Below, one piece after another: positions 1-64,000 of a stretch of 64,000 bases of DNA. The notes below the pieces were generated by a model, which saw only the letters and a program-made list of their open reading frames with translations, was not told the DNA's origin and ran no database searches. Source of the stretch: Rotaria socialis (taxonomy: Eukaryota); NCBI GenBank assembly GCA_905331295.1, contig CAJNYD010000360.1:62001-126000 (forward strand), read 5' to 3'. The first letter of the stretch is position 1, and every line of letters starts with the position of its first letter. The translations under genes and the position numbers were made by a program.

Positions 1-629
1 TTATATCGTCCGACTTAAATCATTTTCATATATGGTTATCTGCAAGCATAGTAATCTGAACTAATGCAAAAGGAAATAATGACTTGGGGATAAAGAAAAA
101 AAGAATTTGTATGATAATGAATTTTTGAAAAGTAAAATCGAAAGACGTTTGTTCTAAAAGAACTTATACATCATACTCAATAATACGTCATTTTAGTTTT
201 GGTGCATTTATCGAGTAAGGGCCGACACATTTTTTTTTGTCATGAATAACTTGAGCCACAATTAATGCTTATCTAAATATGTGTCGTATTTATGCATATA
301 AAGCGAGAATCAAATGTACATCCACCATGATTAAATCTCAATATTTGAATAACTTCTATCATGATGACGACAAATAATAATCAACTTGTGAATGCAAAAG
401 GTAGTCAAATGACTTCGCAGTGCGGGTTTCTATTTACATCTGTAATTTAATTCTTTCGTTTATAGATACGTAATTTCATTTTATTCATGTACGATACACG
501 TAGTATGTCTCTTATCCTGAGCAGAGAAATAACAGATCACCATTGTTATAGTCATCTTATGAAAACCACAATTTCGAAAGTGCACAAAAATATCATTCAT
601 TAGCTTGATTAGAAAAATTCAAAAAATAT

Positions 630-3600
630 CACATCGTTTCCTCCATGAGAACATCAGTGAGATCATCGATCTATTAACTTTCCAGTAATTTTCTTTTAAT
701 TTCGTCAAAATTCGACTGCGATGATAAAGTTAATTTTCTTAATTCATTATGAAATACGAGAATTAGCCTTTTCAAAAGCATCACTTAATTCATCGGTTTT
801 ACGCATTACCCGTATATGATCATATTCCTGGAATAAAGGTTCACCTGCACGATCAATGCGTTGTCGATAATATCCAACTTCACATATAACATATTCTCTT
901 GTTGAAAGATGTCGAGAACTTCGACTTGCTGGCGTATTACGATGAATCTGATCAGTTGTATTTCCAGATGTAAAAATATTTGTTGTTGATGGTAAATCAA
1001 CACGTGGTGTACGTAACTCTAATTTCCATAGATGATATTTTTTTAGTTCATGAATTTGTGTAACTTGGCTTTGAAAGCACAAGAACAACGAGCGTCTTGA
1101 TAAGGCAAGTACTAATCGAGAACACGTTTCACAGAGAAGACCAAATCTCGCTTGTAAGCCAAGCCATGTTTCAATACGTGCACGTGAATGTTCACACTTA
1201 GCATTTGCACGAAAACGTTTTACATCGGAAACTGCAAGACCAACCTAAAAAGAAAAACAAATCTTAACTAGTACTCTATCATGGATTCGTACATACCATA
1301 ATATTCATAATTACAATGTTCATAGTAAATACAAATATTGAGTAGAGTACCATGGCTGCTTCATTGCCTTGTAGAAATTTTCCATTCGGAAAAAATAAAT
1401 CATCAACATCATATTCTCCTGTATGCATTGCTAATGTTTTTGGTATTGAATAAAATATAGATGTAAACTGTGGCTTTTTTTTATGAACGAATAACATATG
1501 AAATGCAATTATATATCCAATTCATATAAATACATAAATAAGACAAAATTTCAAAAATTTTAAAAATACACTAACAAATAAAAGATCATATTTGCCAATA
1601 ATTTTTAATGCATTCATAAATACAAGTAATAATAAAGTTCAAACACTAACCCTTCCTAAGGCACCGGCTTCCCATTGCCATTTGCAGCGAATACCAGTGC
1701 GTTGCGTGCACTAATCAATATCAATGCCGAATAAAATTGCGCAAATATATGTATGCAGCTCAAGAAAATTAACAAAAAAAACCACGTAGATATTTTTCAC
1801 GCTGTGTTACTAATTTTAAAAGTTCTTTCAATAATACAATTATCGAACAGATTAATAATAAAGCACGTAGAAATTCTAAGAAATATCCATTTAATTAATT
1901 TCGAAAGAAATCTTTTCGAAAACTTACGACGTAGCCCATTGCTTTTTAGAGAATGTTTTTGATCGTATATTAATTTTTCACATAGTTGTTTACATGTTAT
2001 ATCTGATACATCATAATACGAGTGTGGCGGTGTTGATGAACTCAATGCAACACCAGTATGTAGACATACAAATGAAATTTGTGCAAGTAATATCAGTAAA
2101 TATAGAAAATTGCCAAATAGTAGAAATTTTAAATCAACACAAATTTTCACGATATCATGATGATAAACAGGTGCGTGATTAACTTCGGCAGTCAAGGACA
2201 ATGGATGTTGTTTAAGCCAATTTGATGTTGAAATTCTTTTCGAACGAACAAACATACAACGATGTGCTGCTGGACGTGCTCGTAGACAATCATCAACAAC
2301 TGAGAAATCTACACCATCTTCACCGACACATTGTTCGAGTAATAGTGGCACCAATGGAATCATTTTTGCCTAATATAAAAAATAAAATAAATTCCCATCA
2401 TATTCTTATTAACAAAATACATAGACATGAAAGAATCTCTAGTATTTTAACGATTAGCGCTGATATAAAATGTTGACTGAAGTAGTCAAGAGGGAAACGG
2501 CAGACTTGAAGTAGAAAAGAACGTCGAAGTACGTCAAAGTAGACTGTTTGAAGTAGTTCAAAGTAGGACCAAGTAGCTGAAGTAGCTTGCAGTAATCTCA
2601 AGTACTTCAGGTAAATCTGAAATTGAAAAGTACTTCAAAGTAAAGTGCTTTTGAAATTTCGTAGATTGCCTTTAGACACAAAAGCATACCATAGTTAACA
2701 TTCGTTGTATCGGAGTTTGATCATATAACTTGAACCCGAATAACCAAAATTATAGTGTTTTAAAAATTTTTTATAGGATCTATAAAGTTCTCGTTCATCA
2801 CCTAGAATTCTTACAGTGATAAATGTTCGAAGGAACTCAGTTTTCTTCAATGCAATAGAATACTCAAGTACATTATAGGCACGACCATTGACATCAATTT
2901 GTATTCGTATAATAGCAGCAAAACGTCGTGTATCAGCCACAAAATATGAAGCAATGTCGAATTTATCTTTATCAATGGTTGTTTTCATTGAATCAGCATT
3001 GATAAAATCGACTATATCAACATTTCGATGAAGCCATTTTGCTACTTAGAATATATTTTATGCATTTCAACGAACCTTTTTCAACTGCAATTACAAATGG
3101 CGTTTTACCATTGGCATTTTTTTCAACAAGTCGTTGAATAGCCTTGACAAAAAGAAGCAGAAATAAATATTTATAAGATTCAGTATTATTAAACAAAAAA
3201 CGATGAGACTCTTACACTAAGTCGTGCAGCACTTGAACTAAGTCGTTTGAGTAGTGCAATCGCTCGACTTAAAATAATATCATTGCAATGTTCAGTTGCA
3301 TAATGGAACACACTAGAACCAATGTTATCTTTACTTGTTAATGACATTGGATCTTGTTCCATTAATAACGTTGCTGTTGATGTTGATCCAGCTTCGATAG
3401 CACAAATCAAAGGTGTTTGGCCGCGCGTATTTAATAAACTATTCATATGTGATGTTTCCGTAATTAACGTTCTCATTATTTCTTCATGTCCGAGTTTAGC
3501 AGCCAAATGAAGTCAAGTTTGACCTTGTAATTCACCAGATAATTCGATTTGTTGGAGCTGAAACAATAACTGGCAGAGTAACATGTTGTTGATTTTTTCG

Positions 3601-3890
3601 ATTGCGAACTAATTTTGAAATTTGACCAAAACGCCGATTTTCATCATCCCAATCAAAACAACTGTCGTGCAATTGTTGAGGTGGACTCATTCGTACAGAT
3701 GGCATTGCTTTCATTGCTAATAATTTAGTGTCGCTTGAGGATATTGTTTTTTCATTAGCTAGAGTAGTAGATGTTGACTCAGAAATGTCTGCACATCGAG
3801 TAGGTCTATCACTCTTCGATAATTTCAGTGGTTTATAGGCTCGGGTTTGTTTTGGTGAAATGAGAAAGATTTGAGTCGGCATTGATACCT
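630..3890 (-). pseudogene. Ankyrin-repeat TRPA-like (TRPA1/painless-type) cation channel, multiply disabled
   Basis: Ankyrin motifs (GQT*LHLAAKLGH, GQTPLICAIEAG, GKTPFVIAVEKG), a TRPA-like TM region (WQWEAGAL; S5-pore-S6 ...FVFTMNIVIMNIM|VGLAVSDV) and a coiled-coil-like tail. In-frame TGA stops at 3513-3515, 1639-1641 and 1522-1524. Frameshifts near 3550-3600, ~3038, ~2720 and ~750. Boundaries approximate. Confidence 0.85.
2475..2645. repeat. Degenerate ~10-bp periodic repeat (AAGTA core) in an intron of the TRPA pseudogene
   Basis: ...cgaagtacgt caaagtagac...tgaagtagtt caaagtagga ccaagtagct gaagtagctt gcagtaatct caagtactt...; the core recurs roughly every 9-10 bp. Confidence 0.6.
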
Positions 3891-4098
3891 GACAAAAAGA
3901 AAACGCATTCACTTAGGAATTAATAACTTTCACAAAATTAAACTACTCGAGATATATATATATATATATATTGAATTTTTTTCTTTCACTATGTCAATTT
4001 TACTTCAATTACCATAACCCTTTAAAAACCCGATCGACTGGTTTATTTGAACTTGTATGTTCACTTTTCTTCTTCTTCAAAGAGCAACATTAAAACAA

Positions 4099-5655
4099 GG
4101 GTAAATAGACTTTTGATCCCCAAAAAAATGACTATTGATCACCAAAATGTGTTAGTTGCGAAATGATCACCAAAAAATATATATTTGATCACCAATTTGC
4201 TTTTTGTGGAATGAATGGTAGAGTTGTGGTAGATAACGTGTTTATCTCAAAAGACAACAGATTGATAAGACATAGTTAAACAATAATCATAATTGGATCA
4301 AAATGATCTCATTAACTGAGAATAGTTACACAAAATGTTCTATCACAACAATGCAGAAAACTAAAAATGTCAAGTAAGCAGTGGACGCTGCTATACACAG
4401 CTCAATCATATGAAGAAGCAAAAGATTTAGCAAAATCACGCTTTAATGTTTGCCAAAATCGACGATCAGATTTAAACGATCAAACAAAATATTCATTTAA
4501 ATGCAGTGANNNNNNNNNNNNNNNNNNNNNNNNNNNNNNNNNNNNNNNNNNNNNNNNNNNNNNNNNNNNNNNNNNNNNNNNNNNNNNNNNNNNNNNNNNN
4601 NNNNNNNNNNNNNNNNNNNNNNNNNNNNNNNNNNNNNNNNNNNNNNNNNNNNNNNNNNNNNNNNNNNNNNNNNNNNNNNNNNNNNNNNNNNNNNNNNNNN
4701 NNNNNNNNNNNNNNNNNNNNNNNNNNNNNNNNNNNNNNNNNNNNNNNNNNNNNNNNNNNNNNNNNNNNNNNNNNNNNNNNNNNNNNNNNNNNNNNNNNNN
4801 NNNNNNNNNNNNNNNNNNNNNNNNNNNNNNNNNNNNNNNNNNNNNNNNNNNNNNNNNNNNNNNNNNNNNNNNNNNNNNNNNNNNNNNNNNNNNNNNNNNN
4901 NNNNNNNNNNNNNNNNNNNNNNNNNNNNNNNNNNNNNNNNNNNNNNNNNNNNNNNNNNNNNNNNNNNNNNNNNNNNNNNNNNNNNNNNNNNNNNNNNNNN
5001 NNNNNNNNNNNNNNNNNNNNNNNNNNNNNNNNNNNNNNNNNNNNNNNNNNNNNNNNNTTGTGATAATCCACATTTGACATAGGTAGATATGGATTCACGT
5101 ATTGGCGATGGTAATCTTGTTGTTGCATTTCGTTCATTTTGTTCATGTTCATGTTCATTTTTGGACATAATTGTTATAGAATTCATATTGTTATCTGGCA
5201 CGATAATTTTTATTTGAAAATGACATAAAGGATATTCCTGTATTCACTGCATTTAAATGAATATTTTGGTTGATCGTTTAAATCTGATCGTCGATTTTGG
5301 CAAACATTAAAATGTGATTTTGCTAAATCTTTTGCTTCTTCATATGATTGAGCTGTGTATAGCAGCGTCCACTGTTTACTTGAGATTTTTAGTTTTCTGC
5401 ATTGTTATGATAGAACATTTTGTGTAACTATTCTCAGTTAATGAGATCATTTTGATCCAATTATGATTATTGTTTAACTATGTCTTATCAATCTGTTGTC
5501 TTTTGAGATAAACACGTTATCTACCACAACTCTACCATTCATTCCACAAAAAGCAAATTGGTGATCAAATATATATTTTTTTGGTGATCATTTCGCAACT
5601 AACACATTTTGGTGATCAACAGTCATTTTTTTGGGGATCAAAAGTCTATTTACCC
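4099..5655. mobile_element. Fold-back Mutator-like (MULE) element: two inverted copies of a transposon 5' end around an assembly gap
   Basis: Termini GGGTAAATAGACTTTTGATCCCC (4099) and GGGGATCAAAAGTCTATTTACCC (ending 5655); 4099-4509 is the reverse complement of ~5244-5655. The arms encode MSSKQWTLLY...KCSEYR(fs)YPLCHFQIKII...NEHEH, a C-x7-C...HxH WRKY/FAR1-type zinc finger typical of MULE transposase N-termini. N-gap at 4510-5057. Confidence 0.75.
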
Positions 5656-6033
5656 ATTATGAAACTTCAATCTAATATCTATAAGAAACACGTGAATCTC
5701 GTTTTTGTTTAAAAAAAACATTTCGTTTTTGAGATCAATGGTATTGCTGTCAATCACGCTTAACTGGTAAATCAATACAATTTTCTATACGTCGTCGACC
5801 ATTTCAAGATACAAATATTTTTAATCGACCATGTAGCACTAGTCGTAATATAATGCTCAAACAAATAAAACAAATTCGTCAGATTAAAAACCACAATATG
5901 AATATAAATGAATTAAATTGGAATACTTAGTTTTTCTCGTTGTTTTTCCTTGCAATAAACAAGTCGATAGTGAAAAAGAAACTAATTTTTATTAAATAAT
6001 AACTATTTAACCACTCTATGAATAATAATAGTT

Positions 6034-9000
6034 ATGTCAACTTGTACTGTATTTTATTTTAAACGATTGGACGACATTTCTAACGAACCATATAACTGTC
6101 CGAATGAAATAAAGTCATTGTTTGATGAAATTCTATATTTTTCGAACTCAATGAACGAAGAAAAGAACTTTGAATCGAAAAATTCATTGGGAAATTTTGA
6201 TCAAAAAAACGATAATGCAGCTTTGATTGTATCCGAATTGATTGATTTACTCAACGATGAAAGAACATATCGAGATATGGGCATTATCATTGAAATTACT
6301 AAAACTGTACATTTATTAATAAAACAAGGTGGATCTCGAAGCAACGAGGTTCTTGCCCATCCAAATGTGAGTAATATTCATTGTTGTTATGTTTGATTAT
6401 TACATTGTCAAAATAATACAGAAGAGCGATAAAGAAAACAATTGATAATGGCATTATCTTTTTTCCATTTATCATACTTCATTCATTACCTATTCCTATT
6501 GAAAAATTTGAATAGCAATAATATCTTATTCATTTTATAAAACATACACTGAAACTTGTTAGTTGAACCTACTGAAAATTTAAAAACCAATGATTTCTGA
6601 TCTCGCCATAAAATTTTGGATATTCTTTTTTTTTAAATAATATTCTATATAATTTATTTTCCCTATTGACTGAATTCTTATGACATAAATTTATAGTTAT
6701 ATAATCATTTTTAAGTTGATCATAACTTTAACAAAATTATTCAATACCGACAATGATCTTACACGTTTATTGGCAAGTTTATTTCATGATCTTTCAATTG
6801 AAGAAGATGGAATCCGATTATTACTTCTAACTGGTGTTATACCAATTCTTCTTCAAACACTGGAGTATAATTTAAAATGATATTGATTATCTTATCGTGT
6901 TTATCTTTTTAATTCTTTGAGTAGATCCTTAAATGATGATGTCATCAATTTTGTGCTTACCACACTTCGTAATTGTCTAATTGGTTTAAACGATGAATCA
7001 GCAGAAGAAATTCAAGCGCATAATGGCTGTATGACACTCATATCTTTGCTCATTCATCGACATTCAAATAAACAAATGAATTTTCTTGCCGATTGTCTAT
7101 TGCGTTTAGCTATGTTTAATACAAATGCACAAGTAAAAACGATTGTTAATTACATGATATGAATATATTTATTCATTTATTTATTTATTAGATTTATTTA
7201 CAAACAAGTAAATTATTTTTACAAGAATTAGTTACTATACTCGATGAAACAAATTACAATAAACTCTCATTTACACTCATACGTATGCTTCCATTATTAT
7301 CTTCGAACATAAATACAAAATCGATATTGATACAATTTAATATAATTCCAATACTTGAACGTATATTACATATGAAATATGATTATAAAATTCAACGTTA
7401 TTGTCTGTTAACATTGAGAAATTTATCCGATCAAATTATTAACATGGTAAATATTGATTGTTTGAATTTATTTTTATTGATAATTTTTTCTTTGATGTTT
7501 TAAGGATAATTTTGATTCATTAATTATTACATTTCTACAAATACTTCCATCGACGAACGATATACAGATAAAAATGTATATTATTGATATTCTATCCAAT
7601 TTATCATGTGAAAATCAATCTAATAAAGCATTAATGATACGAAATAATGCTATTCAAATACTTGTAACTATTATTATTCAAAATGATCAAAGAGATAATA
7701 TTATTGAATCAACAGTACGTATAAACATGAGTTTCTCTTGTCATTAATATACACAGGTTGTTATAAAATTCTTGTGAAACAATCAGGTTGAATAAATTAT
7801 CATTTGCGCAAACGGTATCAACAAAATTTCTATCGTTTTATTGTATTATTTTTTACCAGTTTTGTCTCATGTAGTTTTATGAGTTACAAATTCTTGTTAC
7901 TAACTGAATGTGATCATGAGTTGACATTATATATTGCATATTGTTTAAGAAAAATACTTTCAAGAAACAGTGAGGGATATTATAAATAAAAAGCTCATCG
8001 AATAGAACTACTACCTCTGAGAGAAGTTTCGTTTTATTGAGCATTATTACGATTCAGTATGCAATCTAATGAACTTTTTTCATTGTTCTTCTGATGTTAT
8101 TAAGTTCAAATATTCAATATGTAACCTATATATGTATTAGAATACCACATTGATCAAGATGTTGAGACAATACTTTAATACTTTCGTTTTCTAAGGTTTC
8201 AGTGTCAACAGCCTTTCTGTCTTCCTGTTAGATTGTCCTAATTCAGTCTCTAATAAATTAATTTATATTCAAGCATAACATAGAAATTAGTCGCACAAGA
8301 GTTGTTCAAGATACTTTTTTTCTAGTGAACTTTCGGAATACTACAATCTCCTCAGGCTTTACTACAAATTTTGACAAATACTAGCTAGATATTATCACAC
8401 GCAGGGATAATGACTGTTGATATAATATTAACGGAAGTATGCCAATAACGTCTCATTTTAATATACGAAGTAGTACTTCATTTTTGCATATCTAGGAGGT
8501 GAAGTAGAAAGATAATGCAGAAATATGTCTTCACTTAAGTGGAATAAATTTTCTCATTCTTCTAAGTAATAACAGCTGCATATGGGCATCATATTTTATT
8601 TCTGCAAGGTTTGAGCTGATAAGTTTTTGAAGTGTCATAAAAAAAATCAAATTGAAATGCTAGTCAATCCATGAATATCTAATTGATAATTTAAGAATAG
8701 AAAGGCCTATGAGGTAACTTAGGAAGGTTATTTTTAGTGAGATCAAATAAATACTCCCGCTGCTAAATGAAATAATTAAAATAATAAGTTCCTTGTAGTA
8801 TATAGGATAAAAGATATTTATAGTTTGTATCATGTAGAGATACTTCAAAATCTCAGCACGATTGTGTTCACCTTTTTTTTCATATTCAAAAGCCGTATTG
8901 CACCATTTGAGCTATTCTGTCTAGTATACTTTCATATTGTACGTGATATTGGTTATTCTTCTCTAACTCATTTAATTCTATTGAAGAAAAATCAACAAAA

Positions 9001-10830
9001 AAAAAAAAACAGTAAACTCAGTGCTACAAAAATTTTGAAATATATATCTATGATATAGAGTCGAATAGTTCGGTCCATGCAAACTGAGCAACTCAGAGTT
9101 TATTTAGTTACTTTGGAAGTAAGCGTTTGATCATGTAGCTCGAATATCTTCAACATTCTTCATTCATTCGGCATGTTGTTCCATTATCAAAAGAATGAAA
9201 AATGAAGAATTGACAGGTCCCTCTTTGTTTCTAAACAGGTCTTCAATTTATGAAAATCTTTTTCTATTTTGTATTCGCTTGATTAATCCTTTTGAATGCA
9301 TAGATGAAGTTCTGTAGCATTTAGCTTAAATTAAAGCCATCTATAAATCATTCATGAAAAATAACGCCCACATAGGAAATACAATTCTACTTTTAATAAT
9401 ATGAACTCTGGAATATTATATACAAAAATTCAACGAACTGTTAGCGTGTCAAAAACTAAGTCTGATTTGTTGGAGCTGACTAAATCAAATATCATTCTAT
9501 GTCGCATTTATATAGCTTTATTATTGTTGTAGTCGTGTGATCAACATACTGGGCGACAACGACTATTCTGTCAACAGAGAAGTAATAAAAAACTGTTTTA
9601 TGCGGGACGTGAAAATAAAATATTTAAGAACAACTAGAATCATTCATTACCAAGGACATTGAAGATATTTTATTCTAAAGCCATAATATGTCCATAAAAG
9701 CTATTAATTAACAATATATGCGCGGGATGTTTTCGATACCTTTTAGATTGATGAAAAAAAGCTTAAATTTCCATTAGAACTTCTCTTTCTCGATTAGAAT
9801 ATTACGAGAAGCAGAACGGCTATAGATCAAATGTCAAAAATTAAGTAATCCGATGAACACGAATAATTAGTTTTAGATCGTAGGAGTTTGTTCCTCTAGT
9901 GATCATATCATTAGTAACATGTTTACACTGAATTTCAAGGGAAAAAAGTAATTGTTAATGCGAAATTGTCTTACTTTCTCAATGAACGTATAACATCTCA
10001 GCCTAGATTCTAACTTCGGTCAGTGTGATCATTGTTCTCACTACCGAAACGACATTTTGAAATTAAAAATATCTGTTCAACAGCTGTGTTTTTTAAAGAT
10101 CTATCTTCTAATTAAGCATATAAATAAATTATAGACGCGCAGAAATGATATTAGCAAAAGGACTAAATTGTTTATTGGATTTATCTTGCGAAGATCTTTA
10201 CGAAAAATGTCATGAAAATATGTTGTTCTTTTTTTTTATCTTAACAGCTATGTACTCTTCGACACTTAACTGGTAAATGTCCGTTGGCACATGAAGCTCG
10301 TGAATATATTCGAATAAATCATGCGATTCCATATCTTATAAAATATCTTCATACAAAAGAAAATAGTTGGTCTTTACTTAAGACATGTATTGGTCTTATA
10401 CGTAATTTAGCATTATCATCGAGTAATTTAATCATACTGTGTGAACATCGAAGTGTATACAAAATAGGAAAATTATTTTTTCAAATGAAAACTACACCTG
10501 AACGTATCGAATTATTTATCACGACATTATTTGTTTTCTGTCGACAACAAAATGAAAAACTTCAAATGAGTATTTATGATCAAATTATTGATTCAGGTTG
10601 TATTGAAACACTTGTTCAAGTAAGAAAAAAAAGGAAATGGTATAGTTTGTTTGTATTTTAAATATATTTGATATTTATAGTTTGCATCATCAACTAATTT
10701 TGGTAGAATTCAACAAATGTCTATGGAAATTTTAGATGACTTAAGTCAAAGTGATCGAATTGAACATCGAGAAATGATTAGAGAAACAGATAAATCAGTA
10801 AAAATTGCACAATTTTTACAACAGAGCTAA
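6034..10830 (+). CDS. Divergent beta-catenin/armadillo paralogue, ARM repeats only (~558 aa)
   Basis: Seven exons spliced in frame: 6034-6366, 6716-6864, 6925-7132, 7192-7446, 7505-7714, 10248-10619, 10681-10830. Beta-catenin-like motifs: NFLADCLLRLA, YNKLSFTLIRMLPLLS, CLLTLRNLSD, ILSNLSCENQSNK, LCTLRHLT, WSLLKTCIGLIRNLAL. Confidence 0.85.
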
Positions 10831-11637
10831 ATATTTCTTAATTTTCTTTCTTTCTTGTGTTAAATATATTTATTAAAAAATAAAACGTATAGCTACTTTA
10901 TTAGTGACCAACTTGACCAAGAAGTCTTTGTTATTTACATTTAAGTTATCGAACTTAAACAGCACCTGAGCGAAAGATTTATTTTTAATAGAAAGACATT
11001 TTGAAAGAAGCAAGAAAAAAAATGGATATCCAAATACCATAAGATTGTATTGAACAATGATCCGGTAAATGATTAGAAAAGGAATTTCAAAAAGAAAGCT
11101 GATGATGCTGAAAACCATAATGAAAAACACATGAATTTTTTGTTAGCATCGTTGCCGATTTCTGTCATGAAGTTACAAGGAATCAAAGTCATTTGGACTA
11201 AAAAATAAGGCTAATATCAAATATTTGAATAATCGATTCATCTTTATTACATATGATCGAAAAACATCAATGTATTTTATCAATTATTTTACGCACTGTA
11301 TTGTAAGCCTATGGAAATTTCATTCAATAAATAAAGATTTGAACGTTACGATTATACCTTAGGAAACTGGTATGGTATCTGATAAAAATTAGCGCCCTCT
11401 ATTGCATGCTACTTGTGATTGCTCAAATAGATGCTATTGGGTAGCTATTTTTATCACCTGACTGTCAACAAACAAATAGCAATAATAACAAAAAAACAGC
11501 GTAGAAAGAAAAGAAAAGGTTAGTTTTTATTCACTTCGTAGACAGAAGGAAAAAAAGAACAAATCATGTGAGAAATTTTCTTTAATGATCAAAAACATTC
11601 TTATGCCGTATATATTCATGTAAAATATAAACTTATC

Positions 11638-14600
11638 ATGGCTAACGATTCACAGCAACTTGGTTTAATAGAAAAGAACTCCCATTTAAAGTAGGTTATC
11701 AATCATAAATTTGCTTATCTACATTCTTTTCTTTCCCTCTATTATATTAAATCCTTATCTCTTCGCATAGTTATCTACGTGATTTTCGTGTTGAACAATG
11801 TCAATTATTTCTTCAACATAAATGCACACAGTAAAACAAAATAGAAATATATCGTGTCATTGAAAATAGTTTTATTTTGTCTAGACATCGTCCATTTTCA
11901 TGTTTTTATTGGCATTTTCAAAATCAACGTCGTCGTCGACCATTTCGACGAAAAGATGGAACATTTTCATATGATCCTGATTTTTATTGTAATGATTATG
12001 ATGAACAAAGTGGCGTTTGTTCCAATGGTGATGAGTAAGTTTAGTAGTTAAAACTGTTTTTTTCTCAAATAAATTTCTTATTAACATCTTTATTCTAGTT
12101 GTCCACTTTTACATCGAAATGCCAATGATACAGAAAAACGGTATCACTTACGTTATTATAAAACAGGTTTATGTACTCATGAGTCTGATGCAAAGGGACA
12201 TTGTCTTAAAAATGGTGCACATTGTTCATATGCTCATGGTGCAAATGACTTACGACAACCAGTTCTCGATAGTCGAGAGATACAAAATAGTGATTTAGCG
12301 TTAGAACGACTTACACGCTTATGTATTAGTTTAGAAAATGAACGAGCTTTAAACGATGATCCGAAATGGAGTGGTAAGAAACAAATGTACTCAATGTATT
12401 TATTAAAACCATATGATTTAGATTCACATTATGTACTTGCAAATTACAAAACAGAACCATGCAAACGTCCACCACGTTTATGTCGACAAGGTTATGCTTG
12501 TCCACAATATCATAATCCTCGTGATCGTAGACGAAATCCATCAATATTTAAATACAAGTAGTTCTAACAAGAACATATACTTGTTCATTTTTTTTTTATA
12601 AAATAATGCAATATATATCATATTTCTAGATCAACACCATGTCCACATGTTAAACAAAGTGATGAATGGATTGATCCAACTGTATGTGAAGTCGGTGATA
12701 GCTGTAAATATTGTCATACACGTACTGAACAACAATTTCATCCTGAGGTTTGTTTTATTTAGAAAAACAAGAATTTTGTTTTATACAAGTTCTGTTCTTT
12801 TTTAAGATCTATAAATCAACGAAATGTAATGATGTTTCAGTAACTGGTTATTGTCCACGTGGACCATTTTGTGCTTTTGCTCATATTGAACGTATGTACA
12901 ATAGTATAGATTTATTCGTCCTTACCAAACTATTTCTGTACTTATCAATCCGAAAATCTCTTCGTTATATTTGATAGAAGATTTAAGACGAAAATATTCA
13001 CTTGGATTTATATTCTTCAGTCTGACAAGACGAATATAAAATGCATCGAGTGAAAAAATACTAGCAAATTTTGATTGTTTTCTAAGAATAATTAATTATC
13101 AAGGAAGTAATCTATCGTATTTCGAACAGAAACTACCGTAAAACAAAAGTCTATCTTATTATATCTCATATTTGTATTCGAAATCTCTTTTTCTAAGCTG
13201 TTTACAAATTTAACTTACAAATAAATATGTCGTGTATATCAATCATATCTGTAGAAGTAAGTCAACATTTATTTTTGTATACTTCACTAAGCTCAGAACT
13301 ACTGATATTCATTCTTTCCCAAACTTTTAACATGATCAGTTGACGCTTTTCTACGCTAATCGTATAATAAATTGATTTATCATTACCCATCATCGGTCAC
13401 ATACTCTACATATAAACTGTTATTCGTACAACCAGTTCGAAGCGGGCACTATTTTCAAAATACGAAAATATATATTGTATGCTTTTGATATCTTTCTCCG
13501 TTGCTGTAAAATATTCAAATGAGTTTCTAGCACTTGTCATTTTCAGCCGTTATAAAAATGTACTCAATGACTCTTAGTATTCCTCTGACGTGCATTGGAG
13601 AGAAACCGCAAAACCTTGACTTGAAACGTGCATTCATTATCTTTATTCTAAAAAAAACCGCAGTGTCAGATTCACCAAACTAATGCGTTTTACAGAAAAA
13701 TAACATGATTGGTCGAAACATGTTCGATACAAACACATACGCAGATACATGCATGTGTAAATCAATATACTCATTGTATTTCTAACTATACAGTTAATTT
13801 TGAAAACGGATATTTGAATATTAACACGTTCAGATATTGTTTTTGATTTAGAGTCATAAATTATTGTCTATCATGTAGTAATTTCCATAGATCTAAAAGT
13901 TTCTCATTAAACTAAAGCTAATGAAACACGTCTGATGTTGTAAACTTTATTACCAAGAATTTTCATCTAGTAAAATGAACAGCTTCTGTGAAGTATCTAA
14001 ATAATAACTGATATCGAAAATAACGAACCATTTATTTTTATTGCTCATAATTATTTTCTTGTAGAGGAATTAAAATCATACAGAGATTTCGATCTTCACT
14101 ATACTAATGAATTACCGTTATCATCTTTTATACCAATACCTGAAGACAAAGAAGTAGACGATATTGACGTAAGTCACATTTTACTTAAATCTTGTATAGT
14201 ACGTTAATGTTTTTGTTTTGAAATCTTCAAGACATTACTATCAACAAGAAACATTCCGAAAAAACCTTCTCAATCATTGATATTCGAAGTTGGATCGTAT
14301 CCAGGTGCCGCTATGAAAACAATGGAACAACACCTAGCCGATAAACATGTAAATAATTGAATTTATTCTTCTGAATTTATTATTTTTAATCATAGTCATT
14401 ACTAACAAATAATTCTGGTAGTGGTTCATTTTCAATTCAAGAAATGCTTACACAACAATCTCCATCATCATCTCAACAATTGTTTCATCACTATAATCCA
14501 AATCCACCATTACCATCCACATCATCAGTTCTAAATGAACAATTTCTTTTATCAGCTGCTGCACTTGCTGCTAGTCATTCTTATCCTCCACCATCATCAT

Positions 14601-16987
14601 TTCTATCATCACTTGCTGCATCAAATCTGTTATCCTCTCTAAATGCACATATGCATTTATTATCAACCGAACAACAAGTAACAACAGCACCACCAACAAC
14701 AACACCAACGTCAAATTTTTTAAGAAATTTTAATGATAATTATAATGAAAAACAAAAATTCCGTGATCACCAAGCATCACCAATTGATGTTAAAAATTTA
14801 ATTGGTTCATCATTAACAGCTCTTGGATTAGATAATTTTAATGCAGATGACTTTGATAAAGCAGCAATGAATGAAAGAAATAGTGCATTTTTATTAATCG
14901 ATGATGATATTGAAAGTTTTGAACGTTCAAAAACGCCAGCAACAAATAATACATCACCAATACATACAATAACAATACCATCATCAACAACAAATCCAAT
15001 GACGAGACCAGTTAATATTCCACATTCGTTTACAAAAGAACGTTTTTCACTTTCATCGTCAGCGAAATCACCATTTGATGCCCCCTATCAATTCTTTGAT
15101 GGACCATTACAATCGGTATGTTTTTAATTCAGATAAAAATCACGTGTTTTGAAAAATTTTATTATCAAACTTTTTATTCTAAGCTATATCTATATACGTA
15201 GAAATCTTAGCGAAAATCTAAATAATTAAATATTGATAGAAATAGACAGCTGTGAAAAACATAACTTTTCTAAAAATCAGAGTTTCATTAAAATTTCAAT
15301 TGGAAATGAATTGCGTTTTGAGATTTTGGAAAAGCAATGCAAAATATCTATGTGAAAGAAAATATTAAAATCGACAAAGAACACAACTAGGAAATTCGTA
15401 TTATAAGCATGCAAATCTAATTATTGATATTTTACATGATTGGTTAATCTTGTTATAAAAGAAATCAACTAGTTCATGCAGAAGTTTGTTGAGTGCATAC
15501 CGATCAATTTTTATCATGATAGTTGATGTTTCATGTGACATAGAAACAGAAAAATAATTGATGGTTTTTTGTGAAAAAATGGCAAACTGACGAAATCTTC
15601 ATCCATTCAAGAAATGAATTGAAATACTAATTAATATATCATCTATATAAAACTGAAAATTCATATGCAGAATTTTTTCGGATTTATAAATAATATTTTT
15701 AATAGGATAAATTTTAAGAAGGGGCTAGCATAGGCATAGAATCATTTTGTAGACTCCAGCATTATGAAATGTTTGAAGTTCGCCACAAATGAATGAAACT
15801 TTTTATTGTATAATGACTTCACAAAAATAAAGTTATAAGAAGTAATCGATTGAAAACTGTTAGATATTGTATACTTATATGCGGAAATAATCATTCCATT
15901 GGATTCTATTCGTTTCAAGAAAGCTTCTATTGACCGTGTTCAAACAGAAGCATTTATAAAACTCTCTACTGATTCAGGAATATTAAAAAAATGTGATCGT
16001 TATCAAAGCACATTGACTGATTATAATGCAATAATAAGCTGTTTCAAATAACAGTAATGTAGGAAGAATTCGATAAAGTAAACTAGCTGATAACAAATTA
16101 CAAGATAGAATTGAAAATAACAAATAAATTGATGGAGAAAGAAGATTTTTCAGTAGTATTTATAATATTTTTATGAATATTTAGCCTATTGATACTCCAT
16201 TTCCTGAACCATCAACATCAAGCGGTGGTACTCATCGTCCTGGTGAGCTGTATAAAATGGCCGGTTTTAGTCAAGATTTACCCAGATCATCGCATCATAT
16301 ACAACCAACATCACCACAATTAGCATTTCATCGTATTAGTATACCTAATAATAACTCTTTGTCTCCGTCATCATCTTCAACTGAAATGGATCTAATGAGA
16401 AATCGTGTATTACAAATGCAAACATTAGCAATGACAGAAAAAGAAGTAATAAAAATAAACGAATGTTTTCTTTTCAATTTTAATCTTTTTTATTAATTGC
16501 TTTTCCAATAGTCATCTGATCATTGGCGTCGTGAAGCTGAAGATAATCATAGGTTAGTTGTTCAACTTGAACAAGAAAAGAATCGTGCAATACAACAACG
16601 CGATGATGCTCTTCGTCAATTTGAACAAATGCGTCATTTACTTATACATAACATGCGCTTATTACCAAGTGATAATGACTTATTGCAGTTAACACTTGAT
16701 GATGTTCGATCATTACAAGCACGACTTCAACAGGAGTTATCGAAAATTACAAATGTAAATGTTATATTTATTATTATTATTATTATGTTCATTATTTGAT
16801 AAAATATTTTTTTTAGATTGAACAAACAAAATCAAATAATACTCAACAAATTGCATCCGATGCTATTGCTAGTGCATCTTCCGGGACACCTCCAACAACA
16901 TCAACTTCATCTGTATCACCTCGTCAACGACATCATAAAAATCAAACTGGCAAACACGTTTTAGTATCTTCATCGTCTAAACATTAG
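11638..16987 (+). CDS. unk: Unkempt-family tandem CCCH zinc-finger RNA-binding protein
   Basis: About 14 exons. YLRDFRVEQCQLFLQHKCTQHRPFSCFYWHFQNQRRRRP, RYHLRYYKTGLC, NYKTEPCKRPPRLCRQGYACPQYHN, CHTRTEQQFHPEIYKSTKCND, CPRGPFCAFAH, then a low-complexity linker and a C-terminal coiled coil; TAG at 16985-16987. Confidence 0.95.
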
Positions 16988-17159
16988 ACATTGTCATTCT
17001 ATATTAGTTGGTTTTTTTTACATTCACAAAGAACTACTGTTATATAAATGATAGAGTTATTATTTTTTTCTCGATCTTTTCATTTGATGTTTTTTTTTTC
17101 TGATAATATTTTTTTTCTCGAACCTCTAGGCGAATCCTTTATATTATATACAAACACAT

Positions 17160-17200
<41 letters not shown>

Positions 17201-17630
17201 TTTTCATCATTTGAATGAACAGTGAGAAGTACACCGTCTTTTTGTGAGTAGGAAAGTTTTTGTATATAGTTCTCTTTTCTTTTTGTTTTCGTTTAATTTC
17301 AACATAGATAGGCATGATTATTGTTGTACAAGTGCGTTTGCATGACGTTTGTTTGTGTGAAGGTAGACTTGAAGCTGTCATAAAAATGCTTCTACAGAAT
17401 GAGTAGTAACAGCAGAAGCATGCACACCTGAATTTTTTTCTTTTTTTTCTCTCATTTTTTTTTCCGTTGAAATCAAGGACAACATTTGTATAATTTTACT
17501 CTTGTTTCTTTTTATTCAAATATGCGGATTCCTTAAGCGATATAGACATCATCTCGGTTATCTTTTGGTTTTTTCTTTGCCTCTTTGATGTTTTTCAGTA
17601 GGTTAATCACTACAAAGGTGTTTTTTATAA

Positions 17631-17665
<35 letters not shown>

Positions 17666-17991
17666 GGAAATTATAGATTTTGTTGAAGAAAAATTTCTGG
17701 ACAAAAAACACATTGTTTTGTTTGGGTTTCGTCGTATTTTTGTACACATTTACTTATCTTGTAGACATATAGATACGTGTACGATTCTTCGTTTTGATTT
17801 CATGTTCGCCCCCTTGATTTATTTGATTTTTCTCAATGTTTCTTTTACTATTATTTCTGATTTCTATTTTATCTTTTGGCTTCATTTCTCTTTTTGATGG
17901 TTCGAATAAAACAAACGCGTACTCCATTTGATTTCTTTTTTCTTCTGTGTTGTTGTGTACCGATGTAGGCATGCTAATATTATTTTTACAG

Positions 17992-19628
17992 ATGACAGAA
18001 GCCAATAATAGATCATATGTAGGAATTGATGCTATTGTACAAACATGCTCAAAAGTTTATCCGGATCAATTAAATCCAACTCAAGCAGCAAGTGTAGTTA
18101 AATATTGGTATAGTTATTCACGATAATAAATACGATCATATGAGAGATAAGTTGATGTTTAGGCTTGGTGGATCTGAATCTTTAGATTATATATCAATTT
18201 ATCATAATCAAGGAAACGACACATCACCTGCTCATTGGCACTACGTTACATTTGGCTTCACTGATTTGCATGGTGATGGTCGAGTGCATAAGTAATCTGT
18301 CATCGCCTATATTTTTTTCTGTAAATAAAGAAACAAATTGTTTTTACTCTTTTTCTAGAATTCTATCGAAAGATGAAGTGAATCCTACATCAGGTTATGG
18401 ATTTGAACTAACATTTCGTTTAAGGAAGTCTGCAGAAATTGGCAATTCAGTTCAAGATATTCCATTATGGCCATGTAAACTATTGCAATATTTGGCTAAA
18501 TATGTTTTTAAAACAGGTACACAATTTCATGCTGGTCATCATATACCATTTGGACATGTTTTACCCAATCTATATTCATCTTATGGTGATACACGTATAC
18601 ATGACTTATTAATAACGAATGATAGACAATTAAAATCTTTTCGAACTAACCTGGGTTCAGTAGAATTTTTACAGGTATAGATATGAAAAATTCTTAGCTT
18701 TTATTCTTTAGTTTTTTTTTCAACTAAAAATTAGCTTGTTGGTTGCTTTGAAAATGAACTTGAGGCAGCACAAGAATGTAATGTTGCACAAATAATTGAC
18801 CTGTTCAGTACAAATCGAAGGTAATTGAAAATCAATTCTAATCGGATATGATTTTATTGTTGCTGTTAAACTTCCTTTTTTTTTATAGAACAGGTGGTTC
18901 ACTCTTAGTAACTGATATGACACGGCAAGAATCATGTTTCGATATTATACCAAATGCTAAACAAATGATTCGAGAAAAAATTGATAAAGAAGGTTCTCAA
19001 CTGGGTCGAGTTCTTGCTCGATGTGCTTGGAATATTGAGTATGGAATATATAAATACTATGCAATAGATTTATATTGTTTATTTTTAGACCTGTTTCAGC
19101 GAACGATACAAGTTTTCATTCAGTATCTTCAATTGATCTCACATTTGATTTAGATGCTGCAAAAATATTTATTAAAATTCTTCGGTAAAATTTATTTATT
19201 CTATAGAAATATTTATATTAGATAAATTTGCATATACATCTATCATAAATAGAACACGATTAAGTCGTGGTAAATGGTTTATATTTGACTCGTTGAATGA
19301 TCAATCGATTTGCTTTATTTCAACGGGGGCAAAAAATCAAGGAATTATGGTTAATTCAATTCAACAAATTATGGCTTTAGGTACGCGTGAAGCACAAATA
19401 ATGTTGTTACCTGATCAGATTGACCTATGTATAGATCGTTTGTCACATATTTCTAATCTCAAAGTATTAATTTGATGCTATTGTTTTAATGAAAAATAAA
19501 AATCTTCTGTTTCTTTTTTTCAATTTTAGGATGAACAAACACTGCCGTTAAAATATGAAGTTCCATTTCATACAAATACAAAAATGTTTATATCAATCGT
19601 ATCTTCTAAAGAATTTAGTAATGAATAA
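17992..19628 (+). CDS. sufu: Suppressor of fused (Hedgehog pathway Gli regulator)
   Basis: Spliced translation gives VYPDQLNPTQAASVVKYWLGGSESLDYISIY, PAHWHYVTFGFTDLHGDGRVH, SGYGFELTFRL, GSVEFLQLVG, GGSLLVTDMTRQES; TAA ends at 19628. Confidence 0.95.
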
Positions 19629-22581
19629 TTGAATGTTTTGAAATTTATAGTGCCTTCTTTTTAATTTTTTTCTTGTGAATGTTTTTACTAACAAATTATG
19701 CCTACTGTCCATTTTATTCATTTTCTTTACCTTTTAATGTCTGATATTTAATTTTAAATAAAACTTTCTGAACGTAGAAATCGAAATGAAAGAGAATTGA
19801 TGATAAACATTTTATTTCAACTAACAAAAGATAAAGATGAATGTTATTAAATTGAATAGAACAAAGATGAATCTCCTTCTGTTATTTTCCCAACGTTCCA
19901 CAAGGTATGTAATGAAACGACTGAGGCCACATATATAAATAATCAGAGTCAGGTCATTCTTCTTCTTCTTCTGCTGCTGCTTTTTTGTCTCCTACAAAAG
20001 CATATATATACTTGTGACTGTTGGCAGAAGAGACATCTCGGCCTTTCTTCTTCGTCCTTTTTTCTATCTTGATAGAATGAATTAAGATGGGACAAAAGTA
20101 AAGTGAAAGAACACGCGAGAAAAATAGTTCACCGCATTAACGAGTATGTAAAAAAAAAAAAAGAAGAAAGTTAAGAAAAGTGTCACTTTTTTTTGTGTGT
20201 AAAAGTTGAACTCGAGTGCACATGCTTGTATAAAAAGAAAAGTAAGTGTGAGAAAAAAGTATCATTGTTCACATAAACTAAACAAGACACAAGGTAAGAT
20301 TTATCATTGTCAGAAAAGAAACTGAAGCGGATATTCACATGTTGTTGTTGTTGTTGTTACTATTATTGATGTCATTATAATAGTGAAAATGATGATGGTA
20401 AAGTGAAATTGCTTAAGGGTGTAAAAGACCTCGACAATTTTTTTCTTTTCCCTTGATAGTGTAGATTTTCAACTACTCGATTAGAAAGCGTATCTATGCA
20501 AGTCGATGCTTCTGTCTTAAGCATTCGTCTTCTAGTATATGTTTGCTTGGATAAGTCATAGAGAAGAAAAAGAAAATGGTCGTTGAATGAGCACAACTAA
20601 GAAATGCCAATGCTGCTTCTTTATAATTCATCGAAAATCCGTCTAATTATTCTTTGTCGTTTTTTCTTGCACTCTTTTCTTGTTGCGCCATTCTATATTG
20701 GACTGCAAAAAAAAATAATAAAGAAGGAGAATGATGGCAACGACACGAGAGATTTTTCCGCTCGCTCCCTTCGTATTCCTTTCTCTTGCAGCCATTTGTT
20801 GTCCTGTTCACTCGTTCCCAGATCGAATATGACAAATAGATGCCGACGACACTAGTGACTAAGCTGATCCACATGCGACTCGACACAAAGCAATTCCGTA
20901 TACGATAGCCGATTTAATACGATTTCTGTCGTCATTACTAAAAATATCTTGACACTAACATTCATAACGTCTCACAAAGTTCCGTAAGTGATCATGGCAA
21001 CTGCATTCACGTACATATAAAGATGACCTTTTATATGCATATGCTTCACATGCGTTAGATCATTGCATCATAAGTGAGAGAGAAACAGAACTAAAAGGAA
21101 AAAAAAACAAGAAATGAAACTTGGGTTTTGCCCAGCAGTCGTATCATTCTTAAATTTTGTTCGAGATGCAAGACATCGTTGTCCTTCTGTCATCATTTGC
21201 TGCCAGTCAGTTAGATAAGAAATAGTTAAGAGTTTTTTTTATGATTTAAACTACGTCTCGAAAAGAGGCAGTTATCATTATAATAATCATTTTGTCTGGC
21301 CCTAATAACAGTGTGTAAGTACACATTTTTTTTTCTATTTGAGAAGCACTAATGTATGTCTTTTTCTTCTTCTACAACTGGCGCATTGAACACTACAAGA
21401 GTTCTAATCTTTTTGTGATATCGACTAATGATTTGTCGATATCTATTTGTCTATAAAATGATAAAAATGATCAGTAAACATCCTGAGGGTACTCGACTGT
21501 TCTTCTCTTTTTTCCTCTTCGTCTTCTTCTTTTTCTTCGTTTCTATATCTAACCTTGATTATTATCATCCTAACTCATTATTAATTTATGCAAATCGCAT
21601 GTTTATTTGCTTGTTCGTGTATATATACGATTTATAATAATCATCATTAGAATAGGAGTAATAATAGTAGGAGTAATTTTAGTAGCAGTAGTAGTACTAC
21701 TATTAGTTACAAGTTGCATCTGATCATTTTTGTCGCATACGAGAAGGATAAAAAAGCAAAATAATATGTGAGGAAAAAACCATGAACTTGTGCTTCTACA
21801 ATGAATGAATTAATCATATATACAATTTTATATCCATTCATTTCACTTGCATAGTAGCGATGGTCATTTTAATGATTTTCTATGTTCCTATGCCGTCGCC
21901 GGCCTATGAATATAAATCAACCGCATGCGTTCCATACGAATCAATGTCATATGTGAGTTCCTGTTTAAGTTGATGAATGAAATATAAAGAGCAAAGAGAA
22001 TATACATATTGCATCACGATTGATGAGAATACTACACTTTATGTATGTGATCCGATTGATCCATCAAACGTGTCGACAAATTCGCATACAGTTATTTGCA
22101 TGCACTAGCATCATCGGTCTACCATGAAGTGTGGATTCCCTATAGGTGACTGTTGAATTTCTTCGGTTTTTTTTCAAGTTAACTGCGATATGTAATCGAT
22201 CGATCTCATTGTTGTATTAAAATAGAAGAAAAGCGCCGTAGAGAAAAGAAACATAATTGAACAACAGCTGAAATTTGCTTCTACCAAACTATGAGATAGA
22301 TACAGAGAGAGAGATAGGTTAGCTACTGTGCCTATTTTCTATTTGAGTCCTGCTTGCTGCTGTTACCAGATACACATACATATGTATGTCTATCAATCGT
22401 ATAATACTCTTTCCTTCTCTTTCCTGTAATGTTCAGCAATCATCACACTCTATTATGTAATCGGACACAAAGTGTTTCATTATTATTTTTTTGCTTATAA
22501 AACAAATAAATAATATCTGCTTTTGTCGGTCGTAGTCTATTTTCCTTTTAATTTTCTAGACATATTTGATACAAGTTCATT

Positions 22582-23970
22582 ATGCTTTCCAAAACGCCTT
22601 TTCCATCACTTCTGTCTTTTATAATCTTAATGATTGGATGTGTACTTTTTACTATGTCAACTCTATATACCCTACATAGAGTTCAAAATAGTGAAAAATG
22701 GTCATGTAAAAGATGGTAAATTAGAATTTTAAAAATTTCAATTATTCCATTTAATAGATGATTTTTCTTTTTTTTTTAAGTTTAAATCTTAGTCGATTAG
22801 CGATTGGATGTGGTGTTGGAATAACATTTGTTTTTGGCATATGCACAGTACTTTTAGCAAGTGTTTTAAGTGGAAAAACTCGTAAAAAATATTTTTGGGG
22901 ATCTCGAAAAAATTTATGTGCAAGAATTTTAAATGGATTTGTAAATATAACAATAATAGAAAACAATTATCTTATACATTTTTTAATTGAATAATAGGTT
23001 CTATTCATAACATTTCTTTTAACAATATCATGGCTTGGCATTGCTTGTTTGACATTTATTCCTTTATATGGTCTTTTGTATATCTTTTTCGTTGTATGCA
23101 GTAATCGTTATGGTACTGCTGGCGGTAGTTTTGTCAGCAGTAAGTAATAATTATAAATATTTGATATTGTCTTCTTTTTTATGCATATTTTAGTTTTAAA
23201 TGAAATAAATCAACATGCACACCGATTGGAAGAAAAGCCAGTTGCATTTAAACTTGCAGATGTTTGTCAGCCAGTAAGTCTTTACAAAAGCATTTGTTAA
23301 ATCTTAAAATTTGATATCTCAGTCAATACGACTGGAAGATCAATCTGAAAAAGGCATATCTATTATTGACATTGATCTCAAGCCTGTTAAGTATCATTCG
23401 TTATTCGCAGATAAAATTTGCACGATGCCCCCTTATCATCATGTCCCTTGTGTTCATTTCCTTCAACATATTTTAATGATTGCTGTTTTTTCTGTGTGAT
23501 TCTTTTTTCTTTTATATTCCTGGCTTTCATTCGCTGTCCTCAAGAAAATTTTATTTTTGATAAAGGCTTAGTTGCATTATTTTATTTATTGCTTATACCT
23601 ATTTCTATAGTATTATATAGAGTGTTGCTTATCGAACCGTAAGACATTAAAAAAAAGAAGACTACAGAGATTGAAAATGATGATGAAGAAGAAAAATTGT
23701 GAATCTAATGATTTTTGCTTTTTATTTTTTTTTAGTCATATCGTGATTATTTCAGTTTAAGTATTCTTACAACAGCGTCATGTGTAGTAATCATTGTTAG
23801 TTTGGTAAGATTATAGTAATTCTTATTTTCTTATTGTTATTAATCAAATTTGTTTTCAGATCTTTTTAATGATTGCTCAAGGTGCAAATCACGCACATAT
23901 ATATAATGATCGAAGTCGCTATGAAGTAGCACAAAATGGAGATCAAGAAATCGAAGAAACAAAAATGTGA
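22582..23970 (+). CDS. Myelin proteolipid/M6 (PLP/DM20 family) four-TM protein
   Basis: Exons ~22582-22715, 22781-22940, 22998-23139, 23194-23274, 23736-23804, 23860-23970. Motifs PFPSLLSFIILMIGCVLF, SGKTRKKYF, FITFLLTISWLGIACLTFIPLY and FLMIAQGANHAHI resemble M6/PLP TM1-TM4. An in-frame stop upstream fixes ATG 22582. Probable 5' UTR exons lie further upstream (e.g. ~21855-21952). Confidence 0.75.
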
Positions 23971-24366
23971 AAGGAAAATCACACTGTATATATATATATA
24001 TATATATAATATTGAGAACAGTCATTTTCTATGAAAAAGTCGGTCGATGTTGTTGGTTGTTTTTCTTTTTTTCTATTTGTTGTTGCTTGCGTATTCGTTC
24101 AAAAATCAAAACGAAAAAAAAACTTTTTCAGCCAAGCCATCTGCATTTATGACATAAGTTCTCGTTTTATTTCCTAGAGCGCAGTTCATTGTACAGTTGC
24201 ATGACATCATTTTCGTTTTTCTTTTCTTACATATATAAATGTATTTCTGTTCAAATTGTGGAGGATCGAATCTTACTATTTCTTTTTGGAAAATATAGAT
24301 ATGTTTGTGTTTCTTTTTTTTTCTCTTTTAAATATTATTTAAAAAAATGATCTGAAAATATTACAG

Positions 24367-25350
24367 TTATTTATATGGGTAATGGGTAAATGATTTGTTT
24401 CCATGAAAATGATGCTTTAAAGATAGCGATGATCTATTTGAATAATTTGTTACTATATATTGTGAAGTTGCACTATAAAGTGGTATTGTACTACGAATAC
24501 GACTTTGCCCAATATAGTAGTCTTCATTTGATTGTGGAGGTGAGTGGACAACCCATCGACGTGTACGAGCATCACGTTCAAGTATAGCAAAATTACAATA
24601 GTTGACTTTTTCAGCTTCATACATAAGACGTTCAGGTCGTGCACGCCGACGAAGCATACCACGTGTTAATGCTTCAATTGAACCGGCATGTCCAGAGAGT
24701 AAAATAGTTCCACCTTGATTTTTATGTGTCTTAGTAATTGAATCAATAAGAAGACGTGAACGTTCATAATAATTTGATTCATTTTCTTCTGGATCAACTT
24801 CATCATATATTGGTGTATAATATGGATTTACATTGAAATATCTATCCATTGCTAAGTCAGCAGGTGGTACGAAAGAAAGAGATGCCGAAGCATACCATAA
24901 TGGACATTCGAATAGGCCTGAAAAGAAAGAGATTGCCATTGAATGACAAAAACAAGGTTTCTTTTTTATCATACCAGGTTCGATATTAATTTGAACAGCT
25001 CGTCGTCCTTGACTTTCTAGAATTTTATTAGCTGTTTGTATCGATCGATAAGCTGGTGATGCATAACAATAATCGATTGGATAGCCAAGTTGTAATAATT
25101 TTCGGCCAGTTGCCGAACTTTGACGTTCACCATCAATTGTTAATGGTGGATCAAAAGTCCATTCCTGTAAATCTGATCTAGGTGTTAAATATGATACTCC
25201 AGAATGATGAGCACCATTCCGTCTTACTCTACTTAACCATCTCGGTCCTAATGCTAAATCAGCACGTTCACCATGACGAGTTATTATAACTCGAATATTG
25301 TCTTCTGCAGGTGCAGATGATAAACCAAATAACTGTTTAAAAAATGACAT
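24367..25350 (-). CDS. Histidine phosphatase (PGM family), Sts/UBASH3/ecdysteroid-phosphate-phosphatase-like, single domain
   Basis: Catalytic RHGERAD, DPPLT, YASPAYRSIQTA, IEPGLFE, LLSGHAGSI. One 57-bp intron at 24918-24974. Confidence 0.9.
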   Translation of the reverse strand: MSFFKQLFGLSSAPAEDNIRVIITRHGERADLALGPRWLSRVRRNGAHHSGVSYLTPRSDLQEWTFDPPLTIDGERQSSATGRKLLQLGYPIDYCYASPAYRSIQTANKILESQGRRAVQINIEPGMIKKKPCFCHSMAISFFSGLFECPLWYASASLSFVPPADLAMDRYFNVNPYYTPIYDEVDPEENESNYYERSRLLIDSITKTHKNQGGTILLSGHAGSIEALTRGMLRRRARPERLMYEAEKVNYCNFAILERDARTRRWVVHSPPQSNEDYYIGQSRIRSTIPLYSATSQYIVTNYSNRSSLSLKHHFHGNKSFTHYPYK

Positions 25351-25810
25351 TTTCTTTGGATTAATTTAGAGAAAAGACATAAAATAGAGAGAGAGAAAAA
25401 CGTATATGTCACTTAGTAATCGATCATTTTCCCTAATATAGAAAAATACAAAAGCTATCAAGGTTTTGGGTGCTTGCAATTCACCTATTTTTCTGCACCC
25501 TGTCATAATGCATGTCAAATCAGACGCCATGTATTCAATGGAGCAAAACATCGAAGGACAGAGTAATTAACCAATAATGATCATTATTTATCATTGTGAT
25601 AGTTGTTTAATGAGACTGATCTGCTTTCTTGTAATACTAAACAAGCCTCATCTATTTATTTATGTTTCATTATAGCTCAGTCATCACTAATTTTAATGAC
25701 AAACACAAGAACCGGCAATCCAACGATAGTTATATAAAAAAATTTAGATGATTTATCTTCAATACAAAATATAGATAAATCTACTTTGATGACGTTGTTG
25801 CTTTTAGTTA

Positions 25811-28205
25811 TTACGTTGTTGTTGTTTTATTTTTATGCATCTGTTCGTTAATTTGCTTCGCTAGATTATTAAATTTTGAGCATAAAATCGTTTCGCTTTG
25901 CTGTATAATAGGACGACCTTGGTCACATGCTTGCCGAAATTGCGTATCAATAGGCAATGATTCAAGAATATTTAAATGAAATTCATTGGATAATAATTGA
26001 GCACCATTTTCACCAAAAATTTTTTCTTCGTGCCCACATTTTTGACAAAAATACGTTGAAAAATTTTCTACAATACCAAGTATTGGTACATTAACAAGAC
26101 GAAACATTTCGATTGCTTTTCTTACATCAATTAATGCAAGTTCTTGTGGCGTTGTTACCATAATGACACCAGATAATGGAACTAATTGAGCAATAGATAA
26201 TTGTATATCACCCGTACCTGGAGGTAAATCAATAATTAAATAATCTAGTGGAGACCAAGCAACTTGTCGAAGAAGTTTTTCAATAGCTTGCATCACCATA
26301 AGACCACGCCATACAATAGCACCATCAGATTTAGTTAAGAATGCTATAGACATACATTTCAAATTGAAATTTATCAATGGTTCTATAAGATTTGTTGTTG
26401 TTGTTGTTGTTGCTTTATGATTACGTAGATTGAGTAGTGTTGGTAGAGACGGACCAAAAATATCAGCATCCAAAATTCCAACTTGATTGTTCAAACGAGA
26501 TAATGCAAGTGCTAAATTGACACTTACAGATGATTTACCAACGCCACCTGAAAGAAAAAAAAATCAAGAATACACCTTAGAGAGACGTCAATCAAAGAAT
26601 AGTTAGTGTCAATAGAAATACTCTAGAGTAAGTGGCTAACATTTCGTTAGCTATAACTTTGAGAAAACGCCGCTTTCAAAATGTATCTATTTTGAAGCAA
26701 CGTGATTGCTACATGCTTCATTGGTTATTTATTTCATTACGTAATTCATACACTGAGTCAGTGTTTACCTAAGTTCGATTGCATTACTGTATGTTTGTCG
26801 TTATCTAAATTTTCTTTTCATAACTTTATGATTACATACGTCGTTTGTTACTCTTTTTTGTAAGAATAGATTCGCTACTGTAATTTGTTTTTATTTTTCG
26901 ATTGGAATATTTTCTTAAAAGTTTTCAAAAGCTACCGTCAATATTTAATCCGTCTTATTTTTATATTTTATTGCTGATGGATAATATTTGATGGTTCAAA
27001 TAGAAAATTTATCATAAGATAATATTCAAAATCGATTCATATTGTTAAACTGATTGTTTTACCAATTGTTGAAACATTTTTTAATCATCAGCTGTTCATC
27101 TCAAGTAGTTCTTGTTCGAAAACTATATATTTAACCTAATCGTTGATCATCTAAAATCTTGTTTTTTTCCAAGTTAGATGATTAGTTTTATCATCATTTA
27201 ATAATACTTAGGGCAAATATGTGCTGGTAGCATGAATGCTCGTGAGTATCTTTTGAATAACGTTTAATAACAACAAGATACAGAACTCCAATTTTGCATT
27301 ATTGGAAAGATGAGATGAAGGCGCATCGAACTCTAGATCACTGATTTTTCTAACCTGTTTTTGGTAAGGTTTTCAGTTGACCTTTTCAAGAAGAAACCTA
27401 TCTCGTGAGTTGTTTACAGTGAATTTTCAATAATCAGGGTCACATTCAAACCACTAATCGAAGATCTACAAACTGCGAAACACTCAGGTGTTAAATTTAA
27501 TTATTTGGGGATAATACGTATTCTAGACGAACCTCTATTGCGATTTTTTATCAACTTTTTTGTTTTTGCTTTTTTTATGAAAAAAGCATTTTTCCGAAGG
27601 TTAGAAAGTTGAGTAAAAACAGTTAAAAAATCCTATACGAAAAATCAGTGATCTACAGTTCGATGCGCCTTCATCTCATCTTTCCAATAGTACAAAATTG
27701 GAGTTCTGTATCTTGTTGTTATTAAACATTAGCCAAAAGGTACTCGCGAGCATTCATGCTACCAGCACATATGCGAAAGAAACAGATCTTATCGAAATTT
27801 TACTATTATGACATTAGCTGAATAGTGATTGAATCGCATAGAAAAAATAGAGTGAAACACGCTCGATCTATTGGTAAAAAAAAGAAACCTTTTTCGACCT
27901 CTGCTTGAGGAAATAAGGTACCCCACTCACTACTTTTGGATTGCCCTAAGTTTCTGACTAATGTTTGAGGAATGATTTTTATAATTAATAAATATAAACA
28001 TTCATTCATATAAAATTACCTCATTGGATAAATCAAATAAATTGCATATACCTTTGCCTGAGCCAACTGCAATAATATGTCGAACACCTTCAATTGGTGC
28101 TCGTTTTGGTAAACCACGTGCCATCATAGCTTGTTGGTGTGGTGTTGACGTTGTTGAATGGCAACGTCGAAAAAGATGTAGAAAAGTATTCAATCGAATA
28201 GTCAT
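25811..28205 (-). CDS. NUBPL: Mitochondrial iron-sulfur protein NUBPL/Ind1 (Mrp/NBP35 P-loop ATPase)
   Basis: Exons 28052-28205 and 25811-26547. GSGKGGVGKS deviant Walker A, DADIFGPS, IVWRGLMVMQAIEKLLRQV, DLPPGTGD, ENFSTYFCQKC; Arg-rich transit-peptide-like N-terminus. Confidence 0.95.
27211..27946. mobile_element. MITE-like element in the NUBPL intron with ~134-bp internal inverted repeats
   Basis: 27217-27350 is the near-identical reverse complement of 27639-27772. Short termini GGGCAA...TTGCCC are flanked by TA on both sides. No coding capacity seen. Confidence 0.7.
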
Positions 28206-28273
28206 CGTTTCAAAAATCTAAAAGAAGGAAAACACATCTAAGCAAACTAACAAATAATGGACTTAATTGTCAT

Positions 28274-30983
28274 TTATTTCGTTCTTTTATCTAATAAACG
28301 TTTAAATAAATCATTCACTAAATCATCATGTATACGACCATGATGTTTCTTACAAATATTTGAATGTAATTGTTCAAGTACTTTCTTTGGATTGGTTTTA
28401 TACCGATCGATTTGTTTGGGATTTTCTTCAAGAATTTTTAAACAAAGTTTTTCTAATTCATTTTCATCATTTATGGCATACATATTATGTTCATCAAGAA
28501 ATGATTTTAATGTTCGAGTTGAATCCCGATTTTTATTACATAATGTTAATAACGTATAAAGAGAAAAACGTGTTATTATACGTTTTTCTAAATTTTTTAT
28601 TATATCAGCAAATAATGTTGATGATACAGCTTGGGCAAATTTACGAATTTTACGTCCATCATATGATATAGATTTAACGTCACTTAATAGAACTTCTAAT
28701 GCAATATGACCAAGATGATTATTGTCAAGTTGAATCATAACATCACGAAAATAATCCTACATAGAAAACAAAAATTAGAAAGAAAGAAAAAAAGATGCCA
28801 CAGAGTAATTTCAATTCGCATAATTTATGGTCCCATCAATTTTTTTATTTGGAAAGCTTTACATATCAAAATTATTTCTCAAATTTAAATGAAATGAATG
28901 ACAACATAACATCCTCTTTTTCTATTATTTATTTTTTTGTCAAAATATTATTTCTCTGGAGTATTGCAGATACGAAAAATTAAATATATTTAAAATACTC
29001 CATCAAAGATATTAATACATCTGATCTTGCAATTCTAACTATATTAAATTATGAAATACTGAAAATTCAACAATACAGTGATTGATCGGAGTATTTCTTT
29101 ACAAATTTATCATATATACTATGATGTAAAAGTCAAGATGTACTTCAGATGTGTGAAAAATTCGAAAATTGTCTTGCCGTAGTGATAATCTATTGAGAAA
29201 TTTATAACAGCATATCACGTTTCCATAATTAGAGCAATACATAAAATTAATTGTATTACATAGCTGTTAACTTTACAGGAATGTTTTGAAAACGAAATCA
29301 AACGTCAAAAGTAATATTGAAAAGCAATGTTCAAGATAAATGTTCTTAGATTGAATCACCAATCCATTGAATTCAATGAGTCTATCAAAAGCAAAGATGG
29401 GATTCGTATTTCGATTGAACATTTGAATACTCTGCGCGTCAAGTAGAACACGAATGCTTTTATGATTTTTGTAGGCTCAATTGAAATCTATTCTGTAGTC
29501 AAAACATAACATCTAACGGTCTGATTCTCAAGTTATTTCGAAATGAAATTGTTAAAGCGAATAGAAATGATGTGTTCATCATTGAGATACTTCAAAAACC
29601 CTATATATTCTCTATGATATGAAAAAACTTTTTAAATTAATGAATATTCAAAATTTTTTTTTTAAATAAGGAGATATGCAGTACTGTTTTCTTCTTCTTA
29701 GACTATACCTTGACTGAGAACACTTCTCTTATAATTATACGTGCCAATTCAGAGACTATTTCATGTATTTTCCTTCATCATCTTGAAGTAATTCAATATA
29801 AAAACTTACAATCATATCAAGTCGAAGTAATTCATGTAAATGTTCAACTGTTAAAAAATCTTTATATTTATCTAAATATTGTTTTCGTTCATCTAAGGGT
29901 GACATTGGTAAACTTCTTTTAATATGATCGATATTAACGAAATCTTTTCGATTAATATTTTTATCATTGTCATCATATAAAAATAACGGTGGTAAATTGG
30001 GTTCAATCATAAAACGATAATCAATTTGATCTTCTTTACGTCTTAAATGTACTGTTTGATGTTTATTTGTATCGTATGTTCGTGTTTCTTTTTGAATAGG
30101 ATAATTATTTGTTAATAATTGTTCTTGCCGTTTTATTTCAAAATCAATTGCTTGTCGAACATCAATAAAACTTCCAAGATTTTTTACTTCAACACGACTA
30201 CCATCTGGCATTGTATCTTTACGATGCAAACTAACATTAGCATCCACACGTAAAGCTGTTTCAAGACCACTTTGTTCGCATATATTATATTTTATTAAAA
30301 GACGATTTAATTCACGTAAAAAGGATTCACCTTCAAGACTTGATTGTATATCAGGTCTAGTAACGATTTCGACAAGACCCGTACCAAAACGATTCAAGTC
30401 AATCAATGTACGATTTTGATATTCATCATGAATACTTCGACCAGTATCATGTTCAAGTTGAATGCGTTCTATACGGCATTGTTTGATAACGAATGAATTT
30501 GGATTATCAACAAACTAAACAAACCAAACAATAGGAATATTCTTTTTTTTTTTAATTAATTGATTTATTTTCAAGTACTTTATGTTTTGTTGATGCTTTT
30601 AGTTTATCTCTTTTAACTAATAATGGATAATGAAAGAGACCATCCGAAGCAAATGGATATCGTTGTTGAGTTATTTGATAGCCAGATGGTGAATCAGGAT
30701 AAAAGTAATGTTTACGTTCAAAATGAGAGATTTTATTTATTTGACAATTAAGACCTACAGCTGCACGTACGCCAGCTTCGAGACAAGCACGATTCAAATA
30801 TGGCAATGAACCTGGTAAAGCCATATCAAATGGTGTTACTTGACTATTCGTTGTTTGAGCTGGAGCTGCTGATGAAGCTGAAAACATTTTTGAATTCGTT
30901 GCAAGTTTAACGTGAATTTCAAAGCCAATTAATGCATAGAAACGACCACTTGATAGAATAGCAGCAGCAGCAGTAGCTGCCAT
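28274..30983 (-). CDS. GATB: Mitochondrial glutamyl-tRNA(Gln) amidotransferase subunit B (~530 aa)
   Basis: Exons 30579-30983, 29810-30514, 28274-28756 join in frame (...LRLDMI|DYFRDV...). Motifs IGFEIHVKL, FERKHYFYPDSPSGYQITQ, RIQLEHDTG, IDLNRFGTGLVEIVT, LRVDANVS, RVEVKNL, DYRFMIEPNLPPL. Confidence 0.95.
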
Positions 30984-31458
30984 ATTTGAAAATATAGCAC
31001 AAACACTTGGAAAAAAATCAAGAAAATGAATAAGTAGAATTTTTTAGAACTCTACAGATATTCAGTAGTATATCATCAGCTGAATGTGAAATAGTGATTG
31101 GTTGTTTCGAGATTGATTGTAGAAACAAATCGAAGTCTTCTGAGAGATGGCAGACTAATCTTTTAAATCTATATATAAAAATTTACTTATTAAAAATATA
31201 GTATTACCTATTTTACATGTAGATTCATCAAAAATTTTCAAATATGTTCATTTTGATCGACATTGCATTTTTGTCAATAAGTAATACAGCAGATTGCGAA
31301 TTCTGTAGCTGATATCTTGCATTCATTATTTTGTTCTATGCTGTTTGATGGACCAATTATCAATCGGCGAATTATTCAAGCCTACTTTTCTCTATCAATG
31401 TTCTAAAGATAAGTGTCCGACGATATTTTCCTACATTCCAGTTTTTATATGTTTGCAT

Positions 31459-32567
31459 CAGAGACCGAAACCGATGACAAAAGTGCCATTCGATTCGGTT
31501 CGGCTTTTTAGAACTGTGATTCGATTCGATTCGGATTTTTCGGTCTTTTTAAAATTGTAATTCGATTCGATTCGGGTTTTCTGGTCTTTTTAAAATTGTA
31601 ATTCGATTCGTTTCGGCTAAAAATACGAAAAAAATCAATTCGATTCGATTCGATTCGACTCAAATTGGGTTTACAAAATATGGTATTCACTATTACATAG
31701 TATTTTTGTTTTCAGACTGTCATCTTAGAATGAGAATAGTCTGTCGATCTTCTATAGAAATATGTTGAATAAATATAATTTATGAAGATATACATAAGAA
31801 TTATTCATTTTTTTCAAGAAAGAACATAATATATAAATTAATGAACACATCTAAGTAGACTAATTAAATAATTTTATTTTCTAATAGAACGAAGAAAAAT
31901 AATATCATTTACTGTATATGGATCTATATTTACAGTTGACCATAGCCATACTTAATAAATGAAGAGGTTGATATCAAGACCCCAATCTCACTGGAAATGT
32001 GAATAAAGTTAAAGTCTTATTCAGTAATCTAATTGTTACATTAAGAGTTAAAATCACCTCTAAAGTATTACTTAACTCTTAATGCACCAGTCACATGGCT
32101 TAATTCAACTATAATGTTAATTTACTTCTCAGTGTGATTGGGGCCTAAATTGACTAACGAAAAAAGAAAGAAAGATGGAACGCTCGTTGTAAGTGAGCAT
32201 TTCTTATGCCAATCAAAATGCACTTGACCATGATAACGATATGAACAGAACAGGGATGACCATTAAATAAGCACGACTGACAGAAACAAAGAAAGAGAAA
32301 CAGTGGACGTCCTTTTTCATGCGTCATCTCTTATACTAGTCAACTGCTCTCGACCATAACACCAGAACAAAGAAAATGATTTTCAATAGCCGAATGAAAC
32401 TGAAGAAAAACGAATCGATTCGATTCGGCTTTTTTTCAATTTTTTTTATTCATTCGATTCGATTCGGTAGTTTTGAAGTTCCGTTCGGAATCGATTCGAT
32501 TCGTCTGGGGCGAATCGAATCGAATCGAATCGAATTATTCGGCAATTCGATTCGATTTCGGTCTCTG
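31459..32567. mobile_element. Non-autonomous hAT DNA transposon with subterminal (GATTC/GAATC)n arrays
   Basis: 12-bp TIRs CAGAGACCGAAA / TTTCGGTCTCTG; perfect 8-bp TSD GTTTGCAT (31451-31458 and 32568-32575); pentamer arrays at ~31487-31660 and ~32410-32557. Confidence 0.9.
31978..32145. mobile_element. Small PIF/Harbinger (Tourist-like) MITE nested inside the hAT element
   Basis: TIRs GACCCCAATCTCACTG / CAGTGTGATTGGGGCC; internal inverted pair CATTAAGAGTTAA / TTAACTCTTAATG; flanks CAA / TAA. Confidence 0.6.
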
Positions 32568-34234
32568 GTTTGCATGGATTAAAGCATTTCAACAAGCTAT
32601 CGAAGGATTGCCTTATCTCGAAAAGATTTTCTGTTCGAATTATGAAGAAACGTCGTTTTCTGTATTTAAATTGTCATGGATCAATTTGTGATATGAAAGA
32701 AACATCTAGTTGATATGATAGTTTTAGGTTATTGAAAATATTAAACACCGAAACTTCGTTGCAAGTACCAATCGATTTCAGAAAATATCAGTGCAGTTAA
32801 GCCAATTTATTTTTCTAATGTAAAATATTATCGCATGAACAACATTTTCAAATCTTCATCGATTCAGTAACTTTACATACGAAATAATCATGAGTAGCAG
32901 CATTTTAGATGCTTTAGATCAATATCAATATTGCAAAAATGCTATGCTTAATCCTATACGTTTTTTTTTCTTATTGTAGGTCATATACGAATACTACTCG
33001 AAATAATCAACATCAAATAATTTTAATATCATTTGATGATTTTGAATGTTAAGCAAATATAGAAATAAGGATGTAGAAAGTTGATGAAAGTCTTCATCAG
33101 ATATACTATACTCTCAGCTGTGATAATTGGTTTACACAGGAAAGTTCTCTTGAAACAAAACAGTAATCAGGATGTAGAACACGTTATTTTGGTTAATTGC
33201 TAATATTTTCATTAAACAAAAATTAGAAAATTTCGAAAGGAAATGCGAGTGTTAGCTTTTTATAAGTTGTTCTTTAGCTAGTCTTTCTTGCGTCACTTTC
33301 TTAAAGCTAATTATTTTGTGATGAAGAGTGATAAATTACGAAACTTGGATATATTTATATACATAGTCTTTGAAACAGACTTTTATTTAATACCCGTTTA
33401 GTCAGATACCCGACATAATATACAGATTTTTGAATTGTAGTTTTGTGTTCAAATACTTACTTAGACAAACACGGGACCATATTAACACACAACAATGTGC
33501 GTATTTTATACTAGAAGAACGATAAAAATAAAGAATTTGTTATTTTTGTAAAATATTGGTTTACGCAGCTCATCGGCATCCTAACAAATATATTGACAAA
33601 GAATTTTTTCGTCGATTTTACAGATTCCAAAAACAAATTGTATCAAGATTTTTGAACATCCCAGACAGTGACAGTCCACAATTAAATATTAAATCTAAGT
33701 TAGACTTTGAATATTTCGTATGTCCAGGTATCTCAGTAGGACACCTTTGACACCACTAAAATAGATAAATATATATGTAGTGAATAAGTAACAACACAAT
33801 CAACGATTGAAAAATTCCTTTTGCTGAAACGGCATATTTAGCAAAAGATTTAATTTATTCCAAACTTATTTTTTGCAAATTTTTGAAGATAGTACAACTT
33901 GAAACCCAAATTTTTAACCATTCTAAAGTTTAGAACAATACGATAAACTGTATAAATATCATGATAAAAGTGTGCATATTTTACGTTTTATTAAAAACAT
34001 CAATCTGTCGTATTGAATAACCTTTTATTCTATTCATAATATCCTTTAGAGAGATGCATTTTTCTTAAATATAATTTGCTGTGTGGGTATGATTTATTTA
34101 ATGAAATATAAAATTCAAGTGGAAAAATAAACAACATCCTGACTAGATACGAAAATTTGAACGGGCGAAGCACAAATTAACGTAAAAAAGGGTTTTTACA
34201 CAGTAAAACCCAAATAATTTTGTATTCCTGCACT

Positions 34235-37018
34235 CTAGACGTCTTCATTTTCATTAACTCTATTAACTAGTAGTACTTTTGAGTTCAAGACTTCACGTTG
34301 ACTTCGTCGCCACTATAAAAATAGAAAATATAAATACAACAGTCAAACACTATCACCAAGAAAATAAAATCATACTTGAAAAAATATATACAAGGAAGTT
34401 AACGTAACAAGTAAAAGACTAAGCGATGGTAAAATAAATTTTATATAAGACGCAACATCCAATGATACTAATATTATTGATAATAAACGATGAATTTTTG
34501 GTGTCAGCCTGGCTTCATCATCAAACCATACAATTGGCATTATAATTGGCTTGACTGATTTTAATAAACTACACAAACGAATCTTTCAAAATGATCTTTC
34601 AAACAAAAATTTAAAACAAAACATCTACGAACTGAAGTTTTTTTATATTTGGCATATAAAAACTCAATTGTAATCGAACATTAACATCAAAGGGAACACT
34701 AGTTACCTGTAGAAAATCAAAAACAGATAAAAAGTGGTTTCAAATACAAATCATTTTAGGTCTAAATACCGGATCAAAACTCATGATGAATGCATGTTTA
34801 TTTTTATTTGGTTGCATGCCATGAACATCTTGTCGGAATTTTTCATCTGCTTGAAAAAAATGAGGTGAAGAAATGAAACCCCATACTCCTATGATGAAAA
34901 AAAAGAAAAGTTATTTTTCAATAGCCAAGTATTTTCCTTTACCTAAGTAGCAAGTACTAATATTCAATACACCATCGCCTAAACAAGGGCCATGACCACA
35001 AAAACCACGATTTTCTTCTCGAGACATGTTAAATACATCGGCAGACAAATGGTAATCGTATAAGGTAACATAACCATCTTTTCTTTCTCGTAAAAATGAT
35101 AAATAATATGAGCTAATCAAAAAGTATTCGTTTTTAATTTTTTCGACAAGAAGATTTTCCGACGTAACTCACCGACACATATCAGCACTATATGAATAAA
35201 CCTTTTTATCCTTTTTTAAATTTGGTGGAAATAAAGATCCATCTGAAGTTAATTGTTATTTTTTCACAAGAAGAAAGACATGAAATTTTTAATACACAAA
35301 AATATTTACCTGTTCCATTCAGCATATTTGCTTGAGGTGTAGACCAATAATTTAACGTACTAAATATTACAAAAACAAAACACATTCAGATTTAGTTATT
35401 TGCAGGTTTTAAACAAATTTTACCTAACACCATTGAATGTAATAATTTTTGCTACTTGAGTTATATCATTAATTCCAGTCTGAATAGTAAAATTTTGATA
35501 ATAGGAAGTATTTCTCTAAATAAATGATTGATAAACTTTAATAATACTGAAAAAAATATATGAATTTAAATTACAGCTTGTAATATTCCAAATTTATCGT
35601 CTTTTAATACACCAGGTTTCACTTTACTAGCTGTTTCAATTAATGGATCTGTATAACCTAATCAATTGAAATAAAAATTCAATTTTTGGAGAAAAAGATT
35701 AACGAGTTTTTTTTCATTAAATTTTACCTTCCATTAATTGTTTTACGGTAACATTAACAAATAGTTGTGTTTCTAGTAGTTCAATAAAAAAATTAATACC
35801 TTCTTGCATCTCTTTACTATAAAATTGCACTTCATAAGCCATAGCCTGTTAAAAAGTAGAACTATCTAACAATTGTAAACTACGGGAGACTTTACCATTA
35901 ATGGTACATTGATAACAGAGACATATTCATCATCGGGACCAATTGATTGATTTCGATCAAAATAAAGTGTCGTACTTGGAATGTAAGAAAGTCTGTCGAA
36001 ACCATCACTATAAGTAATACTTGATCGATTCCATTCTTCTCTAAAAGAATACTTTTATTTGAGTATTTTTTATTAGTAAATTAATATATGTATATATGCT
36101 ATACCGATAAACATAAGGTCCACGTTCAACTAACTCTGGTATGGCACCATTTTGTACTGCAATAGGGTTGGTACAATGCCATATATACATTTTTCGATGT
36201 ATAGTAGCTGGTGGATTTTGCCAAAATCTACGGCCTTCTCGATTTTGAACAATAGCCATTTTCTAGAAAATATGTCCTGTTTTTTATTCATTGGCGGAAA
36301 AAAGACGATAGAACGAACGTGTGCAAGTATATTATTCACTAATGGATCAAGTAGGACCAGTAAAATAATTCCCAAAATTAAACCCAGAAAACTAAGTATA
36401 AAACAAACTGAACATTTGTAATTTGTTCGGAACGGCTTGAATGGCGACATTTCAGATAGCGTGTCTGGTAAACCGTTGTGTGCTAGAATATAAACGAAAG
36501 TAAAAGTTTCTTATCTTATGGGACTATTCGTGTGACGCAATAGATACAGCTCTCTTGTCCTTGTATATGATAGATTGTGCTTGTCGAAATCGTACTTGCG
36601 TAAATCCTTTATCATCGATTTCAAATGATTATATGAAAAGACAAAATAACATTAGCGATAATACGAATGAAAGGAGAATCCTAATAGTGATCGAACATGA
36701 AAATGCATTCAGTTGAAATACCCACGAATGACTCAGTAACAACATAACTATTATATAACTGTCACATGTCAGAATACTGTAAGATGTTAATTATAGAGAC
36801 AAAAAATCACGATAGAACGAAAGCAAAGAAGTACTGTATTCGCAATTATATTAAAAAACAAAAAAATGAATTCGCTTACATTTCTGACCATCATCATCTT
36901 CATGGAATTGTAAACTTGTAATTCCACCTTTTTCTTTGAAAATATCATGTGATGGATATACGCTTTCAATAAGTCTTCTTTTACTTTCCGTTCTTTCGTT
37001 ATCGCCAACATCGGTCAT
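34235..37018 (-). CDS. CD36/scavenger receptor class B family protein (SCARB/SNMP/LIMP-2-like)
   Basis: Multi-exon; the first exon 36880-37018 splices in frame to 36483. N-terminal TM, WQNPPATIHRKMYIWHCTNP, ELVERGPYVYREEW, CRSERKDG, GVLNISTC, ISSPHFFQAD, IMPIVWFDD, C-terminal TM; TAG at 34235. Confidence 0.93.
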
Positions 37019-37870
37019 ATTGATAATAGATAAGAAGAGTGGTGTTTGTTTTTTTAAATAAAATAAAAAATTATATCAAGAATCAATTTGTTGTTTTTCA
37101 ACAAAGTAGATGTGTATCAATTAGATCTACAAAATATGAATCATAGAAAATGAATGAATTGCAAGATTCTTTTTTTGTTCTTCGTTTCTTTTTTTTCGTT
37201 CTATACCAAGTACTTTGGAGAAACTTAAAAAAACATCGCCTTTATGTTTTAAGGTTATGTAAAATACTGCTTATATAATCATCAAAATATGCTTACAACA
37301 GAAATAATATGCTTCTTGAGTAATGCGATAATATGCTGACTATGGAGTTATGTAATGAAAATAGTTATATTGAATATTTTGTCTGCCTAAATATACAATG
37401 AAATCCTACATATTTTATTTCTATTAAAAACATAGAAATAAGTAAGAAAACACTGGACAATATCTCATATTTATGTTCGTCAGTTTAAAAGAAGATTAGA
37501 AGAAGCGACGTGTCAGAGGAGCATACGCTTCGATCACGATACTGAAAGAAACTAGCACGAAGGTTGGGATGCAAAAGTAGAGGAATATAAACGGTGAAAT
37601 TCAACCAAGAAAAAAGAACTATCAGTTTACTACTGTGACATAACGGATTATTTAGTATTATCAGTCATACATTTGTTTTCTATAAAAACACATTTGATAC
37701 TTATTCGAATGATTTACTGTCAGGTATAGTGTTGTAACTGTATAATTAATGAACATGAAATACTGAATTATCTTTTGTTCTTTAGATTGAAATATCATTT
37801 ATCATCTAACATGAATTTATCGATGTCATTGACAGATTGATTTTGATCAAACTATTTAAAAAAATTAAAA

Positions 37871-38778
37871 AAACAAAGTGAAGATACCTTTTCACTTTTT
37901 GAAGCACACATAACACTCGGATTTAAATCCGAGGTTTTCGCATTTATTCTATAAGACATATATCTCATCAAGATACATCCATTGTCACTAAATTGCAAGG
38001 AGATAATACAGGCGTGCTAAGTTAGAATGAACCACACTGTATGCGACCCTATCCGGTGACCACTGACTCTACTCTCAGAGTGATATAATATCATTAGAAA
38101 TTACAGAAATTGAGTTCAGATTCGCGTCTAGGTTGGAAGACCGGGTATGACGAGTTACTTTTGAATGGATTTGCGTTTGTATCTAGCGGGATTACGATCG
38201 TAAGCAACCTCATGAATCTATAAGAGATATATGATAGATACACCCATCAGTATTTTCCTAATAAATCACCAATATTAATAGCTGTCGAGTTCGGGTTTTT
38301 ACTTTTCGATAACCTTTTTGCCTAGCTACAAAATCAGGCATTTGGAAAACCCCAAAACTACTGGTCATCAGAGACATATCTAGACAATTTGGTTTCTGGA
38401 CGCAGTTTTTATGCATTTTGAGATCTCTTTCAGGCAGTGTTTCGTTAGAAAGCTACGATTTGATTCAAAATTAATATCAGATTCAAAATCAGTATTAAAA
38501 ACTGAGTCGATTTATATATGTTGTGAATAATTCTGAGAAAAAATCCCTGTACCTCCCCCCCCTCAGGGATGTCTGGCCAATAATGACAATTTTTTCGATA
38601 ACTCAGCGATTTCTTCACGGATCCTTCTCATCTTCGATGTCGACTGAGATATTGATGAGATCATTCTGCGTACAAAATTTCATGCCAATTGAATGAGGTT
38701 TTCAAAAGTTATCGTGTTAACGGACTGACGGACACGCTGACCGAATCTAGAGTGTACTCACTATTTGAGTACACAAAA
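37871..38778 (+). mobile_element. Probable non-autonomous Helitron/Helentron-type (HINE/DINE-1-like) repeat
   Basis: 18-bp perfect palindrome CTCGGATTTAAATCCGAG at 37916-37933; short GACG/GACA-type tract (cggactgacggacacgctgac) at ~38721-38741; terminal stem-loop GTGTACTCA-ctatt-TGAGTACAC at 38752-38774 followed by an A-run. 5' boundary uncertain. Confidence 0.45.
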
Positions 38779-38999
38779 GACAAATAGATACCGAGCCTGT
38801 TCAACATTTGAAAAAAACTAAAATTCATCATCTATAAGAACTTGATGAGCGCTATTTGCGTGTTCTATAACGAGCATGAAAGCATGTGAGAAGTTTTTCC
38901 CTCATTCACTGCAACTCTAAGTATGGTTGATTATTCGCCCAACTTAAGCACAATAAACTAAGAAAGATTTCTAATTGTTTTTGTCGAAAATGAAGTGTT

Positions 39000-39501
39000 C
39001 ATCATCATCATTCGACTGCAAATAACCTGGGTTTGCAGGCGACAACAATCTTACGCCATTCTTCCCTATTGACAGCAGTCTTCCGGATTTCTTCGATGGT
39101 TGGTGGTGTGTCGTTGTTGATCAGTCTTGCGACGTAATCAGGATAGTTTAAGCGTGGGCGACCTCCGCACGTTGTAGGTGGATATTGTGATGGCCTTGTG
39201 ATGAATTTTTGTATTTTTTGTGTTTTTATTTTTGTTTGTGTTTGTTCGGGTCGTCGATGCTTTCTCAAAGACAGGTGCCTGCCTTATCATAGGCTCGGAT
39301 TTTTGTGAAATCCTCGCATGCATACGACGAGACGAAAGACTGTTGCCCGGAATGGGTTCTTCGATTATTGTTTTCGGAGTCATTGTGAAGGTCATCTCGG
39401 GTGACTAACCCTGAGATGCTTACCAGAGCCCATCTTGGCCGTCGTAAAACGACGTTTCCATCCGACACTGCGAGGAAGTGAAGGGTTGGGTTTTGTCGGA
39501 C
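39000..39501 (-). mobile_element. Internally deleted (bipartite) RTE-clade non-LTR retrotransposon, 502 bp
   Basis: 11-bp TSD AATGAAGTGTT (38989-38999 and 39502-39512) and a 3' (TGA)n tail. The 5' part encodes MTPKT...ITISTYNVR (start of an APE endonuclease) joined at ~39166 to the RTE-type C-terminus GGRPRLNYPDYV...NREEWRKIV...*. Confidence 0.85.
39429..39501 (-). ncRNA. HDV-like (delta) self-cleaving ribozyme at the 5' end of the RTE element
   Basis: Minus strand: P1 GTCCGAC / GTCGGAT (first pair G.U); P2 CCCTTC / GATGGG (one U-U mismatch); P3 ACT / AGT; L3 TCCTCGC; GG after P1' for P1.1; P4 CGTCGT-TTT-ACGACG; J4/2 G-C-CAA with the putative catalytic C at 39438. Confidence 0.8.
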
Positions 39502-40865
39502 AATGAAGTGTTATCAAACAAAATATCTTGAGAAGTATCAATTTTATAGTTAAACCAATCCAAATGTGTTATCTGTCTGTAACTTCAGTAAAAAGTCAAC
39601 GTGACTTTCTAATCAACTCTAAAAAGCTGTTGAGTTATCCACAAATCTAACACCGGTATCATTTTTAGAGAAAATATTTCATTGTGTAGCTATCTATTAT
39701 GCCAATGCAATAAATCAATGAAATAACTACAAGAAAATTATTATTACATAATATAAAATAGATCTAATGTTTTTCATTTGAAAATCAATTAAAGCAGATA
39801 TGGAATAATCAGAAATGGAATTCTCTATATAGAACCAGAGTCAGAGTTTTCTCAAGCGATTAATATTGTAGAGTTCAGTGAACTGTATCAAATGAAACAT
39901 ATTAAGCACAACTCACTCAGTTTAACTATTTAATATCATGAAGTGAACTTGACAATTACAAAGACTATCCTTCTAATAGAGTCACAAGTGAATGTATGGG
40001 TATTTCTTAAGTAATAATGATTAATTTTCTTGCCCGAGGAAATACACACCACTATTTTATTCGGTATGAAATCTCAAGGACAAGAATATTTCAAAGACCT
40101 TATTTGCACACCAGGGGTTTGTGATTATTGTACGGTATACAAGATTTCTATATTCTAAAAACATAGGCTGACTACCTTCCAGGGTTGAAAATTATTGCTC
40201 CAAAAGACAAAATCTGAATAAAACACCCTCCCAATTAAATCTTGAGAATACATACGAACTTTTAGATCCTTCGACTTTTCTAAAGGATATAATTGCAATT
40301 TTACTCTTCAATGGTAGTAGTAGAAAAACATGAAAATCAAAAAATGTTCGTCCTAGTGAAATCTTGTATTAATAATTTAGTTCTATAGAATAGTGTTTTT
40401 GTTGGAATAGATTCACATATCTAATTGTTTTTCGAAAATTACATTCTTCATCTTTTTCTATTCCATCATGTACCTTTCAATAAACATGATATTAATTCTC
40501 AATCTTGCAAATACAATTATTTTTATCTTTTCATTTAATATTCTTCTCATTTCTCTTAAAACATGTGTTTAATTCAATAGCTCAAACGATTGCTGAGGAA
40601 ATACGAAGTTCAACTTGCACGTAGGCTGTTTTTGCTCTCTTGAGTCAAACGTTCAATCAATCTGAATGATCAATTCATAAATAAGATAGTGAATATATAT
40701 ATATATATAAGATAGGAAGTAGAACAAGACTAAGACATGAAAACTATGAACATAGATGACACACACATAAAACTCATACAAGTGAATAGAAGAAAAGGGC
40801 AAAGTTTAGAACGTCGACATAGATGGATTGTAGATCAATGACATTTAGAAGTATTTGTTTCCTAT

Positions 40866-43800
40866 CTATCGACGATAAGATGATGGTGATTGAAAGAGAC
40901 GAAATAAATGTCGCTGTGGTGGTGATGAAACAAATGAATCTAAAAAAGAAAGATATGTTGATTATTTTTCTCATTTATATAATTCTAACTCTTTTCTTAC
41001 TCGGTGGTAATTGATTGAATGATTGAGCATATTGTTGATCAGCAACAGTTGAATCTTGATCGTATGGTGATGCATGTATATTATTTGACATTAAACGTTG
41101 TTTATGTTTTAAACGACGGCTTCCTTTAATCGTGGATGATGGTGAAAACATTGGATAAGTCGTTGGTGTTTCTTGATATGTATTATATCTTTTAGTAACA
41201 AAAGTTATAAATACCAATAAAAATTATTATTTTTTTAATAGTATTTCTTACCTTAAATCATTTGATGGTATACGTGGATAATAATCTTGATAACGATAAT
41301 CACTAGAAATAAATGGATGAGTTGGTATTGTTTCTGATTGAGTATTCTGATTTATTTTATACCTCGTTGGACGTATGAATGATGGACTTTCTACTCGATC
41401 GCACACTTTAGTTTCTTGATTCCAATGTAAACCAGGTGCACATGGTCGAACATGAAGTAAATCACCATCACATTGTAGAAAAGCACGAGAATTAAATGCA
41501 AATGGATAAAATCGTTCTTGATTATTAAATACACCCATACATGGATTTGGTACAGTATCTAAATGTAAAAAAAAGGAAAAATGTGTTTGTTGCTTTTTAA
41601 GTTGCAAAAATGAATTTAATAGACGTACTATGTGTACAAGTTAAACCATAAGATTGTTGTTTGTCACAAATGCAAATATAATCTTGTTTATAATCACTTG
41701 TTACTAATGTGTGACATTGATTACCTTCACCACATGGATTAGATGCACATGATGATACGGGTATTTCACAACGTTCACCTGTCCATAGTCCCTGGCATGT
41801 ACATGTAAATGTTGTTGGACTTGTTGAATGACATTCACCATTATTCATACATGGTTGTTCTTGTTCACAAATTGATTTAATGTTGATTTTTTCACATTTA
41901 TCATCATCTGCATTATAAATAAAACTTGTCGGACAGTTCATTATTTCATATTTATTTTCATTTAAACATGAAATATATTTTGTTGGATCTGTTGGATGTC
42001 GAACATTGACATTTATAGATTTACCAATACAAGGTGAGGCTAAAATTAATTTATTTTAAATTAAAAAAAAACGCACATAAATAGTTCAATGATAGCATAC
42101 CACCGTCGTTTTCTACAGAAAGTAATGTATTTTCATCGTCATCTGAAACGACTTGACGTTTTTTACGACTATTATCTTGCTCATCACTGTCATTATCAGA
42201 TTTTGAGTTATCATTCCTATGAAAAGAGAAATAAAGAAAGATAATTTTACTTTTCAAGGAACAAAACTAATTTACGAACTTGTTATTCGGTGATGCTTTT
42301 GACGTATTGGAATCATCTTCATCTTTATCTTCATCTTCATCTTCATCTTCATCTTCATTGGAACTATAAAGGGTTAAAATAAAATAGAATCAATTAAAAA
42401 TATCATAGAACTTACGAATTTGGTTTTTCATCCTCATCTTCATCATTATCATCGTTATTGTTAGTAGAGCCCTGTTTCTTACTACTTTGACTGATATGAG
42501 TAAGACAAAATTGCAGTAAGAAATGAAATACTTTTCGATTCGATAAAGTTACTTACGATCCTTTTATTTTACCATAAATACCAATAGGTGGAAATTGTCC
42601 AGGAAAGCCACCATACAAGTTTGTAGCCCATGAGGAACCACCAGGAGCACCGTGCAGAGGAGGAAAACCAATATTGCCGCTAAAAAAATAAGATCATCCG
42701 TAGTTTTTGCTAGAATTGTTTTATATCATCTTGTAGAATTAAAATAATTAATATGCACTTTACTAATGAAGCATTTTATTTAGACCATAAACTTACTTAT
42801 AATGTAATCTGTCCATCAATTCTGATGTACTAAAAATTATTTCGGGTCCTTTGGCAGACACTGATTGTCCGCCAGTCGATGATCCATCGGAAGATACTTG
42901 AGGTTGATCGAAAGGTCCAAATGATGAATCACTGAAAATAGGTGGTGGGCCAGGAACTATGAAGAAATGAAATAAAAAATAAGATGAGAAACCATTAAGA
43001 AGATAAGTTACTGAATGTAGCTGGTATTTTCATAGGAAGAGGTGGAAGCAATGGTCCACCAAGTGGTATTGGAAGAGATGGAAGAATGGGAGGTATGAAT
43101 GGTGGTAGCTTTGGTGTTTGAGGTGGTTGCCATATTGGTGGATATATTGACGGATACATTATCTGTTGTGGAAACGTTGGCTGAGGCATTACTGGTGATC
43201 GAACCATTGGATAATTCATTGGTGATGATGGCCACATGTATGGTGAATAATAATTTGGCATGACTGGCGGCGATACAATTGGCTTATTCAGTGGTGGTAA
43301 TCGTGTATAAATTGGTGGAGGCATTGGTGGTGGTAGTGGTGGTGATAAAACTTGTTGAGGTACTGTTTGTTGGAGTGGTGGCGAAAAAATCGATCGTGAC
43401 ATATCGTGCGACAACGTTGGGTACCTATTAAAATTATAGGACAGAAATGTATGCATATGTACATATATTATGTTGTATAGTGTAGGACATACTGTATTGG
43501 GCCGAATGGATAAATCATTGTAGGAGCAGATTGTGGACTAAATTGAGTAAGTATATAGGTATAGATATATTTAAATAAACGAATTATAAATAGCATACGC
43601 AGCTGGTGGTGAGGCATAAGGACCTGCAATTCCGATTGGACCTGAGAAACCTGGTAATGGAGTATAACCTGGAGCCGGTGGGCCTAATTAAAAAAATACA
43701 AGTTGAAGATAAAATCTGATGTGACAAACGAGCACAAAACAAATTACTTACCTAAGGGTACGTTTAATCTCTTGAAATTTGGAAATGGATTATTTTCTTT

Positions 43801-46511
43801 TGCTATTTTTTTTAGTTGATTAAGTGAACGTTTTTCTCGTCGAGATGAATGATATGATGGACTCTTAGGATTGTTGTTACTGTTAGACAAATCATCAGAA
43901 TTATTATCATCAACTGGATCGGGAACTGTCGACCAATCACAAACATTTATGAGTGCATTCCAAACAAGATCACCCGGGCATGGTTTAACAAACATGAGTC
44001 CAAATGCACATTGAATGTAACATTGTGGATAACCAGGTATTGGATAAAGTTGTGGACCATTTATTGTGCATGGATTTTTTGTTTGTGCTTAAATAGAAAG
44101 TAGGAGAAACTCATTACAAATTTCAATGATTCAAATTATCTTACGTGGCCCACATTTAGATAGATCAAGTTTTTCTGGATAATAGTAAAGATATTCGACA
44201 GTTGATTGAAGGCCATAAGGTATACCAGTTTGTTCAAATCGGCCAGAAGCAACGTAACTGTTACTTGATGATATTTGACCAGTATTTCTGCTATTGTTAA
44301 TATTTGATGATGCAGCCACACCAGCAGCATTACTATTGCTACCGAATGATGATAATATACCAGCAGTATTCTTGATGCGACCAGATGATGAGGAGACACC
44401 AGCAGCATTATTGTTGCTACCAAACGATGAAGAGATACCAGCAACATTACCGGACGATGATGAGACACCAGCGACATTACCGGACGATGATAAGACACCA
44501 GCGACATTATTGTTATTACCATAAGATGATGTGCCAGCAACATTATTATTGCTACCAAACGATGATGAGACACCAGCAACATTACCGGACAATGATGAGA
44601 GACCAGCAGCATTATTATTATTACCATATGATGTAGCAGCAGCATTATTGTTGCTACCAAACGATGAAGAGATACCAGCAACATTACCGGACGATNTACC
44701 GGACGATGATAAGACACCAGCGACATTATTGTTATTACCATAAGATGATGTGCCAGCAGCATTATTGTTGCTACCAAACGATGAAGAGATACCAACAACA
44801 TTACCGGGCAATGATGAGACACCAGCAGCATTACTATTGCTACCAAACGATGAAGAGATACCAGCAGCATTATTATTATTGCCATAAGATGATGTGCCAG
44901 CAAATTCGATAGTTTTAGCTTCAGATGATTCAACAGCAGAGTTGCCAATCTTACCAGCTGGTGATGAATCGGCAGATGCTATGATATTACTACCGAATGA
45001 TCCAGCAACATAGTTATTATTATTACCAGACGATGACAAGCCTCCGATTGTCCATTGTTGATTATATGTGCCATCTTGATTTAAATTTGACAATTCGGAT
45101 ACAGTTGAGATTATTTTTGGTACTGGAGTAGGTTTAATGTTTGTAGCAGAACTTTGCAAGAAAAACAAGACTATTTATCAACGAGAAACAAACAAAGCAA
45201 AATTACATACAAATCCGAACTTGCACTTGAACTCATGCCTCCATAAGACGCATCACTATTAACGTGCTTTTGTGCAGCATTGTTAGTAGAACTACTTTGG
45301 ATTACTGATGATTGCGCTGAAGAATTATCAGAATAATCAATTGAAACAAATGGTTGTGGTATTTTTTCATTTTCTGATGCACTTCGATATCTATCTTGCG
45401 TATCATTGGTAGAACGACTTGTTTCAGCAATTCCTAGATAATTAAATATATATATATATATAAAACTATTCATTAACTGTTCAACAAGAACTACTTGGAC
45501 AAAATTCTGATTTTTCTGGAAGTAGATCACAATCAATAGTTGAAATATAAGAATCACGACATCGACTTTGTATATCTATGACAGAAATGAATTTGTTAAA
45601 TTCTTATGTATGAAAATAAATATTCTTACCTCTACAGAATTTAGCGCATGGCAGTATACGTTCTTTACTACATGATGGAAAAAATAATGGACATAAAAAT
45701 TTTGGCATCTGTCGAAAACATCCAGAATTCAAGAGTGGTCTAAATAGCGTGAACAACTCATTTGTTTCTTGTTTTGTTGTATGACCAAAAAAGTTTGGTA
45801 ACGAGAATGTTGTTTGAGGTAATGCCGAACAATGTAAAGAAAATAATGGATAAAGTGGATCCATTATACTATAGCATGAATTATCTTTACCACCACGATT
45901 TGGAGCAGGTACAGATATCAACGAATCAATTTCTTCTGCAGCACCGCTGACAAATCAAATAACAAAAAATTAGATTCATTTTGTTTTTGAAGTAGATTAA
46001 AACTTACGCGCTATCAGCACCATTTGTTTCAACTCTTGTCTGTTGGTTATACGTCGGTTGAACCATTTGTGAACCACTATTAAATTGTCCATAATCAACC
46101 CCATATTGTAGTACATTAGCTGGTTGTCCGTATCGTCCATAAGGCCAATTAGCTGAAGCACCAGGCCAATTAGCTGAAGCACCAGGCCAATTAGCTGAAG
46201 CACCAAGCCAATTAGCTGAAGCACTAGGCCAATTAGCTGCAGCGCCAGGCCAATTATTACTATAAGGTTGTCCCTGGACATTTGAACCCCATTGGATAGC
46301 TAACACAATAAACAAATAGGAAAATGTATAAATTTGATTTTCACCATAAAGTATATAGTTAGTGCCTACGGTTATTATTATATTGTGCAGCAGCACTAAT
46401 CGCCAATAGAAGACATACTAGCAGTTTCAAATGAATCTATATTATGAATATGATTTTAGAATTTTTAAATTAAAACAAACTAAAATAATAAAATTATACC
46501 TGCTTCATCAT
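40866..46511 (-). CDS. Large secreted mosaic protein: NWPGASA repeats, Frizzled CRD, Ser/Gly/Asn repeats, three chitin-binding type-2 (CBM14) domains, Pro-rich and acidic tracts, two EGF domains
   Basis: Signal peptide MMKQIHLKLLVCLLLAISAAA. Ten-Cys CRD (CYSI...HCSALP...LPNFFGH...CFRQMPKFLCPLFFPSC...PCAKFCRDIQSRC...DCDLLP...FC) at ~45500-45900. CBM14 at ~43930-44075, ~41895-42035 and ~41390-41545. EGFs at ~41635-41870. Single-gene model from in-frame splice junctions. Confidence 0.7.
44300..44900 (-). repeat. Coding tandem repeat array (AGVSSSSGNV / AGISSSFGSNNNA / AGTSSYGNNNNV units)
   Basis: Interleaved 30-, 36- and 39-bp units. The single N at 44696 suggests a collapsed or gapped array. 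Confidence 0.9.
46143..46256 (-). repeat. 21-bp coding tandem repeat (NWPGASA, about 5-6 copies)
   Basis: ggccaattagctgaagcacca repeated on the + strand. Confidence 0.9.
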
Positions 46512-47518
46512 GTTCAATCGAAGTCAAGCGTCGACGTCGATGATACTTATAAAAATGACGGCAAATAAATCGTATTCTCTCTCTCTCGTATTCTCTTGTT
46601 TCTTACTAATGCGCTTGTTTACGTCCGATATAGATCATATCAGTGTGTTAAATGAAGTTGAACAAAGACAATAACTGGACTTTTCTAGATTCCAAATGAT
46701 GGCGGGGGACGGAATGATGATATCACTCATTGTTTCTTTATCATTCACTAGAATTAGTAAAATTGACCTCGATTGCCTTTCTTTGCTACATCTTAACATG
46801 ACGATTTAAATATATAGACATGTAGAAAAAGTGTACGAAACAAATATGTCGTCGAGTAGAAGAAAAGAAGTAAAATATGTTCGCTTTCGAATTGAATAGC
46901 CCGTCTATGAAAAGACGAAGAGAATGTTTCTAATACACATTTATCTAATTTCTGTTCAGATAAAATACACTTTCTTGTTATCTAGTTCGAGGTGATTCTG
47001 ACGTCACTTTTATTTTCAACAATAATACTAGTGCAGTCATGCTTACGTATATCACACGATACGTGTTTTCTAGTATAATAGTCTACATCTCAAAAGATTC
47101 TTTGTATTGTTCCTATGGAAAAGTAGCGAATAGATTTCTAAGCAATGAAATTGGAATTAAATAAATACAGAAAAATATCATTTTAGTATTAAATAAAATT
47201 AACAGTAAATGCTAAATAAATATTGAAAAATAGCAAAAGTAAAAAATTTTACAAGTTAATTCTGATAATCTTTCTAGAAAAGGACGGAATACTAATGAAT
47301 AATCAAATATTTGTCATGGAACATCGTTATATACGTCACTTTTCTGAGTCAGAAAATAATGAAAAACAAAGGTTTCCTTTTGTTTTTCTTGTCCGAGAGA
47401 AATTCGATCTTAAAAATGCCCACATTTTATGAAATATATAAACCTTACTATAAAAATACCATCAGCATTACGAAGTAAAACGCTATATTTTAAAATCCAT
47501 TATTTTCTGACGAAAAAT

Positions 47519-48605
47519 ATGTCACTGATTTTGTAAGTGATTTTTATTCAAATCAAGAGTTTTACTTTTTCTTAATCTTCTTTCTATTTTTTCGAAAAAA
47601 TTTAAAGATCTCAGTTGCTAATTATTAGTTGCAGTTTGTTAATTACTTTTACTACAGGACTAAGTAAGTATGATACAACAATTAAAATATAAAATATAAT
47701 CAATTTTTCTTATTGAAAAGGAGTGAATCATAGTAGTCCTATAGCTTCAAGAGCATGTCCATGTTACAATCAAGGTCTTTGTGATTCAAGTACAGGCTCG
47801 TGTGTTTGCCCATCAGGCTATGTTGGTCAACAATGTGAAAGATTAGAATGTACGATTGAAAATATTATTACTTTTTTCATTATCGTATTTCTATTGTTTG
47901 TCAAATTTAGCAACTACCTTATGTAACAATGTTGTGTGTAAAAATTCTGGCGTTTGTAATATAATTTCACCAACTGTTTCAACTTGTTGGTGTTTGTTAG
48001 GTAGATTACAAAAAAAAACAAGATGATGCCACAGGAATATAGAGATTATTTATGAGGTAAATTTATTTGTAGGTTTTCATGGAGCCTATTGCGAACGGCA
48101 AAGCGGTACAATAATATATTGTAAACTTTTATAAATATCTATAATTGTTTTCATGTATATTAGCTGGTTCACGTTGCGCTGGCACTCAATGTCGAAATGG
48201 TGGCATCTGTTATGAGCATTCACCTGCATCAAGTGTTTTTTCCTATTGCGCATGCCCACCAGGATTTACTGGCAGATTTTGTGAAACACGTTATTATCAC
48301 TGAAATACGTGGAAAGAATTTTCTTTTTATTTACATATTTTCTTTGTTTTTTTTAGAATATTTTCGTTGTTCACAATCAGGTTTATTTGTTGATCAATAT
48401 CAATGTGCTCAAGGTTCATATTTTCTTTGCGATTCTAACAGTAAAAACAAAACGATGCAATATTGTTTATATGTATAGATTTAATTTTAATTTTGTTTAT
48501 TGTTTAGATAATCTCATTCAAGGTACATGTGCCAAAGGACTTCGATTTAATATCAATAAAATGTCTTGTGATCGTGCCAGTTCTGTTATTTGTGCTAATG
48601 TCTAA
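47519..48605 (+). CDS. Small secreted protein with 3 EGF domains and a C-terminal CBM14-like domain
   Basis: Signal peptide MSLILSQLLIISCSLLITFTTG; CPCYNQGLC...CPSGYVGQQCE; CKNSGVC...GFHGAYCE; CRNGGIC...CPPGFTGRFCE; CSQSGLFVDQYQCAQGSYFLC...CAKGLRFNINKMSCD...C; TAA ends at 48605. Confidence 0.85.
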
Positions 48606-48868
48606 AATAAAATAAAAAGAAGAACGTTTTAAAAAAAATGATATAAACAGGATTAAAATATCATCGTTGAAAGTATATTGTCATCATCCTTGATAGTCTG
48701 AAATTCCAAATCGTTGTTGAAGGTGATATTTGTGTGTTGTTATATTTAAATTGACAAGGAAAGAATATATTTGTTCATTTTGTCTACTATGATGTTATTG
48801 AAAAGAAATTTGTTCAACCTTGAATGATCATATCATATTTACGTAGGCGGAATGCAATAATAAAAAAT

Positions 48869-50448
48869 ATGATGAATAATTTTCATCGGTTAAATTCAGA
48901 AGGTAAAATTCGTAAGACATATCATTTTGAAAAATTAATCGAAACGCAATGTCATCGAATATTTTTAATTATCAATTAATATGCATATTTATTATCTTAA
49001 TGATCTGTCCATATATTCATGGAAGTATGTAGTAGATAGAAAAACAAATAGAAAAACAACAATTTCTATTTTATATTCAGAATGTTCATTGGATTGTGGA
49101 AAGAATGGTCGATGTGTTAAAACACAAATATCAACTATGCCTGAAATTTGTATATGTCATAATGAAACTTACACGAATACATCATGTACTGAAGTAACCT
49201 TAGACAGTGAAGAAGATGCTGATATTAAAATTATTAATATTCATGGTCCGTTACTCAAAGTTGAGTGATATATTAGCGAATTATTTATTTTATTTTTAAT
49301 CGTAGCACGTCGGCTTGTTGCTGTGTGTGAACATTCATATTGTGGTGATGTTGGTGTTTGTATTGTCATTGATTCAACTTTTGGATGCATTTGTCCTGAT
49401 GGTAATATTGCAGATAGATGTAGGTCAAATTCAATTATACCTCTCGGTAGGTGAATACAGAAGAAAAAGGCTAAAATATAAAGATTGTTATACTTAAGCG
49501 TCATTCTGTTCAACTGGATGTTTAAATGAGGGCGTATGTAATCCAATCATTGGTACATGTACATGTCCAAGTGGCTTTACTGGTACACGATGTGAATTAG
49601 CACGAAGTAAAACAAAATTTTAGAAACAATAGAAAAAAAATTTCTTGTTTCTCTGCTAGGTACTGATCTTTGTCGGGATATTACATGTCGTAATAGTGGC
49701 GTGTGAGTTTCAGAATTGATGCTGATTAATATCATTTCTAATTCATTTTTTTAATCACATATAGTTGTAATATAATAAGTCCAATCTATGCTACATGTTG
49801 GTGGTATGTATTTCTTTATTGAATACCTTTGATATTTCAATGTATTTCTATTTGAATAGTTTATTGGGTTTTCATGGTGATTATTGTGAACGACGATCAG
49901 GTATGTTTCTTAATTTATGTTAACCTATTAAGATAAGAGAAGACTGAATTTATACATGATTAAAGTTGCACCAAGATGTTTATCGAGTAAATGTTATAAT
50001 GGTGGAACATGCTACGAACATTCGCCAGCATCATCCATATTTGCTTACTGCTTATGCAGGTGAGTCTATTAGGTTTTTTCTGAATGATTTGGTTTTTTTC
50101 ATTCACTTAATTATTACTTATTTAGACCTGGTTTTGTAGGTCTTCGATGTGAAACTGGTAAGAAAATTTTATAGAGTATGTTTAATTAATTTTTTGTTGC
50201 TAATTTCATTAGAATATTTTCGATGTCCAAATAATGGCTTTTATGCTGATGCTTATGGTTGTGCACAAGGCAAATATTTTGAATGTGTTGAACAAAGTAT
50301 GCTATTGATTCTAATAATGAACTTATTTATTTAACTTTTTTCTATTCCAGCAATTACCATTTCGCGTTCATGTCCACGAGGTCTTCGTTACAATTTCTTT
50401 CTTGGTCGTTGTGATTATGCTGTTAATGTAGCTTGTCCTATTTTATAA
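48869..50448 (+). CDS. Tandem paralogue: multi-EGF plus C-terminal CBM14-like protein (start uncertain)
   Basis: EGF-like exons from 49081. The C-terminal part parallels the upstream gene ([55 protein letters not shown]); TAA ends at 50448. No clear signal-peptide exon found. Confidence 0.75.
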
Positions 50449-50774
50449 ACTAAAAGACATTTGCGTTATACTTTGATTGTTTCTCATTCTTTTTTTCTTT
50501 CATTTAAATTAAAAAATTTTATTGCTTAACTACGTGTATTTACAATCGATATATATAGCATTTTCCCCATCACACAAAGTGAAAAGATAAAATCATGAAT
50601 TCAATGGATAAGTACAATAGGTTACGTTTACAATAGAGAGTATACATATATATATATATGTGTATGTATGTATATATATATATATAAATAGGAAAAGAAA
50701 ACTTAAAACGAAAAAGAAATAAAAACAGACTCGAACTCAAATAAAACTAGCTGTTCAAGATTATATTTTTTTTT

Positions 50775-54703
<3,929 letters not shown>

Positions 54704-55044
54704 AGATTAAGAAGCGATGAAATGTACAATGTTCTTAATCTTTGACTAGCAACATAAACTAATTTAGCAAATAATAGTTTAAGATTCTAAAAAGAAAAAT
54801 ATCTACGTAACCATGATAAAAAAAAGCAAATTGCTCTTTTCAAGCAAAGTATGAACGTAGAACACATGATCAGAGAAAACCTGGATCATCAAAAATATTT
54901 CTTTCTCCACTGTGGAATTGATCAACCTAAAGAGGGTGCTCGATGTCTCAACCTCAATGATTGGATAATCGGTAAAAAAATCTATTTAGCGAATTTTCCT
55001 TCGGAATATTTTTAGCTATTCAAACCCTAAAACTATTCTTAAGC
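54704..55044. promoter_or_regulatory. Putative bidirectional promoter between CLPX and ZFR
   Basis: Divergent start codons separated by 341 bp; no specific motif identified. Confidence 0.5.
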
Positions 55045-58000
55045 ATGTCAACAAATGGAATGAATTATTCGATGTACAAGTACGATCTGAAATGATATTC
55101 ACTGTCATTTTAATTTAATTTAATTATTATTTTACTTTTAGTACTGTTGCATATCCTCAAATGAACCAGCAGCAGCAGCAGCAGCAGCAACAACAACAAC
55201 AACAGCAATCTTTCTATGGACAGCCATTTCAAAATGCTCTTTCACAGGTAAGACTTTCTGAAACTCCTCTAAGATTGATATTTCTGCATCATTATTTAAT
55301 AAAAACTTCGTTTTATTCAGCAGTTTTCTGTGAAATAAACAAATCCACCGTAGAAATGAAGGATCGAATTTTTTATTTTGAGTTTATGATGTCAATTGTT
55401 TAATACAATTAACACATCATATTATACATGTTGGACAAATATTAAGGATTATATTTATGTATGATCATTTGAAACTTCATTACAAAGAGAATACAGCAGG
55501 TGCGACTTTATTATATGAAATTATTTTACAAGAGAGATACTTGTTTTTTCGTAACTTGTTCTTGTAACTGTATACACTCATCGATTTTGCTCCATCTTTT
55601 GAAAAAATAGATTTCTTTATTGAAAATACAAACAGATGATTGAGTACTAGTGTTAAAGAAATTTCTTCATGAATGTTACTTTTCATTTTTTTTTATCGTA
55701 ATATCAACTATTTTAATCAATTTTTGACTAAAAATATTTATTTCTAGCTGTGCATTACACCTATAACGTAAAGAATAAGATAAATCGACACAAGGCATTC
55801 AAGTTTTGATGAACCAAGTTGCTATTGAAAAAAAAAACATAATATATTAGAAGAGCCAGAAAGAGAAATTGTGTGAAGATATCACAAGATCTATATTTCA
55901 AGTAGACGTCATTCTTCTTCGGAAACAGAAGAATCATGATTGGAATAATAGATATTGTTAAGGGAAAGAGAAAAAAGGAAATGAATACGACAACAATATG
56001 AATAATAGTTTCAAGATGCATTTGACATTTTGGACTCATAGTCTGCATGATTCTATTCTTTTTCCGAGTGTGATCAATGATGAGTAGTTTACTCACGGGA
56101 AGCACCACACATGAAAGAGCGGCTTCTCTCCGAGTAAAAGACATAATGAAATTCTCATTCACTCGCTATCTTCTCTAAAGAAAATTTATATGTCTTCAAC
56201 AGTTTAACATAAATAGGAAAACAAGAAATCCAATGGATCAAGTCAATTTCTTTCTACTCGAGCGCCTCAATTTTCCATTTCGTTTCGTTAAGGTTATTTT
56301 CCGCTTGATGTTTAGAGATAATTCAATTACGTGATAGAATATTCAATATGATTCATTTTTAGCAAACAATCTCTCCATATGGTGCTTATCCGATGTATTC
56401 TTCAACTTCAATACCGAATTCAGCACAATATAACAGTAAAATTATCAGACAAAAAAAGAAAAGTTGTTTTTTCATGTTTCATCTTGTGTATCAGGTTATG
56501 ATCATATTATTCGATCAACTGCCGAAACTCTTGCTGCTTTTAATCATTCAACTGAAACATCAATGCTTAATAATTCTCAAGCACACTTTAATCGATCGAA
56601 TAATGCTCAACCGAGTTCAAATCGTCGTTCCACTAAAAGCTCTTTCAATGCAAATAATGCAACACGTATGTATTATTGTGAAACATGTCGTATAGCATGT
56701 GGTGGTCATGCAACATATCAAGCACATTTAAATGGATCTAAACATAAGAAAAAAGAGCTCGTTGCTCAAAATCAACAATCATCTGTTAACACAAGTTCGA
56801 AAATAGGTGTTAATATAATTCGATGTGAATTATGTGATATAACATGTACGAGCTCAGATGCCTATAAAGCACATTTAGATGGAAGTAAACATGAAAAAGT
56901 AAGAATTTAGCTAATTAAATTCTTATTCTTCTATCATTATAAATAGGCTACGAAATTGCATCGTAAATTAGGTAAAACTATACCATCAATAGAGCCTCAA
57001 ATTTTGAATAATACTTCAACATCATCTCAAATGAATGTCACTTCACAAACTGCACCAAATGAATCTCAGACTATGAGAAATGACAGTCAACAAATAGCTC
57101 TATCGAGTTTACTTGAAAATAATATTAAACCCATTGGCGAAGAATATATTGAAACAACATATGATAACACAAATAAGCCCATACTTTATAATTGTAAACT
57201 ATGTGATTGTAAATTTAATGATATTAAAGGAAAAGATATGCATTTAAAAGGAAAACGTCATCGACTTTCATATAAGGTAAGCTTACAATATAAATCAAAA
57301 ATTTTATTCAAAATTTGTATTTTATTTTTTTTTTGTAGAAAAAAGTAAATCCAAATTTTGTAGTCGATAATAATGCTACTAATAAATTGACAAATTTAAA
57401 ACCAAAACAAAGCAATAATCAGCAATCCAACGATATCAATTCTAATACAGAATATATAAGTACACAGCAAATGATGAATAGTAATAATCAATCAGATATT
57501 GACGATGACACAAGATGTTTAATGATGCTACATCAACAAATCATACCATCACCTACCCTAGTAAGTTCTATCGCGTTTCTTATAATTAATATTCGTTTTA
57601 AAATTTTAAATCGAAGAATTTTCTCGATACTAAAGTGAAAATTCAAGATAGGGATAAATAGATAATAACACAAAATATCGATCGTTATTAAGTTACTCAT
57701 CGAAGGTTCGAATGTAAATATTTGTCTAGTCTAAATTCTAAACATGCATCAAAGTTCAATAGTAGAATTTCAGTATTTCAAATAAATTTCATCATTCATT
57801 ATGAACTACATGATTAGCTAAGAAAACTGAAAAATAGCTCAAATTGTTTTTAGTTTCTATTTAAAGTTGGCTCTAACAACATTTTCAGAATTATTCTTTT
57901 GATACTTTATTAGTAAGATTTTTTCATTTTAATTTTGCAGCGAGAGAAAATCGCTAGAAAATATCTGAATCCCTAGCTAAGAAAGTTTTTTACTCATATT

Positions 58001-59827
58001 AGATTAAGAGTTTTTGAGAATTCTGATGAAATAATGTTACACTGCTTGTTCAAGATTTCCATAAAAGATATGTAGATATATATATATATATATAGAGTTC
58101 TAGATTTCATATTATTATTATTATTATTATTTAATCTTGTTTTTCATATTACAGCTAAACACTATAGAACAATTCGTCAGTGCTGTTGAATCAGCTTTAA
58201 AATCTTGTTCAAAACAACTTCAAACGTCCACCACATTGCTGACCGATAACAATACTTCTGTATCCGAAACGGATGTGTAAGTTAGAGTTTGTTTTAATAA
58301 CCACAAAGAAATTCTTTTCTAAATTTAATTGTTTTTCTCAGTAATGAATCACCTTTAATGGGTGTATCTCGTGTCGGTTTACTTGGGAAAAGTTTAATAA
58401 TCAAAACAGATCGCTTATTTCATATTGTTGTTCTTTGTGCAGAATGGCCAACGAAAAAACTTTTTCAATCGATCGCAGCCATACTTTCAGATAACTTAGA
58501 TGTAAGTAAACACAATAGTTATCTTTTATCTAATCATAATGTAAATGCTCAAAAATTAAAATAGGATACATGGAAAAATAAAATTCAAGTTCAACATCAA
58601 CTCGATCAAGAAACCATAATCGTACAAACAAATACAGAAGAAGGAATAATGTATATCTCAATCGCATTTACTTCATTGGCTATTCAACAGCACGACAAAT
58701 ACGAAAGTAAAAATATTTATTAATTTTTTTTTCGAAAGATCTTAATCGATTTTTGTTATCTTTAGATCAATTTGAAGAATTTCTATCGAAAATAAACTGT
58801 CTAAATGCCTTAAATTTAATTCAATCAACTCGATGGTTTCAAGTAAAAATTGAAGCTTATACATGACATTTGAGTTTTTTTTCTTTAAATTAATTAGAAT
58901 CAAGCGAGTCCTCGACAACACGCATCAGCATTAGTTCGTTGTTTACGTTATAAAACGAAAATATCAACCAATTGGAAATCATTATCATCTGAAGTATAAA
59001 TTAGTCTATTTAACTTTTATTATTGAATTAAATACTTTGCTTATATAGGCTATTGAAATTCTTATTGATCAAACTTTATCACAATACTTATCAGCTGTGA
59101 ACGCATTTCGACGTGTTCTAGAATATATTTCCGGTGGTTTAGTGTTATCAAGTTAGTGTTGATTTTTTCTTTCTATCACGATGATTCTGTATTGATATAT
59201 TTAGATGGTCCCGGTTTATGCATACCTTGGCAAACAGATTCAATGAAAGATATCTTCGAAAATTTAACGAATCAAGAAAGAAATGACACAACTCAGGAAG
59301 CTCAAGTAAATAGAAATTGATTTCATATACCTTTTTGACTGTAACAGAATTTTCTATGTTTGAAAAAAAATAAGACGTACCATCTCGTTGGTGAGTGCTT
59401 GACTGAGAAGATTCTATTGATGTAAGTCTCGAGAGAGCATGAGAGAAATTCAAATTGTTTCGAACGCAATATCAATATATAAAAGAAAAATCTATGAGAA
59501 TCGGAGATATTGAAAATGTATTGCAATGATCAAATGTCAAACTATATTTTTAATTGAATTTCCAGGAAATTCATAGTGTACAAAACTGTATCCTATATTC
59601 TTTTATGATATATTTTAGTTAGGTTTACGTTTGATGTCATATGGGCAATTATCGAAATGGTTTGAACAATCGAAAATTCAACAATTAATAGTCATGTTAC
59701 CAAAGCGCTCTTTGTCTGATTGTGATGATCAAAGTAACAAAAATAAAAATTTAATTTTTATTGAGAAAAAACGTTTTTATATTTTCATTTAGCTCCAGTA
59801 AAACGACAATGTACGGAATCAGAATGA
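55045..59827 (+). CDS. ZFR: Zinc finger RNA-binding protein (three dsRNA-binding-type C2H2 fingers plus a divergent DZF domain)
   Basis: YCETCRIACGGHATYQAHLNGSKHKKK, RCELCDITCTSSDAYKAHLDGSKHEK, NCKLCDCKFND...KDMHLKGKRHRLSYK; DZF-like GVSRVGLLGKSL, CLNALNLIQSTRWFQ, AFRRVLEYISGG, T..AQLGLRL; N-terminal polyQ; TGA ends at 59827. Confidence 0.9.
55167..55208 (+). repeat. CAG/CAA polyglutamine repeat in ZFR exon 2
   Basis: (CAG)7(CAA)5 CAG CAA. Confidence 0.9.
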
Positions 59828-59859
59828 GAAACTAAAAATCTTATTGTTTTGCTTATTAT

Positions 59860-62800
59860 GATACGATTCTAATAGAAAGTTGTTATTATTGGTGATATAA
59901 ATTTCAACGGGATATCTCTTGTTTACGGTTAAACTAAATAAATAAAATAAGAAAATTCATTAGAATAATATATACAGTTTTTCAAGAACGGAAAAATAAA
60001 TTTTTTTCGTTGCTTGACAATTTTGAAGTTCACAATATTCAATCTGTAATGAATATCTATTGGATTTCGGAAGAAAAAGCTTGATGTTTTTAATCTACAA
60101 AAAAGAAAGAAAGAAAGAGCTTTGCTTATATTTGAAGGCTTTATTTACTGAATGAAAATTGTTTGGAATACTAAAATGAAAGATATCATATCGTCCAATT
60201 TGAAAGGACTTCAAATTATTTATTGAATGAATAAGTGGAATTTCAATGGAATATCCTTTTTCATTAGTTAATTCAATAAAAATCGTTTCATTCATTTCGT
60301 TAAATTGTATTTCATTGACAATTTTTACTCGAAAGTCATATTCAATTAAAGAATTAAAAGTTAATAGATTCGAATCTAGTTTCTATATCACATGAATTAG
60401 TACTATAATTTGATAGATGATTCGAGTCTTTGATTGCATCTGAATGTTTTGTTTGTACATGAAATTGATTTGAAGAAAGATTGGTACTTGTTTCTAACCA
60501 ATCTTGAATTGTTTCTTTATTATAATCTAGATATAGAAATAAAATTGATTCAGTTTGGTTCAGAGAAAAAGAAAAAAAACAGGTTTCAAGGCTGACGTCT
60601 CTATTATTTTTTTCTTTGGCTTAGAAATAATAGCTATGTATTGTATTTACTAGTGGATGATGTTTGTTCATTGAGAATGCTGTTTGTCGATGGTTCAGAT
60701 TCTTCATAAACTGTACTCATATGATCTACGGTAAATAATTTACTAGGTAACTTAGCAGTCATTTTTGTTGTGGTTGATTGTTGATTAGATATTTCATCAG
60801 GTACATTATAATACTGATTGTTTGTTAGAACTAATAAGTGATTAGTAGTTACGGAGGAATTTGTTAGGGATGCGATAGAACACGGTGATGATGTATAATT
60901 ATTTTTTGAAGATAATTCAATTGCATTCAGTTCTGTTTGAGCTTCGTCTGTTACTATTTGATCGTTATTTGTATAATAGTCGTTCGGTGCTTTATGTTTA
61001 GTTGGTTTATGAGTTTTATTGAGCGTCTTCAATTTGATATCTGATGAAACATTGTTGAATTTTGATTTACTTGAAGTGGAATGTATTGTAGAATGTTGAA
61101 CGTCACTAAGAAAGAAAATTAATAGTCTGTTCGATGATTTGAAATTTGTCAAAAGATAACCTGTTTTCTTTTGTAAGATTCTTTTTCATAGCTGTGATAG
61201 AATATTTTTTTGATTTATTTGCAATTGATAGATTATTAGTAATTAGTCGTCGTCGAGAAATAAGTTTTCGTTTATTTGGTGACGTTTCAGATATTTTTAA
61301 TAGACTTTGTTGATGATCTTTACGAGATATTTTTGCGTGCACTGACGATAGTAATGCTTTTGTTTGTAGTGACTGTTCATTTTCATAATTATCAAGTGAT
61401 TTTTGAATAAAATTTCCATAAGAATCATAATTCTTTGTAGTTGTATCGATGGTTATACTAATATATTAGTTTTTTTTTAGAATAATTACAGCTAAATAAA
61501 AATATATTACGCATCCATGTCTTGAGTAAGTGTTTGTGAATCGTATTCATTGGAGGCATTTTGTTTTCTAGTTTGATTTGGTGTTCCTTGTTGGGAGACG
61601 AATGAATCATCAATTGAGGTATGTGAACTTTGATTGAAAGTAGATAATGACGATGAAGAAGACATATTCATAGATTGCTTGGATTGATTTTGAATGTTAC
61701 ATGAAGATTTCTGTGATAAGTTTGTACAAAGAACTTGATTATCTCGTGTTACTGATGCATGAGATAATGGTACACTTCGACTACGTCTTTGCGAGATCTC
61801 ATTTTCAGTTGGCGAATAAGGTTGAACACTTTTTAATAGAATCGGCATTGAACGCTTTGATAATGAATTATCAGTATTTAATGTGAAACCTGTTTCATAT
61901 TTCTTATGAATAGTTAAAGTTGATTTTTTTTCGGTTGGTTGTTTATTTCTTAAAATCGTATCATTATTATCATTTTCTAATCGATTCATTTGTGCATTCA
62001 TGTTAGTAATATTTAATTCAGGTGAAATTTGATCATGAGATTCCGTTTTATGCAGTACAAAATCGAACGAATCTGACAAGACAAGGGATGTTTTTGATTG
62101 AATAGATGTTGTTATATTTGTCTTAATGGACTTCGTTTGTTTAGATATATTTGATGAACTTTGACTTTCAATGATGCTCATCATGTTTTCTGAATCGGCG
62201 GTAAGATTTTTTTCGTTTATTTTTGATATTTGCTTTTGATTTGCTTTACAAGTTTTTATTAAACATGCCTGTTTCGATAATGATAATCGACGAAAATTAG
62301 TTTTCTTCGTCAATCGATCAGCTATTTTCTTTTCTTTTTTCATTGGTACAGGATAACTGCAAGCAATAGTTTTAAATTAGTTCTAGATGAACTGAGAAAT
62401 GACTATCTTGTATTTCACTTCAATTCTGGCAGAGAGTTCGTTTTTAGTTCTTTGATGACTCCTATGGGGATAACGAATTAGTAAAGCTTCGCTGAATATT
62501 ATTTTCGCCGACTCCAACTTTGCCGAATAAAAATCTTGACCGAAAAATATCGAATCAAATTTGATCCATTCTCGATATAGAATTTTATCCTAACTAACTA
62601 CTTTAATAGTGACTTGATTAATTAACCCCATCTGAGTTGATAGCCCACACCCACACCTCACAATTTAACTCGCAAATAATTTAGCAATTGAGGCGAGTTC
62701 CTAGATTAAAGTCCAATCAAGCAGGGGAAATCTTTAGGAGGGCTGTCCCTTAAGAAATTTTCTTTCGAAAAATCTTTTTTTCTTCCAGAGCTCCTTTTGA

Positions 62801-64000
62801 CGTTTTAAAAAGAATTAAGTTTGTTTACTATCATGACTAAATCTCCAAAAATATTATACGTAAGATAAAATTAGATTTTCGAATTTTCTTTCTAAAGTGC
62901 TAGCGATTGAAGGAGCTGAAATGCCATGCATGCTAAGAAGAAGTTTTGAATAAAAATTAGTTTTAAGACACATCATGATTAGGAGATACATTCAGTTTGA
63001 GTTACACAAAGTGATGTTGCTGAAAAATGCAATATTCGATAGTTTTTGTAATTACTTTTGGTGACTATAATGATTACTGTGTAATTTCTGCTTGATTGAT
63101 GGTTGTTGTGCACTTAAATTTCGATTTTCTGTACTTTTAATTTTATTGTTGTGTAAAATATATGAATAGGGTCTCATTTTTACATTCATGATTTCTGATT
63201 GCAATTGATTCATATATTGTCGAGTATTTAATGATAATTTGGATGGTAATAAATGATTGAGTATCTTATTTTTGTTTGTTACTCTTTGCTGTTTTAATAA
63301 ACATGACGAAGTTTTCTTTGGAGATAACTTTTTACGTGAATTCATATTTTTATCTTGTGGAACTTGACGAGTAATGTTTTGATTTTTACCAGCTACGATA
63401 AAATATTTAAGTTATAAAATTGTCTTAAGTCAAACTACGATGGATTTTTATCCATTTACACAGCTGAATTCTAATGTAGAGGTAACCTTCCTTATGAGTC
63501 TACAAGAAGTAGAGAAAAAAGAGAACAGATGTTATAGATTTTGTAGCGTACCTAAATTGATACTTAAATTATAGCAATTAACTTGTACACACTCTAGAAT
63601 GTGTCAATTTAATCTAAAGAGCAAATCTATCGAAGAACTGCTTGCTATATGCTCATGATGAGCGAATTTGTGTACAATAAGTTTAGTTGCGCTAGATGTG
63701 TTACAGAGGATATAGCATCAATTAGTTTGCTTGTAGAAAAACTACAATATATTCTATCTCAGATCGAACTAGTCCAATCATAGCTTGAACTTTTAATACG
63801 GCTAATCTCAAACTAAGCAGTAAGTATCGTATTGAATAAAATGAAAGACAAAAGTAGAAGCCAAGTCGTTATTGACATAGGCTAATCGGAATTCAGCATC
63901 AGATTTTAAAGCGCATCTTAAATTGTAGATTCTTGTAGTTATTGTTTTGTTTTCCAGATCTTTTGTTTTTTACAAATAAAGTTCAACTTACGATGTCGAT
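59860..64000 (-). CDS. Partial multi-exon gene: long Ser/Thr/Asn/Lys-rich region with a C-terminal PLAT/LH2-like domain
   Basis: Spliceable exons at ~63055-63393, 61512-62356, 61162-61457, 60640-61106, 60410-60527, 60148-60340 and 59990-60094. YDFRVKI...IFIELTNEKGYSIEIPL...FQIGRYDIFHF resembles PLAT. The 5' end probably lies beyond the window; the exact 3' end is uncertain. Confidence 0.55.

Follow-up and report, generated by a model that had tools for sequence, protein, structure and literature searches.

Ruminski et al. reportedly found, in 2011, HDV-like self-cleaving ribozymes at the 5′ ends of RTE retrotransposons. The drz-Agam-1 ribozyme (Rfam RF01787) is, we take it, one that heads an RTE. 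Papers that cite the 2011 finding likewise place HDV-like ribozymes at RTE 5′ ends (PMC5786205, PMC6765202, PMC3774820; here and below, published work is cited from excerpts), and one of them states that RTE cleavage occurs at the 5′ junction (Eickbush 2013, PMC3774820). Shortened, two-ended derivatives of such elements are also known. Bov-A, RTESINE, and WALLSI3 are bipartite, ORF-less, non-autonomous RTE elements, and the frequency of two-ended RTE derivatives has been called unexplained (Kojima 2018, PMC5786205). Template jump or repair has been proposed as the origin of SIDEs (Eickbush and Eickbush 2012, PMC3414825), and LINE copies in bdelloid rotifers are frequently inactivated by internal deletion (Gladyshev and Arkhipova 2010, PMC2861651). 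As far as these excerpts go, ribozyme-headed RTEs and two-ended RTE derivatives are both already published. Here, we describe a 502-nt element from the bdelloid Rotaria socialis. We consider it highly probable that the element carries the 5′ end of a young RTE-type LINE, with a ribozyme fold predicted to cut at G 39501, in a copy from which 2,800 nt of ORF are missing, probably removed by one event.

The element is intergenic and runs from 39501 to 39000 on the minus strand of the window, i.e., the whole 64,000-nt stretch that was analyzed, in which GC content is near 30% and genes are compact. It is bounded by an 11-bp target-site duplication (TSD; minus strand, 5′ copy at 39502..39512 and 3′ copy at 38989..38999) whose two copies match exactly and whose sequence occurs in the 64-kb window only at these two places, one at each end of the element. 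G 39501, proposed as the scissile base in a preliminary description, is indeed the innermost neighbor of the TSD. The opposite end is a (TGA)n tail (39000..39010, minus strand), read from the sequence, the first unit of which is the LINE stop codon; the element therefore has no further 3′ UTR. By our reading of the gene layout, the element lies ~1.35 kb beyond the stop of a gene on the same strand, making read-through transcription of the element plausible. The one RNA-labelled run of the host species (X24) contained next to none of the words searched for, which is no proof of absence. A very high-copy repeat, with depth up to ~67,000 in run X3, begins ~200 nt beyond the element's 3′ end (38700-38790, on toward ~38070).

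Judged by its sequence, the first 73 nt of the element (39429..39501, minus strand) folds as an HDV-like nested double pseudoknot comprising P1, P1.1, P2, P3, and P4. P1 has 7 bp (39501-39495 / 39466-39460) and opens with a G-U pair (G 39501-U 39460). P2 (39485-39480 / 39434-39429) contains one U-U mismatch, P3 has 3 bp (39479-39477 / 39469-39467), L3 is of the HDV type (39476-39470), P1.1 pairs 39475-39474 with 39459-39458, and P4 has 6 bp (39454-39449 / 39445-39440). J4/2 starts with the predicted catalytic C (39438), on which the descriptor and the Rfam alignment agree. This is, part for part and position for position, the arrangement that the preliminary description had proposed. Cleavage is predicted 5′ of G 39501, with C 39438 assisting. 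A 3-bp extension of P2 (39489-39487 / 39425-39423) is possible, as seen by eye from the alignment of relatives and the drz-agam-1 model; if formed, it would leave a J1/2 of 5 nt, the length with which fast cleavage has been reported (excerpt of PMC4908430).

The fold was located with an HDV descriptor built from consensus features with loose tolerances. Applied to both strands of the 64 kb, it returned a single core in the whole window, 39501-39429; its chance matches amounted to one among 500 dinucleotide shuffles of the window and none among 20,000 shuffles of the element. Covariance models give a more divided result. The two best Rfam matches in 37000-42000, HDV-F-prausnitzii (RF02682; 36.6 bits, E 3e-4) and drz-agam-1 (RF01787; 26.6 bits, E 0.032), are both HDV-type models and both place the start at 39501, as had been proposed, but their scores fall below the gathering scores of 44 and 37, respectively. 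Indeed, nothing in the window, the ribozyme included, came up to any Rfam gathering score. The nested-only folding energy is unremarkable (z -0.10), as expected, since the folding program is blind to pseudoknots. An alternative P1 at 39519 is weak, has four G-U pairs, and was ruled out as lying within the flank. Like RTE 5′-end ribozymes and drz-agam-1, the fold is a nested double pseudoknot in which G1 is the first base of the element, and its alignment extends over the whole RF01787 model (1-82 of 82), including the P2 extension. It differs from drz-agam-1 in its sub-threshold score, its bdelloid host, and the U-U in P2, and in that cleavage here is predicted.

Relatives of the ribozyme also support the fold. 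A core pattern that fixed the inner P1 pairs, L3, and P1.1 gave 12 matches in 11 metagenome loci and no matches in viral contigs; the descriptor accepts nine of these 12 at the matched position. Seven of the metagenome matches were aligned with the window's copy (7 distinct rows). The five others were left out: L004 and L013 pass the descriptor but are shorter and more distant, and L006, L007, and L009 have no plausible fold at the match. Among the 7 distinct rows, 9 of 22 pairs vary on both sides (two in P1, four in P2, one in P3, and two in P4), and 94.8% of cells pair, versus 36.5-44.1% with the partners slid. The covariation score was reached by none of 500 shuffles, although related sequences can beat such shuffles. 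Compensatory changes are thus found in each of P1 to P4, the check that had been suggested for this fold. Because the search pattern fixed them, the invariance of inner P1, L3, and P1.1 is uninformative, and because an RTE ORF is missing from all 11 loci, the covariation backs the fold rather than its connection with RTE.

The two closest relatives, L003 and L012, have perfect P2 stems. They are lone ribozymes (L003:918-1002 and L012:863-947), about 80% alike over 99 nt, in AT-rich, rotifer-like DNA without an RTE body. Each lies behind a T-tract, roughly 100-140 nt after an AATAAA, with no clear protein in common; an intronic location was considered, but the sequences better fit intergenic sites after poly(A)-like signals. 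They are possibly domesticated ribozyme heads. In another organism, ribozyme-headed short repeats (L005:659-1096; L010:82-796 and 813-1248) score 32.5-35 bits to drz-agam-1; the L010 repeats are in tandem, and the first ends in a trinucleotide tail. L011 has two copies of a close relative (799-876 and 2329-2406) inside a long inverted repeat. They have sequence upstream of G1 in common, so the ribozyme there is not the 5′ end of an element. The base at -1 is U in the window and in eight of the nine descriptor-passing metagenome matches, often in a T-tract.

The link to a LINE comes instead from sequencing runs, four of which (X3, X8, X9, and X19, out of 24 listed) were compared with the element base by base; what follows holds among the matches listed. 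The window may derive from X3, and X8 belongs to the same study as possible sources, leaving only X9 and X19 as independent. In X9, an independent peat metagenome, a 988-nt contig listed among the matches is identical to 39166-39503 (0 differences), has another upstream flank, and continues into the endonuclease. Since this full-length relative shares the starting G but not the flank, the ribozyme is a feature of the parent LINE. Together with the covarying relatives, it upholds the proposal of an HDV-like fold at the 5′ end of a non-LTR element. Among the matches listed, contigs also begin at 39501 in X3, X8, and X19, although contig starts cannot reveal where an RNA starts. One sister copy, present in X3 and X8, aligns up to 39502.

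The same contigs bear on the U-U in P2, which the preliminary description had suggested might be decay after insertion. Three contigs among the matches listed cover it without a difference (X3 record 8, X8 record 16, and X9 record 26), and the X9 copy is full length, at another site, and from an independent study. The U-U therefore predates the insertion, and the suggestion of decay is abandoned. Such mismatches are not unusual: about a third of R2 ribozymes have mismatches among the first five P2 pairs (Eickbush 2013, excerpt of PMC3774820).

We propose a mechanism modelled on known families (PMC6765202; PMC5786205; both in excerpt). Host read-through RNA would fold the ribozyme and self-cleave before G1, with C 39438 assisting, and the cut would free the element RNA from the upstream host transcript exactly at G 39501. 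The parent's protein would bind the 3′ end and copy the RNA from the TGA tail at a nicked site, i.e., by target-primed reverse transcription. Copying up to the cut end would leave G1 flush against the TSD. The copy described here is unable to encode the enzyme itself, and its renewed mobility would depend on a full-length sibling.

At its present site, the ribozyme may be hindered by its surroundings. The upstream flank is predicted to form, with the element's first 11 nt, a rival hairpin that takes up the 5′ strand of P1. A nested-only model, which ignores the pseudoknot, puts P1 pairing at about 0.78, falling to 0.01 once the 40-nt native leader is added; cleavage of this copy at its own site may thus be slow. 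The ability of the flank to rival P1 follows from sequence common to target and element: the target DNA just past the 3′ TSD (38980-38987) has an exact 8-mer in common with element positions 4-11 (39491-39498), minus strand. The 8-mer occurs five times in the window, counting both strands, and the empty target site has weak inverted symmetry about the TSD. The shared 8-mer may be due to chance or to microhomology at the second-strand step.

It could be argued from the rival hairpin, the U-U in P2, and the sub-threshold Rfam scores that the inherited fold has little or no cleavage activity, and that the family's 5′ end is instead set by a Pol II promoter within the element; another bdelloid LINE, Hebe, has its start at an initiator motif (excerpt of PMC2861651). 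We regard this as very unlikely: the first base of the element is precisely G1 of P1; L3, P1.1, and the catalytic C are intact; the young, near-identical family has the same U-U; and P2 mismatches are common in R2 ribozymes (excerpt of PMC3774820). A bacterial promoter scan, which is inapplicable to Pol II, gave results at chance level. The young family makes it possible to assay both a P2 U-U that occurs naturally and a rival hairpin formed with the flank.

Downstream of the ribozyme, the element consists of two pieces of a LINE ORF, both on the minus strand. The ORF begins 106 nt after G1, and its start, up to the first AP endonuclease motif (39166..39395), matches P0011 of R. socialis and P0024 of Rotaria magnacalcarata at 73 of 73 residues. 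Its end, the last 51 codons and the stop (39008..39163), matches the C-termini of three R. magnacalcarata proteins (P0022, P0028, and P0029) at 51 of 51. Between them, at the deletion junction (39164..39165, minus strand), 2 nt that match neither side of the parent stand in place of 2,800 nt. Several lines of evidence define the junction: (i) protein offsets, which put the missing sequence at 2,800 nt and the parent at 3,300 nt; (ii) the X9 sequence, which continues past 39166; (iii) contigs in X3, which end at 39166 and 39163; and (iv) a 3,041-nt contig in X8 that joins both sides, with 156 + 2,800 + 85 giving exactly 3,041.

Homologues of the parent protein are about 1,000-1,060 aa long, and their only Pfam domains are RVT_1, Exo_endo_phos, and DUF6451, with no RNase H among them. 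No C-terminal Cys motif (zinc knuckle) was found in the last 220 aa of any of the four proteins checked. In the excerpt of Tay et al. 2010 (PMC2887409), an RTE has one APE+RT ORF, no RNase H, and a very short microsatellite 3′ end. The lepidopteran HmRTE-e01 described there resembles the parent, compared by build alone, in having a single APE+RT ORF of ~1,000 aa, no RNase H, a microsatellite 3′ end, and a length of ~3.3 kb. The (TGA)n starting from the stop codon and the 11-bp TSD (about 6-12 bp in the same excerpt) are further RTE traits. The parent is a 3.30-kb, single-ORF APE+RT LINE of RTE-type build, with the clade assigned by architecture; none of the homologues carries a clade name. Protein-based locus searches gave no close relatives; they returned, in turn, two loci at 43% over 30 aa, none, one at 29%, and, in genome contigs, 21 at 24-40%. 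A tRNA-headed SINE was considered and rejected: there are no tRNA genes in the window, and the head derives from the 5′ end of the LINE itself.

The region between the ribozyme and the ORF has features of its own. A hairpin predicted by folding (39393..39418, minus strand; -11.9 kcal/mol) contains the first in-frame ATG (39395), and one double change at 39416/39395, in a sister element of X19, keeps a pair. A 13-codon upstream ORF (39433-39392, minus strand) starts in the 3′ strand of P2, and its stop overlaps the same ATG; it may be a stop-restart device for translation of an uncapped RNA. In most of the LINE homologues, the annotated start is the next Met (39383). Members of the family from different hosts are almost identical: P0011 and P0024 agree at 97.8% over 623 aa, the peat metagenome contig (X9 record 26) at 338 of 338 nt, and a contig from organism D (X19 record 2) differs at one of 166 nt. 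Recent spread or horizontal transfer is a possible explanation.

The preliminary description, in calling the element a miniature retroposon, implied a mobile family. Such a family would comprise 502-nt units, as in SIDEs or bipartite RTEs, that are transcribed, self-cleaved, and copied by the parent's protein. The ribozyme, the 3′ end, the tail, and a clean TSD are all kept, there are precedents for RTE (PMC5786205) and R2 (PMC3414825; both in excerpt), and shorter two-ended sister elements are present in X19 and X8. Nonetheless, we consider a mobile family unlikely. The window contains a single copy, and the 39166/39163 junction was not seen a second time, either there or among the matches listed in the runs. 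A protein spanning the junction is absent from a collection of 15 billion proteins. The retained ORF pieces are without changes from the parent. In X3, the depth of the 5′ half is 54.3 versus 34.5-38.4 for the flanks, a figure that necessarily includes the parent and leaves little room for extra copies, although depth is a weak guide and gives no copy number. Finally, in X8, the 3,041-nt contig of the parent crosses each of the two junction points without a break, while both flanks are still joined to the element's ends. The miniature family therefore gives way to a 3.30-kb RTE-type LINE minus 2,800 nt, a short form that may be the product of a single-event deletion.

The flanks in X8 have depths of 4.8 and 11.4, and their pattern reflects either a full-length copy at the site in that animal or a junction pruned at low depth. 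If a full-length copy is present there, the deletion came after insertion. We give about an even chance to end-joining repair of a resident full-length copy at the site, which would be the most likely route; failing that, a template jump during insertion is a substantial though lesser possibility.

The short form could also be an assembly artefact in which the two ends of a collapsed repeat were joined, given that the window is draft sequence with 549 N and that X8 has no cover at 39164-39165. This is extremely improbable: there is no N inside the element, the X3 contigs break exactly at 39166 and 39163, as expected of a real junction, and seven runs, all of them possibly sources, contain 0.97-0.98 of the stretch's words.

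Like Bov-A, RTESINE, and WALLSI3, the element joins the 5′ and 3′ ends of an RTE-type LINE by internal deletion and keeps the extreme 5′ end; unlike these amplified families, it has a junction that was seen at one locus and keeps 230 nt and 153 nt of unchanged ORF (excerpt of PMC5786205). The SIDEs of Drosophila R2 share the ribozyme head and 3′ end, but they are old, diverged, rDNA-specific lineages of the R2 clade, whereas the element is intergenic, descends from a parent of the APE type, and has not diverged from it (excerpt of PMC3414825). Internally deleted Hebe copies in Adineta vaga are similar in being bdelloid LINEs with an intact 5′ end, a TSD (7-12 bp for Hebe), and an internal deletion. 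However, Hebe belongs to the Jockey clade and has an initiator motif, with no ribozyme mentioned in the excerpt, and its deletions are of 12-200 bp with 5-14 bp of microhomology, compared with 2,800 nt and a 2-nt insertion here (PMC2861651). Should sibling animals carry a full-length allele at the site, the locus would be a clear-cut example of deletion as a way for a bdelloid to disable a LINE.

The matches listed also reveal, in two coded organisms, a diverged sister family, about 200 nt long, that combines this ribozyme head with the final 45-50 nt of the LINE (X19 record 1; X8 loose ends at 39349 and 39389; X3 record 9; X8 record 17). This may be the true SINE-like family.

Folding compared with recoded controls predicts a 12-bp stem between the two ends of the element, with its 5′ strand at 39336..39347 and its 3′ strand at 39041..39052 (minus strand; 39347-39336 / 39052-39041). 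Three of the 12 pairs are G-U. In control sets of 2,000 each, a helix as long arises 29 times among synonymous recodings, 29 times among codon shuffles, and 32 times among base shuffles (p about 0.015); in sets of 60, at least as good a duplex energy is reached by five recodings and one codon shuffle. Statistical support for this predicted stem is modest. Among the matches listed, the sister element in X19 is joined at the stem, with the head extending to 39338, followed by about the last 48 nt (about 213 nt in total), and that in X8 is also joined there, with the head extending to 39349; the window's own junction (39166/39163) lies away from the stem. Selection for minimal ends would also cluster the sister junctions near the stem. 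It is conceivable, though doubtful, that bdelloid RTE RNAs pair their ends through this 12-bp stem in the coding sequence, which would bring the cut 5′ end near the priming 3′ end, set the point at which the polymerase jumps, and spawn the roughly 200-nt, ribozyme-headed, SINE-like family common to Rotaria-like species, with the lone heads of L003 and L012 being domesticated RNA cutters. If true, the stem would provide a reason for the frequent two-ended derivatives of RTE.

Our literature searches found no report of an RTE ribozyme from a rotifer or bdelloid, although supplements or Repbase may already list one. Nowell 2021 (PMC7943196) names RTE in A. vaga, and the whole word "ribozyme" occurs 0 times in the excerpt. 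The element extends the ribozyme-headed RTE design to bdelloid rotifers, a step of modest importance. Elsewhere in the window are two long inverted repeat pairs that are likely the ends of DNA transposons: one of 412 bp at 98% (4099-4509 / 5244-5655), around an N gap and a short ORF, and one of 134 bp at 94% (27217-27350 / 27639-27772).
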